A DNA stretch of 64,000 nt from an uncultured candidate division Zixibacteria bacterium (lineage in GTDB: Bacteria; Zixibacteria; MSB-5A5; UBA10806), in assembly GCA_963817915.1 (NCBI GenBank), contig CAWFQL010000017.1, positions 352,001 to 416,000 of the forward strand, written 5' to 3'. Positions 1-64,000 of this stretch are shown here, piece by piece; the stretch's first letter is position 1; every line of letters starts with the position of its first letter. The notes under the pieces are model-generated. The model was given only the letters and a program-made list of their open reading frames with translations. It did not search any database and was not told the origin of the DNA. The position numbers were made by a program, and so were the translations under genes.

Positions 1-1521
1 ATTTCTTATCGCGATACTGTCGTGATCGGCACTCTAAATGGGGTTTACAAATTTACGACTGATCCTGATACATTATGGATTCCAATGGGTTTGCAGGGGA
101 CATCCATAGTCCGTCTGGCGATGATAGATACTCTTTTGATGGCGTCCGCAGGCGGCCAGCTTTTTAATTATAACGGTTCAAGCTGGGTTACATACCAATA
201 TTCTCCTGTACCTGATGTTTTGAATGATATTGTATCTGATTCCACCGGAATATTGTGGGGTGGAACTCGAAGTAAGGGATTGACGGGGTTGTCCGATTCA
301 ACTTGGAATTTATATTCAATTCCCGGCCCGGCCTCGAATATTATCAGAAATATCGCTATTGATTCTAGCGGATCAGTCTGGATGACTCATAGCAATAACT
401 CGATCAGTATTTTGAGAGCTGGTACCTGGACCATAAATAATTCAGCCAATTCTCCGTATAGTGGACAGCAATCTTACTCCATCACCGTAACTTCAGATCA
501 CTCCGTGTGGATTGGAGATTGGGGAAGAGGACTTTTTAAATTTGATGGAGCCAATTGGTTTCATTGGGACTTTTCAAATAGCCCAATGTGGGGAGTGTAT
601 GATGTCCAATACCGTGATTCGTCCTATTGGGCAGTGACTGATATTGCAGAAGATTTCCGTGGAGATATTTGGATGAATGCGCTTGACGCGGTTCAGAATC
701 TTACATTAGGTGTATTTTACCCGACGGATTCCTTATGGCATACTTTTTTCACTGGGCCCAATAGCTTCCCGGACAATGATGTTCATGAATTAAAGGCGCA
801 GGGAAATGTATTATGGGTAGGTCGCGAGGCCGGACTCGATAGATTTCATTTTGGCGCTTCGCCTTTTGATTCATCCAGCTATTCCATTGAGCCCTTCATC
901 AGCAGGGAATTTATTCTTGATCTGGCTCTTGATCCCGATAGCAATCTCTGGTTTGGATCATTGACCGGACTTTTCTATACGACAATTTATTCTGATTCGG
1001 CAGATAGAGTGGCACAACCGCTTGAATTATCCGGCAGAGTCAATGCCGTGGAATCCGATGGTGCTGGCAATATATGGGTTGGTACCGGCACAGGAATTGG
1101 TGTCCTAAACGCGGACAAGAGTTCATGGAGACATATCTATAATACTTCGAATAGCCCTCTTCTTAATAATTCGATTACCGATATCGCAGTTGATAAAGTA
1201 AAGGGTACAATTTATATCGGCACCGAAGGCGGATTATCTATATTTGAATCAGGTGTGGAACTTCCAAACATTAATCGAGTTGAAGCATATCCCAATCCTG
1301 TTATCGTATCTCAGGGGGAAAGTAGAGTCCGATTTAAGAGAATTCCTCCCGGCTCGACAATATTTATTTACAACGTGGCAGGCGAATTGGTGGCCCGGGT
1401 TGTTACGGATGAGTGGAATTTAAAAAATTCCAATAATCAGCCTGTCGCAGGCGGTATCTATATTTTCCAAGTGAGATCTGGGAATACTTCTGGCACTGGA
1501 AAACTTGCAATCATCAAATAA
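1..1521 (+). CDS. PorZ-like beta-propeller (two-component-regulator propeller repeats) protein with T9SS/FlgD-type C-terminal domain; 5' end probably outside the window
   Basis: Repeated 'I..D..G.(I/L)W(I/V)GT..GL' blades; C-terminus 'AYPNPV...IFIYNVAGELV...WNLKNSNNQPVAGGIYIFQV...GKLAIIK'. The frame is open from base 1 and no signal peptide is visible. Confidence 0.75.
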   Translation: MSYRDTVVIGTLNGVYKFTTDPDTLWIPMGLQGTSIVRLAMIDTLLMASAGGQLFNYNGSSWVTYQYSPVPDVLNDIVSDSTGILWGGTRSKGLTGLSDSTWNLYSIPGPASNIIRNIAIDSSGSVWMTHSNNSISILRAGTWTINNSANSPYSGQQSYSITVTSDHSVWIGDWGRGLFKFDGANWFHWDFSNSPMWGVYDVQYRDSSYWAVTDIAEDFRGDIWMNALDAVQNLTLGVFYPTDSLWHTFFTGPNSFPDNDVHELKAQGNVLWVGREAGLDRFHFGASPFDSSSYSIEPFISREFILDLALDPDSNLWFGSLTGLFYTTIYSDSADRVAQPLELSGRVNAVESDGAGNIWVGTGTGIGVLNADKSSWRHIYNTSNSPLLNNSITDIAVDKVKGTIYIGTEGGLSIFESGVELPNINRVEAYPNPVIVSQGESRVRFKRIPPGSTIFIYNVAGELVARVVTDEWNLKNSNNQPVAGGIYIFQVRSGNTSGTGKLAIIK

Positions 1522-2464
1522 AATTTCATTCTCGCCTATTAGCACTTGTGATCCCCTATTGGGAACTACATGGGGTGGTATATTCTATCATCCAATTTTT
1601 GTAGATGCTGGCGCAGAATTTCTAAATTTAGCAGGACATTCATTTAATATAATATTGGACGAAAGGAATAGCGGCGCGCTAAATATATTAGCGAGAGAGA
1701 GGCCATTAATTCGAAGGGCCACAATCCCGCATTTATTTCAATACTGCGGGCCTCTTATTTATGGTAAAGATTTCGATTTAGCTTTGATTGCGAAATCAAT
1801 TGACCATTATTTTTCGCTAAATTATGATTTTGCGTATTTGAGTATCCCCCCCCAAACCCCGCTGGATAAAAGCCATTTTAATGGCTGGAAAATAATTCAA
1901 ACTTATACTGTTTCAATTGGCGGCGCGGATTTAAAAAATTGGGGCAGGGATTTTAAGGAACGCGTTGTCAGGAAGATAAAAAAGGCGCAAAAAGAAAAGA
2001 TAGAAGTTAGAATTGTAGATAACCTCCCGTTAGGGCTTTGGCAAATGCCTTTTGAGCGGAAAGGAAAAAGACCGATAATACCGCCGTCGTCAGTTGAAAG
2101 TTGGGCGCGGAAATTAATTGATGCGTCTCTCTTGAAAGTTTATGCGGCTTTCTTTGAAAATGAACCAATCGCCTTCCGCGCAGAATTGATTTATGGGAAT
2201 TTTGCATATGACTGGGTTGCGGGCTCTAATCCCGAATTTCATAATCTTGGATCAAATCAATTGCTGATGGCTGAGATCGGTTATGATATAATGAGGAACG
2301 GGATCGAGACTTGGGATATGGTCGCAGGACAGATCGAGAGTATTGCTGAATTCAAGAAATCATTTGGGGGAAAAGAAACACCTCATCTGCACATAAAGAA
2401 AAGTTTTAATTTAGCGGGACGACTGTTCGATATTCTCAGGGAAATAAAGCATGCAAGGCACTAA
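1505..2464 (+). CDS. GNAT/FemAB-like acyltransferase (VimA-like)
   Basis: 'P.LFQYCGP', 'RKIKKAQK', 'AYDWVAGS', 'NQLLM', 'IAEFKKSFGG' match the FemAB/Acetyltransf_6 pattern; overlaps both neighbours. Confidence 0.75.
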   Translation: MQSSNKISFSPISTCDPLLGTTWGGIFYHPIFVDAGAEFLNLAGHSFNIILDERNSGALNILARERPLIRRATIPHLFQYCGPLIYGKDFDLALIAKSIDHYFSLNYDFAYLSIPPQTPLDKSHFNGWKIIQTYTVSIGGADLKNWGRDFKERVVRKIKKAQKEKIEVRIVDNLPLGLWQMPFERKGKRPIIPPSSVESWARKLIDASLLKVYAAFFENEPIAFRAELIYGNFAYDWVAGSNPEFHNLGSNQLLMAEIGYDIMRNGIETWDMVAGQIESIAEFKKSFGGKETPHLHIKKSFNLAGRLFDILREIKHARH

Positions 2465-3722
2465 TTTCGCTACGGAATTGCGTTATTTTTATAGCGATAA
2501 TCTCTTATCCCCAAATTTAGTCAATCATTGTTTCGCCTATTTATCTGCCGTGATAGGCGTGAAATTCAAAATAGATAATGAAAATCCTCAAATTTATAAG
2601 AATAATAATATTAGTCCTCCCGATTCCGTCGTCCTTAATTATAATGAATTTGATAATGGCTCTTATGATATCATATCTATTCTTGCCGACAAGATGACAT
2701 TATCACTGAAGCAAGGACCATTTGCTAATTCCGAAACTCCTGCCGATTATAAGTCCGGCCCCGGATTAAGCCGATTAATATGGGACTTCAAAAAGAAATT
2801 GTTTGAAGTCGGCGCGATAACAAAGCAAGAAAGTATGACAAAATTCTGGCCAAATGACTATAAATTTGGAGTAGCCCTGACTCATGATGTAGACATAGCC
2901 CGAAGAACAATTAAAGGCGGTATCCGTCTGCTATATAAAAAAAGTGTCAAGGGCGGCTTATCCGCTCTTGTCGATTCCTGCTTCGCGCCGATTAAAGGGC
3001 GAGGGAATCCCTATGACGCAATTGGCAAATGGATAACGATCGAAAAAGATCTGAAATTAAAATCCACATTTTATATATTTGCGGGAAATCGCCTATTCGA
3101 AAATGATCCAGTTTACAATCTTAATATATTGTCCGACCGCATAGCTGAGCTTAAAGAAAATGGTTTCGAAATTGCATTGCACAGCAGTGCCGGCTGCTAT
3201 GATGGGAATCATATTCCGGAAGCTCAAGGACAATTATCAGATTATTGCGGAAATAGTATCGACGGAATTCGGCCGCATTACATGTCCGCATTTCTTCCTG
3301 AGTTTTGGCGTGCGATCGAAAAATCTGGGTTCTCGTATTCTTCATGCCTTGGCTCAGATCAGTCGATAGGTTTCTTTAGGGGAATAGATCTTCCTTTCGT
3401 TCCATTTGACAGAGAACGGGATCGGGCTCTGAATATTGTTGAAATCCCGCTGGCAATTATGGATTGCGGATTGATAGGGGGCACGACCGCGAATGAAGAT
3501 AGCGTTTTCGACCGGGCGAAACTGCTGATTAATGATACATCGAATTCCGGAGGACTAATAGTATTGGATTGGCACCAGAGGACGTTGTATGAACGCGATT
3601 TCCCAGGCTGGGGAAATCTATTTATAAAAATTGTCGAATATATGAAGGATAATGGCGCATATTTTGGAACCATGAGCGAAATATCTAAGCTGGTAAAATC
3701 AAGAATGAGCGGCGAATTTTGA
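2451..3722 (+). CDS. CE4/NodB-type polysaccharide deacetylase (VimE-like)
   Basis: 'ALTHDVD', 'STFY', 'FEIALHSS', 'GIRPHYM', 'EIPLAIMD', 'LDWHQ' motifs. Confidence 0.8.
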   Translation: MQGTNFATELRYFYSDNLLSPNLVNHCFAYLSAVIGVKFKIDNENPQIYKNNNISPPDSVVLNYNEFDNGSYDIISILADKMTLSLKQGPFANSETPADYKSGPGLSRLIWDFKKKLFEVGAITKQESMTKFWPNDYKFGVALTHDVDIARRTIKGGIRLLYKKSVKGGLSALVDSCFAPIKGRGNPYDAIGKWITIEKDLKLKSTFYIFAGNRLFENDPVYNLNILSDRIAELKENGFEIALHSSAGCYDGNHIPEAQGQLSDYCGNSIDGIRPHYMSAFLPEFWRAIEKSGFSYSSCLGSDQSIGFFRGIDLPFVPFDRERDRALNIVEIPLAIMDCGLIGGTTANEDSVFDRAKLLINDTSNSGGLIVLDWHQRTLYERDFPGWGNLFIKIVEYMKDNGAYFGTMSEISKLVKSRMSGEF

Positions 3723-4840
3723 AAATAGTCTACTTTATATTAAATAGTTTTGATTTTGATTCTCGGGCAAGGCTTGAAGTGGAAGCGCTTAAGACTGCAG
3801 GGCATCAAGTCGAAATAATCGCCACTACCGGATGCGAATCAAATCATTACCTGGATTGCCCGATTCATCGAATTCCCCAATGGACATGGCCATCGAGAAA
3901 AATGCGTTTTATTCAATACAATATTTTGGCGGCCTTAAAAGCGATAAAAATTAAGCCGGATGCTTATCATGCGGTAGATTTGGATACGCTGCGCGCCGCA
4001 ACTTGGGCCTGCTCTAGAACCGGTGGTAAGGTAATCTATGAATCCCGAGAATTGTATACCGAAATCGAAGCCCTGAATGGCAGGCCATTTATCAGAGGAA
4101 TATGGCGAAGGCTCGAAACCCGATTGATAATAAAGGCGGCGAGGGTTATTACTGTTAACGATTCTATCGGCCGCGAATTGGTATCGAGATACTCGATAAT
4201 ATTCCCAAATATAATAAGAAATGTCGCTCCGAAGCCGGGCAGTCTCAGACCAATAAATTTGCATTCGAAATATAATATTCCCGCAGGGTGGAAAATATTG
4301 GTTTTCCAAGGTATATTAAGAAATGGACAGGGACTTTTAAAGCTACTCGAGATGATCAAGAGTATGGAGAGAGTATCGCTGGTAATTATTGGTGATGGGC
4401 CATTAATGAATGTTCTAAAAGACAGGGCCAGGAGTCTGAGCATTGAAAATAAAATTCGATTTACCGGGATGATTCCAGCAGCTGAGTTGCTTAATTACAC
4501 GGCAGGTGCCGATGCTGGAATGCTGCTACTGGAAGATGTTTCCATAAATCACAGACTGGCGTTGCCGCAAAAATTGTTTCAGTATTTGATGGCCGGAATT
4601 CCACAAATTGTTTCGCCGCTGCCTGAGTTGGCAGGTTTTGTCAGTTCCGAGAAGACCGGGTTTGTAGCATCCTCTGCCAGTCCTGAAATAACCGCACACC
4701 AGATCGATAATTTCCTTTTTAGCCTCGATCAATATAATCAAGCAAAACGAAACTGTATCGAATCCGCGAAAAAACACAATTGGGAGAATGAATCAACTAA
4801 ATTGATAAAAATGTATGAAGAAATGGCTGATTCTCAATGA
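3719..4840 (+). CDS. GT4 glycosyltransferase (VimF-like)
   Basis: 'DSRARLE', 'YHAVDLDTL', 'YESRELY', 'LPQKLFQYLMAGIP', 'NWE'; TTGA start/stop overlap with the upstream gene. Confidence 0.85.
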   Translation: MKIVYFILNSFDFDSRARLEVEALKTAGHQVEIIATTGCESNHYLDCPIHRIPQWTWPSRKMRFIQYNILAALKAIKIKPDAYHAVDLDTLRAATWACSRTGGKVIYESRELYTEIEALNGRPFIRGIWRRLETRLIIKAARVITVNDSIGRELVSRYSIIFPNIIRNVAPKPGSLRPINLHSKYNIPAGWKILVFQGILRNGQGLLKLLEMIKSMERVSLVIIGDGPLMNVLKDRARSLSIENKIRFTGMIPAAELLNYTAGADAGMLLLEDVSINHRLALPQKLFQYLMAGIPQIVSPLPELAGFVSSEKTGFVASSASPEITAHQIDNFLFSLDQYNQAKRNCIESAKKHNWENESTKLIKMYEEMADSQ

Positions 4841-5772
4841 TTGAATATTCGATAGTAATTTCTACATTTAATCAAAAAAACACGCTTGCGAAGATTCTTG
4901 ATAGTCTTGCCAGGCAGATCTCCAGCCCTAAGATATTTGAAGTTATTATTACCGATGATGGCTCGAACGACGGAACGGATCAATTTATAAAAGGACTCAG
5001 ATTTCCGATTTTTCTAAAATATATCCGTTCTCAAAAAAGTGAAGGTCGTGCCAAAAACCGCAATAAAGGCTTTGAAAAAGCTGTTGGTGTTTGGGTTACA
5101 TTTCTCGATGGCGATATGATTCCAGAGGCGAATTTTATTTCGACCTTGTGGGCGGCATGGAATAGCGACCTGGCTCCTGTTTACGTTGGAAATGTCAAAT
5201 GGCCGAAAGAGTGGCGATCCGGTAGACTCGAAAAATATCTTTATTCAAGAGGCAGATTATCCAACACCGATAAAGGACAAATACCGGGCGTATATTTTAC
5301 AAGTAATAATTTTTCGATCAGGAAAGAAGTCTTCGGAAAACTTGCCGGCTTTGACCCCAAGTTCGAAGGCTGGGGTGGTGAAGATACAGATTTTGGACTT
5401 CGCCTCGAAAAGAACATACATAAGATCTATTATTTGCCAGAGGCGATCTGCTATCATTACCATAAGAGGTCAATTACTGAAGTTGTCAATGATTACAAAA
5501 AATATGGCCAAAATGGGTATTCAAGGCTTATCGCATCCCATCCTGATACCGTAATTTTCAACAATGGATGGCTCCTTGGGCTTCCTGATTCAAAGTACAA
5601 TTTTGGTAGAAGATTATTTTCGTTCATCTTATTCCCACTCAGAACAAGTGCATTTCTGGCATTTTTAAGGGCTATATTTATGATCACGGGATTTCCTCTG
5701 TGTACCAATTTTTGCTTCGACTGGCTATTCTACGGTAACCTTGCTATGGGGTACAGACAAGGCACAAAATGA
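4837..5772 (+). CDS. GT2 glycosyltransferase
   Basis: 'SIVISTFN', 'DDGSND', 'FLDGD', 'GFDPKFEGWGGEDTDFG'. Confidence 0.9.
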   Translation: MIEYSIVISTFNQKNTLAKILDSLARQISSPKIFEVIITDDGSNDGTDQFIKGLRFPIFLKYIRSQKSEGRAKNRNKGFEKAVGVWVTFLDGDMIPEANFISTLWAAWNSDLAPVYVGNVKWPKEWRSGRLEKYLYSRGRLSNTDKGQIPGVYFTSNNFSIRKEVFGKLAGFDPKFEGWGGEDTDFGLRLEKNIHKIYYLPEAICYHYHKRSITEVVNDYKKYGQNGYSRLIASHPDTVIFNNGWLLGLPDSKYNFGRRLFSFILFPLRTSAFLAFLRAIFMITGFPLCTNFCFDWLFYGNLAMGYRQGTK

Positions 5773-5924
5773 AGAACATGATCCGCCTTTCGATGAAGGG
5801 GAAGTATTATTTTGATTTTATTTATGGAATCGGGATAATATATTCAAATCCAGATTTTGAAGCCGCGCTTTGTCTTGTGGCGATTTAGGATTCAGTTGCG
5901 ACGACAGATGGGAGATTTAATAAT

Positions 5925-6866
5925 ATGAGCAAATTAATTATTCAAATACCCTGCTATAATGAAAGCGGGCAGCTTGAATCCACTATTAGAAATCTTCCCA
6001 AAAATATCCCGGGTTTCGAAAACGTGGAAATTCTCGTCATCGATGATGGCTCCACCGATAATAGTCACGAAATCGCCTTGAAATGCGGCGCAACAAGGGT
6101 GGTTCGCCTGAAAAAGCACCAGGGGCTTGCCAAGGTGTTTTCAATGGGTTTAAAGACTTCGCTCGAGATGAACGCTGATGTAATCGTGAATTATGACGCC
6201 GATGCGCAATTTCCGCCTGACCAGATTCAACAATTAATCGATCCCATAATCAATGCCAATGCTGATATGGTTATTGGCTGCCGCGATATGAAGAATACTG
6301 ACCATTATGGAATAACCAAGAAATTGCTGCAACGATTTGGCAGCTGGGCAGTCAGGCAATTTTCAGGTACTGATATTCCCGATACTACGTCCGGATTCAG
6401 GGCATATTCAAGGGAAGCGGCGATCAAAATCAATATTTTATCTCAATATACCTATACGCTAGAGACAATAATTCAGGCCGGAAGAATCGGTCTTTCGATT
6501 GCGGCTGTGCCCGTTGATGTCAGGCCATCACCGCGGAAGTCACGGCTTATCTCAAGCAATTGGAATTATGTCGCCCGCTCGGCAGTGACAATATTGAGAG
6601 TATATATGATGTACAGCCCGCTAAAGACCTTCGGACTTTTAGGAGGAGTATTTTTTGCGGGAGGTGTATTCCTCGATTTGAGATACTTGTTTTTATATTT
6701 TCTTTATAATCAAAAAGGTCATCTGCAATCATTGATTTTATCGGCAATACTGATTCTAATAGGTTTTATGGTTTGGGTTCTTGGTTTATTGGCCGATTTA
6801 GTAAGCGCTAATCGTTTGCTGCTCGAAGAAACACTTATCAATATAAAAAAGTCTAATTCGAATTAA
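5925..6866 (+). CDS. GT2 polyprenol-phosphate glycosyltransferase-like protein with two C-terminal TM helices
   Basis: 'IQIPCYNE', 'DDGSTD', 'DADAQF', 'DTTSGFRAYSRE', two hydrophobic helices at the C-terminus. Confidence 0.88.
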   Translation: MSKLIIQIPCYNESGQLESTIRNLPKNIPGFENVEILVIDDGSTDNSHEIALKCGATRVVRLKKHQGLAKVFSMGLKTSLEMNADVIVNYDADAQFPPDQIQQLIDPIINANADMVIGCRDMKNTDHYGITKKLLQRFGSWAVRQFSGTDIPDTTSGFRAYSREAAIKINILSQYTYTLETIIQAGRIGLSIAAVPVDVRPSPRKSRLISSNWNYVARSAVTILRVYMMYSPLKTFGLLGGVFFAGGVFLDLRYLFLYFLYNQKGHLQSLILSAILILIGFMVWVLGLLADLVSANRLLLEETLINIKKSNSN

Positions 6867-6874
6867 TATCCGCA

Positions 6875-8183
6875 ATGAAGCTATTAGTCATATCCTCAAG
6901 TTTTCCGAAAACCCCCGGAGACAGCCTGTCCCCATTTGTATGGGATTACTGCAAGGGCCTGAAAAAGCTCGGATGGGATATTACCGTTCTTGTTCCTCAT
7001 AAAAATGGTTTCCCTGAAAATGAAATTTGGGATGATATCAAAATCAAGCGGTTTCGTTACCTGCCCGAGAGATTCGAGACCCTCGGATATGATGCCGGCG
7101 GAATTATCCCGAATCTCAAAAAGAAGCCATGGGTAATTATTAAAATAGCGTTCTATATTCTATCAATGTATAGAGAATCATTGAGACTTGCGGTAGATGA
7201 GGATTTCGATCTTGTTAATTTTCATTGGATTTATCCTAGCGCATTTTGGCTTAACAGCATTTTCTGGAAATGCAACGCGCCGATCGTGATTACGGGGCAT
7301 GGTACCGATATCCATCTCTCACGAAAACCGATTCTGAAATATTTCGCGACAAAAGCTTTTGATAATTCAGCGGCAGTCACTGTTAATAGTGAATATATGA
7401 GTTCAATTTTGAAATCTAATTTTCCATCTGAAAAAATTAAAGTCATTCCCATGGGTATCGATACTTCGAAATTTACTCCGTCGGATATTCCGCCATTCTC
7501 AATCAAGAACAGTTCTGTACGTTGGGAGATTAATTAAGCAAAAAGGGATAAATCTTCTGGTGCAGGCATTTGTCGAAAACTTGCGGCATTATTCTGGCGC
7601 TAAGTTGAAGATTATCGGCTATGGCCCTGAACGAGACTCATTGAAGAAATTTATAGATGATAGCGAGATATCGGATTCCATTGAGATAATCGATTCTATA
7701 GAACATGATAAATTACCCGAAATTTATCGCCAGGCACGAGTACTCGCGTTGCCCAGCCTTATCCCCGAGGGTCTCGGATTGACAGTCGCGGAAGCCGCGG
7801 CCTGCTCGGTTCCTTCAATAACTTTTGGCCTTGGAGGCACCGCTGATTTGGTTATCAATGAAAAGACAGGGTTAATCGTTGATCCAGACGTCAAATCCCT
7901 TTCTGATGGTATCGCAAGATTGATGGGCGACAATAATCTCGTTGACACCATGGGGAAAGATGCCAGGAAATATGTCGTCGATAAATTTGGTTGGGATTCA
8001 TTGGCCGGGAGATTCGATTTATTGTTTAGAGAAATCGTGTCCAATGCCAAAGCCATTAAAGATAAATCTTTTTCGAAATCAGCGAAAATTATGATTTCAT
8101 CGATAATTGTCATTACAGTAGCAGCGTATTTAATTAAAACATTTGTCGATAGAATCGAAAAAATAATTCATATAATGAAATGA
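6875..8183 (+). CDS. GT4 glycosyltransferase, split by a +1 frameshift near 7490-7505 (probably a sequencing indel)
   Basis: ORF 6875-7537 is the N-domain (HW..P, 'TGHGTD', 'VIPMGID'). The frame of ORF 7560-8183 extends upstream as 'RTVLYVGRLIKQKGINLL' and carries 'EGLGLTVAEA'. C-terminal hydrophobic helix. Confidence 0.8.
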
Positions 8184-10057
8184 TTATATTTGATATCGTA
8201 ATTCCAATTATCTGGGCAGGAGGGCTGCTTTCACTGGGTCAGATTGCCGTATCCGGAGAAGGATCACGTTTCAAATTTGAAAATATATTCCCGTTGACTG
8301 CGTTTATGGGGACGATAATATTTGCTATCGGCCTGTTGGGATGGATTAACCACCAATTATTCTACATCATTACGCTACTACTCCTAATTCTATTTGCTTT
8401 TAAATTCAAGGTATTGCTAAGCCATCTTAAAGAATTTATTAAAAATCACCTGTTTGTATTCATAATAATGGTTTTAATCTCGGTATGGCTGTCATTGGCG
8501 GCGCTTTCTTATCCTGTTGGCCCGGATGCCTTATATTTCCATCTTGGTCTGCCGAAGATCTACGCCAGAGCGGGAGGAGTTACTTTTATTCCAGGAAATA
8601 TTTTTTCGGCCTCGCCTCGCGCCATGGAAATGATGTCAACTGCATTTCTCTCGATGGGTTTGGAACGAGGCGCGCAGTTTTTTATTCTGCTTTTAGCTAT
8701 AGCTTTAATTATTTCCGTCTGGAGAAAAGCCGATGAAATAGGCGGTTCTGGAATTATAGCCGCGTTAATTTTAGTTTCCGCCTCTATTTTTTCCACGCAG
8801 TTGGTTGATTCAAAAAATGATATACTTTTAACAGGAGTCATATTTTTTGCGGTTGTTCAATTTTTCGCTTTCAGGCAAAGTGACTCCATAAAAAGTTTGA
8901 TTTTCGCCGGTATTGGAGCTGGGCTTGCGGCTGGAGTTAAGGCTACCGGTTTGAGCATTATTGGCGTTCTTGGTCTTATATTGCTATATGATTTTATAAC
9001 CGGCCGAACCAAGTTTAAGCAATTTGCCCTGTTTCTATCAATATCGATAGTAGTTGCATCACCATGGTACGCGTATTCCTGGTTCGTAACCGGTAATCCA
9101 TTGTACCCATTTTTCGGCAATTATTTTCATTCACCTTATTGGTATCAAATATTCGACGCTTTCAATAGAGCCATATCGGCTAAAACCGCCGACACCAATA
9201 TATTAAATTTAATCGTCTCTCCCTTTAATTTAGTTTTCGATCCTGAGGCATTTCGCGGCAGGATCGGATATGCCGTGATACTCTTGCCATTGCTGTTGCT
9301 ATTTATGAAGAAAATACCCACTGCTATCAGATGGATATCTTGCCTTTCATTAATCTATTATCTGTTCTGGTATTTCGGCTTTCCGTTGGCAAGGTACTTG
9401 ATGCCGATATTGCCGCTTCTGGCGATCGCTGGGTCATATTTTGCAAAGGCGGCTATTGATGAGCGAGGGGTAATTAAATATACAATAATTATGGCACTTA
9501 TTTTTGCTGTTCTAATCCCTATTCCAACTGTACTTAGTCAGACATCTTATAGGGTAATCTCTGTAATTAAGAATATGGGTAGGGATAGCTTTCTTGAGCA
9601 ATATAAAACATTTGATCCCAATAGCCCCCGCAGCGGCGAAATGGCGAATCAATTTGAATATTTCAAATGTTGGCGGGCCATTGAGAGCAATACTTCTCCT
9701 GATGGTAAAATAGGGATTCTATCATCATTCTGGACAAGGGCAGATGGGTATTATCTGAATCGAAATTTCGTTTATCTCAATCCTTCTGAGCAAAACGCGT
9801 ATGATTTTACGACTATAAGAGACTCCTCTGAAGTGTCGCATGCATTGTCGAATCTTGGAATCTCGATTGTCGTTGTCGATAGTCTGGTGCTGGCCGAATT
9901 CTCATCCAAATCGCCATGGAAAGATTCTCCGGGATTCCCTATATTTTCCTTGGGGGTCGGAGCCCTAAATAGATATTTAAAAACATCGGCCGAACTAATT
10001 TATTCTAATGACAGATTTTCTGTATATAAAATAAAAATCCTGCCTCCGAAATATTGA
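8180..10057 (+). CDS. GT-C fold (ArnT/PMT-like) polytopic membrane glycosyltransferase
   Basis: Many TM helices; 'DALYFHLGLPK', 'KND', 'GLAAGVKATG', 'PWY..SW..TGNPLYP', 'RYLMP'. Confidence 0.7.
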   Translation: MIIFDIVIPIIWAGGLLSLGQIAVSGEGSRFKFENIFPLTAFMGTIIFAIGLLGWINHQLFYIITLLLLILFAFKFKVLLSHLKEFIKNHLFVFIIMVLISVWLSLAALSYPVGPDALYFHLGLPKIYARAGGVTFIPGNIFSASPRAMEMMSTAFLSMGLERGAQFFILLLAIALIISVWRKADEIGGSGIIAALILVSASIFSTQLVDSKNDILLTGVIFFAVVQFFAFRQSDSIKSLIFAGIGAGLAAGVKATGLSIIGVLGLILLYDFITGRTKFKQFALFLSISIVVASPWYAYSWFVTGNPLYPFFGNYFHSPYWYQIFDAFNRAISAKTADTNILNLIVSPFNLVFDPEAFRGRIGYAVILLPLLLLFMKKIPTAIRWISCLSLIYYLFWYFGFPLARYLMPILPLLAIAGSYFAKAAIDERGVIKYTIIMALIFAVLIPIPTVLSQTSYRVISVIKNMGRDSFLEQYKTFDPNSPRSGEMANQFEYFKCWRAIESNTSPDGKIGILSSFWTRADGYYLNRNFVYLNPSEQNAYDFTTIRDSSEVSHALSNLGISIVVVDSLVLAEFSSKSPWKDSPGFPIFSLGVGALNRYLKTSAELIYSNDRFSVYKIKILPPKY

Positions 10058-10070
10058 CGAAGGCAGGATT
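10036..10070. terminator. Probable bidirectional intrinsic terminator between convergent genes
   Basis: Inverted repeat aatcctgcct (10036-10045) / aggcaggatt (10061-10070), with an A-run on the left and an AT-rich right flank. Confidence 0.65.
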
Positions 10071-10088
10071 ATATTGAGGGGATGCACG

Positions 10089-12506
10089 CTATTTTATCAT
10101 AACCATCTGTTTGACTATTTTTGTCGGTCCGGAATTAAATCTGTAGAAATATAATCCGCTCGAAACTTTATTCCCGTACTCGTTATCGCCATTCCATACA
10201 ATCCGATTCGCTCCAGCCGGGAATTGGCCCGATACCAGATTTTTCACAATTCGTCCAGCGATATCGAATACTGTGATTTCAGCCTTCCCGGCGGACGGCA
10301 TCTGAAAATCGATCGTTGTCGATGGATTAAATGGGTTCGGGAAATTCTGGCTGATTGTCGGATAAGCTGGCAACGGTAAATCTTCATTAGTGCCCGAAAG
10401 CGATCCGACCGTCACTAAATTTTGACCGGGAATATATCTGGGTTTGGTAGCAGTCACAGTCATTCTTCCGCTACCTAGCGGAGTAACGGTGAATTCTATA
10501 TTTCCAGAATTATCAGTCACGCCTGTCTGGAAAATATCTCCAGACATATATAAACATACGTTAGCTCCGGCCGATGGCCCATTGCTATCAGAAACTTGGT
10601 AGCTTATAGTCTGAGTCTCATTATCATTTATGTGAGAAGGGCCCGTTATTGAAAGATTACCCTCTATGGAAAGCCACATACTCATCTCGGGGTCCCCGAA
10701 AAGATTGTGACCATAATTGATATCGCGATAGCTCGGATTGTCAATTTTTGACAACGCTTCCGCTACTGCAAGTCTGCTTGTGGAATCCTGAAGAATATAT
10801 TGGATGAATTTGCTTTCGAGTCTATAGGATGATGATACCCATCCCCATCTGGTATTGCCAAGGAATGCTACACCGCCGCCAGGCTGTAAAACATAAGATT
10901 CTGCAAGGCAGTATGATGTGATCCATGGGCCCGGGTTAAAGATTCCTTTATCGAAATCATATGCGGCAACATCACAGCTAATCGAGTAATGTATCGCCGG
11001 CTTATCGACTGTGGTCAGGTGGTTAAAGCCTAATTCATCTGCATAATATAAGGTATCGCCCCATACTCGCGATCTGTCACTCCTGTTAAACCCTACCGAA
11101 CGGACCACATAAAATGATATGGCGCCGTGATTGAGGTTGGAAATAAATCCCCATCCTTCATTCATAAGGTTGATTACATCAACCGCCGAAGGACCCGTAG
11201 GAGCAGATGAACCGCCGGTCGGCTGTTCAATTAGCGAAGTTGCGTTAACATTAAAATTCGATGGCATCAAAGCTGAAAGGACTACATGCTGATTGAAATC
11301 ACGCATTTCGTCGGCACAGATAAACAAGGCTTTAGTCAAATAACTTGGATCGCCATTGCCGGGATTTTTCTCGTAGTTAACTGCTTTTGTAGTCCATAAA
11401 AGAGCCTGGTCTGCGGTTCTTGCCGGTACACGCCCAACATAAATTTCAGGATAATAATCCGGATGATCCTGAATTGATTCGCCCCAGACGCCATCATTAT
11501 CAAAATCCCAATCGCCCGTGAGATCGGAATAGTATATATCGCCAACCTGCTGGCTGCCCAGTGCAGGTATGGAATTACTTATATTTCCAGGATATAAATA
11601 TCTTATTGGAATTACGTCTTCGTCGCCGCCCAGTATAACCCATCTGACACCGTTATTGTATGCCTGAATAAGATAATTACGCAGCCTTTCAGCGTTATCT
11701 CTGCCCGATGACGTTCCCAAAACATCTTCAATAAAAACTAGATTCGCGGGAAGTCCCTTCTGATTTTTCCATTCTATATATGGACCGAATCCTGGCGCGA
11801 TTGCGGCGGAAGTAATAATCAAAAACTGCGGTACATTTATATCAGTCGCAAATCCAACTTTTCCCATGGGAGGTAATGATGTGAACATCGGCAGATCGGC
11901 TTTATTATCTATAAGATTACTGACTTCCTTATAGGCAAATCGATCGCTGGCTAGCCGAAGATTATTGCCGGATGTTCTCGGAGATAAATTAAAATGCACC
12001 ATGATTCTGGGATAGAAAATTATTTCCCTGGATAATGGTTTGAATGCGACCGGATAGACGGCGATACTGGCCAGATGAATATCACCCCAATAGCCGGAGC
12101 TGAGAATTTCAACGCGGGTATTTGGATAAATTTCATCTTTTCCATATATCTGCATGTCCGGTGCGTCGGCCGTATCGGGACCATCGAGATCTGTTCTTTG
12201 ATCGCCCTTCACATAGTCAATATTATACCCCTGCCCAATTGACTGAGGCAATCCCAGTTCTACAGTAATACCGTCAACATCAGTTTCAGGTGGAAGTACG
12301 ATTTTTACAATCTTATATCCTATGGATGGCGCCCCAGGGACAAGGTTTAGCTCGCCTTGTGCAATCGTCGCCTGACCATTCGATAGATCTATCGTGCTCC
12401 CATCCGTTTCGATAATATAATCGAAACTCTCTTGTGCTGACTGCCCGGAGTCAGCGTAACTCGCAGAAATCAATAAAGTTAGGATGAATATCAGCGTGCT
12501 TTTCAT
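10089..12506 (-). CDS. C25-family (gingipain-like) cysteine peptidase with propeptide, Ig-like domain and FlgD/T9SS-type C-terminal domain
   Basis: Start reassigned to ATG 12506 (SD aaggaggg, signal peptide MKSTLIFILTLLISASYA). 'WKNQKG', 'ILGGDED', 'DIYYSDL', 'VGRVP', catalytic 'NHG' and 'SISC', 'NLFGDPE'; tail 'QNFPNPFNPST...WNG....G..VSSGLYFYR...KQMVMIK'. Confidence 0.88.
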   Translation of the reverse strand: MKSTLIFILTLLISASYADSGQSAQESFDYIIETDGSTIDLSNGQATIAQGELNLVPGAPSIGYKIVKIVLPPETDVDGITVELGLPQSIGQGYNIDYVKGDQRTDLDGPDTADAPDMQIYGKDEIYPNTRVEILSSGYWGDIHLASIAVYPVAFKPLSREIIFYPRIMVHFNLSPRTSGNNLRLASDRFAYKEVSNLIDNKADLPMFTSLPPMGKVGFATDINVPQFLIITSAAIAPGFGPYIEWKNQKGLPANLVFIEDVLGTSSGRDNAERLRNYLIQAYNNGVRWVILGGDEDVIPIRYLYPGNISNSIPALGSQQVGDIYYSDLTGDWDFDNDGVWGESIQDHPDYYPEIYVGRVPARTADQALLWTTKAVNYEKNPGNGDPSYLTKALFICADEMRDFNQHVVLSALMPSNFNVNATSLIEQPTGGSSAPTGPSAVDVINLMNEGWGFISNLNHGAISFYVVRSVGFNRSDRSRVWGDTLYYADELGFNHLTTVDKPAIHYSISCDVAAYDFDKGIFNPGPWITSYCLAESYVLQPGGGVAFLGNTRWGWVSSSYRLESKFIQYILQDSTSRLAVAEALSKIDNPSYRDINYGHNLFGDPEMSMWLSIEGNLSITGPSHINDNETQTISYQVSDSNGPSAGANVCLYMSGDIFQTGVTDNSGNIEFTVTPLGSGRMTVTATKPRYIPGQNLVTVGSLSGTNEDLPLPAYPTISQNFPNPFNPSTTIDFQMPSAGKAEITVFDIAGRIVKNLVSGQFPAGANRIVWNGDNEYGNKVSSGLYFYRFNSGPTKIVKQMVMIK

Positions 12507-12545
12507 TTTCCCCTCCTTGAGTGAACTCAATACGATTAAGACTTG

Positions 12546-12561
12546 AGCAACATGGATGCCG
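12546..12561 (-). promoter_or_regulatory. Sigma54-type -24/-12 promoter of the C25 peptidase
   Basis: Minus strand reads CGGCATCCATGTTGCT (GG-N10-GC), about 40 nt upstream of ATG 12506. Confidence 0.6.
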
Positions 12562-12752
12562 GGGCAGTATTGCTTAGGTATCGGTCTGGAACGGCCCTGT
12601 AAGACATTAATAAATATACGGTTACAATAGAGGAGCATATTGCCTCGGTATAACCTTTTCCGATAGACAGGAGTTTTATATGGGATTCGGCCTATATTCA
12701 TCGCTGTATTGCAATATCTTTAAATAATCTACAACTTTGTGAAAGTTTTTTC

Positions 12753-12797
12753 TTGACGATTGTGGGTCAAAATGGATATATAGTGGGTAAAAGTGGG
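12753..12797 (+). promoter_or_regulatory. dcw promoter region with MraZ-binding GTGGG direct repeats
   Basis: TTGACG at 12753; GTGGG at 12762, 12783 and 12793 plus a degenerate ATGGA at 12772, at about 10-bp spacing. Confidence 0.7.
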
Positions 12798-12810
12798 AGG
12801 GGTTCCTAAG

Positions 12811-13254
12811 TTGGCGACATTTAAGGGTACTTATTACTATTCGATAGACCACAAAGGTCGAATTAACATTCCTTCAAAGTTTCGGGGCAAGTCCGAATCG
12901 CCCGCCGACGAAAGCTATGTTGTCGTTCGCGGTTTTGAAGGATGCCTTTATATTTACCCTTATGATTCCTGGTCCAAAATCGAGGAAAAACTCTCCGCTT
13001 TGAAAACCATTTCCGATGCTAAGGCTCGCTTGTTTGTCAGAACCATCATGGCCAACGCCGCCGATTTGAAAATCGACGGTCAGGGAAGAATATCAATTCC
13101 TCAAAGCCTGCTGGAATTGGCGAATATCAAAAAGGATGTTGTGATTAGAGGGGTTTTGGATAAGTTCGAGCTCTGGGATCCCGAGATATTAAAACAATAT
13201 GAAACGAACCAGCCCAGTTCATACGAAGATGTGGCTGGCGAGCTACTGATTTAA
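12811..13254 (+). CDS. mraZ: Transcriptional regulator MraZ
   Basis: 'FKGTY...IDHKGRINIPSKFR', 'IDGQGRISIP', 'FELWD'; TTG start at 12811 follows SD ggaggg. Confidence 0.95.
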   Translation: MATFKGTYYYSIDHKGRINIPSKFRGKSESPADESYVVVRGFEGCLYIYPYDSWSKIEEKLSALKTISDAKARLFVRTIMANAADLKIDGQGRISIPQSLLELANIKKDVVIRGVLDKFELWDPEILKQYETNQPSSYEDVAGELLI

Positions 13255-14156
13255 TGATTGACCATGTGCCTGTAATGGCACACGAAATTGTTGAAATTTT
13301 CGGCAGCGCCCCTGGTGGATATCTGGTGGATACCACTTTCGGGCTGGGTGGCCATTCAAAGGAAATAAATCGTGCGTTCGGGAAAAAATTCAAAATTATT
13401 GGCATTGATCGCGACCAGGAAATAATCAATAGATGGCAAACTAATTTGGTTGATGGGATAGAACTGCGGAAAATGAATTTCTCTAATGTAGCTTCGTTTC
13501 TAATTAAAGAAAATATTCAGCCAATCTCAGGGGTCCTTTTTGATCTCGGTCTTAATTCAGCGCAGCTTGATGAACCGGAACGCGGATTTTCATTTCAGCG
13601 CCCGGGTCCATTGGATATGAGATTCGATCGCAGTACAGGGCTCTCAGCTTTCGATGCAATAAAAAGTATGAACGAAAAAGAATTGATTTTCATTTTAAAG
13701 GAATACGGGCAGGAACGAAATTCCCGTTCGATCGCGCGGGCGATACTTCGAGATAAACCCGAACGCACCGAGCAGCTCGCCCAGATTATTCAGGACATAG
13801 TCGGTCATCAGAGATTTACCAAGACCGCCGCCAGAGTCTATCAAGCATTGAGAATTTATCTTAATAATGAATTGAATGAATTGCAGATCGCTTTGAAAAG
13901 CATCATCCCGCTGATCGTAACGGGTGGCAGGATAGTAGTATTATCTTATCATTCATTGGAAGACGGTATCACCAAAAGATTATTCCAACTCTATTCCGGG
14001 AAATGTTTTTGCGGGCCGAATGTGCCCCAATGTATATGCGGGGCCTCTAAAATGTTAAAAATTATGACCAAAAAACCTTTAATGGCTGGTGAAGATGAAG
14101 TGGCCCAAAATCCCAGGTCACGATCAGCAAGATTGAGATATGCCGAGAGGATATAA
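13254..14156 (+). CDS. rsmH: 16S rRNA m4C1402 methyltransferase
   Basis: 'HVPVM', 'D.TFGLGGHS', 'DLGL.S.QLD...RGFSF', 'LDMR', 'SYHSLED', 'NPRSRSARLR'. Confidence 0.96.
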   Translation: MIDHVPVMAHEIVEIFGSAPGGYLVDTTFGLGGHSKEINRAFGKKFKIIGIDRDQEIINRWQTNLVDGIELRKMNFSNVASFLIKENIQPISGVLFDLGLNSAQLDEPERGFSFQRPGPLDMRFDRSTGLSAFDAIKSMNEKELIFILKEYGQERNSRSIARAILRDKPERTEQLAQIIQDIVGHQRFTKTAARVYQALRIYLNNELNELQIALKSIIPLIVTGGRIVVLSYHSLEDGITKRLFQLYSGKCFCGPNVPQCICGASKMLKIMTKKPLMAGEDEVAQNPRSRSARLRYAERI

Positions 14157-14577
14157 GAGAAAACGCGGAGGCAACCCCAGGAGGACAATGCTGGTCATAA
14201 TGGTGCCGATTTTGGCGCTCGTTATTTGTATTGTCTGGATATGGAAAGCTGATATGGTCAAGGCCTATTATTCAAAGATGAAAAATCTTGAGGCTGAAAG
14301 AGATGAATTGGTCAACGAAATTTCCGGCAGAAGAGCGATTCTGTCCGAATTAAAATCCTGGACGGAAATTGAAAAAGTCGTGACAGTGCGTTTCGGGCTT
14401 ACCCAGAAGGTCATGGACCGGATAATTATTTCAGATCCGGTTAAGGCAAGGAAAGTCGAACCTAAAAGCATGTATGTAGATAAGACCGGAGTATATGATT
14501 GGATTGAAGACGCCGTTTTCGGGGCGGGGAAGGTCTTGGCCGAGCCTCGACCAATGAAAGGTCCAAAAGACAAATGA
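14140..14577 (+). CDS. ftsL: FtsL-like cell division protein
   Basis: Lies between rsmH and ftsI; basic N-tail, one TM helix, heptad coiled coil. Confidence 0.6.
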   Translation: MPRGYKRKRGGNPRRTMLVIMVPILALVICIVWIWKADMVKAYYSKMKNLEAERDELVNEISGRRAILSELKSWTEIEKVVTVRFGLTQKVMDRIIISDPVKARKVEPKSMYVDKTGVYDWIEDAVFGAGKVLAEPRPMKGPKDK

Positions 14578-16547
14578 GAATCCTTAATCGCGATACTGTC
14601 ATGAATAGGGGCAAAGCTCTGATCTTAATACTAGCCCTAATGGGAATTATTTTTACTCTTCGCGCAGGTCAAATACAAATTATTGATCAGGAAAAATTCG
14701 CAAGCTACGCATTGTCGCAGCAGCAGTCGACCATGCCCTTGAAAGCCAAACGCGGATCGATATTTGATCGTAACGGCAAATTACTCGCCTATGATGTTGA
14801 ATCCAAAACGTATGCTTTGAATCCGGCGAATATCACCGATCAAAATGATGCCGCAATCAAGCTTTCTCATATTACCAGCGAAAAGGCGCAATATTGGAAA
14901 GAGCAATTTCAAAAGCACCCCGGCTACTTGGTGGTCGCCAGAAAAGTGCTCATGGAGCAGCAGTCACTATATGAAAACTCCGGCATACCGACTTTGAAAG
15001 GCCGGACCGAAAGCACAAGAATATATCCGTTTGGCGATCTTGCAACTGAAGTTATTGGTAAAACCGGTGTAGACAATTATGGTCTTTCGGGTTTGGAGAA
15101 ATTTTACGACAGCCAATTATCAGGGATCGACGGCAAATCCATTTATTTGCGCGATGCTCGCGGCAGAGAAATTACGGCTTGGGAGCATACCCTGGTTCTT
15201 CCCCAAAATGGGAACGATATATATCTCTCCATCGATGTCGACTTTCAGCAAATTGTCGAAAACGAGCTTCAGCGGATGCTCGACTCAAGTGGGGCGAAGT
15301 GGGGATCTGCCATATTTTTGGACGTTTTAGATGGCGGAATACTTGCCTGCGCAACCAACGAAGCGGACGAGCCAGACTTTCCTCGATGCCGAAGTATTGT
15401 TGATGTGAATGAACCCGGCTCAACCGCAAAATTGATTCCGCTCGCCACTGTTTTCCAGCAGCGATTGTATGAACCTTTTGATGTTATTAACGTAGAAGGT
15501 GGCAAATACAATCTCGGCGGCAAAGTCATCACAGACGATCATCCATTTGATCATCTTCAAGTAGATGAAATTGGTATCTTCTCATCTAATATAGGCGCGA
15601 CAAAATTAGGGCTTCGTGCTGGTCCAACCTTAATTCATAATACATTATTAGAATTCGGATTTGGCGCCAAGACGGGTGTTGATTTCCCGGGCGAAATAAA
15701 AGGCGCGGTATACAGACCCGAAAAATGGACAAATCATTTTCTGGCCAATGTATGCTTCGGTTATGGGATTACGGCCAGCGCGATTCAAATTGCCTCCGCT
15801 TACGGAGTCGTCGCGTCGGGTGGCGATTTGTTAAAACCATATTTCGCCAACAAATTAGTTGCTCCCGATGGTAGTGAAAAAATCCTCAATTCAAAAGTCG
15901 TGTTGAGAAAAGTACTTGATGAACGAACTGTTAAAATTATGAACGATATTTTGAGAAAGGTAGTGCTATTGGGCACCGCCAAGAAGGCCATGAACGACCT
16001 CTGTCCAGTTTCGGGAAAAACCGGTACTGCTTTAAGAACCAACAAAGGGGGACGTGGCTACGATCGCCGAAGGGCACTGGCGTCATTCGCCGGATTTTTT
16101 CCGACAACCGCTCCAAGGGTGGTTGGGGTGGTCATGTTTGACGAGCCGCGGTTAAGCATATATGGAGGCGATATATCTGCGCCGGTACTAAGTAATATTG
16201 CCAGACGCTACAGCAGCCTGCCCGGAAATGATATGTTGGCAGAATCAAGCATTGATTCTTTAAAAGCTATTGAGAAGATTCTGGTGGCATCAGCCGGTGG
16301 AGCGAAAGCGGTTAATTTGGCATTTCAAAAACCCGCTAAGGATGAAATCACCATTGAAAAGATATATCCGCTGGGGACAGTGCCCGATTTCACCGGGCAA
16401 ACCCTGCGCGATGCCATGCGGGAAGCTCATAATTTAGGATTGGATTGCACTATCAGCGGCTCTGGAATAGTAGTTTCACAATCACCTGAGCCCGGGACCG
16501 TAATTGACAGTGTTAGCATTGTCGTCCTTGTAGGTGAAGCCGAATGA
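14574..16547 (+). CDS. ftsI: Class B penicillin-binding protein (FtsI/PBP3) with C-terminal PASTA domain
   Basis: 'RGSIFDRNG', 'RIYPFG', 'GLSGLE', SxxK 'EPGSTAK', 'SSN', 'GKTGTA'; PASTA-like 'VPDFTG...GSG.VVSQSP.PG'. Confidence 0.92.
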   Translation: MRILNRDTVMNRGKALILILALMGIIFTLRAGQIQIIDQEKFASYALSQQQSTMPLKAKRGSIFDRNGKLLAYDVESKTYALNPANITDQNDAAIKLSHITSEKAQYWKEQFQKHPGYLVVARKVLMEQQSLYENSGIPTLKGRTESTRIYPFGDLATEVIGKTGVDNYGLSGLEKFYDSQLSGIDGKSIYLRDARGREITAWEHTLVLPQNGNDIYLSIDVDFQQIVENELQRMLDSSGAKWGSAIFLDVLDGGILACATNEADEPDFPRCRSIVDVNEPGSTAKLIPLATVFQQRLYEPFDVINVEGGKYNLGGKVITDDHPFDHLQVDEIGIFSSNIGATKLGLRAGPTLIHNTLLEFGFGAKTGVDFPGEIKGAVYRPEKWTNHFLANVCFGYGITASAIQIASAYGVVASGGDLLKPYFANKLVAPDGSEKILNSKVVLRKVLDERTVKIMNDILRKVVLLGTAKKAMNDLCPVSGKTGTALRTNKGGRGYDRRRALASFAGFFPTTAPRVVGVVMFDEPRLSIYGGDISAPVLSNIARRYSSLPGNDMLAESSIDSLKAIEKILVASAGGAKAVNLAFQKPAKDEITIEKIYPLGTVPDFTGQTLRDAMREAHNLGLDCTISGSGIVVSQSPEPGTVIDSVSIVVLVGEAE

Positions 16548-18049
16548 TATTACTTGTTGCTGATGATATAGCCAAATTTGATGCCGGCATGACAATTAAG
16601 CATCTTGTCAGGGGGCTTAAATTGGATTTGCCCTCCGAAGTCGCTGATATCAAGATTTCCGGTCTGACAGATGATTCGCGCAAGGTGAATCACGGAGATT
16701 TATTCCTGGCGATCCCGGGAAATTCAATTGATGGCAGAAATTATATAAATGAAGCGGCTTCCCTGGGCGCGTCGGCAATATTGACAACAACCGGCAAGAA
16801 ATTCGATGCCACTATTCCGATTATATATGTCGAAAATATTCGAAACGTCGTCGCAGTCATTGCCAGCCAATTTTTCGGCCAGCCTTCGGCCAAGATGAAA
16901 GTCGCGGGAATAACCGGCACGAACGGTAAGACAACAGTCACGTTCATGCTAGCTCGAATTTTCGAAAGCCTCGGTAAAAAATGGGGGAAGATCGGCACAA
17001 TCGGATATTATATAGGTGATCAGCTGATTCCGTCATCCAATACTACTCCAGGCTCTGTAGAGCTTCAACGTCACCTTGCGGAAATGGTTAAAATCGGCCT
17101 TGATGGCTGTGCCATGGAAGTATCGTCACATGCGCTCGATCAAAATAGATGCGATAGCGTGCAATTTGCGTCGGCGACATTTACCAATCTGACTCAGGAT
17201 CATCTGGATTATCATCCTAATATGGAAGCATACTTCATAGCCAAAGCGAGATTATTCGAAAACGCGCCCGTCTCGATTGTCAATATCGACGATCAATACG
17301 GAGTAAAATTGCATAATAGGCTCACATCCAAATGCATCACCTACGGAACGGATTCACAAGCTGATTTGCATTTTGAATCTATAAAAGCTGACGTGAATAG
17401 ATCTCTATTGAAATTCAAATATCAGGGACAGACCGCGGAGTTAGACCTGCATCTCCCCGGATGGTTTAATCATCAGAATGCCGCGGCCGCTATCGGTACC
17501 GCTATCGGATTGGGAGTACCATTCGCTCAGGCGGTTAACGGGTTATCTCAGGCACCAAGTGTCCCGGGCCGTCTCCAGCCCGTGAAGATGGGCCAGCCAT
17601 TCGGAGTGTATGTTGATTATGCCCACACGCCCGACGCATTAGAAAAACTACTCATGAGCCTGAGACGATTTAATCCTAAAAGATTGATAGTCGTATTTGG
17701 TTGTGGCGGTGATCGCGATAAGAAGAAACGGCCGTTAATGGGAGAAGTTGTATCGAAAAACGCTGATGTCGCTTTCGTGACATCCGATAATCCCCGCTCG
17801 GAAGAGCCTTCGGCAATTTTGAAGGATATTGTCAAAGGAATAACTGATAAGAAAAAGTGTCAGGTTATCGAAGATAGATCCCAGGCGATCAAAGCCGCCC
17901 TGTCAGTCGCAGGCGCCGGAGATATTGTCGTAATTGCCGGTAAAGGGCATGAAGAATATCAGATCGTTGGAAATGTAAGAAAATATTTTTCCGATATTGA
18001 GGTTTCAAAATCGGCTTTGAAAAAACTTGGATATGCCAGTAATGATTGA
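16544..18049 (+). CDS. murE: UDP-MurNAc-tripeptide synthetase (meso-DAP type)
   Basis: 'DSRKV', 'GITGTNGKTT', 'MEVSSHAL', 'VDYAHTPD', 'DNPR', 'AGKGHE'. Confidence 0.96.
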   Translation: MILLVADDIAKFDAGMTIKHLVRGLKLDLPSEVADIKISGLTDDSRKVNHGDLFLAIPGNSIDGRNYINEAASLGASAILTTTGKKFDATIPIIYVENIRNVVAVIASQFFGQPSAKMKVAGITGTNGKTTVTFMLARIFESLGKKWGKIGTIGYYIGDQLIPSSNTTPGSVELQRHLAEMVKIGLDGCAMEVSSHALDQNRCDSVQFASATFTNLTQDHLDYHPNMEAYFIAKARLFENAPVSIVNIDDQYGVKLHNRLTSKCITYGTDSQADLHFESIKADVNRSLLKFKYQGQTAELDLHLPGWFNHQNAAAAIGTAIGLGVPFAQAVNGLSQAPSVPGRLQPVKMGQPFGVYVDYAHTPDALEKLLMSLRRFNPKRLIVVFGCGGDRDKKKRPLMGEVVSKNADVAFVTSDNPRSEEPSAILKDIVKGITDKKKCQVIEDRSQAIKAALSVAGAGDIVVIAGKGHEEYQIVGNVRKYFSDIEVSKSALKKLGYASND

Positions 18050-19421
18050 AAGCTCTAAGGCTTTATTTACGATTCGTGAGGTTGGTGAAATCTTGGGGTC
18101 ATCTTCGGAGGGGGATCCCGGATTTCACCAAACTCCTATATATGGAGTGAGTACAGATAGCAGGAATATCGAACCCGACGAGCTCTTCGTGGCATTGCAT
18201 GGTGCAAACCATAATGGCCATGATCATATTGACGAGGCGCTCGAGCACGGGGCCTCTGCTGCAATTATCGAAAAGAAGGAAGCATCCAAACGAAATCTAA
18301 AGGGGCCGAAATATATAGTTGTTGAAAATTCGCTTTATGCTCTCGGACAGTTGGCAAAATATTATCGGAATAAAATTGACGCGAGGATTATCGGTGTCAC
18401 CGGCTCCAATGGCAAGACAACTGTCAAAAATTTAGTTTATGAGATAATTTCAAATATCGCACCATCCTTAAAATCTCAAGGTAATTTCAATAATCTCATT
18501 GGATTGCCCAATTCGATTTTTTCATTAACTGAAAAGCATAAATACGCGGTTTTCGAACTTGGGATGAGCGCGAGGGGCGAAATCAGAAGATTGAGCGAAA
18601 TTGCCTCACCCGATATTGCGGTGATTACCAATGTCGGCCCGGTTCATCTTGAATTTCTGAAGACTATCGAGGAAGTCGCGAAAGCCAAATTGGAGATTAT
18701 CGAAAATCTAAAGTCAGGTTCTTACCTCGTCATCAATGGCGATGACAAACTCCTGACAAAAAATCTAAAGAAGGCCAATCTCAATATCATTAAATTTGGA
18801 CTGGCGCCTTCGAATGATATTTTCCCTTCGGAACTCGAATACGATAATGATCAAAAACCGCATTTTAAGATTGATAAATATGATTTTCACCCAAATCTGC
18901 CCGGTATTCATAATGTTTATAATATCCTCGCTGCCATGGGTGTAGCAAAGGCGTTAAATACAGATATGAAAAAAGCCGCCGAGGCGATCAACGCTTTTGT
19001 CCCTGAGGGGATGAGATCCGAAATTGTGCATGTTGGCGGTATGACATTATTAATCGATTGCTATAATGCCAATCCAACTTCCATGAAATTCGCGTTAGAG
19101 ACCTTATCAAAGATAAATACCTCCGGCCGGAAAATAGCGATTCTGGCTGACATGCTTGAACTTGGAGAGCATGCCTCAGACTATCACAAAGAAATTGGGT
19201 CGTTTGCAAAGAATAATGGCATCGATATCGTGCTTGCGTATGGGCCGTTATCGAAAGGTATTATCGAAGGATTTGGCAAGAGCGGGCGTCATTTTACGAG
19301 TAAACCCGAACTTATAAAAATACTTACAAATTATATCAAGCCCGATGATGCCATACTTTTCAAGGGGTCGCGCGGAATGGCATTGGAAGAAGTGGTCAAA
19401 GAGATAAGGGGAAAATTATAA
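18042..19421 (+). CDS. murF: UDP-MurNAc-pentapeptide synthetase
   Basis: 'STDSR', 'GVTGSNGKTT', 'NFNNLIGLP', 'ELGMS', 'DCYNANP.SM', 'DMLELG', 'KGSRG'. Confidence 0.95.
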   Translation: MIESSKALFTIREVGEILGSSSEGDPGFHQTPIYGVSTDSRNIEPDELFVALHGANHNGHDHIDEALEHGASAAIIEKKEASKRNLKGPKYIVVENSLYALGQLAKYYRNKIDARIIGVTGSNGKTTVKNLVYEIISNIAPSLKSQGNFNNLIGLPNSIFSLTEKHKYAVFELGMSARGEIRRLSEIASPDIAVITNVGPVHLEFLKTIEEVAKAKLEIIENLKSGSYLVINGDDKLLTKNLKKANLNIIKFGLAPSNDIFPSELEYDNDQKPHFKIDKYDFHPNLPGIHNVYNILAAMGVAKALNTDMKKAAEAINAFVPEGMRSEIVHVGGMTLLIDCYNANPTSMKFALETLSKINTSGRKIAILADMLELGEHASDYHKEIGSFAKNNGIDIVLAYGPLSKGIIEGFGKSGRHFTSKPELIKILTNYIKPDDAILFKGSRGMALEEVVKEIRGKL

Positions 19422-19422
19422 A

Positions 19423-20508
19423 ATGCTTTATGATCTCTTAGTCCCATTGAGCAAGTACATTTCAGGCTTCAATCTATTTAAATACATTACTTTCAGAACA
19501 GCCTATGCGACAGTTACCGCCATGCTTATCAGCTTTCTCTTTGGCAATCTCTTTATAGCCTACCTTAAAAAATATCAGGTGCAGGAAAATATCCGCAAAG
19601 ACGGTCCCGATACGCATTTTAAGAAGGAAGGCACACCTACTATGGGAGGCCTTCTAATACTCGTATCGATAATAATCCCTTCACTGCTTTGGGCTGATCT
19701 CACCAATCGATATATTCACCTTGTCCTTTTCGTGACTCTATGGATGGGTTGTATCGGCTTTATGGATGATTATTTAAAAGCGAAGCGAAAAGAGCGAAAG
19801 GGACTTGTCGCCAGAAAGAAATTTGTGGGCCAGGTGCTTTTAGGACTTATTCTGGGCGCGGCGCTTTATTTCTTTCCACCGGATGCGGATTTTACTACCG
19901 CCACGGATTTGCCATTTTTTAAATCATATTATCTCGATTTTGGAGTGTTCTATATTCCATTTGTTGTTCTGGTAATTACCGGGGCATCCAATGCTGTAAA
20001 TCTAACAGACGGTCTCGACGGACTTGCGATAGGACTGGTAGGCATTTGCGCGTTAGCATTTGCGGGGCTGTGCTATATTACAGGCAGAATAGACTTTTCG
20101 CGATATCTTGATATCCGCTATCTAAAAGGCGCGGGAGAATTGACCATCTTCTGTGGGGCCATGCTTGGGGCGTGTCTGGGATTTCTCTGGTTCAATTCCA
20201 ATCCTGCAAAAGTATTTATGGGGGACACGGGCGCGCTCGCGTTGGGTGGCGCTTTAGGGGCCATATCGCTCCTTATAAAAAAGGAGTTCCTGCTGGTCGT
20301 AATGGGCGGCGTATTCGTGCTTGAAGCAGTCTCAGTCATAATACAGGTTTTATATTTCAAGGCGACCGGGAAACGGGTATTCAAGATGGCGCCCTTGCAT
20401 CATCATTTCGAATTATTAGGATGGAAAGAGCAGCAGGTCGTTGTCCGTTTCTGGATATTGGGGATTATTTTCGCATTGGTAACCTTAAGCACATTGAAGA
20501 TCAGGTGA
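19423..20508 (+). CDS. mraY: Phospho-N-acetylmuramoyl-pentapeptide transferase
   Basis: 'KEGTPTMGG', 'GFMDDY', 'NAVNLTDGLDGL', 'VFMGDTG', 'MAPLHHHFE'. Confidence 0.97.
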   Translation: MLYDLLVPLSKYISGFNLFKYITFRTAYATVTAMLISFLFGNLFIAYLKKYQVQENIRKDGPDTHFKKEGTPTMGGLLILVSIIIPSLLWADLTNRYIHLVLFVTLWMGCIGFMDDYLKAKRKERKGLVARKKFVGQVLLGLILGAALYFFPPDADFTTATDLPFFKSYYLDFGVFYIPFVVLVITGASNAVNLTDGLDGLAIGLVGICALAFAGLCYITGRIDFSRYLDIRYLKGAGELTIFCGAMLGACLGFLWFNSNPAKVFMGDTGALALGGALGAISLLIKKEFLLVVMGGVFVLEAVSVIIQVLYFKATGKRVFKMAPLHHHFELLGWKEQQVVVRFWILGIIFALVTLSTLKIR

Positions 20509-20509
20509 C

Positions 20510-21870
20510 ATGTCTATCGATTTGAAAAATAAAAAAGTTTCGATAATCGGCGCCAAGAGATCGGGTATTGCCACGGCCGATGCTGTCAAATTATTGGGCG
20601 GAATACCATTCGTGAGCGATAACAGTCCGAAAAAAGACGAGCAGTCAGTTGCCCATTTCGAACAAAATGGTATTCAATATGAGTTCGGTCAGCATTCACA
20701 AAGAATTTATGATTGTGACTTAATGGTTGTCAGTCCCGGCGTGGCGGCCAACTCTGAAGTTGTAATCAATGCAAAATCGAAAAAAATAACGGTGCTGCCG
20801 GAAATAGAACTCGCATATCATCTCTGCAAAGGGAAGATAATCGGTATTACGGGCTCAAATGGTAAAACCACTACCACTGCACTAATAGGGGAGATCTTCA
20901 AAAACGCCGGTTTGCCAACATATATATGCGGCAATATCGGAAATCCCTTTATAGCCATTGCCCGCGATATTCCGGAAAATGGTTTTGCGATTGTCGAGCT
21001 TTCGAGCTTTCAACTGGAACTGACGGATAAATTTCATCCTCATGTCGCGATATTTTTGAATTTAACTCCGGATCATCTCGATCGTCATGGCAATCTGGAA
21101 ACCTATATTAACGCCAAGATGAAAATATTCGCCAATCAGGGATCGAATGATTACGCCGTGCTCAATCTCGATGATAAGACGTTGCTGGAAAAAGGCTCAT
21201 CTCTAAAATCAAAGACCATTTGGTTTTCGACAGTGAAATCAGTGCCTGATGGTATTTGGGCTAGTTCCGGGCGGCGGAATCTTTGTCGAGAATCAGGAAT
21301 TGATGAAAGTCCGACAAAATGCAGATTAAGGGTGAACATAATTTATCCAATGCCTGCGCCTCGATCTCAGCGGCGTTGTGTGTTGGTATATCAAAGAATA
21401 TTATTATAGATACGCTTAAGACATTTCCCGGGGTGGAACATCGACTGGAGCCTGTAAGGCTTATCGGAGGGGTAAGCTTTATAAATGACTCCAAGGGGAC
21501 CAACGTAGATTCCGTATTTTGGGCATTGAAAGCGATTTCCACCCCGATCATTTTAATAGCAGGCGGTAAAGATAAGGCCGGCGATTTTACGGCACTGAAT
21601 AGCCTGATATCTTCAAAGGTTAAAACTGTGATTGTTATCGGCCAGGCTGCCGCTAAAATTTCATCCGCATGGGATAAGCTCACCAGGTGCATCCCCGCCA
21701 TTACAATGGATGATGCCGTTAATGTCGCGTTCGCCAACTCTGCCAAAGGAGACACCGTATTGCTTTCCCCGGGTTGCGCGTCATTCGACATGTTTGATAA
21801 TTACGAACATAGAGGAAGGGTATTCAAAAAGGCCGTTGCCGATCTCGCTGAAAAGGTGGCTCACAAATGA
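20510..21870 (+). CDS. murD: UDP-MurNAc-L-Ala-D-Glu ligase, interrupted by frameshift(s) at about 21269-21312 (probably sequencing indels)
   Basis: N-part 'VVSPGV', 'GITGSNGKTTT', 'ELSSFQL', 'PDHLDRH'; C-part 'GEHNLSNA', 'EHRLE', 'NDSKGTN', 'GGKDK', 'LLSPGCASFDMF.NYEHRG'. Confidence 0.93.
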
Positions 21871-22991
21871 TGGCATTCTTGGATGATCATCCGGATAAAG
21901 TTCTCATGGCATCCTCAACCATTCTTATGATGTTGGGAATAATATTTATTTATTCGGCGTCGGGACCTTTTTGCCAATTCCAAAATCATCCGACATGGTA
22001 TTTCCTGATGAGGCAATCAGCATGGGCCGCAGTTGCATTGATTGCTCTTCTGGTTGCTTATAGACTAGACTACGAAATTATAATAAAAATATCACCCTAT
22101 CTTATGATGTTTTCATTACTGGCATTAATTGTGGTATTTCCTCTTTCGAGCGCGAAGATCAAACGATGGATCAATATCGGCGGGTTTACATTTCAGCCAT
22201 CCGAATTATTCAAATTGGCTATGGTAGCATTCATGGCGCGTATTGCCGGCAAGAATATCGGAAAAGAAGAAGGCTACAAAAAACTATTCCCTACGTTGCT
22301 GATAGTGCTGTTTGGCACATTTCTCATTGTCAGAGAGCCTGATCTCGGCACATCATCATTGGTACTGGGTATCGCCGTAGCATTATTGTATCTGGCCGGC
22401 TTCCCCAAAAGATATCTTCTCGTTGTCGGGTTGATCGGAGTAATATTCGCGTCCATATTCGTCTTTGTAATAGGGTATGAAAAAAACAGGGTCTATGAAT
22501 ATACTGCCACTTTGGAGAATCCATTCGATTCCAAAGCCAGCTATCAGACCAGACAATCCCTTGTAAGCCTGGGTTCCGGTGGATTCATGGGCAAGGGATT
22601 AGCCAATGGAGGCCAGAAGCATCTGTTTCTTCCCGCGCGCCATACAGATTTTATACTGGCCTCATCCGCGGAGGAAGGCGGATTTCTCATCGTCGCGGTC
22701 ATCTTAGCGCTTTTCGGGCTAATCGGATGGTCCGGATACAAGATAGCAGTCAACGCGGTTGATCTGGAAGGGACATTATTGGCTTGGGGTGTCATGCTGG
22801 CATTGATAATGCAGGCCACGATCAATATCGGGGTCGCGATTGGGTTATTTCCGATTACCGGAATGACATTGCCATTTATGAGCTATGGCGGCTCTTCATT
22901 GCTGATATGTAATTTTTGCATCGGAATGTTGGGATCTGTCGCGAGACGGTCGAGATCGCCGCGATATTATTTCAAACGGTTCAAGAGTTGA
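21867..22991 (+). CDS. ftsW: SEDS peptidoglycan polymerase FtsW
   Basis: 'KRWI', 'FQPSELFK', 'EPDLGT', 'HTDFI', 'TGMTLPFMSYGGSS'; position in the dcw cluster. Confidence 0.93.
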   Translation: MMAFLDDHPDKVLMASSTILMMLGIIFIYSASGPFCQFQNHPTWYFLMRQSAWAAVALIALLVAYRLDYEIIIKISPYLMMFSLLALIVVFPLSSAKIKRWINIGGFTFQPSELFKLAMVAFMARIAGKNIGKEEGYKKLFPTLLIVLFGTFLIVREPDLGTSSLVLGIAVALLYLAGFPKRYLLVVGLIGVIFASIFVFVIGYEKNRVYEYTATLENPFDSKASYQTRQSLVSLGSGGFMGKGLANGGQKHLFLPARHTDFILASSAEEGGFLIVAVILALFGLIGWSGYKIAVNAVDLEGTLLAWGVMLALIMQATINIGVAIGLFPITGMTLPFMSYGGSSLLICNFCIGMLGSVARRSRSPRYYFKRFKS

Positions 22992-24106
22992 AAAAGGGCG
23001 ATGGCAAAATAGTGATTTTGTTTGCTGGAGGCGGAACTGCCGGGCATCTGATGCCTGCGATTAATATCGCTCTTGAGATGACAAAAGATGATAGTCGAAT
23101 CAGGCCGGTGTTTATCGGGAAAAAGGGTGGGATGGAAGCTGGAATCGTCGCGAATTTCGGATTCGAAATCAGAGAGATTGATGTTGTCGGATTCAAGCGA
23201 AGCATCAAAGGCGCATTTAATTTCATTTTTAAATGGCATAAAGGCGCGAAGCAAGCACAAAACGTTATGAAGGATTTAAATCCCGATGTCGTAGTCGGTA
23301 CCGGTGGATATGTTTCCGCGCCTGTCATTAATGCCGCTTATAAACTTGGAAAACCGATCTTTCTTCAAGAACAAAATAGCTTACCCGGTCTGGCTACAAG
23401 GTCATTGGCAAAAAAGGCGAATTTAATTTTTACGGCATACGAAAGTGCTTCCAGGTATTTGCCGGCTGAAAAATGCAAATCAATTGGTAATCCATTGCGA
23501 CCTGATATACTGGACGCCAATAAGAGCAAGGCTTATGAAATATTCGGCCTAAATCCTAACAAAAAGACGCTCCTTATTCTCGGCGGGAGCTCAGGGGCCA
23601 AGAGAATCAATCAAGCTATCCTGATGCTGCTCAATTCGAAATCGATACCTGACGATTGGCAAATCCTCTGGCAAACCGGCACGAAAGATTTTGATCAGAT
23701 AAGCAAATTAATCGATGTCAATAAGATCATTGGCAAGGTTGTGCCGTTCATAAAGGAAATGCCGTCCGCGTACGCAATAACCAACCTTATAATATCGAGA
23801 GCGGGCGCCATGGCATTATCGGAAATAACGGTCGTCGGGATACCGTCGATCTTGATTCCGTTTCCATTTGCCACCGGCGATCATCAGACATTAAACGCCC
23901 GTCAGATCGAGATCGCAGGCGGCGCGATCGTTATTTTGGAAAAAGATATCGAGACGTATTTAATTACATCATTGAAAAGCCTTTTTTCTGATAGTAAAAA
24001 GAGAATGCAAATGGCGCAGTCGGCCAAAAGATTAGGTCGTCCTGAAGCGTCAAAATTGATAGCGGAAACGATAATGGAAAAAATAAATGAAGTTCAAGCG
24101 AATTAA
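22988..24106 (+). CDS. murG: Lipid II GlcNAc transferase
   Basis: 'GGGTAGHLMP', 'GTGGYVSAP', 'EQNSLPG', 'GNPLR', 'GGSSGA', 'SRAGA', 'HQTLNA'; TTG start overlaps the ftsW stop. Confidence 0.95.
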   Translation: MKKGDGKIVILFAGGGTAGHLMPAINIALEMTKDDSRIRPVFIGKKGGMEAGIVANFGFEIREIDVVGFKRSIKGAFNFIFKWHKGAKQAQNVMKDLNPDVVVGTGGYVSAPVINAAYKLGKPIFLQEQNSLPGLATRSLAKKANLIFTAYESASRYLPAEKCKSIGNPLRPDILDANKSKAYEIFGLNPNKKTLLILGGSSGAKRINQAILMLLNSKSIPDDWQILWQTGTKDFDQISKLIDVNKIIGKVVPFIKEMPSAYAITNLIISRAGAMALSEITVVGIPSILIPFPFATGDHQTLNARQIEIAGGAIVILEKDIETYLITSLKSLFSDSKKRMQMAQSAKRLGRPEASKLIAETIMEKINEVQAN

Positions 24107-25460
24107 AACCCTGCATTTCGTTGGTATTGGCGGAACCGGCATGTGCGGTATCGCCGAGATTCTACATAATAGCGGCTATAAAATATCAGGCTCCGACCAG
24201 AAAGAAACTGAAACCACCGACCATCTCGCGAGCCTTGGAATATCCATAAAATATTCGCATGAGGAAGCCAATATCAAAGGCAGCGATGTCGTAGTAATTT
24301 CTTCCGCTGTCAGCGATGATAATCCAGAAGTGATCGAGGCAAGACGGGAGAAAATACCGGTTATCAGAAGAGCCGAGATGCTGGGCGAGCTGATGAGAAC
24401 AAAATTTTCGATTGCTGTTGCCGGTACTCACGGGAAGACAACCACGACATCTCTCATTGGCCACATTCTAAAGGCCGGCGGGCTCGATCCCACAGTTATT
24501 GTCGGCGGTAGGGTATTGGGAGTAGGCTCAAACGCTTATCTTGGCAAGAGCGAATACTTGGTCGCCGAGGCCGATGAATTCGATCGATCAATCCTCAAAT
24601 TCTACGCGACTATCGCTGTTATCACCAATATTGAAGCGGAGCATATGGAATGCTATTCGGGTATTGAAGACCTCGAAAATTGCTTTGTCGAATTCGCCAA
24701 CCGGGTGCCGTTCTTCGGCACTGTGATACTTTGCGCCGATGACGCTGGAATCAAACGAATTCATTCCAGAATTACTCGTCCAATTTTGACTTATGGGCTG
24801 GAATCCAGAGCGGATTACTCTGCTACAGAAATCCAGTTCACCGAAAATGGAGCCACTTTTACCTTAGTCCATAACGGTTCCAAAACACGCAAAGTTGAAT
24901 CCCGTTTAATGGGTTACCATAATATTAGAAATCTTCTTGCGGGTTTCGCAGTTGCAGATGATCTTGAAATCCCGATCGACGTAGTTCTGGAAGCGGCTAA
25001 AACATTCACCGGTGTTGGCAGACGATTGGAACTGGCAGGGGAGGCTGGTGGCGCGAAGTTCTATGATGATTATGGCCATCATCCCACTGAAATCAGGGCG
25101 ACCCTTGAAGGCGTGAGGTCGGTATTTGGCGGCCGCCTAGTGGCAGTGCTTCAGCCTCATCTGTTTTCGCGGACTCAAAAGCTATACAAGGAATTCGGCG
25201 CGGCATTTTTCGATGCCGACATGCTGGTGGTCCTCAATGTTTACCCATCCAGGGAAAAACCGATTGATGGAGTCAGCGGCAAATTGATAGCCGATGCCGC
25301 CAGACAGCTTGGCCATAAGAATGTCCTTTATGTGGAAAATAAAGACGAATTACCAAATATAATGCGAAATCAAATTAAGTCCGGCGACCGGGTCGTGCTT
25401 TTCGGGGCTGGAGATATTAATCGCTATACACAAAAAATATTGGAAAAGATAAGGGAATAA
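24087..25460 (+). CDS. murC: UDP-MurNAc-L-alanine ligase
   Basis: 'HFVGIGGTGMCGIA', 'AGTHGKTTTT', 'EADEFD', 'DDYGHHPTEI', 'QPHLFSRT'. Confidence 0.97.
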   Translation: MKFKRIKTLHFVGIGGTGMCGIAEILHNSGYKISGSDQKETETTDHLASLGISIKYSHEEANIKGSDVVVISSAVSDDNPEVIEARREKIPVIRRAEMLGELMRTKFSIAVAGTHGKTTTTSLIGHILKAGGLDPTVIVGGRVLGVGSNAYLGKSEYLVAEADEFDRSILKFYATIAVITNIEAEHMECYSGIEDLENCFVEFANRVPFFGTVILCADDAGIKRIHSRITRPILTYGLESRADYSATEIQFTENGATFTLVHNGSKTRKVESRLMGYHNIRNLLAGFAVADDLEIPIDVVLEAAKTFTGVGRRLELAGEAGGAKFYDDYGHHPTEIRATLEGVRSVFGGRLVAVLQPHLFSRTQKLYKEFGAAFFDADMLVVLNVYPSREKPIDGVSGKLIADAARQLGHKNVLYVENKDELPNIMRNQIKSGDRVVLFGAGDINRYTQKILEKIRE

Positions 25461-26185
25461 TGCTAAAGATATTCTTGAGATTTTTGTTGTTGGTTCTTGC
25501 AGTGGCAGCAGGAAGGTTTGGATACGATAAAGCCGCGGATCTTTCAATTTTCTCCCTTAAGACCGTCAAGATTACGGGCAATTGGGGTATATCCGCCGAT
25601 TCTATGCTCGCCATTACGGGTTTAGAGAAAGGGAAATCGATCTACAAGCAGGACTTGAATTTCGCAGCAGACAGACTAATGCAGCAGCCGGGAGTGATAG
25701 AGTGCACGATCAAACGCGATTATATTTCTACTGTATTTATTGATATTAAGGTCGCTGAGCCGACATTGCTTTTCAACACTGGCGAGCTCCTCGCTCTTTC
25801 ACGTGAAGGAATGGTGTTACCGATTAGCCGAAAAATGCCGGTTCTTCCTCTGGTTTCCGGAAGAAAATTCGCGATGGCGAAATGCTATGACCAGGTCAAA
25901 GACCCTGATATCGCATATGCTATCAGGCTTTTTGATTCGCTTATGGGTATCGCGCCAGCATTATCTGCCCGTCTTTCGGAAATAAATTTCGGCAAGGATA
26001 ATATTCTAAGATTATATTTTTCCCCTAAGGGAACTGAAGTATTAATAGATCGCGGTGATATCGCTAACAGTGTCCGGAGATTATCGGCTCTCGCCGATTC
26101 CGGGCATCTGAATGAAAAGAACATACTCGATCTTCGCTATGGGCCGGTGACTGTTGAGACGCCCGGGAAAAAAGGGAATTCATAA
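25460..26185 (+). CDS. ftsQ: FtsQ/DivIB POTRA-domain protein
   Basis: N-terminal TM, POTRA-like 'VKITGN', C-terminal 'LDLRY'; sits directly before ftsA. Confidence 0.8.
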   Translation: MLKIFLRFLLLVLAVAAGRFGYDKAADLSIFSLKTVKITGNWGISADSMLAITGLEKGKSIYKQDLNFAADRLMQQPGVIECTIKRDYISTVFIDIKVAEPTLLFNTGELLALSREGMVLPISRKMPVLPLVSGRKFAMAKCYDQVKDPDIAYAIRLFDSLMGIAPALSARLSEINFGKDNILRLYFSPKGTEVLIDRGDIANSVRRLSALADSGHLNEKNILDLRYGPVTVETPGKKGNS

Positions 26186-26186
26186 A

Positions 26187-27416
26187 ATGAAAAAAAGCGA
26201 AATTATCGTCGGACTTGATATAGGAACCACTAAAATTGGCGTAGTTGTCGCCGAGCCATCCGAGAATGGGACATTTAAAATTCTCGGTATCGGCAATTCT
26301 CCGGCTGAGGGATTGAAAAAAGGCGTAATAGTCAATCTCGAGAAGGCAATCGAATCCGTCCGTCAGGCTCTCGACGACGCTGAAATGACATCAGGCCAAA
26401 AAATCGAATCAGCTTATGTCGGTATTGCGGGCGATCATATCAAAAGTATCAATAGTCGCGGCGTTATTGCAATCGGCAAAAGCAGCGCGGAGATAATTGA
26501 TTCCGATATAGCCCGTGCGTTGGAAGCCGCTAAAGCGATAGCGATTCCATCTGACCGTGAAATTATCCATATCCTGCCCCAGGAATATACTGTAGATGAT
26601 CAAAATGGCATCAAAGATCCTAAGGGATTTTCCGGAATCAGGCTCGAAGTAGATGTTCACATAGTGACCGGCTCAGTTTCGGCAGTGCAAAATATCCTTA
26701 GATGCATCGAAAAAGCCGGCGTGCACGTCGATGAACTCGTTCTTGAACCTCTGGCGTCAAGCTATGGTGTCCTGTCTAAAGATGAAATGGAATTAGGCTG
26801 CGTGGTTATCGATATGGGAGGCGGCACTACGGATTTGGCTGTCTTCCACGAAGGCGCGGTCAAACATACAGCGGTAATCGGAATCGGCGGAAAGAATGTC
26901 ACCAACGATTTGGCCATAGGTCTGCGCACTCCGTTGGAGCAGGCAGAACAGCTTAAATGCAGCTATGGTTCTGCATTGGCCGCTTCTGTCGACGCTACTG
27001 AAATGATACAGGTGCCCGGCGTCGGTGGTCGAGAATCGAAAGAGGTTTCGCGCTCGGTCCTGGCTACCATAATCGAACCGAGGATCGAAGAGATATTTTC
27101 TCTTGTGGCCCGCGAAATGAAGAAAAACCAGCGAACCGAAATGCTGGCCGCAGGTGTAATTTTAACGGGCGGTGCCGCTCAACTTGATAGTGTCATAGAA
27201 TTAGCCGAGCAGGTTTTCGATATGCCGGCCAAGATGGGAATACCCACGAATTTCGACAATAGCTCGGAATTGGCCCCGGGGCCTGCCTTTGCCACTGGAA
27301 TAGGACTCGTTCAGTATGCGTTATCGAAAAATAAAATCGGTGTAAGAAGAGGAAAGCCGCGTAAATCGGCGAGAACTTTCGAAAAAATAAAGAGATGGTT
27401 AAATGAATATTTTTAA
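26187..27416 (+). CDS. ftsA: Cell division protein FtsA
   Basis: 'GLDIGTTKI', 'GLKKGVIVN', 'IDMGGGTTD', 'AEQLK', 'LTGG', amphipathic tail 'KIKRWLNEYF'. Confidence 0.97.
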   Translation: MKKSEIIVGLDIGTTKIGVVVAEPSENGTFKILGIGNSPAEGLKKGVIVNLEKAIESVRQALDDAEMTSGQKIESAYVGIAGDHIKSINSRGVIAIGKSSAEIIDSDIARALEAAKAIAIPSDREIIHILPQEYTVDDQNGIKDPKGFSGIRLEVDVHIVTGSVSAVQNILRCIEKAGVHVDELVLEPLASSYGVLSKDEMELGCVVIDMGGGTTDLAVFHEGAVKHTAVIGIGGKNVTNDLAIGLRTPLEQAEQLKCSYGSALAASVDATEMIQVPGVGGRESKEVSRSVLATIIEPRIEEIFSLVAREMKKNQRTEMLAAGVILTGGAAQLDSVIELAEQVFDMPAKMGIPTNFDNSSELAPGPAFATGIGLVQYALSKNKIGVRRGKPRKSARTFEKIKRWLNEYF

Positions 27417-27460
27417 TATAACCCGACCTTCTGTCGGAGGGGATCTAAGGAAGGGGACTT

Positions 27461-28630
27461 ATGATTTTCGAGTATGATTTTAACGATGGTATCCGATCCA
27501 AGATGAAAGTCGTCGGTATCGGAGGCGCAGGCGGCAATGCCATCAATCGAATGGTTTCATCGGGGTATTCCGGAGTTGAATTTATTGCTATCAACACCGA
27601 TGCCCAGGCGCTGGAAACTTCGATGGCCGATGTAAAAATCCAGATCGGAAGGAAGCTTACTCGCGGACTAGGCGCCGGAGCCGATCCCGATGTCGGCCGC
27701 AAGGCATTCGAGGAAGACGCAGAGCCTATTCGCGAAGCCCTGGAAGGAGCCAATATCGTTTTCATAACATGCGGTATGGGAGGCGGCACCGGAACCGGCG
27801 CGTCACCTTGTGTTGCTCGCATGGCGAAGGAGATGGGCGCACTCACGGTTTCCATCGTGACAAAGCCATTTTTATTCGAAGGTCATACCAGGATCGGCCA
27901 GGCGGAAAACGGCATTCGCAATATAAAGGATTTCGTTGATACGCTTATCACTATTCCAAATCAGCGCTTGCTTTCCCTTGTCGATAAAAACACTCGTTTG
28001 ACTGAATCGTTCTTGAAAGCCGATGAAGTGCTTCTTTCGGCTACAAAAGGTATTTCAGATTTAATAACTGTCCCTGGACTCGTAAACCTTGATTTCGCCG
28101 ATATCAGGACGATCATGTTTAACGCAGGCGATGCCCTGATGGGCAGAGGCGTGGGCTCCGGCGAAAATCGCGGCGAAATCGCGGCTCGCATGGCTCTTCA
28201 TTCTCCGCTTCTAGATGATTTGACAATCGAAGGCGCCAAAGGCGTCCTGGTCAATATTACCGGCGGAAATGATATGACCCTGAATGATGTAAGCGAGGCA
28301 ACCGAGACAGTCTATGAAGCCGCTGGCAGCGAGGCCAACATAATCTTCGGCGCGGTAATCGATGAGACCTTGAATGACAATATTTATGTCACTGTTATCG
28401 CAACCGGATTTAGCAGACCATCGGATGCCGGCGAAATGGCGGTCGAAGTCGATCTATTTGGTCGGAAATCGAATCGGACCCCGGCAAGATTTAAAAAGCC
28501 GAGTTCAAAACGGCCGATACTCGATAAAGTAATATCACCGGATTATGTGCCCGAGGATTTCAAAATCCCAACATTCATGAGAAATAAGGCCGATGGGATT
28601 TTCAGTTCAGTTAGCGAGGAAGTTTCTTAA
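27461..28630 (+). CDS. ftsZ: Cell division protein FtsZ
   Basis: 'GIGGAGGNA', 'INTDAQAL', tubulin signature 'GMGGGTGTG', 'NLDFADI', C-terminal peptide 'IPTFMR'. Confidence 0.98.
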
Positions 28631-28655
28631 CTATAATTCAATTTATAGGTAAATT

Positions 28656-28690
28656 AAATAGGGGCGTCATTTGACGCCCCTTTCTATTTT
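28656..28690. terminator. Bidirectional intrinsic terminator between ftsZ and mltG
   Basis: ggggcgtc-attt-gacgcccc hairpin (28661-28680), preceded by aaata and followed by tttctatttt. Confidence 0.85.
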
Positions 28691-28714
28691 GGCCAATTAA
28701 TAATCGCTGATGTT

Positions 28715-29722
28715 TTATCCGGTTCGTCCAAGCCGCCGGATAAGACGAATCGCCGCCAGATGCTCCGCGTAGTTGTACGAAAATATATGGCTGCCATCTC
28801 CCTTTGCGACAAAGAATAAATATCCTGAATTGGCGGGATTTACCGCTGCTCTCAATGATGCCACCCCCGGATTTGAAATGGGTCCTGGCGGCAGGCCGTA
28901 GTTGAGATAGGTATTATAAGGTGATTGATAGCTGAGATCGTTATGCCCCAGCCTTCTATCTATTCCTCCCAGGGCGTAAATTACCGTGGGATCGCACTCC
29001 AGCCGCATCCCTTTTCGAAGCCGATTCAAATATACGGAGGCAATTATGGGCCGTTCGGAATCGAGCATGGCCTCCTTTTCGACAATAGATGCCAGGGCGA
29101 CCGCTTCCTGCATTGTTAAACCCAGTTGGTTGGCCTTATCTTCAAATGAATCGGGCAGTGTCTCGAAAAAATGAGAAACCATCTTCTTGACGACATGCCC
29201 GGGATCTTCATTATAGTAGAGATTGTATGTACTTGGAGCCAGGTAACCCTCCAGATCGTCCGCTTCGATATCCAACGAATCAATCAATTTACGATCCAGG
29301 ACCATTTCCCGAAAACTATCAATATCTATATCAATTGCCGAACTCAGCAGACGGCCAATTTGCGCAATCGTATATCCTTCGGGGATCAGAACATTAAAAG
29401 GTACTTGTTCGCCTCTCACGATCATTTTTATAATCGATGCTATCGAATTGCTCGGCTTTATCGAAAATCGCCCAACCTTAATATGCTTATCATATCCGAA
29501 TATTCTCGAAAAAAAGACAAAATTGCTTTTGGAAGAGATCGCCCCCAAATCATAAAGCTTATCAGCGGCGTCATGAACTGTTTCGCCCTTTTTTATAAGA
29601 ACAAATCCAGCCTTTTTAAATAATGCCCTGGGATGAGGTATGAAATATGCATAGACAAAAAATGCTCCTACAGCCAGGAGAATTATAATAAGTGTGCGAA
29701 ATACGGCTTTAATGCTATCCAT
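28715..29722 (-). CDS. mltG: Endolytic transglycosylase MltG
   Basis: N-terminal TM, 'IPEG', 'LEGYL.P.TY', 'LASIVEKE', 'NRL..GMRLECDPT', 'SPYNTY...GLPPGPISNPG', 'YLFFV'. Confidence 0.95.
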   Translation of the reverse strand: MDSIKAVFRTLIIILLAVGAFFVYAYFIPHPRALFKKAGFVLIKKGETVHDAADKLYDLGAISSKSNFVFFSRIFGYDKHIKVGRFSIKPSNSIASIIKMIVRGEQVPFNVLIPEGYTIAQIGRLLSSAIDIDIDSFREMVLDRKLIDSLDIEADDLEGYLAPSTYNLYYNEDPGHVVKKMVSHFFETLPDSFEDKANQLGLTMQEAVALASIVEKEAMLDSERPIIASVYLNRLRKGMRLECDPTVIYALGGIDRRLGHNDLSYQSPYNTYLNYGLPPGPISNPGVASLRAAVNPANSGYLFFVAKGDGSHIFSYNYAEHLAAIRLIRRLGRTG

Positions 29723-29726
29723 ATAA

Positions 29727-30159
29727 TTATATATCGGATTTTGAGTCGAAATATTCCTGCAAAATCAAAATCGCTGACATCATATCTATTTTATCTTTTG
29801 ATTTATTGAATTTCCCTTTGCCCCTGTGAATTTCTCTGATAGCGCTATCTGTCGTAAGCGTCTCATCGGTCAGAGCGACTTTAATTCCCAGTTCATTCTG
29901 AATCGCTAATGATAAATTCCTTGATTTGATTGCCGCGTCGCCTTCGCTTCCATCCATATTTAGTGGAAGACCGATAACGATTTTATCGATCTCTTCAGTC
30001 TTCACGATCGCTTTTAGCCGTTCGATGAAGTCCTTTTTCCCTTTATACGCTATAGTATCGAAACCGGTTGCCATTTTATGAACTGAATCGCCAATCGCCA
30101 GGCCCGCACGCTTGGTCCCCAAATCAATTCCCAGAATTTTAATCGACTTATTCGCTCAT
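29727..30159 (-). CDS. ruvX: YqgF/RuvX RNase H-fold nuclease; start region carries an apparent 1-nt indel
   Basis: The reading frame extends upstream of 30122 as 'KSIKILGIDLGTKRAGLAIGD'; 'IVIGLPLNMDGS', 'DETLTT', 'IDMMSAILILQEY'. The nearest ATG (30159) is one base out of frame. Confidence 0.88.
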
Positions 30160-30710
30160 TGCCTGTTTGGCATCTTGCCTGTACGCAAATACTTTCTGAT
30201 ATCGGCGATAGCTTCGATATGTGCCTGAAATGCTATATTGGGCGGTGTCATATCCAGCTCGAAATATTTGACTTCATCGGCATCGTCGCCTGGCGCCATC
30301 GTGCCACCAATAATATTTGCCAGGTAGAGCGCCAGCACCGCGTGTGAACGAGGGTCATCGTGCCCGGCATATACCCAGAAGAGTTTGTCAATTTTTATGT
30401 CGAGACCTGTTTCTTCCTTTAATTCGCGAATACAGCACCGCGCGGGCGATTCGTCATATTCCATAAAACCGGCGGGGAGACTCCAATCGCCGACTCTCGG
30501 CGGATATTTTCTCTTAACCAAAAGTATTTTATGATCCTGAATCAGAATAGCCCCGGCGGCGGGTATCGGATTTTTATACCAGATAAAATTGCAGGAGGGG
30601 CATCGGAGACGCGCCCTCCCGTCCAATTTCTTTTCAACTAATGACGCCGAACACCAGGGACAAAATTTGTAGTCCCTCCCGACAACAAGCTCATGTTCCT
30701 GAGAAGGCAT
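30156..30710 (-). CDS. NUDIX hydrolase with N-terminal zinc ribbon
   Basis: 'FCPWC..RCPSC', 'YKNP', Nudix box variant 'GFMEYDESPARCCIRELKEETGL'. Confidence 0.9.
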   Translation of the reverse strand: MPSQEHELVVGRDYKFCPWCSASLVEKKLDGRARLRCPSCNFIWYKNPIPAAGAILIQDHKILLVKRKYPPRVGDWSLPAGFMEYDESPARCCIRELKEETGLDIKIDKLFWVYAGHDDPRSHAVLALYLANIIGGTMAPGDDADEVKYFELDMTPPNIAFQAHIEAIADIRKYLRTGKMPNRQ

Positions 30711-32155
30711 TATTCTACCCTGGGCTCCTCAAGATTGATATAATCTACTTTTCCGAAATCGCTCAAATTGCCAACCTTGGATGTATCCGACAAAACCATA
30801 ATAGTCATTTTATCCGGTTGCAGATACTTTTCGGCGATAGATTTAATATCGTTGATTGTGACCGCCTTGACATTATCGAGATATTTCTGATAATAGTCTT
30901 TAGGATAGCCATTGTATTCCAGCATCATAAGGCTATTGACAATCTTATCCGGAGAATCGAACTGGAAAACAAAATTATTCAAATAAGCATCCCGCGCTGT
31001 TTCAAATTCGGCCTGGCTTGGAAGCTCTTTGCGAATTTTATTTATCTCTTGAGTGAATAATTCGAGAGCTCTATGAGTCGAGGCTATCTTGGTCTGAGTA
31101 TAGGCATAGAACAGGCCAAAATCCCTGCTGCTTGTCGAAAAACTTGATCCTACCGAATACGCCAACCCTTCGTCCGATCTTATTCGCGATGTCAGTCTCG
31201 ATGTGAAGCTGCCGCCGCCCAGAATATAGTTCATCAATGAAATCGCGTATCTGTCGGGATTGTCGCGCTTTACCCCCAATTGACCAATATAAATATTTGA
31301 CTGAGTCACCTGCTTATTAATCAGATAGACTCCCGGCTTGAATGAATAATCTACCGGCGGAATATTTGGAAGCTTTTGATCTGATTTGGCCCAATCACCG
31401 AAAAGACTTTTCAGTTTTTTAACCAGTTTATCAGAATTGAAATCGCCTGAAAATGCTATCATGATATTGTTGGGATAATAGTATTTGTCATGATAGGCTA
31501 TCAAATCATCTCTCTTGATATCCTTAACATATTTCCAATCCACCATCCGTCCATAAGGATGATCGCCGTAGAGCAGATGGCTGAATTCGCGCGAAATAAC
31601 CGAACCCGGCTGATCATTCCGACGACGAATAGATTCCCTGATCTGGGATTTGGCCAGATTTATCTTCGATGTATCAAACGATGGATAGCGAAGCACCTCT
31701 TCCAAAATCTTGAGTCCGATATCGAGGTCTTTCGACATCACAGACATCGATGCCGATCCTGATTCCGACCCGATACCGCTTTCGACCGATGCCGCCAGAA
31801 ATTCCAATAGCGAATTCAATGAATCGGGCGTGAATGATTTCGTGCCGCCGGTTCGCATAACCGACCCGGTTATGCCGCCGATTGCCATCTCATTGATGGG
31901 ATCATACGACGAACCGGTCCTTATCACGACCGACGCGCTGATTAACGGCAGTTCATGGTTTTCCATTAAAAATAGAATCATCCCGTTATCGAGCGTAATT
32001 CTCGCTACATCCTTGCCTATCTCCGGGAGCTTCCAATTGAGCTCATTGAATTTCATCCCGGCGATGACCTTGGAGCCGAGGGAGGCCTTGTCTTGAGCAA
32101 TGACATTTCCCGCTATGACGATTCCAATTAGTATGAAAATAGCTAATTTCTTCAT
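30710..32155 (-). CDS. M16 family peptidase, non-catalytic partner subunit, secreted
   Basis: Signal peptide, 'LDNGM', no HxxEH, 'ILGGGSFTSRL..RIRSDEGLAYSV'. Confidence 0.88.
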   Translation of the reverse strand: MKKLAIFILIGIVIAGNVIAQDKASLGSKVIAGMKFNELNWKLPEIGKDVARITLDNGMILFLMENHELPLISASVVIRTGSSYDPINEMAIGGITGSVMRTGGTKSFTPDSLNSLLEFLAASVESGIGSESGSASMSVMSKDLDIGLKILEEVLRYPSFDTSKINLAKSQIRESIRRRNDQPGSVISREFSHLLYGDHPYGRMVDWKYVKDIKRDDLIAYHDKYYYPNNIMIAFSGDFNSDKLVKKLKSLFGDWAKSDQKLPNIPPVDYSFKPGVYLINKQVTQSNIYIGQLGVKRDNPDRYAISLMNYILGGGSFTSRLTSRIRSDEGLAYSVGSSFSTSSRDFGLFYAYTQTKIASTHRALELFTQEINKIRKELPSQAEFETARDAYLNNFVFQFDSPDKIVNSLMMLEYNGYPKDYYQKYLDNVKAVTINDIKSIAEKYLQPDKMTIMVLSDTSKVGNLSDFGKVDYINLEEPRVE

Positions 32156-33726
32156 TTTGCCACCCCCTGAGCCGGATTCATTTTCTTGATATTCGAGGCT
32201 TCCGGTTTCGAATCGCCATTTTTTGGCTTAATTATGGTTGCGACTGTCCTATTTTTTTCGGTGAAATATTTGGCCATGACCCGCTTGATATCATCCGATG
32301 TGACTTTGCTCCGCAGTTCCTTTAGCTTCGTTATATATGTCCAGTCGCCAATCAACGCCTGCATGCTGGAAAGCCTGAACGCCATTCCCATATTTGATTG
32401 CATTCCGCGAATATATTCCGCTTCGAGTTGATTTCGTACACGAGTAAGTTCCCAATCGGTGGCGCCATCAGTTTGTAGTTTATTCATTTCCACGTATATC
32501 GCTTGTTCAACCTCGGCGACAGTGTGAGGCGCACGGGGAGACGCCGATATCGAAAACAGACTCGGCATTCTACCGAAATCGGATGACGCATAAATCGATG
32601 TCACGAGTTGTTGTTGCTCGACAAGGCTCTTGTATAGACGGCTTGTTCTTCCTCTTGAAAGAAGATAAGAAATAATATCGAACACTTCCTTATCCACCGC
32701 GCCGCCTGCCGGTTCGTGCCAGGCAATTACTAATTCGGGTTGAGCATCAAATTCGACTTCCACTCGCCGTTCGCCGGCTTGCTCCGGTTCAGCTGTCGTA
32801 ATTGCGGGAGGGGGAACTTTCGATGGCGGGATATGCTCGAAATAACGTCCCATCAATTTCACTACATCATCAAAATTCACATCGCCAACGATAGCAATAA
32901 TAGCGTTATTCGGTGAATAGTATTGATAATAAAATGATTCTACTTGTTCACGCAAAACAGTTTCGAGATCCGACGCCCATCCTACTACCGGCCATCGATA
33001 TGGACTTGCGGTAAAAGCCGTTGATGACAATTGCTCTTCGAGTTTGCCGTCGGGATCGTTGTCCGTTCTCAGGCGACGCTCTTCATATACAACATCGCGC
33101 TCAGAATAAAACTCCCGGAATATCGGATGCTCCATGCGGTCAGATTCAAGATAGGCCCAGAGCTCGAGCTTATTTGATGGCAACGATACGAAATATTGAG
33201 TGCCATCGTTGCTGGTAGAGGCGTTAAGATTGTTGCCGCCGTTCTTTAGATATGTTTCCCAGAGTTCATCCTTAACAGTGTATTGCTTTTCGGTTTCCTG
33301 TATCTTGGCAATCAATGCCTTAAGCGAATCGACCTTCTCATTTCCGCCCCTGTACAATGGATTGCGGGTTTCCACGACTGCCGCGGTCAATTGATGGGCC
33401 AGCGTATCGATACGCGACATCAGCGGCACTTCGGCATCATAGTTGGTTGTGCCGATATTTTCCGTGCCCTTAAATAGCATATGCTCCAAAAGATGGGCGC
33501 TTCCGGTAATTCCCGGTTTTTCGTCCGCGCTTCCCACTTTAAATCGGACAAGGCAAGTCACGGTGGGGGAAAGGTGTCTTTCTACCACCAATAGCTGCAA
33601 CCCGTTAGAATAAGTATGGGTTTTGACATTCAAATCAACCGATTTTGTCGGCTGAACTTTAGCGTTTCCGGCAGCAATCCAGATAAAAATAAAGAGCGTC
33701 GGAAAGATGATAAGACGTTTAAGCAT
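32152..33726 (-). CDS. M16 family zinc peptidase, catalytic subunit, secreted
   Basis: Start ATG 33726 after SD aggagg; signal peptide; 'GSAHLLEHMLFKGT', 'NASTS.D.T.Y', 'ERDVVYEERRLR'. Confidence 0.92.
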   Translation of the reverse strand: MLKRLIIFPTLFIFIWIAAGNAKVQPTKSVDLNVKTHTYSNGLQLLVVERHLSPTVTCLVRFKVGSADEKPGITGSAHLLEHMLFKGTENIGTTNYDAEVPLMSRIDTLAHQLTAAVVETRNPLYRGGNEKVDSLKALIAKIQETEKQYTVKDELWETYLKNGGNNLNASTSNDGTQYFVSLPSNKLELWAYLESDRMEHPIFREFYSERDVVYEERRLRTDNDPDGKLEEQLSSTAFTASPYRWPVVGWASDLETVLREQVESFYYQYYSPNNAIIAIVGDVNFDDVVKLMGRYFEHIPPSKVPPPAITTAEPEQAGERRVEVEFDAQPELVIAWHEPAGGAVDKEVFDIISYLLSRGRTSRLYKSLVEQQQLVTSIYASSDFGRMPSLFSISASPRAPHTVAEVEQAIYVEMNKLQTDGATDWELTRVRNQLEAEYIRGMQSNMGMAFRLSSMQALIGDWTYITKLKELRSKVTSDDIKRVMAKYFTEKNRTVATIIKPKNGDSKPEASNIKKMNPAQGVAK

Positions 33727-33771
33727 CAATCGCCTCCTAAGGCTTTTTAAGAAAAAATTCATTGTGCGCTG

Positions 33772-33800
33772 ATTATAACTAATGTAATTATCCAATTCAA
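33772..33800 (-). promoter_or_regulatory. Sigma70-type promoter of the M16-M16-NUDIX-yqgF-mltG operon
   Basis: Minus strand TTGAAT (33800-33795), 17 nt, TATAAT (33777-33772). Confidence 0.6.
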
Positions 33801-33898
33801 GTGATTTGCCTGACGCCGAATCGATAAGCTCTAAAAAATGGACTTGAATACATCTTGCTTGACAAAACTCTATAAATGTTTTGTTTAGGTTCTCTGCG

Positions 33899-35254
33899 AT
33901 GAATCACTTAACCAGCCAGGAACTCAGCCCTAAGGAAATGCGCCGAATTATCTACGCTCTGGCATTTCCGATAGTCGGTACCAATCTTCTGCTTCGAGGC
34001 GTGGGCATAGTCGATACGGCTATTGTAGGACATATATCCGCGCAAGCCCAATCGGCTGTTGGAATGTCTCAATGGATCACAAGCCTCATGCTTACGGTCA
34101 TGCAGGGCATAGGTCTTGGCGGCACTATTAAGGTAGCCTTTTACACCGGTTCCACCGATGAAAAAAGCCGTGTCGCCGCTGCTGATACTACCTTCTGGAT
34201 GGGGATAATCGGCGCGATTCTAATGACCGCAGTCGGTTTGTTGTTTACCCGCCCGCTGGCATTCGCCATGGGAGCCAGTGAAGAGCTTTATAAAGAAGTA
34301 AATTCCTATATGCTTATTATCAGTCTTTTCTTCATCGGAAAGGGCATAATTCAATCGGTCAGTGGCATCTTCCAGGGCTTCGGCGATACCAAAACACCAT
34401 TTAGAGTGATAGTAGCCGTAAATATAGTTCATATATTTATCGCATATGCCTTTGCTTTTGGCGCTTGGGGATTTCCCCGTCTGGAAATAAAAGGCGTGGC
34501 ATTGGCAACAGGCATTTCCGAAACTATGGGCGCAATCTTCCTGACATTCCTTGCCTACAAAAAGAATCTACTTAGCTTTAAATTCCATTCATTCGAGCAT
34601 TTGAAGGATATCGTCAAATTGGGTTTGCCGGTTTTCGGTGAACGGGCTCTTACCACAACTATGCAAATGATCTATACCAGCATGGTGCTGACAACATCTA
34701 TGAGCGCTTATGCCGCGCACTCGGTTGGCATGGTTATCGAATCTATTTCGTGGCTGCCCGGCTTTGGTTTCGCACAGTCAGTCACGACATTGGTGGGCCA
34801 GAATCTCGGCGCCAAGATGCCGCATAGGGCCAAGAAATTTTCCAACCAGGCGCTTTTAATCGTGGTAGTGATCATGGGGCTGGTCGGAACAACATTCTGG
34901 TTTTTTCCAAAGCTCTGGATGGGGATGTTCTCGAACGATCCCGAAGTAATTAGATATGGTACGCTTTATTGCAAAATCATCGCGTTCTCCCAGATTCCAA
35001 CAAGCCTGACCATGATGCTTGCCGGCTCTCTCAGGGGAGCGGGACAAACTTCATGGGTCATGTACAGTACTCTGATCGGTGGATGGGTTATTCGCCTGCC
35101 GATGGCGTATATTCTCGGCCGCTATTTGAATCTTGGTATATTTTATATCTGGCTTGCAATGCCCATTGATTGGGGTGTGCGTACAATTGCGCTATATATA
35201 AAGTATACCAGCACCAAATGGCATGAAAAACGCTCGTCTTCTATATCGAACTGA
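33899..35254 (+). CDS. MATE family efflux transporter
   Basis: About 12 TM helices; 'LAFP', 'VDTAIVG', 'QGFGDTKTP', 'GVALAT', 'LVGQNLGA', 'GSLRGAGQT'. Confidence 0.92.
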   Translation: MNHLTSQELSPKEMRRIIYALAFPIVGTNLLLRGVGIVDTAIVGHISAQAQSAVGMSQWITSLMLTVMQGIGLGGTIKVAFYTGSTDEKSRVAAADTTFWMGIIGAILMTAVGLLFTRPLAFAMGASEELYKEVNSYMLIISLFFIGKGIIQSVSGIFQGFGDTKTPFRVIVAVNIVHIFIAYAFAFGAWGFPRLEIKGVALATGISETMGAIFLTFLAYKKNLLSFKFHSFEHLKDIVKLGLPVFGERALTTTMQMIYTSMVLTTSMSAYAAHSVGMVIESISWLPGFGFAQSVTTLVGQNLGAKMPHRAKKFSNQALLIVVVIMGLVGTTFWFFPKLWMGMFSNDPEVIRYGTLYCKIIAFSQIPTSLTMMLAGSLRGAGQTSWVMYSTLIGGWVIRLPMAYILGRYLNLGIFYIWLAMPIDWGVRTIALYIKYTSTKWHEKRSSSISN

Positions 35255-35292
35255 TTATAATTCAATGACTTGTCAGCAATAATGAATTTACG

Positions 35293-35319
35293 TAATTAAT
35301 TTGAATTATTTGCCGATAA
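35293..35319 (+). promoter_or_regulatory. Sigma28 (FliA/WhiG)-type promoter
   Basis: TAAT (35293-35296), 15 nt, GCCGATAA (35312-35319); the consensus is TAAA-N15-GCCGATAA. Confidence 0.55.
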
Positions 35320-35338
35320 CTTCAATGGAGACAATGAT

Positions 35339-35710
35339 ATGGGTACAAGAAAAATTCTAATAGTAGACGACAACCCCAATATGTCAACATTGTTATCGGA
35401 TATTCTGGAGATATTCGATTATCGGGGTTTTCATGCTGGCGATGGCCGCGAAGCATTGGACAGTCTGAAAAAAGATAATTACGATCTTGTCTTTACCGAC
35501 TTAAGAATGCCCAATATGGATGGCTACGATCTGCTGAAAGCAATCAAATCTGATCATCCCGAAATGCCGGTTGTAGTAGTAACCGGCTATAGTGTCGCCG
35601 ACACCCAGGACGAAATGCTCTCCCAAAATGCTGATGGATTCCTGCATAAGCCATTTAAAGTAGACGAAATTCAATCGCTGCTGACAAGACTGCTCGGTTT
35701 ACCCGGCTAA
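35339..35710 (+). CDS. Single-domain CheY-like response regulator
   Basis: 'ILIVDDN', 'DLVFTDLRMPNMDG', 'VVTG', 'FLHKPF'; no output domain. Confidence 0.93.
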   Translation: MGTRKILIVDDNPNMSTLLSDILEIFDYRGFHAGDGREALDSLKKDNYDLVFTDLRMPNMDGYDLLKAIKSDHPEMPVVVVTGYSVADTQDEMLSQNADGFLHKPFKVDEIQSLLTRLLGLPG

Positions 35711-35739
35711 GGTTATTTAGCATTATACCCAAAAAACCT

Positions 35740-35768
35740 TTGCCTGCCAGTCAGGCTTTTTTTATAAT
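35740..35768 (+). promoter_or_regulatory. Sigma70-type promoter of the yggS operon
   Basis: TTGCCT (35740-35745), 17 nt, TATAAT (35763-35768). Confidence 0.6.
35742..35763 (+). terminator. Short intrinsic terminator after the response regulator
   Basis: gcctg-ccagt-caggc hairpin followed by a T run. Confidence 0.55.
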
Positions 35769-35779
35769 TACGAGTTAAA

Positions 35780-36469
35780 ATGGAATGGGAACGAATTGCC
35801 GCTAATCTTAATGCGGTCAAGGAGAGGGTAAATTTTCGTTGCCAGAAGAATGCGATCGACCCGGCGGGAATAGTAATAATTGGAATCTCCAAAGGATTTC
35901 CGGCGGAGGCGGCGTCGGCCGCAATAAAGGCGGGATTGAAGCAGTTGGGCGAGAATAAAGTACAGGAAGCCGAAATGAAGATTCCATTGGTGAAACCGAG
36001 GCCGCAATGGCACATGGTAGGGCATCTTCAAAAAAATAAGGTGAAAAAGGCGTTGGAAATATTTGATTGTATTCAATCGGTGGACAGCCTCGACCTTGCT
36101 AAAATGATATCGGATCATTCCCAGAGATCGAACAGGATTGCTGAAATCTATCTTCAGGTTAATTCGTCATTCGAAAAATCAAAAAGCGGATTTAATCCGG
36201 CAGAGATTCTATCAGAGGCCGATGAGATAAAAAAGCTTGGCGGGCTAAAAATTCGAGGCCTGATGACTATTGGCCCGTTGACCGAAAACACTCAAATAAT
36301 TGAAAAAAGCTTTTCATTAACAAAGGAATTGTTCGATAATCTTAAAGGTATCGTTGGCGAGGGGTTTTCAAGGCTCAGCATGGGGATGTCGGCTGATTTC
36401 GAATTAGCCATTGACCATGGAGCCAATGTTTTAAGGATCGGCACCGCCATTTTCGGCGCCAGAAATTGA
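35780..36469 (+). CDS. yggS: PLP homeostasis protein (YggS/PROSC)
   Basis: 'ISK', 'GENKVQEA', 'WHMVGHLQKNK', 'GLMTI', 'LSMGMS.DFE.AI..GA..LRIGTAIFG'. Confidence 0.95.
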   Translation: MEWERIAANLNAVKERVNFRCQKNAIDPAGIVIIGISKGFPAEAASAAIKAGLKQLGENKVQEAEMKIPLVKPRPQWHMVGHLQKNKVKKALEIFDCIQSVDSLDLAKMISDHSQRSNRIAEIYLQVNSSFEKSKSGFNPAEILSEADEIKKLGGLKIRGLMTIGPLTENTQIIEKSFSLTKELFDNLKGIVGEGFSRLSMGMSADFELAIDHGANVLRIGTAIFGARN

Positions 36470-36488
36470 TCGGATCAAAGGAGGCGAA

Positions 36489-37079
36489 ATGAAAATTTCC
36501 CCTTTAGAAATTAAGAAGCAGGAATTTGCCAAAAAATTCAAGGGCTATGATCCTGAAGAGGTTCAGTCTTTTTTGGAAATGGTTTCCGGAGAGATGGAGG
36601 ATGCCTTAAAACGCAACGTGGAATTGGAGGACAAGGTCAGATTCCTCGAAGAAAAACTTGCCCATTATTCCCGCATGGAAAATGTCATGCATGAGACTCT
36701 GATGACTACCAAGAAATCGGCCGAGGAAATAAAAGCGAATGCCGAAAAAATGGCTGAATCAATATTAATCGAAGCCAAATTAAAATCCGAGGAAGTATTG
36801 TCTCATGCCCGCGAAAAGCTAATTGATATTCGCCGCGAATTGGGCGATTTGAAAAATAAAAAGGAATCATTCCTCGCGGGTTTCAGGTCATTATTGGAAA
36901 CTCAAAAATCTCTGCTTGATATTATTGAAAAAAAATCCGAAACTGAACCGAATGTCGGTTCGATCAAATTGAAGAGCGACATTTCCGACGAGGACCTTGA
37001 TAAGGTAATAAACGATTTTGAGATAAAAATGAAAACGGAAGCTAATTCGCCTAATAATATCCCGGGCGGTTCTGACTGA
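36489..37079 (+). CDS. divIVA: DivIVA-domain coiled-coil protein
   Basis: 'ISPLEIKKQEFAKKFKGYDPEEVQSFL' followed by a long coiled coil. Confidence 0.88.
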   Translation: MKISPLEIKKQEFAKKFKGYDPEEVQSFLEMVSGEMEDALKRNVELEDKVRFLEEKLAHYSRMENVMHETLMTTKKSAEEIKANAEKMAESILIEAKLKSEEVLSHAREKLIDIRRELGDLKNKKESFLAGFRSLLETQKSLLDIIEKKSETEPNVGSIKLKSDISDEDLDKVINDFEIKMKTEANSPNNIPGGSD

Positions 37080-37091
37080 GAGGAATTTTAA

Positions 37092-37916
37092 ATGGATTTG
37101 CAGGCTAAGATCAAAGAGACAGTCAGTTATATTAGAACTCAAACTAAAGCGTCTTCGTCAATCGGCATCATATTAGGTACCGGATTAGGCGCGCTGGCTG
37201 ACGAAATAAAAAAAGAAACGGTTATAACTTATGATAAAATCCCCAATTTCCCGGTAAGCACTGTTGAATCCCATGCCGGTAAATTGCTCTTCGGCAAACT
37301 TGGCGGCAAAGACGTCGTTGCCATGCAGGGCAGGTTCCATTACTATGAGGGATACGATCTTATACAGGTGACATTTCCAGTGCGAGTCATGAAGGAATTG
37401 GGAGTAAAAATATTGATAGTCTCGAATGCCTGCGGAGGTCTCAATCCCCAATTTACAGTCGGCGAATTGGTGCTGATAACCGATCACATTAATTTGCAGG
37501 GGAATAATCCGCTTATGGGTCGCAACGATGATAAAATGGGCTCCAGATTCCCGGATATGTTCAATTGCTACGATAAGGGACTTCGCGATCTGGCAGAGCA
37601 AACCGCGCTCGATGAAAAGGTACCGTTGCAAAAAGGTGTTTATGTGGGTGTTAGCGGTCCTAATCTCGAAACCGGCGCCGAATATCGCTTTCTGCGAATT
37701 ATAGGCGGCGATATGGTCGGAATGTCGACTGTTCCTGAAGTTCTTGTTGCGCGCCATCAGGGTACCAAGGTTCTCGGATTTTCCATGGTCACCGATATGG
37801 GCTTACCCGACGCTCAAGAAGAATGCAGCCACGAAAAAATAGTTGCCGCTGCCAACAAAGCCGAACCGAAAATGACTAAACTTGTAAGTAAAATTGTTGA
37901 GAGGATGAAGATTTAA
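37092..37916 (+). CDS. punA: Purine nucleoside phosphorylase (trimeric type)
   Basis: 'IILGTGLG', 'STVESHAG', 'QGRFHYYEG', 'SNACGGLN', 'GPNLET.AE', 'VGMSTVPE'. Confidence 0.93.
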   Translation: MDLQAKIKETVSYIRTQTKASSSIGIILGTGLGALADEIKKETVITYDKIPNFPVSTVESHAGKLLFGKLGGKDVVAMQGRFHYYEGYDLIQVTFPVRVMKELGVKILIVSNACGGLNPQFTVGELVLITDHINLQGNNPLMGRNDDKMGSRFPDMFNCYDKGLRDLAEQTALDEKVPLQKGVYVGVSGPNLETGAEYRFLRIIGGDMVGMSTVPEVLVARHQGTKVLGFSMVTDMGLPDAQEECSHEKIVAAANKAEPKMTKLVSKIVERMKI

Positions 37917-37921
37917 CTATC

Positions 37922-40900
37922 ATGTCAGAGCTTTACCGTCCAATCAATGGAGAATTCAATTTTCTCGCGAGAGAAGATGAAATAAATAAATTCTGGGAGA
38001 GTAACTCGATTTTCCAGAAATCGTTAAAAAACCGCGAATCATCGCCACGCTATATATTCTATGAAGGGCCGCCCACTGCCAACGGTCTTCCGCATATTGG
38101 TCATGCCCTGTCTCGTACTATCAAAGATGTAATCTGCCGCTACAAGACGATGAAAGGTTTCCTTGTAGATCGTAAGGCAGGATGGGATACCCACGGGCTG
38201 CCTGTTGAACTCGAAATAGAAAAGGTACTCGGCTTCAATACGAAGGACGAAATCGAAAAATACGGTATTGAGAAATTCAATGCCGAATGCAAGAAATCGG
38301 TCTTCAAGTACAAGACCGAATGGGATGACTTTACTCGAAAACTCGGCTACTGGCTCGATCTCTCGAATCCTTATATCACTTACACCAATGATTACATCGA
38401 GACAGTCTGGTGGATTTTGCGTCAATTCTGGGACAAAGAGCTTCTATATAAAGGGCATAAAATTCTTCCCTGGTGTCCTCGATGCGAGACCGCGCTGTCA
38501 TCGCACGAAGTGGCTCAAGGATACAAAGAAGTTTCTGATCCATCGATATTCGTGACGATGAAGCTTATCGACAAGCCTGATACTTATTTTCTGGTATGGA
38601 CTACTACACCTTGGACTTTGATTTCCAATGTTGCCATTGCTATGAGCCCCAATGAAACTTATGTCACCGTCAAGCATGGTGATAAAAAACTCATTCTGGC
38701 CGAAGCGAGGCTTAGTGTTTTGCCTGAGGCGTATGAGATAATCGATCGCAATTTAGGCAAGGAATATGACGGCGTAAAATACGAGCCATTATATAATTTC
38801 TATAAAGTCGAAAAAGGGCATTTCGCGGCTATGGCCGATTTTGTAACAATGGAAGATGGCTCTGGAATTGTCCATATGGCTCCCGCGTTTGGTGCTGATG
38901 ACTACGAGCTCGGGCGGAAAGCAGGGCTTTCCATTATCCAGGCTGTGAATATCGAAGGCAATTTCCTTCCTGAAGTCAAGCCTTGGGCCGGATGGTTTGT
39001 TAAAAAAGCCGATCCTGAGATTATTAAAGATTTGCAGAAACGCGGCCTGTTACTTTTCGAACAAAGATATGTTCACAACTACCCATTCTGCTGGAGATGC
39101 GATTCACCTCTTCTATATTATGCGCGTTCATCATGGTTTATAAAGACGACTGCGTTCAAAGATCAGATGATTGCCGCCAATAACGAAATTAAATGGTATC
39201 CCGCTGAAATCGGCAAGGGGCGTTTCGGCGAATGGCTTGAAAATAATATAGATTGGGCATTGTCGCGTGAACGATATTGGGGGACACCCTTACCGGTCTG
39301 GATTTGCCCTAAATGCCAGAAACAGCATTGCGTAGGCTCAATCGACGAATTGCGCAAAATGGCTATTGATTTCCCGCGGGAACTCGACCTTCATCGCCCC
39401 TATATCGACAGAATACACATCAAGTGTCCTGCATGCGGCGAAAAAATGGAACGTGTAACCGAAGTAATTGATACCTGGTTTGATTCGGGCTCGATGCCAT
39501 ACGGGCAGGAGCATTATCCATTCGAACACAAAGATGAATTCGAAAGTCGATATTTCCCGGCGGATTTTATCGCCGAAGGTCTCGATCAGACTCGCGGCTG
39601 GTTTTATTCCATGCTGGCTATTTCGATATTTATTTCCGGCCGTTCCAGCTATAAGAGTTGTATCGTAAATAACATGGTGCTTGATTCTGAAGGCCGCAAG
39701 ATGTCGAAAAGATTGGGAAATTCGGTTGACCCCAAAAAGCTCTTGATCGAATATGGGGCGGATGCTGTCAGATGGTATCTTATGAGTTCTTCGCAGGTTT
39801 GGCTTCCGAAAAAATTTGATAAGGAAGCATTGACGGAAATTATTAGACGTTTCTTCTCGACATTCCAAAATAGCTATTCATTCTATGCCTTATATGCCAA
39901 TATCGATAATTTCAAACCCCAGGCAAATAATCCGCCTGTCAATCAGAGGCCGTCAATCGATCGTTGGATTATATCGCGGTTAAATGGATTGATCGCCGAG
40001 GTTGATGATTCTTACACCCAGAACGATATCACTCGCGGCGCGCGGGCCATCGCTGATTTTACAGTCGATGATCTTTCCAACTGGTATGTCAGACGCAACC
40101 GCCGACGTTACTGGGGCTCTAAAGACGATATCGATAAAAAGGCGGCCTATCAGACCCTCTATGATTGCTTGCTGACAGTCTGCAGACTCTCTGCGCCATT
40201 GGCGCCATTTATGTCCGATGATATCTATCGTCGCCTGACAGAAAATCTTGGCAATTACCCTGAATCGATTCACCTCAATGATTTCCCCATAGCGGATTCA
40301 AGTCTTCGCGATAAGGCTCTCGAAGATGAAATGGATATCGCACGACGAGTGGTGGAGTTGGGACGTGCCGCCAGAAAAGAATCCAAGATGAAAGTCCGTC
40401 AGCCTCTGGCCAGAATGGTTATCATGGGTCTTTCATCTACCGAATGCGATATGCTGAAGAAAATGGATTCCATCGTGCTGGAAGAAATAAATGTCAAAAA
40501 ACTCGATTTCGATAAAAAAGAAGAAATCTATTTTACCATGCATGCCGAGCCAGATTTCAAGAAAATTGGTCCAAAATTCGGCGCAAGGGCTAAGGACATC
40601 GCAAATTCAATCAAGGCATTGGCAAGAGATCAGATAGTCCAACTCACCAAAGATGGAAAGCTATCCATTGGGTATGACGGCTCTGCCGCAACAATCGATC
40701 CTGAAGATGCTAGAATCAAGATTGTCTCTATGGACGGTTTCTCTGTCAGCTCCGATGGCCGTGTTAAAGTCGCATTGGACCTGGCGCTGAACGATAATCT
40801 TTTGGCCGAAGGTAACGCTCGCGAGCTGGTCAACAAAATTCAAAATTTGAGAAAGACCGCCGGTTTGCAGGTAACAGATAGAATATCGCTTGGTATATCT

Positions 40901-41056
40901 ATCAATCCCGAATCCGAAAAGGCGCTTAAGATATATAAGGACTATATCAAACGCGAGACGCTGGCAGAGGGTATATCGGATAAGCCTGAACAGGCCCATA
41001 CGCAGGAATGTGATCTTAATGGAGCCAAAACAATTATTGCGCTTCAGAAGATTTAG
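37922..41056 (+). CDS. ileS: Isoleucine-tRNA ligase (IleRS2 type)
   Basis: 'YEGPPTANGLPHIGH', 'GWDTHGLPVE', 'WTTTPWTL', 'DWALSRERYWG', 'EGLDQTRGWF', 'KMSKR'; IleRS2-type C-terminus 'EGNARELVNKIQNLRK'. Confidence 0.97.
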   Translation: MSELYRPINGEFNFLAREDEINKFWESNSIFQKSLKNRESSPRYIFYEGPPTANGLPHIGHALSRTIKDVICRYKTMKGFLVDRKAGWDTHGLPVELEIEKVLGFNTKDEIEKYGIEKFNAECKKSVFKYKTEWDDFTRKLGYWLDLSNPYITYTNDYIETVWWILRQFWDKELLYKGHKILPWCPRCETALSSHEVAQGYKEVSDPSIFVTMKLIDKPDTYFLVWTTTPWTLISNVAIAMSPNETYVTVKHGDKKLILAEARLSVLPEAYEIIDRNLGKEYDGVKYEPLYNFYKVEKGHFAAMADFVTMEDGSGIVHMAPAFGADDYELGRKAGLSIIQAVNIEGNFLPEVKPWAGWFVKKADPEIIKDLQKRGLLLFEQRYVHNYPFCWRCDSPLLYYARSSWFIKTTAFKDQMIAANNEIKWYPAEIGKGRFGEWLENNIDWALSRERYWGTPLPVWICPKCQKQHCVGSIDELRKMAIDFPRELDLHRPYIDRIHIKCPACGEKMERVTEVIDTWFDSGSMPYGQEHYPFEHKDEFESRYFPADFIAEGLDQTRGWFYSMLAISIFISGRSSYKSCIVNNMVLDSEGRKMSKRLGNSVDPKKLLIEYGADAVRWYLMSSSQVWLPKKFDKEALTEIIRRFFSTFQNSYSFYALYANIDNFKPQANNPPVNQRPSIDRWIISRLNGLIAEVDDSYTQNDITRGARAIADFTVDDLSNWYVRRNRRRYWGSKDDIDKKAAYQTLYDCLLTVCRLSAPLAPFMSDDIYRRLTENLGNYPESIHLNDFPIADSSLRDKALEDEMDIARRVVELGRAARKESKMKVRQPLARMVIMGLSSTECDMLKKMDSIVLEEINVKKLDFDKKEEIYFTMHAEPDFKKIGPKFGARAKDIANSIKALARDQIVQLTKDGKLSIGYDGSAATIDPEDARIKIVSMDGFSVSSDGRVKVALDLALNDNLLAEGNARELVNKIQNLRKTAGLQVTDRISLGISINPESEKALKIYKDYIKRETLAEGISDKPEQAHTQECDLNGAKTIIALQKI

Positions 41057-41084
41057 TAGTATATAGGCCGCGGAGGAAAGCCCG

Positions 41085-41471
41085 ATGAAGAAAAAAGACC
41101 TCGATAAATACGAAAAGCTTCTTCTCGAGAAGCGCAGTAAACTCGTAGAAGAATTTGGCTTGTTGAAGAAAAACGCGCTGGATACTACTATCAAGGAAAA
41201 CACAGGGGATCTATCCTCATATTCGTATCACATGGCTGATCTTGGTACAGATGCCATGGAACGTGAAAAAGCATTCCTCTTTGCCTCGAAATCCGGACGT
41301 TTGCTTTATCATATAGATGAAGCGCTTCGACGTGTCAGGAGTAAAACCTTCGGGAAATGCCTCGAATGCGGCGAACCGATTTCCGAAGAGAGACTTACAG
41401 CAGTTCCCCATGCCAGACTATGCATTAAATGCAAGGAGCTGGAGGAAATTAAAAAATCAAAATCAGGATAA
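41085..41471 (+). CDS. TraR/DksA C4-type zinc finger protein
   Basis: Coiled coil with 'HMADLGTD', then 'FGKCLECGEPISEERLTAVPHARLCIKC'. Confidence 0.92.
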   Translation: MKKKDLDKYEKLLLEKRSKLVEEFGLLKKNALDTTIKENTGDLSSYSYHMADLGTDAMEREKAFLFASKSGRLLYHIDEALRRVRSKTFGKCLECGEPISEERLTAVPHARLCIKCKELEEIKKSKSG

Positions 41472-41480
41472 TCGATACCA

Positions 41481-42035
41481 ATGCGAGCCCGTCAAATTAT
41501 CCCCTATTCATTGGTATCATTAGCAATAATTCTTTTCGATCAAATTACAAAGATTCTCGTTCTCAACAATCTTCACGAAAATGAAGCTATATCCGTAATC
41601 GGAAATTTTCTTTATTTTCGATTCGTTTATAATCAAGGCGGCGCCTGGGGTACCAGTATAGGTCCATCCTGGGTCTATACGATTTTAAGCATTGTGGCTC
41701 TTATATTGATCATAAAGTATTTTATTGGCGCCAAGACTGCGGGCAAAATTGACAAAATTTCGCTTTCAATAATATTCGGCGGCGCAGTCGGAAATTTGAT
41801 AGATCGGATAGTGTATGGCAAGGTTGTGGATTTTATCGATATGGATATTCCTGATATACCGTTTCTCAATCTCTATCGATGGTTTACATTCAATATCGCC
41901 GATGCCGCCATTACAATAGGATTGGTTATTTTCGCATTCAGCCTTTTTATGAAAAAAGATGATAAGACCGAGAATATAGAAGATTCTTCTGGACTTCCCT
42001 CCGGGGAGATCAAGAGTGACTCATCACAAGCTTAA
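41481..42035 (+). CDS. lspA: Lipoprotein signal peptidase
   Basis: 'DQITK', 'NQGGAWG', 'GGAVGNLIDR', 'VVDFI', 'FNIADAAI'. Confidence 0.95.
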   Translation: MRARQIIPYSLVSLAIILFDQITKILVLNNLHENEAISVIGNFLYFRFVYNQGGAWGTSIGPSWVYTILSIVALILIIKYFIGAKTAGKIDKISLSIIFGGAVGNLIDRIVYGKVVDFIDMDIPDIPFLNLYRWFTFNIADAAITIGLVIFAFSLFMKKDDKTENIEDSSGLPSGEIKSDSSQA

Positions 42036-42990
42036 ATTAACTGTTCCGAATGACATGGCCGGGGAACGGCTGGATATATTTTGTTCGCGTAAGGTGACCG
42101 ATCGCACGCGCAGCTACTTTACTAAATTAGCAACCGCGGGGCATATTGCCGCCGACGGGAAAATCGCAAAACCGTCTCTAAAAATAAAATCAGGGATGAA
42201 AATCGAAATCGAATTAGTCGCCTCGCCTCCCATCGAGGCCGAGCCTGAAAATATACCGCTTCAAATTATCTATGAAGATGATAGAATTATTATAATCGAT
42301 AAACCGCCCGGCATGGTAGTCCATCCAGCGGCCGGCAATTATGAGGGCACTCTGGTGAATGCACTTTTATATCACCTTGGCAAACCTCTAGAAAATGAGT
42401 TGCCTGCGGAAAGGCTGGGGCTGGTTCATCGGCTCGATAAGGATACATCGGGGCTATTAGTAGTCGCTAAGGACGAACATGCCCTGGCATTCTTGCAGAC
42501 AGAGTTGAAATTTCGAAGGATCAGCCGACAATATACGGCGATTGTTTGGGGGGAGATGGAGCAGTCAAACGGCACCATAGATTTGCCCATTGGCAGATCT
42601 GAACGTGATAGAAAAATAATGACCGTCAATGCTCGTCATGGGCGAGAAGCGGTAACTCATTTTACGGTATTAGAAAAATTTCGACTCGCGTCTTTATTAT
42701 CGATTAAATTAGAGACCGGCCGCACACATCAAATCAGGGTACACCTATCTCATTTCGGCAATCCCGTGCTCGGCGATCCTACCTACGGGGGCCGTTCAAA
42801 ATATGTCAAACGTCTGGCAAAGAATGATCTTGCGTTCGCGGCGAGTCTTCTTGGTATATTATCAAGGCAGGCGCTTCATGCCTGCAGGCTCGAATTGCCT
42901 CATCCCGATGACAAACGGATTTTGGCGTTCGAGTCTCCAATGCCGGATGATATAGTACAGGTCTTGGATTTGCTCCGATCAACACAATGA
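42016..42990 (+). CDS. RluA/RluD-family pseudouridine synthase
   Basis: S4-like N-terminus, 'KPPGMVVHP', 'VHRLDKDTSG', 'LETGRTHQIRVH', 'GDPTYG', 'QALHA'. Confidence 0.95.
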   Translation: MTHHKLKLTVPNDMAGERLDIFCSRKVTDRTRSYFTKLATAGHIAADGKIAKPSLKIKSGMKIEIELVASPPIEAEPENIPLQIIYEDDRIIIIDKPPGMVVHPAAGNYEGTLVNALLYHLGKPLENELPAERLGLVHRLDKDTSGLLVVAKDEHALAFLQTELKFRRISRQYTAIVWGEMEQSNGTIDLPIGRSERDRKIMTVNARHGREAVTHFTVLEKFRLASLLSIKLETGRTHQIRVHLSHFGNPVLGDPTYGGRSKYVKRLAKNDLAFAASLLGILSRQALHACRLELPHPDDKRILAFESPMPDDIVQVLDLLRSTQ

Positions 42991-45078
42991 AGAAGAACGA
43001 TAAATATGACTTAATATTTCCGATCATCATCGGCATTTTGGCATTGGCAGTAAGATTATCCAATGTTATCTCGATCGGCGCAGAATATTACGCCAATATC
43101 CTTTCCGATGCTTCCACTTATCGGCTCTGGGCGGCAAAATTAGCTGCAGGTTCTTCCTATGGCGACCCGGTATTTCAGATGGGCCCTTTGTACCCATATT
43201 TTCTTTCGCTCTTGCTGAAAATAGGATTAAGTTTCTATTCCATCCTGATATTGCAATCATTGATGGGTACTTTTGTTTCTATCGTATTTACTATTGTCGC
43301 CAAAAGATTGTTCGGGCGACCCGCCGGCTTCATTTCAGGAATTTATGACTGCGTTATTCGCGCCGCTTATCTTCTACGACGGCCTTTTTCTTTCGGAATC
43401 CCTACAGGTATTTCTACTTTCCTTGGGCCTCTTACTTCTGGTGAATAAAGACAAGAAAATTAAATATTATAAGATTATAATTTCCGGCGTATTGATTGGA
43501 CTTGTAGCTCTTGGCCGAGGCACAATTTTATTTTTCCCATTGTTCGTAATCATGTTTTGGTTTTACGGCGGCTTAAGATTAAAGCGAGTAAAGGACAAAA
43601 CCTATATTTCAAAATCTTTTGCGCTCATGGCCGGGCTGGTGATTGGAATCCTGCCCGCTACGATACACAATATCTCCCATGGCGATTTGGTGCTCATATC
43701 ATCCAATAATGGCATTAATTTCTATATAGGGAATAATTCAGGTTCTACAGGCGAATATGATGAACCGCCTGGGCTTAATCTCGCCACAGATTTCACCGGC
43801 CGCAAAGTAGCTGAACAAGAAGAAGGACATGCGCTCAAAGGCTCTGAGGTGTCGTCATTTTGGGTGGAAAAGACTTTCGAGGATATTGCGTCGCATCCAG
43901 CGAGTTTTCTTAAAGGTCTTGTAAATAAATTATGGCTATATTTTTGGTATTTCGATATTCCTCAGGCAGAATCTATCCAACTCCAAAATTTGTTTTCGCC
44001 AGTTTTCAAATTGCCGCTGATAGGCTTCGGCCTAATCCTGATTCTCGGTGCGATCGGGATTTTTTCATCGAGATGGGATGATAACGCACGATTGCTGCTG
44101 CTGCTTCTTTTGTCCAGCATTATTGGGGTAATAATCTTCTTTGTCATAGGCAGATTTCGATTGGTTGGTTCTCTCGTTCTTTTGGTTTTTTCCGGCGCAG
44201 GATTGATATCATTATATCAATCGATCAAAAATCACGAAACAGATAGGATTATCAAATATAGCATACTGGGATTGCTAATTATCTTTATCCTTTTTCTACC
44301 TCGTTCGATAGATAAAAATATCAAGATGGCCTCGGCATATGATAATGTAGGGATATACTACTATTATAAGAATCAGCCCGACGAGGCAATCAAATGGTAC
44401 CGCAAAGCAGTCGCGACTTCCCAATTGCATTCATCGGCCTATAATAATATAGGCGCTTATTTCTATTCAAAGGGCGCCATGGATTCATCGGCCTCGTATT
44501 TCCATCAATCCCTCGCTATTGATTCTACTCAAGACAAAACCTATATGAATCTTGGCAGAATTGCTCTGGATTCAGGACGGCGGGATTCGGCGCTATTTTA
44601 CTATACAATGGCCAAACATTTCGCGCCCTTCGGTGTCGATGCCGATGCCGCAATCAGGCAGCTTAATAATTTGCCGTTAAATGATTCTACCGGAAAGTCT
44701 ATTCCGCACGGGGAATCATTTGAAAGTCTTGTAAATTTGGCGGAGCAATTTTCCGGCAGAGGCCAATTCCAGCAGGCTGAGGCATTTTATAAAAAGGCGT
44801 TGACCATAAAACCAAATGACATTAAAGCGCTGAATAACCTCGGCTTTTCATATCAGGCTCAGAAGAAATTCAGCGATGCCTCTCAAATATTCAATAGAGT
44901 GGTCAATCTTTACCCCGATAATGCTATCGCAATAAATAATCTGGCGGGTACCATATACAGGATGGGCATGAATGATTCCGCGCTGGTTCTTTGGGAAAAA
45001 GCCCTGAAATTGGAGCCCAACAATACACAAATCAAAAATAATTACGACTTTGTCCGAAAACTGAAAAATAATCAATAG
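42987..45078 (+). CDS. GT-C membrane glycosyltransferase with C-terminal TPR repeats (TMTC-like), split by a +1 frameshift at about 43342-43344
   Basis: N-part 'DASTY..WA', 'PLYPYFL'; removing one T gives '..ISGIMTALFAPLIFYD..LSES'; then 'NFYIGN', 'RFRL' and TPRs ('AYNNIG', 'ALNNLG', 'NNLAG'). Confidence 0.78.
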
Positions 45079-45134
45079 TCTTTTAAAACCAACATACGCT
45101 TGACTGGCAATATTCCCGACATTATATAAGCCCT

Positions 45135-47087
45135 ATGTTTCGAATACTTAGATACGCCCTGACCGCCATTGCTGTTCTCTTGTTAGCTTGTTCAAATAAG
45201 GAATCGAACAGTCTATATCAGCTCATGCAGATGGAAGAACGGGGTCAAATCGATTCCCTGGCAATTACACGACTATTCCCGAGCGAAAATGCCCAAATCA
45301 GGAAAATGGCCGCCCATACCTGCGGTATCGTCAGGGATAATCGCTTCATGAAAAACTTGACGGAGCTTTGCAATGACAATGATTCCGAAGTGAGAATTGC
45401 CGCTATATTTGCCTTAGGCGAAATTAAAGACAGTTCAGCTACCAATAACTTCATGTCCTTACTTAATGAACAAAATGAAGATGTCAAAATTTATGCTATT
45501 CAGGCTCTTGGGAAAATTGGCGTTCAGTCAGGTGCGTTCAGGATTTTGCCGCTATTGCAGGATACCTCGACGGCTGTCGCGTCCGAAGCCTCCCTGGCGC
45601 TCTGGAGATTGGCCGATACATCTGCAATAAATGACATTAGGCCGCTAACATCATCAACGGATTCATATAAACGTTATTGCTCGGTCTACGCACTGTTTCG
45701 ATTGGCGCCCGATTCAAGCATTAATGAATTTGTCCAAGTGCTAAAAACTTCAACTGATGATCAAACTCGTTCGATAGCGGCCCGCGGCCTGGGAGCCGCT
45801 CATAATATGCCCGCAGTTCTACAGGCCTTCGATGAATTTTTCTTTAACGCCGGCAAATTGACCAAGATTGAGCTTATTCGTGCCATGGGTAAACAAAAGA
45901 CCGGCAGATTAAAACTCGAAGCGGTACTGTCTTCTATAAACGACAATGCTATAAAAAGCGAAATCTTGAACGCTCTCGGAGCCATAGGTGATAGATTAAG
46001 CATATTTGCAGTTTCCAAATATATGAATGATTATCCATTGGAAGTGAGACTGGCGGCTATTTCAGCGTTACCCGATATCGCGAAAGAAAAAGCAATCGAG
46101 CCGCTGTCGAGTTTAACATTTGATTCCGTTTGGCAGATCAGGGCCCAGGCGGCTCGATCATTGGGCAAAGTTGGTGGCAGGCTTGCCGAGAAAAAAATGC
46201 GACTGATGATCGAAGATAATGAAGATAGAGTCCGCGCCGCGGTCTTCGAGGGTTTGGGCAATTTCCCTATCGATAGAAATTTGGATTTATTTAAGGCCGC
46301 TTTGATGGGAAGTAAAGACCCTGTGATCAGGGCGATTGCAGCTGATATCTTAGGCTCATCGAAAATTGAACAGGCGTTTTCACTTTTGCATCAGGCATCA
46401 AATGACACGATTACCGATGTCACTGTCTTACGTTCAATAATTTCAGGGATTGGGAATTTTATCGATTCCACCGACAGCAGTCAAAGCGCCATTGAAATAT
46501 TGACTCGATATCTGACGCATTCAAATAGAATCATCCGTCAGGATGCTGCGCAATCGCTTGCAAAATACACGCCTAAGGATTTTGCGCCTGGAGCTTTTGA
46601 TATTAATCTGATTCCCAGCGATTACGATAATATGATTGCTTTAGGTCAAAAATCAATTTCCGCGATTATTAATACTCAGCGGGGCGATATCAAAGTAAAA
46701 CTTGATCCTCTGAATGCCCCGCGAACCGCGGCTAATTTCGTACAATTGGCGAAGCAAAAATTTTATGATGGGCTAATATTTCATCGAGTGGTGCCTGATT
46801 TCGTTATTCAAGGCGGATGTCCTCGCGGCGACGGTTGGGGCGATGCCGGATATATGATTCGCGAGGAAATTAATCCCACGAGATTTAAAAGAGGCACAAT
46901 CGGAATGGCCACATCCGGCCGAGACACGGGCGGTTCGCAATTTTTTATCTGCATTTCCGATCAGCCCCATCTCGATGGACGATATACGACGTTCGGCAAT
47001 GTATCTGATGGCCTCGATGTAGTTGATAATATCGAAATCGGCGATACGATTATTTCGATTAGCATAGAAGAAGGGAGCCTTAAATGA
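45135..47087 (+). CDS. Lipoprotein with HEAT-like repeats and a C-terminal cyclophilin PPIase domain
   Basis: Lipobox 'LLAC'; repeats such as 'EVRIAAIFALG' and 'QIRAQAARSLG'; cyclophilin 'FYDGLIFHRVVPDFVIQGG..GGSQFFI..HLDGRYT.FG'. Confidence 0.9.
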   Translation: MFRILRYALTAIAVLLLACSNKESNSLYQLMQMEERGQIDSLAITRLFPSENAQIRKMAAHTCGIVRDNRFMKNLTELCNDNDSEVRIAAIFALGEIKDSSATNNFMSLLNEQNEDVKIYAIQALGKIGVQSGAFRILPLLQDTSTAVASEASLALWRLADTSAINDIRPLTSSTDSYKRYCSVYALFRLAPDSSINEFVQVLKTSTDDQTRSIAARGLGAAHNMPAVLQAFDEFFFNAGKLTKIELIRAMGKQKTGRLKLEAVLSSINDNAIKSEILNALGAIGDRLSIFAVSKYMNDYPLEVRLAAISALPDIAKEKAIEPLSSLTFDSVWQIRAQAARSLGKVGGRLAEKKMRLMIEDNEDRVRAAVFEGLGNFPIDRNLDLFKAALMGSKDPVIRAIAADILGSSKIEQAFSLLHQASNDTITDVTVLRSIISGIGNFIDSTDSSQSAIEILTRYLTHSNRIIRQDAAQSLAKYTPKDFAPGAFDINLIPSDYDNMIALGQKSISAIINTQRGDIKVKLDPLNAPRTAANFVQLAKQKFYDGLIFHRVVPDFVIQGGCPRGDGWGDAGYMIREEINPTRFKRGTIGMATSGRDTGGSQFFICISDQPHLDGRYTTFGNVSDGLDVVDNIEIGDTIISISIEEGSLK

Positions 47088-47566
47088 ATTTCGAAGAATA
47101 TGATTTGAAGCTTCCAGACGGCTGCAACGTGATAATTGGTCATTCCCATTTTATTAAAACCGTCGAGGATATTTACGAAACCATGGTGTCGACTGGCCCT
47201 AACGTCAAATTCGGTGTAGCCTTTTCGGAAGCCTCGGGGCCGAGATTGGTGCGTATCGATGGCAATGACGAGGAGCTTATTAAGGCCGCCAGTAATACCC
47301 TCATGGATATCGGATGCGGGCATACTTTCCTGATTTATCTCAAAAACGGTTTTCCCATCAATTTTCTTCCGGCCCTGAGATCGGTACCCGAGATATGCAG
47401 AATTATCTGTGCCACCGCAAACCAATTGAAAATTCTTATTGCCAGAACCGAACTCGGCGGCTCTATTATAGGCGTTGTGGATGGTGCCGCTCCTGTCGGT
47501 ATCGAAAATGAAAATGATATCAAAGCCAGGAAGAAATTTCTGCGGGATATTGGTTATAAGAGATAA
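47084..47566 (+). CDS. Adenosine-specific kinase family (DUF355) protein
   Basis: 'NVIIGHSHFIKTVED', 'FGVAFSEASG.RL', 'GHTF', 'CATAN', 'GVVDG', 'IGYK'. Confidence 0.85.
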   Translation: MNFEEYDLKLPDGCNVIIGHSHFIKTVEDIYETMVSTGPNVKFGVAFSEASGPRLVRIDGNDEELIKAASNTLMDIGCGHTFLIYLKNGFPINFLPALRSVPEICRIICATANQLKILIARTELGGSIIGVVDGAAPVGIENENDIKARKKFLRDIGYKR

Positions 47567-47568
47567 CT

Positions 47569-48558
47569 ATGGTCAGTCTCAATGGCGGCATAAAATTCGG
47601 AGAGCATTTTAGTGTTGATGCCACTGTCAAGAGCCCCTTGGCGATTGTCAGCCATGCGCATTCAGATCATCTCCGCGGGCATGAAAAGATTATCGCGACT
47701 GCTCCGACTCTCGACCTGGCAAGGCTGCAATACAAACGATTTGAAGGGATAAAGCTCGATTATAATACTCCAATCGAAATAGGTCCCGCCAAAATCGAAC
47801 TCGTGCCAGCTGGTCATATTTTGGGTTCTGCTCAGGTCATCATAGATTGGCGGGGTGAACGAGTAGTTTATACCGGCGATTTCAAACTCGAAGAAAATCT
47901 TACCTGTTTGAAGGCCGAAATTCATCATTGCGATGTTCTCTTAATCGATACTACCTATGGCAAGCCGAGATACAATTTCCCCTCGTTTGAAGTTTGCAGA
48001 GAAATGCTTCTTGAATTCGTTGATAAGAATCTCAAAGCCGGAATAACTCCCATCATCCTCGCGTATTCCATTGGTAAATCGCAGGAGGGAATGAAGATTC
48101 TATCCGACGAGGGATTCGAGATCGAAGCGCAAGAGAAGACATATGAAGCCGCCATGATTTATTCTAAACACGGCATTGAGATAAAAGGAATTCACAAATT
48201 TGAGGAAAAACCAACTCGCGGCAGAGTTTTATTTATGTCGCCGGGAAGTATGAGATATACAAATCCCTACGGCTGGGGCCGTTTCAAGACCTGCCTCTTA
48301 TCAGGTTGGGCGCTCGATAGAGCATACGGTTCCCGTGGCGGCAATGGTTTCGGGATTCCATTTTCTGATCATGCTTCATTCGATGATATCGTGCGCTATG
48401 TCGAGACCGCAAAACCAAAAAAAATCTACACGCTTTTCGGCCCGCCCGATATTGCCGAATACCTAAAACGAATCGGATACAAGGCGGAAGAAGCCCATTT
48501 CAATTCCGGTCATTCATTCGGCAAAAAGAATGCGATTAATTTAGAACTATTTTCATGA
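47569..48558 (+). CDS. MBL-fold / beta-CASP-like nuclease
   Basis: 'SHAHSDH', 'AGHILGSA', 'YTGDF', 'D.TYG', 'AYSIGKSQE', 'SGW', 'FSDHAS'. Confidence 0.85.
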   Translation: MVSLNGGIKFGEHFSVDATVKSPLAIVSHAHSDHLRGHEKIIATAPTLDLARLQYKRFEGIKLDYNTPIEIGPAKIELVPAGHILGSAQVIIDWRGERVVYTGDFKLEENLTCLKAEIHHCDVLLIDTTYGKPRYNFPSFEVCREMLLEFVDKNLKAGITPIILAYSIGKSQEGMKILSDEGFEIEAQEKTYEAAMIYSKHGIEIKGIHKFEEKPTRGRVLFMSPGSMRYTNPYGWGRFKTCLLSGWALDRAYGSRGGNGFGIPFSDHASFDDIVRYVETAKPKKIYTLFGPPDIAEYLKRIGYKAEEAHFNSGHSFGKKNAINLELFS

Positions 48559-49472
48559 ATCCGATAATAATTGCAAAATCGCTTGTTAAAAAATTCGACG
48601 GTCTTACTGCAGTCGATAATATCGATTTTTCAATAAATGAAGGCGAGACATTCGGCTTCTTAGGTCCTAATGGCGCTGGTAAAACAACGACCATGAAAAT
48701 GATCTATTGTTTTGTCCGTCCCACGTCCGGCAATCTTACTATCGATGGTCTCGACGTTATTCAATCGCCGCGACAAATCAAGGCCAGGCTCGGCGTTGTG
48801 CCGCAGGATGATTCCCTTGATCCCGATCTGACTGTATATGGAAATCTAATTACCTATTCTCGTTATCATGAGATTCCCAGAAAAACCGCCATTGAACGAG
48901 CCAATAAATTGCTCGAAATGCTTTCGCTTTCGGAGAAGAGGGACGTTGTAATTGAAGACCTATCCGGCGGCATGAAACGGCGGCTTCTAATTGCCAGAGG
49001 ATTGATTAATAACCCTAAGATACTCATACTCGATGAACCGACTACCGGACTGGATCCACAGGCGCGGCATCTGGTTTGGGATAAGCTAAAAGAATTCAGG
49101 AATTCCGGTATTACTATAATAATTACCACACATTATATGGAAGAGGCCGCCCGGCTATGCGATCGGCTGATTATGATGGATAATGGCAAAATCATCGAAC
49201 AAGGCATTCCGGGCGAATTGGTGAAAAAGCATATAGGCAACGAAGTCCTGGAAATTGATAATGTGAACGACAATCTATATAAGCAGATTGTTTCGCTCCT
49301 CGATAATTCCCAAAATTTTGAACGGCACGGCGATCGCTTATTCGTCTTTTCCGAATCAATCGGAGAATTATCAGTTAAGCTAAAACCTTTGGGGCTTTCG
49401 TCAATATTAGAGAGAAAGGCTGATCTGGAAGACGTATTTCTAAAACTTTCTGGGAGGACTCTAAAAGACTGA
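48555..49472 (+). CDS. ABC-2 exporter ATP-binding protein (NodI-like)
   Basis: 'GPNGAGKTT', 'GVVPQDDSLDPDLTV', 'LSGGMKRRL', 'LDEPTTGLDPQARH', 'TTHYMEEA'. Confidence 0.92.
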   Translation: MNPIIIAKSLVKKFDGLTAVDNIDFSINEGETFGFLGPNGAGKTTTMKMIYCFVRPTSGNLTIDGLDVIQSPRQIKARLGVVPQDDSLDPDLTVYGNLITYSRYHEIPRKTAIERANKLLEMLSLSEKRDVVIEDLSGGMKRRLLIARGLINNPKILILDEPTTGLDPQARHLVWDKLKEFRNSGITIIITTHYMEEAARLCDRLIMMDNGKIIEQGIPGELVKKHIGNEVLEIDNVNDNLYKQIVSLLDNSQNFERHGDRLFVFSESIGELSVKLKPLGLSSILERKADLEDVFLKLSGRTLKD

Positions 49473-49491
49473 GCTTTTTAGAGAAATTGAA

Positions 49492-50268
49492 GTGAATTTA
49501 AATCCTTATCATAATGTCTCACATAGAGCTTTCTATGCCTTTTTGCGTCACCGCGATGTTTTCATGCAGACTATCAAGACTTCACTTATTCCGCCATTTC
49601 TCGATCCGCTTTTTTATCTGGTTGGTATGGGGTATGGTCTTGGCAGCCTGATAAGTCCGATCAAGGGAATGAGCTATGCTGAATTTATCGGCCCGGCGTT
49701 GGTAGCGTCGGTCATAATGACCGCGCCATTTTTCGAATGTACTATCGGCAGCTTCGTCAGAATGGAATTTCAAAAAACATTCGACGCCATGATTTCGACG
49801 CCTTTGTCGATAGAAGACGTAGTCGCGGGAGAAATACTCTACGGCGCGGGCAGAGCCACTTTGCAGGCCACGGCGATATTGATAGTCGTGACGGCATTCG
49901 GTCTGATAAAATCGCCGCTCGCGCTTCTGATTATACCGTTTGCCTTTATATTTGCGCTGGTTTTTGGTTCTATGGCGATGGTATATACTTCATTCATTCC
50001 TGCCATCAATTATGTCGATTTCTTTTTTACACTTGTCATGACTCCGATGTTTATTTTTGCGGGCACATTTTTCCCTGTAAGCCAGCTGCCGTTATGGGCC
50101 CAAAATGTGGCATATTTCATGCCTCTATATCATGTTGTAAATATTACCAGGGCATTATCGGCGGGAAATTTACTCATTATAGGCAAGGATATCATCTGGC
50201 TAATAATCTGCGGCTTATTATTCTTTTCGCTGGCATTATATAGAATGCGCATCCGTCTCATGAAATAA
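49492..50268 (+). CDS. ABC-2 exporter permease (NodJ-like)
   Basis: Six TM helices; 'SFVRMEFQKTFDAMISTPLS..DVVAGE', 'PMFIFAGTFFP'. Confidence 0.9.
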   Translation: MNLNPYHNVSHRAFYAFLRHRDVFMQTIKTSLIPPFLDPLFYLVGMGYGLGSLISPIKGMSYAEFIGPALVASVIMTAPFFECTIGSFVRMEFQKTFDAMISTPLSIEDVVAGEILYGAGRATLQATAILIVVTAFGLIKSPLALLIIPFAFIFALVFGSMAMVYTSFIPAINYVDFFFTLVMTPMFIFAGTFFPVSQLPLWAQNVAYFMPLYHVVNITRALSAGNLLIIGKDIIWLIICGLLFFSLALYRMRIRLMK

Positions 50269-50343
50269 TTTACCCGTTAACAAGTTATCGCTATTAATTC
50301 AATGTTATCAAATATAAAATTATGCCCGATTTAATAAAAATAG

Positions 50344-50372
50344 TTGACAATAACAAAATAGGCTATTATTAT
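50344..50372 (+). promoter_or_regulatory. Sigma70 promoter of glmM-glmS
   Basis: TTGACA (50344-50349), 17 nt, TATTAT (50367-50372). Confidence 0.75.
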
Positions 50373-50423
50373 TGCGCTTGCTCCCCAGGCAATGATATAT
50401 AGTCTATAGATATTGAGGGAATT

Positions 50424-51773
50424 TTGGAAAAATTACTGATTAGCGTGTCGGGTGTCAGAGGGGTAGTCGGGAAAGCATTAACAGCAGATATAGCGCTCCG
50501 TTACGCTTCCGCCTTTGGGACATTTTTAAAGACCGGCAAAGTTGTGATTGGAGGCGATACCCGCCGTACCCATGCGATGATCAAATCGGCCGCGATAGCC
50601 GGACTCCAGGGAACCGGCCATGATGTCGTAGATATTGGGATCGTACCGACTCCCACCGTAGAAATCGCCGTTCGCGATGGCGGTTTTGTTGGTGGAATCG
50701 CGGTGACGGCCAGCCATAATCCAGACCAATATAACGCCTTAAAGCTTATAGGCCCGGGTGGACTTTTCCTTTCAGAGACGCAAGGTTTGAAAGTCCGAAA
50801 TATTTACGAAAAGAATCTCATAAAAAATGTCGGATGGGATAAGGTCGGCACATTGGCCTACGATTTGAGCTGGATCGATTCGCATATTGAGAAGATCATT
50901 TCTTTAGACATCATATCGATCGATCAGATAAAACAGAGCAATTTAAAAGTCGTGGCGGATTGTGTCGGAGGAACCGCCGCAATGATGGCCGCTCGATTTT
51001 TTGATAAAATCGGCGTCTCTCACGAATTGATACATTTCAGAATCGGAGATAAATTCCCCCGCGGCGCGGAGCCAACTCCCGAAAATTTGGTGGATTTATG
51101 CAAGGCCGTTAAGGAATCCGGCGCTGATATTGGGTTTGCATTCGATCCCGATGCCGACAGATTGGCCCTCGTTTCTGATAAAGGTGAGCCTCTCGGAGAG
51201 GAATTCACTCTGGCGCTCGGAGCACGATATATTCTCAGCCGCGTCAAGGGCCCAATCGCAGTAAATCTTTCGAGCTCGATGATAAATGATTTTGTTGCCA
51301 ATGAAGCTGGTGTCAAGATTTACAGGACAAAGGTCGGCGAACGAAATGTCACCGAAAAAATGATGAAAATAGGAGCAGTTGTCGGCGGAGAAGGCAATGG
51401 TGGATTAATATATCCTCGGCTTCATTGGGGCCGAGATGGGTTTCTCGGTGCCGCAGTTATTCTCCAGTATCTTGCCAGCTCAGGGAAAAAAATCAGCGCA
51501 CTCGCGGCGGAACTTCCTTTATATTCGATGGTTAAAAGGAAAATGAATATATCCAAAAAGGAAGTCGACAAAAAAAATAAATCGATAGAAAAGGTATTTC
51601 CTGACGACAAAATAGATAGGCAGGATGGTATCAAAATCGTCGGAAAAGATTGGTGGGTTCAGATCAGATCGTCTAATACGGAGCCAATCGCCCGGCTAAT
51701 GGCCGAGGCCGCAGACAGTACGAAAGCCACCCAACTTATAGGCTCTATTCAGTCAGTTTTTAGAAAAAAGTAG
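50424..51773 (+). CDS. glmM: Phosphoglucosamine mutase (alpha-D-phosphohexomutase family)
   Basis: 'SVSGVRG', 'TASHNP', 'DPDADR', 'GGEGNGG', 'RSSNTEP'; directly upstream of glmS. Confidence 0.85.
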   Translation: MEKLLISVSGVRGVVGKALTADIALRYASAFGTFLKTGKVVIGGDTRRTHAMIKSAAIAGLQGTGHDVVDIGIVPTPTVEIAVRDGGFVGGIAVTASHNPDQYNALKLIGPGGLFLSETQGLKVRNIYEKNLIKNVGWDKVGTLAYDLSWIDSHIEKIISLDIISIDQIKQSNLKVVADCVGGTAAMMAARFFDKIGVSHELIHFRIGDKFPRGAEPTPENLVDLCKAVKESGADIGFAFDPDADRLALVSDKGEPLGEEFTLALGARYILSRVKGPIAVNLSSSMINDFVANEAGVKIYRTKVGERNVTEKMMKIGAVVGGEGNGGLIYPRLHWGRDGFLGAAVILQYLASSGKKISALAAELPLYSMVKRKMNISKKEVDKKNKSIEKVFPDDKIDRQDGIKIVGKDWWVQIRSSNTEPIARLMAEAADSTKATQLIGSIQSVFRKK

Positions 51774-51785
51774 GAGGATAATAAT

Positions 51786-53612
51786 ATGTGCGGAATAGTT
51801 GGATATGTCGGTCCCCAGCGGGCGTGTCCAATTCTTATCGAGGGTTTAAAACGGCAGGAATATAGAGGATATGATTCTGCCGGCGTGGCCTTGCTCGAGG
51901 ATGGCAATATCGTCATCCAGAAGAGCGCGGGTAAAATTGCCGCTCTTGAAGAAAGCATGAAAGATTCCGATTTTCATGCAACCACCGGCATAGCCCACAC
52001 CCGTTGGGCAACCCATGGCGCACCCACCGATTTGAATGCTCACCCGCATACAGGTAATTCCGGCAAAATTGCCGTAGTTCATAACGGTATCATCGAAAAT
52101 TATGCGTCGCTGCGCGAAGTGCTAAAACAGCAAGGACATGTTTTTCGGACAGATACCGATACGGAGATCATTGCCCATCTTATTGAAGAATATTATGATG
52201 GCAATCTACTCCAAGCCGTGAGAAGAGCTCTAACGCAGGTTGAGGGCACATACGGCATAGCAGTCATGTGCGCCGATAATCCCGGCCTGATTGTCGCCGC
52301 CAGATCAGGTTCCCCATTGGTAATCGGTACTGGTGATGGCGAAAATCTAATTGCATCGGATGTCGCGGCTTTGCTCAGACACACAAATCGTGTTGTCTAT
52401 CTTGAGGATGGTGAATTAGCCGAAGTCACCGCTAATAATTTTTCCATAACTACACTCGACGACGTAGTTGTGACGCCTCATTTGCAGGAAATCTCCTGGA
52501 GTCTCGATATGATCGAAAAGAGCGGTTTCGATCATTTCATGTTGAAAGAGATTTTCGAGCAGCCGGAAACCTTGAAAAACGCGATGAGAGGCCGACTCAA
52601 TTTTGCCGAAGCTACTGCCCGCCTTAATGGGTTGAATCTTCAATACAATGAACTTCATCACATAAATAGAATAATTATAATCGCCTGCGGTACAAGCTGG
52701 CATGCTGCCTTGATTGGCGAATATCTGATTGAAGAATATGCCCGAATACCGGTCGAAGTCGAATATGCTTCCGAATTTCGATATCGAAGCCCGATTATTA
52801 ACCCAGGGACTTTGGTATTTGTGATTTCTCAGTCGGGCGAGACGGCCGATACTTTGGCCGCAATGAGAGAAGCCAAGCGAAAAGGCGCGACATGCCTGGG
52901 TATCTGCAATGTCGTAGGCTCAACTATTGCAAGGGAATCCGATGGCGGAGTTTACATCCATGCCGGACCCGAAATTGGTGTAGCATCCACTAAAGCTTTT
53001 ACATCACAGATAATGGTTTTGTCGCTGATTACGATTCTTTTGGCTCGAATGAGATCAATGTCATTCGAAAAGGGAGAAGAACTCATTCAAGCTCTTCATT
53101 CTTTGCCTGAGATCGTTAAAAAGGTTTTATCGTTGAATAATGAAATTAAAGAGCTGGCAAAGAAATTTTATAAAACTAATAATTTCTTATACCTTGGACG
53201 CGGCATAAATTTCCCTGTCGCTCTCGAGGGCGCCTTGAAACTAAAGGAAATCAGCTATATTCATGCCGAAGGTTATCCGGCCGCCGAAATGAAGCATGGC
53301 CCGATAGCGTTAATCGATGAAAATATGCCTGTCGTAGTTCTCGCGGCCAAGGACTCAGTCTACAATAAGATTGTCTCTAATGTTCAGGAGATAAAGGCCC
53401 GTAAGGGTATCGTAATAGCTATTGCAACTGAAGGCGATAATAGAATCAAAGACCTGGCGGACGAAGTTATCTATCTGCCGCCTGTTAATGACTATATACT
53501 GCCTATTATCGCGATCATTCCGCTTCAATTGCTCGCGTATCATATGGCCGTATTGCGCGGTTGCGATGTCGACCAGCCCAGAAATCTTGCGAAAAGTGTT
53601 ACTGTTGAATAG
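51786..53612 (+). CDS. glmS: Glutamine-fructose-6-phosphate aminotransferase
   Basis: 'MCGIVG', 'EYRGYDSAG', 'HTRWATHG', 'SQSGETADT', 'EMKHGP', 'PRNLAKSVTVE'. Confidence 0.98.
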   Translation: MCGIVGYVGPQRACPILIEGLKRQEYRGYDSAGVALLEDGNIVIQKSAGKIAALEESMKDSDFHATTGIAHTRWATHGAPTDLNAHPHTGNSGKIAVVHNGIIENYASLREVLKQQGHVFRTDTDTEIIAHLIEEYYDGNLLQAVRRALTQVEGTYGIAVMCADNPGLIVAARSGSPLVIGTGDGENLIASDVAALLRHTNRVVYLEDGELAEVTANNFSITTLDDVVVTPHLQEISWSLDMIEKSGFDHFMLKEIFEQPETLKNAMRGRLNFAEATARLNGLNLQYNELHHINRIIIIACGTSWHAALIGEYLIEEYARIPVEVEYASEFRYRSPIINPGTLVFVISQSGETADTLAAMREAKRKGATCLGICNVVGSTIARESDGGVYIHAGPEIGVASTKAFTSQIMVLSLITILLARMRSMSFEKGEELIQALHSLPEIVKKVLSLNNEIKELAKKFYKTNNFLYLGRGINFPVALEGALKLKEISYIHAEGYPAAEMKHGPIALIDENMPVVVLAAKDSVYNKIVSNVQEIKARKGIVIAIATEGDNRIKDLADEVIYLPPVNDYILPIIAIIPLQLLAYHMAVLRGCDVDQPRNLAKSVTVE

Positions 53613-53650
53613 ATAAAATAGCATGGGATATTTCTGATGGGAGGAATTTA

Positions 53651-54313
53651 ATGCCTGGAAAAATCAAATCCAAAATGATCTGGGATCGTGAAGGACTGGC
53701 GAATTTGTATCATAAGCAGGGAATGTCATTGACGGACATCGCGCAGAAGTATGGTTGTTCTCGTCAATATGTCCAGCTTGTGTTTAAAGAGCTCAATATC
53801 GAACGACGAACACGACAGGAAGCGTTGAAACAAAAACCGAGAAATCGGAAGAGCAAATATGATTTCAAGCCCTTTCATGATTCGTTTATAGCCAAAAATT
53901 ATACCACAATGACTGACCACGAAATTGCTGATAAATTGAAAAAACCGCCAAGCAGTGTCACCTATAGAAGGTTGCTTGTATTAGGGAAAAAGAAAGTGAA
54001 TCGGAGAAATTTCACTTCGGAAGAAAACGATTTTATTTTGGATAATTATAAAAATCTCACAGATTTGTCTATAGCTGAAAAATTGAATAGATCGCTGATT
54101 TCGGTTACCCATCATCGAAATCGTATTTTAGGCAGGCCTAAAAGAAATATTCGCTCATATTCGGATACGGAAAATGTATTTATCAAACAGAATTATAGAA
54201 AGCTGACAGATGGCCAACTGGCCGAAGCCTTAAATCGTTCTAAAGCTTCAATTGCTATCCATAGAAATGAAGTGCTTGGACTTGGCAAAATGAAAAGAAG
54301 TCAGCAAAAATAA
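53651..54313 (+). CDS. Putative DNA-binding protein: N-terminal HTH plus three tandem 49-aa Myb/HTH-like repeats
   Basis: SD ggagg; 'MSLTDIAQKYGCSRQYV'; repeats begin at F72, F121 and Y170 with consensus (F/Y)....(N/D).FI..NY..(L/M)TD..(I/L)A..L.(R/K)...S(V/I)...R..(V/I)LG. Confidence 0.75.
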   Translation: MPGKIKSKMIWDREGLANLYHKQGMSLTDIAQKYGCSRQYVQLVFKELNIERRTRQEALKQKPRNRKSKYDFKPFHDSFIAKNYTTMTDHEIADKLKKPPSSVTYRRLLVLGKKKVNRRNFTSEENDFILDNYKNLTDLSIAEKLNRSLISVTHHRNRILGRPKRNIRSYSDTENVFIKQNYRKLTDGQLAEALNRSKASIAIHRNEVLGLGKMKRSQQK

Positions 54314-54426
54314 TTATCAAAAGGATCGCTCAGCATCAATATTCTTCATATACTCAGTATATAAATGCATAAAAAAGATTAGTTTTTAATACTTCCATAT
54401 TTATATTGATTCAGTATGTGTAACTG

Positions 54427-54510
54427 TTGCCGGCAATCCTATCTAGATCCCGAATTTGGGACGAATGGATTTTCATTCGTTCGCCTCGCAGGCGTAAGCA
54501 ATTCTGCGGC
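54427..54510 (+). other. Candidate structured RNA leader (clustered hairpins) upstream of holA
   Basis: Adjacent stems tcccg/tggga (54448-54461), acgaatgg/tcattcgt (54461-54480) and cgcct/aggcg (54482-54494); the G-U pairs work only on the + strand. Confidence 0.3.
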
Positions 54511-54539
54511 CGTGTATGTTTATTTATCAGGGATTAATT

Positions 54540-55538
54540 ATGGCGGCTAATCAAGATGTAATATCTAAAATAAAGAGATTCTATCTTTTTTACGGGCCGA
54601 ATAACTATAGGATTTCTGCAAGAGTCTCATCGCTTATAGCTACTGTGCTTCAGCCCGGAGCCGACGTATTTGACCTCGATAGATTCGATGGCAAAGGCTG
54701 CGATATCAACTTATTGATCAACAGTATTTCAACTCCCCCCGTTATGAGCCCGCTGCGCATCATTTTATTGAGTAATGCGGAAAAGCTTACGTCTTCCAAC
54801 CAGGCTGCACTTGAAAAATTTCTCTCGAAAATCCCCGAATATTCGGTATTAGTAATGACTGCGGTAAAACCCGACGCCCGTTCAGCATTTTTTAAAAATC
54901 TTTTGGCGAAAAAGAAAGTCAATTCATTTGCGTTCGATGATTATGAGCCCAATGAAATGCTGGGGCTTGTAATTGATTTCGCCAAAAAGCGCAATAAATC
55001 GATATCCCCTGAAATAACTTCATCCGTTGTAGATATTTTCGGGAATGATTTATTCAGGTTGGAAAATGAAATTGATAAACTGTCTCTGTTCGTTGGTGAT
55101 AAAGAGACCATTGAAAAGAAAGACCTCGCCTTTGGTTATGGATTTTCCAAGGTCGAAACCATAGATGATTTGCCCGAATTGCTACTAAATAACAAACCTA
55201 AAGCCGCACTAGAGCTTACGCGACGAGCCATTGCCGGCGGCATTAGTGAGATACAGATTTTATTTATGATAAGAGGTCTTCTGATGGCCTTAAATGCGGC
55301 CAAAATGACTTCCGATGTTAGAACTTTGATGTCAACGGCACGAGTCTCACCCAATGTGGCATTTATGGCCCAAAGAAAAGCACGTATTGTTGGCGAACAA
55401 TATGTCCAACAAGGACTTATGCTTGTATTCAGGGCGGAATATGCGCTTAAATCGGCTCGATTCCCGGCAGAAGCGATTATTGACCAGCTGATTGTATCTA
55501 TGTTTTCTTTGCCAACGGGGAATATTAACTCCGTTTAA
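54540..55538 (+). CDS. holA: DNA polymerase III delta subunit
   Basis: 'FYLFYG.NNY', 'DLDRFDG', 'TPPVMSPLRIIL', 'GNDLFRLENEIDKL.LF', C-terminal 'AEYALKS'. Confidence 0.8.
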   Translation: MAANQDVISKIKRFYLFYGPNNYRISARVSSLIATVLQPGADVFDLDRFDGKGCDINLLINSISTPPVMSPLRIILLSNAEKLTSSNQAALEKFLSKIPEYSVLVMTAVKPDARSAFFKNLLAKKKVNSFAFDDYEPNEMLGLVIDFAKKRNKSISPEITSSVVDIFGNDLFRLENEIDKLSLFVGDKETIEKKDLAFGYGFSKVETIDDLPELLLNNKPKAALELTRRAIAGGISEIQILFMIRGLLMALNAAKMTSDVRTLMSTARVSPNVAFMAQRKARIVGEQYVQQGLMLVFRAEYALKSARFPAEAIIDQLIVSMFSLPTGNINSV

Positions 55539-55547
55539 TGGTATAAT
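55539..55547 (+). promoter_or_regulatory. Extended -10 promoter upstream of the ECF sigma gene
   Basis: TG-g-TATAAT at 55539-55547, followed by SD ggaggt and ATG 55575. Confidence 0.5.
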
Positions 55548-55574
55548 AGATAGAACGATTGGAGGTAATAGTTC

Positions 55575-56153
55575 ATGCAGGAGCTCAATGATCACGAATT
55601 AATTGATAGAGCCCTGAACGGCGATAAGGCAGCTTTTGGGATTTTGGTAGATAGATACAAAAAGAAAATCTACTATTTGGCCTATCGCATGACTCGTGAT
55701 CATGATTGCGCCGATGAATTAGCGCAGGAAAGTTTCGTAAAAGCATATCAGGCCCTGGGTACATTTAAGAGGGGCTATAGCTTTTACACCTGGGTTTACA
55801 GAATTTGCATCAATATTACGATTAATTTTATCAAAAGAGAGAAATTTAGCGTTCCCATGGATTCACTCAATGAAACCGAAATCCGTGAAAATACGGCAAT
55901 CGATAACAATCAGCTCGAAAGGCTTATTTCATCTGAGCAGGCTTCGTTAGTTAGAAAGACACTTGATACCCTGCCGCCGGAACAAAAGGCCGCTTTCCTT
56001 CTTAAAACATATGATGATTTGTCGTATGAACAGATTGCGGAAACTATGGGGACATCGATTGGCACGGTTATGTCGAGACTTTTCAGGGCTCGATTCAGGA
56101 TTAAGCAGGCTCTGAAAGATATCGAATCTAAAAGGGATGTGTGGGATGAGTAA
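55575..56153 (+). CDS. ECF RNA polymerase sigma factor
   Basis: 'GDKAAFGILVDRY', 'ADELAQESFVKAY', 'FYTWVYRI..N', 'LSYEQIAETMG.SIGTVMSRLFRAR'. Confidence 0.95.
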   Translation: MQELNDHELIDRALNGDKAAFGILVDRYKKKIYYLAYRMTRDHDCADELAQESFVKAYQALGTFKRGYSFYTWVYRICINITINFIKREKFSVPMDSLNETEIRENTAIDNNQLERLISSEQASLVRKTLDTLPPEQKAAFLLKTYDDLSYEQIAETMGTSIGTVMSRLFRARFRIKQALKDIESKRDVWDE

Positions 56154-57158
56154 ATGTAATAATACAAAGCTGATGCAGATATATCTTGATGGCTGGATGG
56201 GCGAAAGTGAAATCAAGAAATTTGAAGATCATCTGAAGGATTGCCCCGAATGTCAGATGGAGTTGGTGGATCTGGAAGAGGTTACGAGAGCGACTTTGGA
56301 GATCGTAGATCAGGCTCCGGAACGGGAATATTGGGATAATTTTGTCAATCGCGTCAACAATCGCATTGCCGCCCGCGACGTTAGTATGGAGATTTCGTCA
56401 TCCAGGAAAAGTAAATCATTTTCAGTAAAATATTCTTTATACTCGGTTGCTGTTATGGCATTTGCTGCCTCATTACTGATAATTTTCGATATAGGCATCA
56501 ATAAAAAACCGAATCCAAATCAAGCCGCAGACTCTAATCTTTATGCCCCAATTTCGGGAAATCTGCCGCTTATATTTTCCGGCGCGGAGCAGGCATTGCC
56601 TTCAAGCAATTCTAATATAAGCCAAACCCAAGAAGCGTCAATGTACCGCCAACTGAAAATTCCCGTTCGATTATGTCAAAGGCCGCGGAATCGTCGGATT
56701 CATCAGACGAGACAAGCACTCAGGGAGTTAATCCCCAGATAGTTGGCTATCAAAGAAATTTGCCGGGTGGCGTGGGAATAGTAAAGGACTTGAATACTTA
56801 TATCAGAACAAGATCAATAATGCCAAGCGCCAGTATAATGTTGAGCGATATTTCGGTCTCGGATATGCAAACCAGATTGAATTCGGACGACAGGCTTGAT
56901 TCATCATTAAAGTTAAGATTGTCGGTTATTGCCGATAGAATGCTCTCTGGTATCAATAATGTTTCGCGATTGTCCGGCAATGCAGGAAGCTCTTTGCTGA
57001 ATCAGGATTATGCGTATGCCGATCTCAATGGCGGGCGGGCTAATGTCAATGATGCCATTAACACACGTTGGGGTTATTTGAGAATGCCTATTGACACTAC
57101 GAAATCTGCCGACGCCGGAAAATACTTGATCGAACTCGAATTAATGCAAAATAAATAG
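56146..57158 (+). CDS. ZAS (zf-HC2) transmembrane anti-sigma factor, apparently split by a -1 frameshift at about 56620-56645
   Basis: 'C...YLDG...FEDHLKDCPEC' (HxxxCxxC), one TM helix, then a Ser/Asn-rich tail. The frame of ORF 56673-57158 is open back to about 56617 and continues the same low-complexity sequence. Confidence 0.75.
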
Positions 57159-57177
57159 TTGATTTGACTCAAACAGC

Positions 57178-57206
57178 TTGATTATCAAAATATAGTCTCA
57201 TATATT
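57178..57206 (+). promoter_or_regulatory. Sigma70-type promoter of the cap/pgs operon
   Basis: TTGATT (57178-57183), 17 nt, TATATT (57201-57206). Confidence 0.5.
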
Positions 57207-57243
57207 AAGGAACTATCGTCGAAGCGACGATGGTTATTGAAAT

Positions 57244-58416
57244 ATGTGGGTAATTCTTACACTGATTTTAGGGCTAATTTTTTTAGGAATTTGGGAATTC
57301 CGATACCACCAGTATCATCTTGCTCAATTACCTATAAGAGTCCATGTTAATGGCACCAGGGGTAAGTCGTCTGTTACAAGGCTTATTGCAGGCGGGCTTC
57401 GTGGGGGCGGATACAAAGTATTTGCAAAAACGACAGGTACCAAGCCTCGAATGATCTATGATGATGGCAGCGAAGAACCCGTTCACAGGGTTGGCAAGCC
57501 CAATGTTATTGAGCAGAAAAAAATCGTTTCCAGAGCCACTCATTTGGGAGTGCAATATTTTGTTACGGAATGCATGGGTGTTCAGCCTCACTTGCAGGAT
57601 ATTCTCGAAAGGCAATTTATTAAAGCGCAAGTCGGCGTTATTACCAACGCGCGTGCCGATCATCTCGACATGATGGGTCCAACGGTTGAGGATGTCGCCG
57701 AATCACTCGCCAATACAGTGCCACGCAACGGCATTTTATTTACCGCGGAAAAACAATATTTCAATATATTGAAAGAAAGAGCGGAAAAGAGAAATTCCGG
57801 CATTCATCTGGCCGAAGGCCACGTGATTACTGATGATGAGATGCGCGGTTTTTCTTATCTTGAGCATAAAGACAATGTTGCCCTGGCACTAAAAGTCTGC
57901 GAGCATCTCGGGGTGGATAGAAAATCTGCGATTAAGGGGATGCAGGACGCCAATCCCGATCCGGGCGTATTGAGGCGTTACCAGATAATTTCGCAGGGAA
58001 AATCAATAGAGTTCGTCAATGCTTTTGCCGCCAATGATCCCGATAGTTTTAAGGTAATCTGGGAAATGCTAAAAATTCATCATGAGCCCAATAAGACATT
58101 GATTGTACTTGTAAATTCACGACAGGACAGGATTCAGCGGGCCGAACAATTGGGCGAATTTATAGCGTCTAATCTAAGCGCTGATTTTTATGTCATTACC
58201 GGCCAGAATACTCATCCGCTGGTTGCCAAGGCCATTGCCTGCGGATTACCTCATAATAAGATCGAGGACATGGGCGGGCGAACAATTGAATCTATCTTTA
58301 ATAGTATTGTCAACCTATCCGCGGAAAAAGCGTTGGTTTTTGGAATCGGAAATATAGTCGGTTTCGGAGAACAGCTAGTGCAATTCTTTACTGAAAGGGG
58401 TAGCGAGATTGTCTGA
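57244..58416 (+). CDS. pgsB: Poly-gamma-glutamate synthase CapB/PgsB (Mur-ligase fold)
   Basis: N-terminal TM, 'IRVHVNGTRGKSSVTRLI', 'AKTTGT', 'NVIEQ', 'ECMGVQP.LQ', 'ITNARADHLD.MGPT', 'NAFAANDP', 'GIGNI.G.G'. Confidence 0.93.
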   Translation: MWVILTLILGLIFLGIWEFRYHQYHLAQLPIRVHVNGTRGKSSVTRLIAGGLRGGGYKVFAKTTGTKPRMIYDDGSEEPVHRVGKPNVIEQKKIVSRATHLGVQYFVTECMGVQPHLQDILERQFIKAQVGVITNARADHLDMMGPTVEDVAESLANTVPRNGILFTAEKQYFNILKERAEKRNSGIHLAEGHVITDDEMRGFSYLEHKDNVALALKVCEHLGVDRKSAIKGMQDANPDPGVLRRYQIISQGKSIEFVNAFAANDPDSFKVIWEMLKIHHEPNKTLIVLVNSRQDRIQRAEQLGEFIASNLSADFYVITGQNTHPLVAKAIACGLPHNKIEDMGGRTIESIFNSIVNLSAEKALVFGIGNIVGFGEQLVQFFTERGSEIV

Positions 58417-58876
58417 AGTTGTAGTTATGATGCAATCTGTGGGGCTCGGACTGGTTGTCAGCCTCCTGTGTTCTGAGACTCTCGGACTTGCGGCAGGCGG
58501 AATGGTTGTGCCTGGCTATATGGCTTTAATGATACATGACCCTTTTAAGATCGCGGGTACTATCCTCGTAAGCCTCTTGACCTTTTTCTTAGTTAGAATT
58601 TTTTCGAATTATATTTTTATTTATGGTCGTAGAAGGACAGTGCTTGTCATATTGATCGGCTTTGGTCTGGGATGGCTGGCTCGTGAATATTTCGTATTTA
58701 CTCTGCCATCAGGCAAGATTCTGGAATTTCAGGCTATAGGATTTATTATTCCCGGCCTGATCGCCAATTGGATGGAGCGCCAGGGCGTCATTCAGACATT
58801 GTCAACAATGATTATCGCCGCGGTAGTTGTCAGGCTGCTGCTCATGATCTTTACGGGCGGGAAGGTGATAGTATGA
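58409..58876 (+). CDS. pgsC: Poly-gamma-glutamate biosynthesis membrane protein CapC/PgsC
   Basis: 'E.LGL.AGGMVVPGYMAL', 'IYGRRR', 'IGFIIPGLIANW..RQG...T'. Confidence 0.93.
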   Translation: MSEVVVMMQSVGLGLVVSLLCSETLGLAAGGMVVPGYMALMIHDPFKIAGTILVSLLTFFLVRIFSNYIFIYGRRRTVLVILIGFGLGWLAREYFVFTLPSGKILEFQAIGFIIPGLIANWMERQGVIQTLSTMIIAAVVVRLLLMIFTGGKVIV

Positions 58877-60042
58877 GACCGCGCCCGAATAATCCGTCGA
58901 TAAGGCTTTTGGTATTATTGGCTCTCTTTTCGCTCGTGATTTTTTATTTGGCCGAAGGCACTCTGCAAAAAAAGCCGGCGCCGCATTGGGAACTAAAAAA
59001 CAGAGCAGCGATTTTAGATCAACGAGCGCAGGACGTAATCAGAGAAGAGGTCAAAAAGCTCGGAATCGCCATTGATTATGAGAATGATCCTAATGGAACC
59101 GGCCTTATAGGCGAACAAAATACACTAATTACTACAGATGTTGGCGAACTCCGCAGCAAGCTGGCCGCGACAAATCCCAATTTTGCGGCAGTTTTTGTGC
59201 AGATGCTTAAGGATGCCAATGTTAAACGAGGCGACAAAATTGCAGTCTGTATGTCGGGCTCATTTCCCGGCGCGAATATTGCCTTGTTCAGCGCCTGCCA
59301 GGTGATGGGGATTGAACCAGTCGTTATTACTTCGCTTGGATCATCTACCTGGGGTGCGAATAGTCCCGCTCTGACCTGGATTGATATGGAAAGGCTATTA
59401 TATAATGAAAAGATATTTTCATTCCATTCCGTGGCCGCGTCGTTCGGCGGCGGAAATGATAACGGGCGCGGGCTTTCCGTAAAAGGACGAATGCTTCTAC
59501 ATGAATCAATCAAACGGGATAACATGCCTCTGATTTTCAGCGGCAATCTCGATAGTCTTTTCCAATCCGGTGGAACACTCAGGCAAAATATCGATAAACG
59601 TATGGAGATATTCGATCAGTATAAAAAGGGAATAGAGTATGCCGCTTATGTTAATATAGGAGGCGGTCTGGCATCCCTGGGTTCGTCCCAAAATGGCAGG
59701 CTGATTCCGTCGGGCGTTAATTTCGATCTTTTCAATAAAAATTTCCCTGTTCGAGGCATTATCAATATGATGGCCGAACGGAAAATCCCGGTTATTCATG
59801 TTCTAAGACTGACCGAAATCGCTCACCAGTACGGTTTGTCTCGCGATATTGTTCCAGCGCCGATTGTTGGCGAAGACAAAATATTTTTCAAAGATGAATA
59901 TTCCATAGTTCTGACAACCATCTATGCTTTTGTCTTGATAGCTTTTGTTGTGATCGCAATAAGATTCGATGTTAAATACTATATTAAAAAACAAACCAGA
60001 GTGTTTTTCCCCCCGCGGAAAGAAGAAGATCCGGAGATGTAA
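58873..60042 (+). CDS. pgsW: Poly-gamma-glutamate system protein (PgsW-type)
   Basis: ATGA overlap with capC; N- and C-terminal TM helices; 'DPNGTGLIG', 'ITT..G.L.SK..ATNPNFAA', 'SGSFPGAN', 'SLGSSTWGAN', 'YVNIGG', 'IPVIH'. Confidence 0.8.
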   Translation: MRPRPNNPSIRLLVLLALFSLVIFYLAEGTLQKKPAPHWELKNRAAILDQRAQDVIREEVKKLGIAIDYENDPNGTGLIGEQNTLITTDVGELRSKLAATNPNFAAVFVQMLKDANVKRGDKIAVCMSGSFPGANIALFSACQVMGIEPVVITSLGSSTWGANSPALTWIDMERLLYNEKIFSFHSVAASFGGGNDNGRGLSVKGRMLLHESIKRDNMPLIFSGNLDSLFQSGGTLRQNIDKRMEIFDQYKKGIEYAAYVNIGGGLASLGSSQNGRLIPSGVNFDLFNKNFPVRGIINMMAERKIPVIHVLRLTEIAHQYGLSRDIVPAPIVGEDKIFFKDEYSIVLTTIYAFVLIAFVVIAIRFDVKYYIKKQTRVFFPPRKEEDPEM

Positions 60043-60043
60043 T

Positions 60044-60955
60044 ATGAAGCGATTTGTGTTGATGAATATTATTTTCCTGTTTTTGGCTGCAAGCCTATCT
60101 TTTGGCGCGCCTAAAAAGACTGTAAAGTATCACGCGTTTGCGCCTCGAGGTGTAGGAAAGGCCGTATTCTTGAAAGCGGGTGCCAAGAGCTATGGGTATT
60201 TCGAGGTTGTCAAGGGTAAGACCATTGATTTCGAATTAATGGGACCTACCAAGATCAAAATTACAAGCAGAGCCGAATTACGTCCCAATTCCAAAAATTC
60301 CGAATATCAGATGCAAATTTGGGAAGGTGATAGTCTTAGGGTAGGGCGTAAAGCTAAAACTGTGAAATCGGATGTGATAATCGAAGGGCAAAAACTTGAA
60401 ATTGGGCTGGGCCGTTCAGTTGAATTAAGTGTCCCCAAAGGAAAGCATGTTTATCGTCTATGGTTTACCTCTGATAATACTGATAAGTACTATGTCCGTT
60501 TTTATCAGGAAGTGAAGACGAAAAAATCATCCAGCATGTTATCTTACAGGCCGCTTGAGTTTAAGAAAAAAGTTACCTTGCCGGTAAATAAAAAATCCAC
60601 CACATATTATTTGGTCGATACAACAGGCGGAGTTTCGGTGACAGTTGTCGGGCCCACCGATCTTATCATATATTGCCGGGTGAATTTCGATCAGAATATG
60701 AAAGGCAATAGCAAATTTACTCTCGAAGTCCTCGAATCCGGAAAAACAGTTACCCAGTTCTCGGAAATCGGCGCACTGGCTCCAAAGCTTTCCTATAAGG
60801 AAATGACAGAAATTATTCCGTCTGACCTTCATAAATTCACATTCAATGTGCCATCTGGAAAGCATATTTATACATTTAGGGAAATCAATTCATCGGCTCC
60901 CAGCCTGGCCGTTAGGTTCAAAATATCGAAAAACGGTATTGGGAAAAAATTATGA
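60044..60955 (+). CDS. Secreted Lys-rich protein made of two homologous beta-rich domains, function unknown
   Basis: Start ATG 60044, 1 nt after the pgsW stop; signal peptide MKRFVLMNIIFLFLAASLSFG; internal duplication with GPT, VP.GKH.Y and VRF each occurring twice. Confidence 0.75.
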   Translation: MKRFVLMNIIFLFLAASLSFGAPKKTVKYHAFAPRGVGKAVFLKAGAKSYGYFEVVKGKTIDFELMGPTKIKITSRAELRPNSKNSEYQMQIWEGDSLRVGRKAKTVKSDVIIEGQKLEIGLGRSVELSVPKGKHVYRLWFTSDNTDKYYVRFYQEVKTKKSSSMLSYRPLEFKKKVTLPVNKKSTTYYLVDTTGGVSVTVVGPTDLIIYCRVNFDQNMKGNSKFTLEVLESGKTVTQFSEIGALAPKLSYKEMTEIIPSDLHKFTFNVPSGKHIYTFREINSSAPSLAVRFKISKNGIGKKL

Positions 60956-60956
60956 T

Positions 60957-62030
60957 TTGGAATTATTCGTTGAAAAAAATCGGCTTGTATGTGTTGTCGC
61001 CTTTTTGATGGTTGGTATATTAATTTCTCCGGCAAACGCTCAGAAGAAAAAGAAGAGCTCGGCGAAAGCCTCAACGACGAAATTATTTTCACTGAATACT
61101 GATATCGGATTAGCTTACGACGATAATGTTATCAATTATTCCGAAGCCGATCTGGGGCTTATTGGTGATTCAACAAAAGCCGGCAAATTTGCCATCAAGT
61201 CAAAAAATGACTGGATAACTACTATTAAAATTCAGCCTCAGATCAAGAGCAAGCTTTTATTTGGCCGTACCGCCTGGGTTGATGCTTCCTTCGAATATTT
61301 TTTCTATTTTCGAAATGATGTCAGACGCTATTCGAAGCTTTCAATTAGCGGCCGCCAGTATGTTATTCCAGGCGGCTATGTTGACCTGACTTATGCGTAT
61401 GTGCCAAATTACTATTATCGCAATTACCTGAAAAACTCGATTTGGATGCAGGCAAAATTCAAGAAGCATTATATAAAGCTCGAAACAGGTTATCAGGTTA
61501 CGAAAGAACTCAAGGCTGATTTGGCTTATATTTTCCAAAATAGAATATTCAACAGCGAATTTACCGAGCGAAATACCAAATCCAACTTAGTAACTGCCGG
61601 CATTGATTATTTATTCACCAAGCAATTTAAGGCGTCAATAATCTACGATTTCGAAAGCGCAATCGCGAATGGAGCCAACAATCCGGATCCGAATGTTATA
61701 GATGTCTCTTATGACGCCTGGGATATATCATTGGGATTGAGACATTACAGCCCGCTATTTGGCCATACCAATCCCGAGGTTTACGGCGTTTTCCAATATC
61801 GTAAAATAAAATTTCAATCGATAAAAGTCCGAGATGAATTTCGATTCGGACGCAATGACAATAATTATCAATTTCGATTGGGCGCTTCCGCTCAACTATT
61901 TTATGGTGTCCGAACCGGTTTGGAATACAAAGCTCAGAAAAAGAGAGCCGACATGTTTTTTTCGTCGCGCGAACCTGAAATCAATTATAATTCCAATACA
62001 ATCTCGATCGATTTCAGCCGAACTTTCTAA
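60957..62030 (+). CDS. Outer-membrane beta-barrel protein
   Basis: Signal peptide ending 'SPANA'; alternating hydrophobic/aromatic strands; 'IGLAYDDNV'; C-terminal 'ISIDFSRTF'. Start is TTG 60957, or ATG 60952 if the A-run at 60973-60979 lacks a base. Confidence 0.75.
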   Translation: MELFVEKNRLVCVVAFLMVGILISPANAQKKKKSSAKASTTKLFSLNTDIGLAYDDNVINYSEADLGLIGDSTKAGKFAIKSKNDWITTIKIQPQIKSKLLFGRTAWVDASFEYFFYFRNDVRRYSKLSISGRQYVIPGGYVDLTYAYVPNYYYRNYLKNSIWMQAKFKKHYIKLETGYQVTKELKADLAYIFQNRIFNSEFTERNTKSNLVTAGIDYLFTKQFKASIIYDFESAIANGANNPDPNVIDVSYDAWDISLGLRHYSPLFGHTNPEVYGVFQYRKIKFQSIKVRDEFRFGRNDNNYQFRLGASAQLFYGVRTGLEYKAQKKRADMFFSSREPEINYNSNTISIDFSRTF

Positions 62031-62037
62031 TTGCAGC

Positions 62038-62066
62038 TTGACCTTATCCTAATTCGCCTATATATT
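62038..62066 (+). promoter_or_regulatory. Sigma70-type promoter of pcm
   Basis: TTGACC (62038-62043), 17 nt, TATATT (62061-62066). Confidence 0.6.
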
Positions 62067-62070
62067 TTTC

Positions 62071-62787
62071 TTGGAGGGAATTACCCGTTTTATGATTCCA
62101 TTTCTGATAATGTTTACCATGTTTTCCGAACCACTTGAATCGGGCAATTTTGAATTGCTCAGACTGAATATGGTGGCAAATCAATTAAAAAACCGCGGTA
62201 TCATTAATATTCCGGTATTGAACGCCATGTCGAAAGTGCCCAGACATCTCTTTGTGCCAAAAAAGGAGATAGACCAGGCCTACGATGACTGCCCTTTACC
62301 TATCGGATTTGATCAGACAATCAGCCAGCCTTATATAGTTGCCCTTATGACCGAAATGCTCGATCCGGAATCGGGACAGAAAATTCTCGAAATTGGCACT
62401 GGATCGGGATATCAAGCGGCAATACTGGCAGAGATAGTCGAATCAGTTTATTCAATTGAGATTATCTGTCCGCTTCTGGAGGTCGCTGATTCCACATTGA
62501 AATCATTAGGTTATTCGAATATTTATACTCGTTGCGGCGATGGATACGATGGCTGGTCTGAACATGCTCCTTTTGACGGCATCATAGTAACCGCCGCTCC
62601 TGAAAAAGTACCTCAACCTTTGCTCGATCAATTGAAAGAAGGCGGCAGATTGATCGTGCCTGTCGGTGATAGATTCCAATATCTCGAAATATATACTAAG
62701 AAGAACGGCAAAATATACAGGGAACGTGACATCGCTGTGCGATTCGTTCCCATGACCGGGAAGGCCGAAGAAGAGAAGGAAAAATGA
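62071..62787 (+). CDS. pcm: Protein-L-isoaspartate O-methyltransferase
   Basis: 'VPRHLFVP', 'AYDD.PLPIG.DQTISQPYIVA.M', 'LEIGTGSGYQAA', 'GDG..GW...APFD.I.VTAA', 'VRFVPM'. The start may instead be ATG 62092. Confidence 0.95.
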   Translation: MEGITRFMIPFLIMFTMFSEPLESGNFELLRLNMVANQLKNRGIINIPVLNAMSKVPRHLFVPKKEIDQAYDDCPLPIGFDQTISQPYIVALMTEMLDPESGQKILEIGTGSGYQAAILAEIVESVYSIEIICPLLEVADSTLKSLGYSNIYTRCGDGYDGWSEHAPFDGIIVTAAPEKVPQPLLDQLKEGGRLIVPVGDRFQYLEIYTKKNGKIYRERDIAVRFVPMTGKAEEEKEK

Positions 62788-63821
62788 GAAATCTAATTTA
62801 CGGGCTGATTGTACTATCGCTCGTTGCTTTAGGCTGTATTAATGAAGAAGTTGAATTTAACGGCAAGACTACGATCTTCGAAGATGGCAAAATATCAAGA
62901 CAGGGGCAAATTGCCATCATGCTTTCGGGCGAAAGAACAACCGCAAATGATTCCTTGACCGCGCTCGAATTTTTCAATGCCAACTTTATTAGTCCCGACA
63001 GCGCCGCTTATTCATATAGTCAGTCAATGAGTGATAGCACACTTCTGATCAATTGGAATGCGGATTTTAAGCCGAATTCAAGAATTATTCAGGATTACTC
63101 GCATGTTGGTACAAATGGTTCCAAGGCTGTTAATTCGATATCGCTGATTCCCAGCGATAAATGGTTTTTTAAAGATTACTCATATGAGGAAGCATATTCA
63201 GATCCTATCGATACCATTAAAGTATTCTCTCTTATTGATAGCGGTTTTACATCTGCGACCAAAGCGTTAAAGGCAGAACAAGCAATCAAGACGATCGATG
63301 ATTCTTCTAACGTAAGCAGAATATTGAACCACGCCCAGATGTCGGCTGGTATTAATCTATACAGGTTGTTTTTGCAGAAACCGGATTCTGCTGAATATTT
63401 GCTTCATTTTCTTGAAGTGGATTTGCATTCGCTTGCCGACAGCCTGGCCGACCTCTCGGGCAGCCGGTCGAATATTGGATTAATAGATAGCTTGTTGCTC
63501 TATTATTATGGGGCTTCAGCCGATGGCGTTTGGGACAAGATATTCGCCAACACCACCTGGCTTTTCGGTAGCTACGGTCTTGATGAAGGTGCGAAGAATA
63601 GATTTGCCATAGAACTTATATTTCCCGGCATCCTATTAAAATCAAATGCTGATGAAGTTAAAGGCAATTTATGCCACTGGCAATTTGGCAGTCAATCATT
63701 TCTTGGTAAAAAGAAACCTCTTGAAGCGTCTTTTCGAATTTGGTCTATCCCCAAGACGATTTTGGGTCTCATGATATTATTGATGGCGGTATATTTGGCG
63801 TTCAAGCCCGGCAAAAAGTGA
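62784..63821 (+). CDS. Hypothetical lipoprotein with C-terminal TM anchor
   Basis: Lipobox 'VALGC'; 'FPG....SNAD..GN...W' (LppM/DUF3153-like pattern); C-terminal hydrophobic helix followed by KPGKK. Confidence 0.65.
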   Translation: MRNLIYGLIVLSLVALGCINEEVEFNGKTTIFEDGKISRQGQIAIMLSGERTTANDSLTALEFFNANFISPDSAAYSYSQSMSDSTLLINWNADFKPNSRIIQDYSHVGTNGSKAVNSISLIPSDKWFFKDYSYEEAYSDPIDTIKVFSLIDSGFTSATKALKAEQAIKTIDDSSNVSRILNHAQMSAGINLYRLFLQKPDSAEYLLHFLEVDLHSLADSLADLSGSRSNIGLIDSLLLYYYGASADGVWDKIFANTTWLFGSYGLDEGAKNRFAIELIFPGILLKSNADEVKGNLCHWQFGSQSFLGKKKPLEASFRIWSIPKTILGLMILLMAVYLAFKPGKK

Positions 63822-63857
63822 TATTTAAAATAAGATAATGGTCAATTATCGAAATAA

Positions 63858-63883
63858 TGTAACCAATAGCTCCACTTTTCGTA
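63858..63883 (+). promoter_or_regulatory. ECF-sigma-type promoter upstream of the PspC gene
   Basis: TGTAAC (63858-63863), 16 nt, CGTA (63880-63883). Confidence 0.6.
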
Positions 63884-63915
63884 GTATACAGTGATGATAA
63901 AAGCCGGGAGGAAAA

Positions 63916-64000
63916 ATGGCAAAAAAAATGTACTTATCAACAACGGATAAAAAAATAGGCGGAGTCTGCGGCGGCCTGGCAGAATATTTCGATATTGATT
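63916..64000 (+). CDS. PspC-domain protein, truncated by the window end (absent from the ORF track)
   Basis: SD ggagg then [28 protein letters not shown], matching the PspC signature '[14 protein letters not shown]'. Confidence 0.88.

Follow-up and report, generated by a model that had tools for sequence, protein, structure and literature searches.

How poly-γ-glutamate (γ-PGA) leaves a cell bounded by an outer membrane is a question for which our literature searches returned no description, and two reviews leave the outer membrane unmentioned. A survey of capsule systems states that diderms require at least one extra protein to cross the outer membrane and, in its passages on PGA, models the loci on CapABCDE, without an outer-membrane part (PMC5542703). 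The question is raised anew by a locus in the window, i.e., the whole stretch of 64,000 nucleotides from an uncultured Zixibacteria bacterium analysed here, in which PGA synthase genes are followed by two genes for envelope proteins, g4 and g5. Literature searches likewise found no description of a system of this composition, or of "PgsW"/TIGR04332, in agreement with the initial annotation, which knew of none.

Gene content and boundaries of the locus

Open reading frames and family models place pgsB, pgsC, the TIGR04332 gene (PgsW), g4 and g5 in that order on the + strand, with the following features.

57164..57191 and 57178..57206, +, two overlapping sigma-70-like matches 5' of pgsB (TTGACT-16-CAAAAT and TTGATT-17-TATATT, 9/12 each); weak evidence
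57244..58416, +, pgsB/capB, poly-γ-glutamate synthase, a Mur-ligase-like amide ligase of 390 aa (TIGR04012, Mur_ligase_M)
58427..58876, +, pgsC/capC, membrane subunit of 149 aa with ATG at 58427 (TIGR04011, PF14102)
58873..60042, +, TIGR04332 "poly-gamma-glutamate system protein" (PgsW), 389 aa
60044..60955, +, g4, 303 aa, secreted and very basic, with two duplicated jelly-roll (CBM-like) domains in the predicted fold
60957..62030, +, g5, 14-stranded outer-membrane β-barrel in the predicted fold, 357 aa, TTG start
62038..62066, +, sigma-70-like match between g5 and pcm (TTGACC-17-TATATT, 10/12); weak evidence of a separate start

The first three products are recognised by family models. The pgsB product matches TIGR04012 (NCBIfam) over profile positions 1-380 of 380 with 469.3 bits (cut-off 222.7), the pgsC product matches TIGR04011 (NCBIfam) with 131.2 bits (cut-off 96.45) and PF14102 with 124.2 (cut-off 27), and PgsW, which adjoins pgsB/pgsC, matches TIGR04332 (NCBIfam) with 317.2 bits (cut-off 100). 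In translation, PgsW has a large middle domain flanked by hydrophobic N- and C-terminal segments. The host bacterium is a diderm, as had been supposed, its genome encoding BamA (483.3 bits) and LpxC (266.9 bits). The likeness to the pgsBCA(E)/capBCADE systems of Bacillus lies in the PgsB and PgsC equivalogs, well above cut-offs, and in an operon of overlapping or abutting genes. There are also clear differences. PgsA/CapA, which is present in capBCADE, is absent from the Zixibacteria locus, where the TIGR04332 protein takes the third position; a PF09587 search found no match in the locus and a genome-wide best PGA_cap match of only 21.4 bits, on another contig and below the cut-off of 27. No capE was identified, and GGT/CapD (PF01019), which serves anchoring or release in the Bacillus type, gave 0 matches in the bacterium's own genome, which is 93.9% complete. 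Conversely, the cassette adds two envelope genes that the Bacillus systems do not have, in a host with an outer membrane.

The genes are closely packed. PgsC could start at a TTG at 58409 (155 aa), giving an 8-nt overlap with pgsB, or at the ATG at 58427, where the alignment of its relatives begins, giving a 10-nt gap; the pgsC/pgsW junction is a 4-nt ATGA overlap, and pgsW/g4 and g4/g5 are each separated by 1 nt. Position 57178, at which the initial annotation began the unit, belongs to the opening hexamer of a promoter-like site; it is no start codon, because there is an in-frame TAG at 57193. The same annotation took promoter-like sites to bound the five genes. Such sites are indeed present 5' of pgsB and 5' of pcm, but the region contains 29 sigma-70-like sites versus 21.1 ± 5.2 in shuffled sequences, which is not above chance, and no terminator-like site was found between g5 and pcm. 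A promoter-bounded unit is thus weakly supported, and the five-gene boundary therefore rests on comparative evidence.

Five genes inherited, moved and lost together

Comparison across genomes solidly shows that inheritance, relocation, rearrangement and loss affect the five genes jointly. In a survey of 285 Zixibacteria genomes with profile searches for TIGR04332, g4 and g5, TIGR04332 was found in 50 genomes, g4 in 36 and g5 in 37. All 38 g4 matches adjoin pgsW or, at contig breaks, g5. As for the 40 g5 matches, 34 adjoin pgsW on the same contig and 2 abut pgsB remnants, the others being located on small contigs whose break falls within the block (2) or on one paralogue contig (2). The 235 genomes without TIGR04332 have no g4, and no g5 except for two deletion remnants. 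That homologues of the last two genes might occur mostly away from capBC, an outcome that the initial annotation named as refuting its proposal, is not what we see, since all g4 and all but two g5 matches in the phylum lie at pgs loci or their remnants.

Gene order is conserved as well. A GTDB-wide pattern scan recovered 20 loci, with the five genes in order in 17 and the remaining 3 ending inside the block at a contig end. In families f1 and f2, conserved order alone is weak evidence because synteny extends past the block, with genes for ECF sigma and anti-sigma factors on its upstream side and pcm on its downstream side in 15/20 loci. Over 56 loci the surroundings change, the neighbours of the block forming 14 similarity clusters upstream and 23 downstream. 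Rearrangement and loss tell the same story. In two loci (L113 and L127) the order is permuted to g5-pgsB-pgsC-pgsW-g4 with linkage kept, and a third (L119) has the permuted order as far as pgsW, where its contig ends. In two genomes (G023 and G024), a deletion runs from inside pgsB to inside g5. What is left is pgsB residues 1-82 beside g5 residues about 301-362 in G023, and pgsB residues 1-229 beside g5 residues about 322-363 in G024, while a congeneric genome (G022) keeps the whole block. This linkage, permutation and co-loss bear out the view that the five coupled genes are one unit. In metagenomes, 42 PgsW loci have 2.2 kb or more of downstream sequence; both g4 and g5 lie downstream in 36 of them, in loci whose GC content ranges from 36 to 73%, while g4 alone lies downstream in 4 and neither in 2. 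The exceptions comprise four loci with g4 and no detectable g5, one with a g5-like gene and no g4, and one with neither.

The expectation that g4 and g5 accompany capB-capC-pgsW in diderms does not extend to a second, divergent pgsB-pgsC-pgsW locus type present in 13 Zixibacteria genomes. Profile searches found neither g4 nor g5 in these genomes, and the 12 second-type loci examined had no g4/g5 and no outer-membrane barrel family among the neighbours tested. A dedicated g4/g5 pair is therefore not required by every diderm PGA system.

Predicted folds of g4 and g5

At E ≤ 0.01, g4 and g5 are both without a match in Pfam and NCBIfam, and PDB sequence searches with the profiles of g4, g5 and PgsW each gave 0 matches at E ≤ 1. 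Both g4 and g5 have a signal-peptide-like N-terminus without a lipobox cysteine. The model of g4 (pLDDT 88.0) predicts two duplicated CBM-like jelly rolls, at residues 25-159 and 164-295, in keeping with the initial annotation of a secreted two-domain protein. The best structural matches are to CBM51/36/35 (Z 10.2-8.6), and for CBM51/36/35/6 each domain gives Z 10.2-8.2; in Foldseek, tandem CBM22 and CBM51 structures are matched at E 1.2e-6. The internal duplication can be seen in the sequence, the two halves being 24% identical (E 2e-7) with conserved Arg, Pro-x-Gly-x-His and Arg positions common to both jelly rolls, among them the pairs R76/R212, H135/H274 and R152/R291. While the predicted fold is that of CBMs, membership of a CBM sequence family was not found in Pfam or PDB. 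The protein is strongly basic (net charge +22, pI 9.8), as are its homologues, with a median pI of 9.9 among 25 from GTDB and metagenome sources and a pI >8 in 49/55 from metagenomes.

The β-barrel reading of g5 is likewise upheld by its model (pLDDT 79.8), which predicts a 14-stranded outer-membrane barrel whose closest folds are CymA (4d5b_A, Z 24.8, rmsd 3.5, 280 residues aligned) and OmpG (Z 21.9 for 2f1c; structural match to OmpG at E 4e-10, TM-score on target 0.69-0.71). Sequence identity to these proteins is 9-11%, and the monomeric 14-stranded fold is shared with them without a shared family model. CymA and OmpG also differ in setting, as they sit in sugar-utilisation loci whereas g5 accompanies a polymer synthase. 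In 15 homologues the aligned N-termini support the TTG start, and the C-terminus (...SRTF) ends in a residue that is F in 22/24 aligned homologues, W in 1 and L in 1. Weak matches to Pfam PF10082 (BBP2_2) occur in 8/24 members of the g5 family (best E 3.2e-4, all below the curated threshold) and not in the window's own g5, and an NCBIfam scan of the 24 members at E ≤ 1 gave scattered single matches only. Look-alikes of g5 in a protein atlas include BBP2_2 and SlipAM clusters, at recognition values below the usual mark that make them a lead only. When g4 (residues 23-303) and g5 (residues 29-357) were co-folded, the score was 0.00, which is no answer and neutral on binding.

Two further features of g5 concern charge. 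A polybasic stretch follows its signal peptide, and we considered this tail as a general PGA-binding device, a reading that we dropped because the tail is missing in family f2 (L014 and L019). Separately, a crude strand-phase count, which uses no coordinates, gives a mixed lumen (K/R ~21 versus D/E ~17), which on this estimate differs from the clearly positive lining expected of a polyanion pore; several acidic residues are among the invariant positions.

Possible roles at the outer membrane

We propose that the locus is a five-gene cassette making γ-PGA and handling it in a diderm envelope, a proposal whose chances we regard as evenly balanced. The family models identify PgsB and PgsC as the proteins that polymerise glutamate, at the inner membrane, and put the TIGR04332 protein in the place held by PgsA/CapA in Bacillus; the large middle domain of the latter protein in the cassette, TIGR04332, probably faces the periplasm. 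The soluble, basic g4 might then bind the polyanionic chain in the periplasm, and g5, a putative monomeric channel of the CymA/OmpG type, might pass the unbranched chain through the outer membrane or hold it there. An export role of g4 and g5 as a candidate outer-membrane step is plausible. The more specific possibility that they constitute a translocon dedicated to taking a polypeptide, as capsule or slime polymer, across the outer membrane, with a basic chaperone of tandem jelly rolls and a small pore of 14 strands, is one we advance tentatively and rate a little below even. Counting against export is a statement in the capsule survey that E. coli produced PGA with capABC alone (PMC5542703).

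The cassette shares the logic of synthase-dependent exopolysaccharide export (BcsB/BcsC, AlgK/AlgE, PgaB/PgaA, PelB/PelC), in which a single operon encodes a polymerase-translocase of the inner membrane, a part that binds the polymer in the periplasm and a barrel in the outer membrane. In general kind, the g4 jelly rolls resemble the carbohydrate-binding domains of BcsB (5eiy_B, Z 8.7, but with an rmsd of 20.5), and PgaA, BcsC and PelB are among the structural matches of g5 (Z 14.7, 14.4 and 14.2, respectively). However, these systems move polysaccharide whereas the polymer of the cassette is a polypeptide, and PDB profile searches at E ≤ 1 found no sequence relation of g4 or g5 to their proteins. 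The specific analogy with AlgK/AlgE made in the initial annotation fails in detail, as g4 is predicted to consist of jelly rolls and the TPR fused to or beside the barrel in AlgK, PelB, BcsC and PgaA is absent from g4/g5, while the g5 model has 14 strands instead of the 16-18 in AlgE, PgaA, BcsC and PelB.

An alternative, which we consider unlikely, is a surface anchor, in which g5 would insert g4 into, or translocate it to, the surface, where basic g4 would hold γ-PGA non-covalently as a capsule. By analogy, this would resemble the barrel-plus-neighbouring-cargo systems (Slam/type XI), with g4 doing the job of CapD, which anchors γ-PGA covalently in Bacillus anthracis. The adjacency of g4 and g5 in most loci, the strong basicity of g4 and the lack of GGT/CapD in the genome are consistent with this, as are the 14 strands of g5, a number shared with Slam barrels, and, as a lead only, the SlipAM/BBP2_2 look-alikes. 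Nevertheless, g5 has no N-terminal TPR domain and PF04575 is matched, weakly, by only 1/24 members of its family (E 0.0016), while g4 lacks a lipobox and is predicted to contain jelly rolls, not the C-terminal 8-stranded barrel domain of type XI cargo. Furthermore, pgsBCW separates g4 from g5 in the permuted loci, and loci with only g4, and one with only g5, exist.

CymA and OmpG are sugar-uptake channels, and this, together with the resemblance of g4 to ligand-binding modules, suggests instead that g5 could act as a porin, and g4 as a binding protein in the periplasm, to import PGA fragments or a substrate such as glutamate or cations, or, in a variant, that the two buffer PGA which stays in the periplasm without ever being exported. 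The second locus type, which has GGT and a racemase instead of the pair, is in line with such a role, since it indicates that accessory genes around pgsBCW vary with metabolism. Even taken jointly, uptake and buffering seem improbable to us. The conserved block contains no hydrolase, ABC transporter or TonB-type gene, and the fold of g4 is not that of a periplasmic-binding protein; that the pair is so strictly coupled to the synthase, in single copy and whatever the context, suits a machine part better than a supply line. Finally, that g4 and g5 serve some unrelated function in the envelope and are kept beside pgsBCW by inheritance alone is very improbable and disfavoured: the synteny beyond the block in f1/f2 speaks for it, but neighbours vary while the block stays, linkage outlasts changes in gene order and spans loci of 36-73% GC, and genomes of the phylum without TIGR04332 have neither gene, save the two g5 deletion remnants.

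The cassette supplies two concrete, conserved candidate genes for the outer-membrane step and a lead to the function of two protein families that have no Pfam or NCBIfam model. If the translocon reading is true, export of the synthase-dependent kind would for the first time be seen to serve a polymer other than a polysaccharide, along a route present across uncultured diderm lineages of 36-73% GC; the rules for detecting PGA systems in diderm genomes could be widened, and γ-PGA production in Gram-negative hosts might gain a secretion part. The g5 profile itself reaches far, matching 999 representative clusters at E ≤ 0.001, some of them fused to TPR, β-helix or CarboxypepD_reg domains, with the TPR fusions found in distant relatives (P0134 and P0155). 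A cluster look-up of 10 distant relatives returned two names, one of them the unclassified "bacterium AH-315-J21".

Genes of the block and the diderm host

Our analysis confirms that the five-gene poly-gamma-glutamate (PGA) unit is real and widespread. ORF calling in the window places five plus-strand ORFs back to back over 57244-62030, with no space for a promoter between them.

Genes of the block, with NCBIfam scores
57244-58416, +, pgsB; TIGR04012, 469.3 against a cut-off of 222.7
58427-58876, +, pgsC; TIGR04011, 131.2 against a cut-off of 96.45
58873-60042, +, pgsW, 389 aa; TIGR04332 "poly-gamma-glutamate system protein", 317.2 against a cut-off of 100
60044-60955, +, g4, secreted 303-aa protein; one base after pgsW
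60957-62030, +, g5, predicted 357-aa beta-barrel protein, TTG start; one base after g4

The initial annotation had proposed five tightly coupled genes in a diderm, and both parts of this proposal are borne out. Coupling is evident from the 4-nt overlap of pgsW with the pgsC stop and the 1-nt gaps; an alternative TTG start of pgsC at 58409 gives an 8-nt overlap with pgsB. The first three genes, all scoring far over curated cut-offs, belong to the PGA synthase system and represent its TIGR04332 variant, which has no PgsA. The name PgsW was found in no paper by our literature search, the family's own name being gamma_Glu_sys. Position 57178, previously given as the start, was rejected because no start codon but a promoter-like hexamer stands there. 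The host genome (3.33 Mb, 93.9% complete) encodes BamA (483.3 bits) and LpxC (266.9 bits), and the host is a diderm. GGT/CapD, the PGA anchoring or release enzyme, is absent from this 93.9% complete genome, in which PGA_cap has only a sub-threshold match, outside the locus. Those relatives of g4, g5 and the TIGR04332 protein that carry a name come from Zixibacteria MAGs; for the TIGR04332 protein, single MAGs labelled Chlorobiaceae and Bacteroidota appear as well.

Upstream of the block, the anti-sigma gene behind the ECF sigma gene (55575-56153) is broken into two ORFs (56137-56742 and 56673-57158) that overlap and differ in frame. Its relatives are single ORFs of 327-330 aa (loci L003, 3181-4173, and L011, 3037-4020), and the split at 56137-57158 reflects a frameshift, whether genuine or introduced in assembly.

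Linkage of g4 and g5 to the synthase genes

Five lines of evidence tie g4 and g5 to the PGA synthase genes, and the co-occurrence with pgs loci that the initial annotation had suggested checking was found in GTDB, phylum and metagenome sets alike. A GTDB-wide pattern scan, with a g5 alignment against one genome per GTDB species, returned 20 loci: 17 carry pgsB-pgsC-pgsW-g4-g5 in order, the remaining three are cut within the block by a contig start, and none of the 20 has g5 without the block. Across 285 Zixibacteria genomes searched with broadened g4 and g5 profiles, TIGR04332 is present in 50, g4 in 36 and g5 in 37, counts given without statistics because these genomes are kin and hence non-independent samples. 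Every one of the 38 g4 matches falls between pgsW and g5 or, where a contig breaks in that stretch, at the break; in genome G248, g4 is divided over two contigs, one with pgsW and the other with g5. Of 40 g5 matches, 34 share a contig with pgsW and adjoin it, and two lie on small contigs that break within the block; the rest are two deletion remnants and two paralogues. The 235 genomes without TIGR04332 yielded no g4 match, and no g5 match except the two remnants.

The paralogues stand in tandem on the minus strand of a 5.6-kb contig (L042, G157:C183; 3383-4609 and 5006-5569), away from pgs genes, and this is the sole place in the phylum with a g5 barrel off a pgs locus. Beside them, the opposite strand encodes a protein of 1070 aa that bears a C-terminal sorting domain for type IX secretion.

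In metagenomes, a search started from a broad TIGR04332 alignment covered the best 80 of 396 confirmed relatives; since these were ranked against a Bacteroidota-labelled sequence, the distant second locus type described below is not represented. Among these 80, 42 loci have at least 2.2 kb behind pgsW, with both g4 and g5 in 36, g4 only in four (L051, L107, L117 and L126) and neither downstream in two (L088 and L121); g4 is also present in 26 of the 27 loci with 400-2199 nt behind pgsW. GC content of the g4+g5 loci ranges from 36 to 73%, so that the cassette extends well beyond a single family.

Conserved order by itself could be explained by mere inheritance. In Zixibacteria families f1 and f2, synteny extends past the block (ECF sigma and anti-sigma genes upstream, pcm downstream, in 15/20 loci); in other families the block is constant and its neighbours vary (Sortilin/BNR, TPR/YfiO, methyltransferases, pilin-like genes, a lipoprotein). 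Over 56 loci, the genes before the block fall into 14 similarity clusters and those after it into 23, with a few permuted loci mis-assigned. The order itself changes to g5-pgsB-pgsC-pgsW-g4 in L113 and L127; L119 reads g5-pgsB-pgsC-pgsW and then ends with its contig, and in L088 a g5-like gene precedes pgsC-pgsW, with pgsB not detected and g4 absent. Linkage that outlasts rearrangement is hard to explain without shared function. One genus also documents joint loss: G022 (L045) has all five genes, and G023 and G024 keep deletion remnants, in which pgsB residues 1-82 abut g5 residues about 301-362 (L043, about 6870-7245) and pgsB 1-229 abuts g5 322-363 (L044, about 4140-4975). The remnant flanks are 95% identical and the deletion end points are not nested, denoting either two deletions or a single deletion followed by erosion; in either case the lost stretch begins within pgsB, the first gene, and ends within g5, the fifth.

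The four permuted cassettes are on high-GC soil contigs, with the barrel gene directly before pgsB in L113, L119 and L127. In f3, f9 and f20 (L023, L036-L039, L046 and L047), pgsB is immediately preceded by the gene of a secreted Sortilin-Vps10/BNR-repeat protein (735-850 aa), and in f20 the gene of a lipoprotein (429-430 aa, weak cytochrome c matches) lies 5 nt behind g5; both genes may have joined the cassette in particular lineages.

Predicted folds of g4 and g5

Neither g4 nor g5 has a match in Pfam, NCBIfam or a profile search of PDB sequences, and structure prediction supports the earlier description of a two-domain protein followed by a beta-barrel. The g4 model (19 homologues, pLDDT 88.0) predicts a pair of beta-jelly rolls, at residues 25-159 and 164-295, both resembling carbohydrate-binding modules CBM51, 36, 35 and 6 (Z 10.2 to about 8). 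The two halves stem from a duplication (24% identity, E 2e-7), with invariant or nearly invariant residues at equivalent sites (R76/R212, P-x-G-x-H 131-135/270-274 and R152/R291). The window's g4 has a net charge of +22 and a pI of 9.8; over 25 GTDB and metagenome homologues the median pI is 9.9, and 49/55 metagenome homologues exceed pI 8. A basic tandem binding module would be the design expected for a polyanion ligand.

For g5, the model (16 homologues, mean pLDDT 79.8) predicts a signal peptide, a short disordered stretch and 14 beta-strands. Foldseek matched it to outer-membrane barrels only, led by OmpG, CymA and porins, and in an independent structure search the top match was CymA (Z 24.8, rmsd 3.5 over 280 aligned residues), ahead of OmpG (Z 21.9). 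Z was about 19 for chain F of Bacteroidota BAM complexes, which came next, 17.7 for FadL, and 14.7, 14.4 and 14.2 for the 16-stranded polysaccharide porins PgaA, BcsC and PelB. A C-terminal F is present in g5 and in 22/24 aligned relatives. Lumen-facing residues are, by crude assignment, of mixed charge, and several invariant residues are acidic. The family comprises 999 representative clusters at E<=0.001 (221 at E<=1e-30) and need not be PGA-specific; no Pfam model exists for it as a whole, and PF10082 (BBP2_2) gives sub-threshold matches in 8/24 members. A K/R-rich stretch right behind the signal peptide (61041-61082, residues 29-42) is present in f1, f7, f9, f18 and f20 and missing in f2 (L014 and L019). 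Distant relatives (P0134, P0155, P0181 and P0154) are fused to an N-terminal TPR, NosD-like right-handed beta-helix or CarboxypepD_reg.

A candidate route for PGA across the outer membrane

The polymer may contact g4 or g5, and their best-supported role, in our view an evenly balanced proposition, would be to export PGA. This reading ranks ahead of one in which g5 would bring g4 to the cell surface, where the basic g4 would hold PGA, which we consider unlikely. Export is itself limited by the second locus type, the mixed lumen charge, the acidic residues, the size of the g5 family and the report that capABC by itself yields PGA in E. coli (PMC5542703). If export is right, g4 and g5 would do the work of the distal part in synthase-dependent exopolysaccharide systems, to which the initial annotation had likened them. 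The overall logic of that analogy would then hold, but strand number (14 against 16-18), the TPR part and sequence relation do not, and the pair is not a member of these systems.

A reference listed in PMC4928254 names Fusobacterium nucleatum as the first PGA producer among Gram-negatives, PGA loci are stated for most phyla with a CapABCDE model without an outer-membrane component (PMC5542703), and a 2026 review is, in the passages covered, confined to the Bacillus pathway (PMC13721041). No paper linking Zixibacteria to PGA was among the matches listed, in a search of freely accessible journals.

In f7 and f10, 13 genomes have the second type of pgsB-pgsC-pgsW locus, its pgsB being only 25-32% identical to the window's. 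Among the neighbours tested in the 12 fetched loci (L024-L035; G038, G047, G065, G072, G100, G137, G159, G160, G158, G176, G179 and G183), g4, g5 and outer-membrane barrel families are all absent. Genes were assigned by Pfam in L026, L032, L034 and L029, and by size and shared end motifs in the others. The layout comprises an AstE/AspA-like gene, DUF6305, a gamma-glutamyltranspeptidase (GGT), pgsBCW and a giant secreted G8-domain protein (1040-1870 aa), with dockerin domains in some loci and an Asp/Glu racemase in some.

Follow-up and report, generated by a model that had tools for sequence, protein, structure and literature searches.

The analysis presented here suggests that a basic, secreted protein with two homologous domains, encoded in a 64,000-nt stretch of a Zixibacteria genome (the window; contig CAWFQL010000017.1), takes part in the export of poly-γ-glutamate (γ-PGA). 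Its gene, hereafter the target, is a fixed part of a translationally coupled five-gene cassette. Since the target stands between polyglutamate-synthesis genes and the gene for a predicted outer-membrane channel, its product probably aids the exit of the polymer from two-membrane cells. The reading that we favour, and that we think has a little more for it than against it, is that the protein would be the periplasmic polymer-handling part of a two-membrane γ-PGA export route. The relevant features of the window are:

57244..58416, + strand: pgsB, predicted ligase subunit of poly-γ-glutamate synthase (TIGR04012, 469.3 bits against a cut-off of 222.7; Mur_ligase_M)
58409..58876, + strand: pgsC, predicted membrane subunit (TIGR04011, 131.2 bits against a cut-off of 96.45; PF14102, 4.8e-36)
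58873..60042, + strand: TIGR04332 'poly-gamma-glutamate system protein', 389 aa (317.2 bits against a cut-off of 100)
60044..60955, + strand: target gene, from the open reading frame and its translation, 303 aa, stop codon included in the coordinates
60044..60106, + strand: putative signal peptide of the target, residues ~1-21, read from the sequence (MKR, a hydrophobic core, SFG and then A)
60128..60514, + strand: domain 1 of the target, residues 29-157 (AF2 strands 29-156, pLDDT >90; VIA-align matches 25-159; hhalign columns)
60536..60931, + strand: domain 2 of the target, a copy of domain 1, residues 165-296 (AF2 strands 165-295; VIA-align matches 164-295; hhalign 99.95%)
60957..62030, + strand: predicted 14-strand outer-membrane beta-barrel, 357 aa (AF2 pLDDT 86.9, pTM 0.82)

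The target protein and its family

We confirmed that the target is a real, basic, secreted protein with a predicted signal peptide. Its reading frame starts 1 nt past the stop codon of the preceding gene, and GGAG lies 8 nt 5' of the ATG. Signal-peptide cleavage was placed after SFG, and the lipobox cysteine found absent, by reading the sequence rather than with a predictor; the AF2 model has a helix at residues 3-16 and then a low-pLDDT stretch at 18-23. An N-terminal hydrophobic run occurs in 124 of 137 family members and a crude lipobox-like pattern in 11 of them. Apart from the signal peptide, no surface-export or anchoring signal could be recognised in the target.

The mature protein contains 13.2% Lys and has a pI of 9.9 and a net charge of +24; only one of the 51 non-overlapping window ORFs of at least 150 aa has more net positive charge per 100 aa. 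Its description as conspicuously Lys-rich in an earlier, sequence-only reading was apt. The family as a whole is net positive in 126 of 137 members (median charge +15, median pI 9.8); as the other 11 carry no net positive charge and nine of the 137 have a pI below 7, the charge is not universal.

The protein had also been called uncharacterised, and its domain novel, and our searches agree. No Pfam or NCBIfam family claims it (just two sub-threshold Pfam matches were seen, Arrestin_N at 15.3 bits and LPD28 at 13.3 bits), and a family profile of 106 members found no chain at E<0.1 among PDB sequences. Neither a TPR family nor PF09587 (PGA_cap) matched the target in Pfam at E≤0.1. At E≤1e-3 the family has 305 representative relatives. 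In the ESM Atlas the target falls in solely unnamed clusters, with very few records, among which Fidelibacterota is the commonest taxon, no more than a lead.

Internal duplication and predicted fold

Sequence comparison confirmed that the two ~130-aa halves of the target are homologous, as had been proposed from their shared motifs. Residues 23-165 and 166-303 are 24% identical over 129 residues (BLASTP E 4e-7); their Smith-Waterman score of 78 compares with 29.4 ± 5.1 for shuffled sequences and was reached by 0 of 1000 shuffles (z 9.6); and hhalign of N-half against C-half profiles (137 sequences) gave 99.95% probability, E 2.6e-38, over 129 columns. Every motif quoted earlier is present and collinear, including ELMGPTKIKITSR / TVVGPTDLIIYCR, SVPKGKHVYRL / NVPSGKHIYTF and YYVRF / LAVRF. 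Merely the dot spacing of the pair FAP..V.L..KSYGYF / YRP..V.L..KSTTYY had been abbreviated, the true spacing being P-x6-V-x-L-x4-KS in both halves.

Family conservation picks out Y52, G67-P68, R76, G133, H135 and R152 in domain 1 and Y188, G203-P204, R212, P270, G272, H274 and R291 in domain 2; Y52, R76, H135 and R152, with their counterparts Y188, R212, H274 and R291, are nearly invariant. The target shares with the family alignments a length of ~300 aa, a signal peptide and two homologous domains, and each family domain bears GP(T), R, VPxGxHxY and RF motifs. Relatives P0067 and P0069 have three modules rather than two.

Each half of the target is predicted to be a CBM-like jelly-roll beta-sandwich. 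The AF2 model (pLDDT 88) has two domains and is all-beta apart from the signal-peptide helix, consistent with the tandem beta-sandwich suggested previously. The nearest solved folds of the single domains are CBM51, CBM36, CBM35, CBM22 and CBM6, with Z of 8-10 (VIA-align; 8.2-9.8 for single domains on these families, 8.2-10.2 for each half on solved CBMs) and rmsd of 2.8-4.1 Å (about 3 Å) over 103-121 residues at 4-13% identity. The top Foldseek matches are tandem CBM22 and CBM51 entries at E about 1e-6, and the 50 best structural matches are mostly binding modules, not catalytic domains. It should be noted that the best Z is typically 7-8 where there is no clear match, so that a Z of 8-10 shows fold class and not function; the jelly-roll is a generic fold, and superposition on CBMs holds at the level of fold class only. 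A likeness to PL7-type lyases (a jelly-roll with Arg/His/Tyr) was considered and dropped, because the domains are ~130 aa long and the 50 best matches include no lyase catalytic domain.

The cassette and its predicted outer-membrane barrel

The genes run in the order pgsB, pgsC, TIGR04332, target, barrel, and neighbours either overlap or lie 1 nt apart: pgsC overlaps pgsB by 8 nt, the TIGR04332 gene overlaps pgsC by 4 nt, and the putative TTG start of the barrel gene follows 1 nt past the stop of the target. A promoter/terminator scan of 55000-64000 returned sites no more numerous than in shuffled sequences. By homology to TIGR04012 and TIGR04011, the product of the cassette would be γ-PGA. 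In the TIGR04332 protein, N- and C-terminal hydrophobic helices flank a ~310-aa domain that the positive-inside rule would place in the periplasm; the TIGR04332 profile found nothing below E 0.1 among PDB sequences. Ten operon proteins scanned against Pfam gave no TPR or PilZ family match at E≤0.1.

The barrel protein has a signal peptide that ends in ANA; its mature N-terminus is polybasic (QKKKKSSAK) and its last residue is Phe. Its Foldseek matches include OmpG (2x9k; E 4.6e-11, TM 0.57/0.70), CymA and PgaA (4y25; E 6.6e-9), and BamA is encoded in the genome (483 bits, above cut-off). It ranks third in positive charge per 100 aa among the 51 window ORFs, and the polybasic N-terminus recurs in 24 of 31 barrel homologues; the lumen-facing strand residues, 19 basic against 14 acidic, are not strikingly positive in what is a crude count, too rough to argue either way. 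As in synthase-dependent secretion, genes for an inner-membrane synthase and a dedicated predicted outer-membrane barrel are encoded together. A complex prediction with TIGR04332 residues 36-345, barrel residues 29-357 and target residues 24-303, run without controls, scored 0.01 against a mark of 0.32, a value that counts neither for nor against an assembly.

Distribution, gene order and fusions

Genome searches, with the target-family alignment and later the single protein P0100 as queries, covered the window's phylum and a second phylum, the largely uncultured genomes around MAG OY769902.1. Of the 201 genomes of the window's phylum, 28 contained the family and 35 contained PgsB. All 28 family-bearing genomes have PgsB (27 at 409-469 bits, one as a fragment), and the seven with PgsB alone carry a different, lower-scoring PgsB (231-262 bits). 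In the second phylum the family and PgsB were each found in 75 of 79 genomes, together in 74, and three genomes had neither. Linkage of the family to capBC, part of the sequence-only reading, thus held in both phyla, with PgsB in 28/28 and 74/75 family-bearing genomes. The near-universal presence of the family in the second phylum (75/79) points to a polyglutamate coat as a basic feature of its members.

Compared by hand, the family gene and pgsB share contig and strand in 26 of the 28 genomes of the window's phylum, the former ~1.6 kb 3' of the latter, and in 69 of the 74 genomes with both in the second phylum, three of whose genomes (G210, G215, G234) have an extra family copy on a contig other than that of pgsB. 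In the 17 target-bearing loci fetched from the window's phylum, the gene immediately 5' of the target is TIGR04332 without exception. The barrel gene is the next one on the 3' side in 18 of 19 loci, namely 16 of 17 from the window's phylum (one a split gene) and two from the second (L042, L043); at the remaining locus the contig ends there. Seven genomes of the window's phylum have PgsBC and TIGR04332 with neither target protein nor barrel, so the target-barrel module is not required by every such system; in the three of their loci that were fetched, a secreted protein of 1000-1760 aa takes the place of both.

In three of ten scanned proteins TIGR04332 and the target family are joined in one chain (P0150, 693 aa; P0164, 683 aa; P0139, 476 aa, with a 671-aa cluster mate). 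The ten were drawn from the 150 best listed representatives, the five longest included, and the fusion-bearing proteins are distant cluster representatives of the family. A search for longer homologous proteins returned no fused close relatives of the target, which is weak evidence.

A proposed role and its alternatives

In the export route that we favour, PgsB and PgsC, with TIGR04332 as PgsA stand-in, would assemble the γ-PGA chain at the inner membrane and push it out into the periplasmic space. The target, which we infer to be periplasmic, would be located on the periplasmic part of TIGR04332 or close by, and bind the emerging polyanion through its basic surface and the conserved Arg/His/Arg set of each domain; such binding is suggested by charge, fold class and gene context. 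It would then hand the chain to the basic outer-membrane barrel, which would free the polymer at the cell surface. The role of the target would thereby be that of the carbohydrate-binding domains of BcsB in cellulose export or of the AlgX CBM in alginate export. A bolder version of the proposal, which we hold tentatively and think somewhat more apt to fail than to stand, is that target and barrel supply the missing periplasmic and outer-membrane steps of γ-PGA export, with the target as the first known module specific for γ-linked polyglutamate, by way of an Arg/His/Arg site repeated in each domain.

The sequence-only reading had the protein stand in for CapA/CapE or a TPR scaffold, and here it was probably wrong: TIGR04332 accompanies PgsBC in both operon subtypes that we observed, and the target travels with the barrel. 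Being all-beta, the target is not TPR-like. That it replaces PgsA/CapA or PgsE/CapE inside the synthase itself is very unlikely in our view. PgsE/CapE is a very small membrane peptide, whereas the target has 303 aa and two predicted folded soluble domains. PgsA/CapA has a membrane-anchored alpha/beta phosphoesterase-like domain (the accessible part of PMC3815933 notes homology with Ser/Thr phosphatases), and the target is soluble, all-beta in its model and free of a PGA_cap match at E≤0.1. It is true that the genome, 93.9% complete, has no PgsA/CapA above cut-off (the best PF09587 match, on contig C12, reaches 21.4 against 27 bits), and that the target lies downstream of pgsBC, like Bacillus pgsA and pgsE (accessible part of PMC5751247). 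However, the pgsA position is taken by TIGR04332 at every one of the 20 loci fetched from the window's phylum, among them the three without the target, and also at L042 and L043, and the seven PgsBC-TIGR04332 genomes do without the target altogether. Because it is membrane-anchored and present with PgsBC in both operon subtypes, TIGR04332 is the better, and likelier, PgsA stand-in, and the target with the barrel is a module specific to two-membrane cells.

Three further explanations were weighed. The strict adjacency of target and barrel genes would fit a protein that plugs or gates the 14-strand barrel from the periplasmic side or helps to assemble it, and the module might also handle a product other than γ-PGA, given that the polymer made by PgsBC-like enzymes of these phyla is predicted from homology. 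We consider this unlikely, as the fusions join the target family to TIGR04332 and not to the barrel, PgsB and PgsC are equivalogs well above their cut-offs, and the conserved positive charge of target and barrel suits an anionic cargo. Instead of serving as a conduit, the protein could hold the polymer non-covalently at the cell surface or at the periplasmic face of the outer membrane, doing the job of CapD-mediated covalent anchoring in Bacillus anthracis. We found no γ-glutamyltranspeptidase/CapD homologue in the 93.9% complete genome, and both the conserved basic charge of the family and its two or three tandem lectin-like modules (three in P0067 and P0069) would suit multivalent retention of a capsule. 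Such a role is nevertheless unlikely for a protein whose only recognisable targeting signal is a signal peptide, and whose fused relatives are tethered to inner-membrane TIGR04332 and not to the outer membrane. Finally, some jelly-roll proteins are enzymes, and the near-invariance of Y52, R76, H135 and R152 and of their counterparts in domain 2 would also be expected of a catalytic Tyr, Arg, His, Arg set that trims γ-PGA, sets its length or modifies it in the periplasm. We regard catalysis as decidedly unlikely: domains of ~130 aa have the size of binding modules, which also dominate the top 50 structural matches; no enzyme family was matched in Pfam, NCBIfam or PDB sequences; and retention of the motif in both copies is easier to reconcile with repeated binding sites than with a pair of active sites.

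Comparison with known systems

BcsB, the periplasmic partner of the inner-membrane cellulose synthase, guides the nascent chain toward an outer-membrane barrel and consists of two jelly-roll carbohydrate-binding-type domains, two flavodoxin-like domains and a C-terminal membrane anchor. It is a structural match of the target (5eiy chain B, Z 8.7 over 213 aligned residues), but the two-domain superposition is poor (rmsd 20.5 Å), and the target has no BcsB profile match and no Pfam match above cut-off. Unlike BcsB, the target comprises two beta domains only, with no C-terminal hydrophobic helix, and its cargo would be a polyanionic polypeptide rather than a glucan. Each half of the target is predicted to share the fold class of CBM51, CBM36, CBM35, CBM22 and CBM6; in contrast to these modules, it matches no Pfam CBM family, is unattached to an enzyme, and conserves Arg, His and Tyr.

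The alginate (AlgX/AlgK/AlgE) and PNAG (PgaB/PgaA) systems resemble the cassette in combining a charged polymer, a periplasmic binding protein (here the presumed role of the target) and a dedicated barrel, and PgaA 4y25 is among the Foldseek matches of the neighbouring barrel. Alginate and PNAG secretion relies on charge complementarity between channel and cargo, and systems of the Alg, Bcs and Pga type have a TPR scaffold and a c-di-GMP receptor. The cassette differs in showing no TPR match at E≤0.1 among the ten operon proteins scanned, no esterase or deacetylase domain and no sequence similarity to the Alg and Pga systems, and its barrel, with 14 predicted strands and OmpG and CymA as nearest structures, is smaller than theirs.

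Bacillus offers a well-studied case of γ-PGA synthesis. The PgsB and PgsC of the cassette are clear equivalogs of their counterparts in Bacillus PgsBCA(E)/CapBCADE, and in both cases accessory genes follow pgsBC in one operon (accessible parts of PMC5751247 and PMC3815933); the accessory genes here encode TIGR04332, the target and the barrel instead of PgsA/CapA and CapD/GGT. The accessible part of PMC3815933 gives Fusobacterium nucleatum as the first γ-PGA producer among Gram-negative bacteria and makes no mention of an outer-membrane export component for γ-PGA. Full-text searches at abstract level, with the accessible parts of PMC3815933 and PMC5751247, gave no description of γ-PGA transit to the surface of outer-membrane cells, and the accessible part of a Chem Rev review (PMC13721041) has no polyglutamate passage. 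The target is a candidate γ-PGA-binding module, with a possible use in detecting or purifying the polymer. The compact, conserved five-gene cassette is a candidate export route for γ-PGA in two-membrane bacteria and, if the proposal is true, would parallel the machines for cellulose, alginate and PNAG with components unrelated to theirs.

Twin-domain architecture and charge

The gene under study comprises 303 codons and a stop. Its ATG lies 1 nt past the preceding gene's stop codon, and a GGAG stands 8 nt ahead of it. The N-terminus of its product (MKR, a hydrophobic core, then SFG and A) resembles a signal peptide that would be cleaved off, and it has no lipobox cysteine. The mature protein is as basic and Lys-rich as the sequence-only reading had described it (Lys 13.2%, pI 9.9, net charge +24): by net positive charge per 100 aa it ranks second, behind a DNA-binding HTH protein, among the 51 non-overlapping window ORFs of at least 150 aa, and the product of the next gene downstream, a predicted barrel, ranks third. 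The window also encodes, between glmS and holA (53651-54313, +), a very basic protein (220 aa, pI 10.3) in which an HTH at the N-terminus is accompanied by roughly three internal copies of the unit '..TD.EIA.KL.R....V..R'; besides HTH_23, its matches were sub-threshold HTH families only.

That reading had also proposed two copies of one domain, and the duplication is real at the sequence level. Over 129 aligned positions, residues 23-165 and 166-303 are 24% identical (BLASTP E 4e-7), with a Smith-Waterman score of 78 against 29.4 +/- 5.1 for shuffled sequences (0 of 1000 as high, z 9.6). When 137 full-length family sequences were aligned and the alignment was cut at the linker, the N-half and C-half profiles matched each other over 129 columns (probability 99.95%, E 2.6e-38). 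Every motif pair that had been picked out was found, and collinear, with only the dot spacing of the first pair abbreviated. Near-invariant in both halves are a Tyr (Y52/Y188), a Gly-Pro (67-68/203-204), an Arg (R76/R212), the VPxGxHxY strand (H135/H274) and a closing Arg-Phe (R152/R291). Visual inspection suggests that the motif set occurs three times in each of two distant, very Lys-rich relatives, P0067 (446 aa) and P0069 (429 aa); neither matched a Pfam or NCBIfam family.

Basic charge is a widespread trait of the family: net charge is positive in 126 of the 137 members (median +15; median pI 9.8), pI exceeds 9 in 115 and falls below 7 in nine, and of the two domains the N-terminal one carries more positive charge (median +10 vs +5).

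Predicted fold

Neither Pfam nor NCBIfam gave a match above cut-off for the domain, and a 106-sequence family profile found no PDB chain below E 0.1. The AlphaFold2 model, built from a 19-sequence alignment, predicts two all-beta domains (29-156 and 165-295; mean pLDDT 88), the relative orientation of which is undefined because pTM is only 0.51. Against the PDB, Foldseek placed tandem CBM22 (4xup) and tandem CBM51 (2ygm, 2ygl) at the top (E ~1e-6), and a Foldseek-independent search with each half alone returned CBM51, CBM36, CBM35, CBM27, CBM6 and similar jelly-rolls (Z 8-10, rmsd ~3 A, 103-121 residues). BcsB (5eiy_B) reached Z 8.7, but with an rmsd of 20.5 A across both domains. Since best Z values of 7-8 are common background according to the tool's own note, we take these matches to indicate a CBM-like jelly-roll sandwich as a fold class, and not homology or function. 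The tandem beta-sandwich modules foreseen from the sequence are thus borne out by the model.

The gene cassette

Genes of the cassette in the window
PgsB gene, upstream, +: TIGR04012, 469 bits vs cut-off 223
PgsC gene, upstream, +: TIGR04011, 131 bits vs cut-off 96
58873-60042, +: TIGR04332, 'poly-gamma-glutamate system protein', 317 bits vs cut-off 100
60044-60955, +: twin-domain protein
60957-62030, +: barrel protein

The cassette is tightly packed, with overlaps of 8 nt between the PgsB and PgsC genes and 4 nt between those for PgsC and TIGR04332, and a gap of 1 nt before the twin-domain gene. A putative TTG start 1 nt beyond the stop of the latter opens a 357-aa protein that begins with a signal peptide ending in ANA, has a polybasic stretch (QKKKKSSAK) at its mature N-terminus and closes with a Phe. 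Its AlphaFold2 model is a 14-strand beta-barrel (pLDDT 86.9, pTM 0.82) closest to OmpG (E 4.6e-11, TM 0.57/0.70) and CymA, with the polysaccharide porin PgaA also matched. BamA scores above cut-off in the genome, so an outer membrane is expected. Neither PgsA/CapA above cut-off nor a gamma-glutamyltranspeptidase was found in this genome, which is 93.9% complete. The mature N-terminus is polybasic in 24 of 31 barrel homologues, the exceptions including the four loci of a sister family (f2) and one locus of a second phylum (L042); the part of TIGR04332 presumed to be periplasmic has a neutral charge.

Directly 5' of pgsB lie holA and an ECF sigma/anti-sigma pair (55575-56153 and 54516-55538, +). 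As this arrangement recurs in eight of 17 related loci (L022, L024-L030), control of the cassette by this sigma factor may exist, but only in the two closest families. The anti-sigma gene (56137-57158, +) is apparently split: its relatives are single ORFs of ~330-340 aa, the N-terminal part of which matches ~56131-56575 in one frame and the C-terminal part ~56895-57156 in another, a pattern pointing to a frameshift or to misassembly. The stretch after the barrel gene (62071-63821, +) holds pcm (protein-L-isoaspartate O-methyltransferase-like), also found in eight related loci, and behind it an ORF of 345 aa whose N-terminus resembles a lipobox (LVALGC), with counterparts in four related loci and no Pfam or NCBIfam family.

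Association with the polyglutamate synthase

A word-indexed search found 21 close relatives at 41-60% identity, including one in a Zixibacteria MAG, and with a cut-off of E<=1e-3 an exhaustive search of representatives gave 305 clusters, of which almost all have ~300 aa. In the window's phylum, 28 of 201 genomes encode the family and 35 encode PgsB. PgsB is present in every one of the 28: in 27 it scores 409-469 bits, and in the remaining one it is a fragment on a separate contig. A distinct PgsB with lower scores (231-262 bits) occurs in the seven genomes that have PgsB but no family member. By hand comparison, 26 of the 28 pairs share contig and strand, with the family gene ~1.6 kb 3' of pgsB, and the other two are on separate contigs. 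Starting from a distant member (P0100, 25% identity), the chromosome-level MAG OY769902.1 was reached, where all five genes recur in unchanged order. In the phylum of that MAG, family and PgsB are each present in 75 of 79 genomes: 74 have both, three neither, one (a small genome) the family alone and one a PgsB fragment alone. Here 69 of the 74 pairs share contig and strand and five are on separate contigs (hand comparison). These genomes are related rather than independent, so the counts overstate the statistical weight; the association with PgsB (28/28 and 74/75 family genomes) nevertheless holds in two phyla, and the expected linkage to pgsBC is supported. Three second-phylum genomes carry a further family copy on a contig other than that of pgsB.

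Extra family copies
G215:C130:28701-29411
G210:C606:258-992
G234:C95:47754-48524

In all 17 fetched family loci of the window's phylum, pgsB, pgsC and TIGR04332 precede the family gene. A profile search placed the barrel gene directly 3' of it in 16; in L038 the contig ends inside the family gene. In L035 (3186-4401, -) the barrel gene appears as two overlapping ORFs in different frames, and since each of them hits the barrel profile (E 7e-29 and 1e-27), the gene is either broken or affected by a sequencing error. The barrel is likewise present in both second-phylum loci fetched (L042, L043). In three other fetched loci, which encode the low-scoring PgsB, pgsB-pgsC-TIGR04332 are followed by a gene for a secreted protein of 1000-1760 aa, with a weak G8-domain match in both of those scanned; these three loci lack both a family member and a barrel.

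Large secreted proteins after TIGR04332
L039:6722-12001
L040:2221-5466, -
L041:6798-9923

With family and barrel both absent where TIGR04332 stays, TIGR04332 pairs with PgsBC in both operon subtypes, and the twin-domain protein with the barrel.

Ten proteins from the 150 best representatives listed, the five longest among them, were scanned for fusions. Three (P0150, 693 aa; P0164, 683 aa; P0139, 476 aa) carry a TIGR04332 domain (297, 317 and 76 bits) followed by the twin-domain family in a single chain; P0139 is N-terminally cut, and its cluster contains a 671-aa member. As three separate clusters show such fusions, a gene-calling artefact is unlikely. In the fused chains the C-terminal helix of TIGR04332 leads through a short basic loop into a second hydrophobic segment in place of the signal peptide, a topology that would put both large parts on one side, presumably the periplasmic one.

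Discussion

The most economical reading, which we favor by a modest degree, is that the twin-domain protein is the periplasmic part of a gamma-PGA export route in two-membrane cells. PgsBC and TIGR04332 would synthesize and extrude the polymer, presumably gamma-PGA; the twin jelly-roll protein, near or docked on TIGR04332, would bind the polyanion; and the basic 14-strand barrel would release it. Gene anatomy, predicted fold, charge, co-occurrence, gene order and fusions are the observations behind it; binding, location and the nature of the polymer are deduced from them. Against this export route stand the generic fold, a basic charge that is not universal, the sister operon type that does without the module, and the few unlinked extra copies.

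The pairing with the barrel could also be read as that of a barrel-specific partner, which, with fusions to TIGR04332 on record, we consider unlikely. Slightly less credence goes to non-covalent retention of the capsule by a protein of this charge, and less again to a processing enzyme, given structural matches dominated by binding modules. The sequence-only reading had the protein taking the place of CapA/CapE or a TPR scaffold; while its fold and pgsBC linkage stood, this part fits less well, because TIGR04332 holds the pgsA position everywhere and the twin-domain protein is soluble and all-beta.

In the Bacillus model, as excerpted from PMC5751247, PgsB/C polymerize and PgsA/E are implicated in transport, and the first Gram-negative producer cited in an excerpt of PMC3815933 is Fusobacterium nucleatum. 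Within the openly accessible full texts searched, we found no published outer-membrane or periplasmic component of gamma-PGA export and no published polyglutamate genes in Zixibacteria. We regard the twin-domain protein and the barrel as probable accessory export components of a polymer-synthase operon. Although a membership test places the twin-domain protein outside the BcsB and AlgX CBM families, its proposed role would resemble the one played by the carbohydrate-binding domains in BcsB or by the CBM in AlgX.
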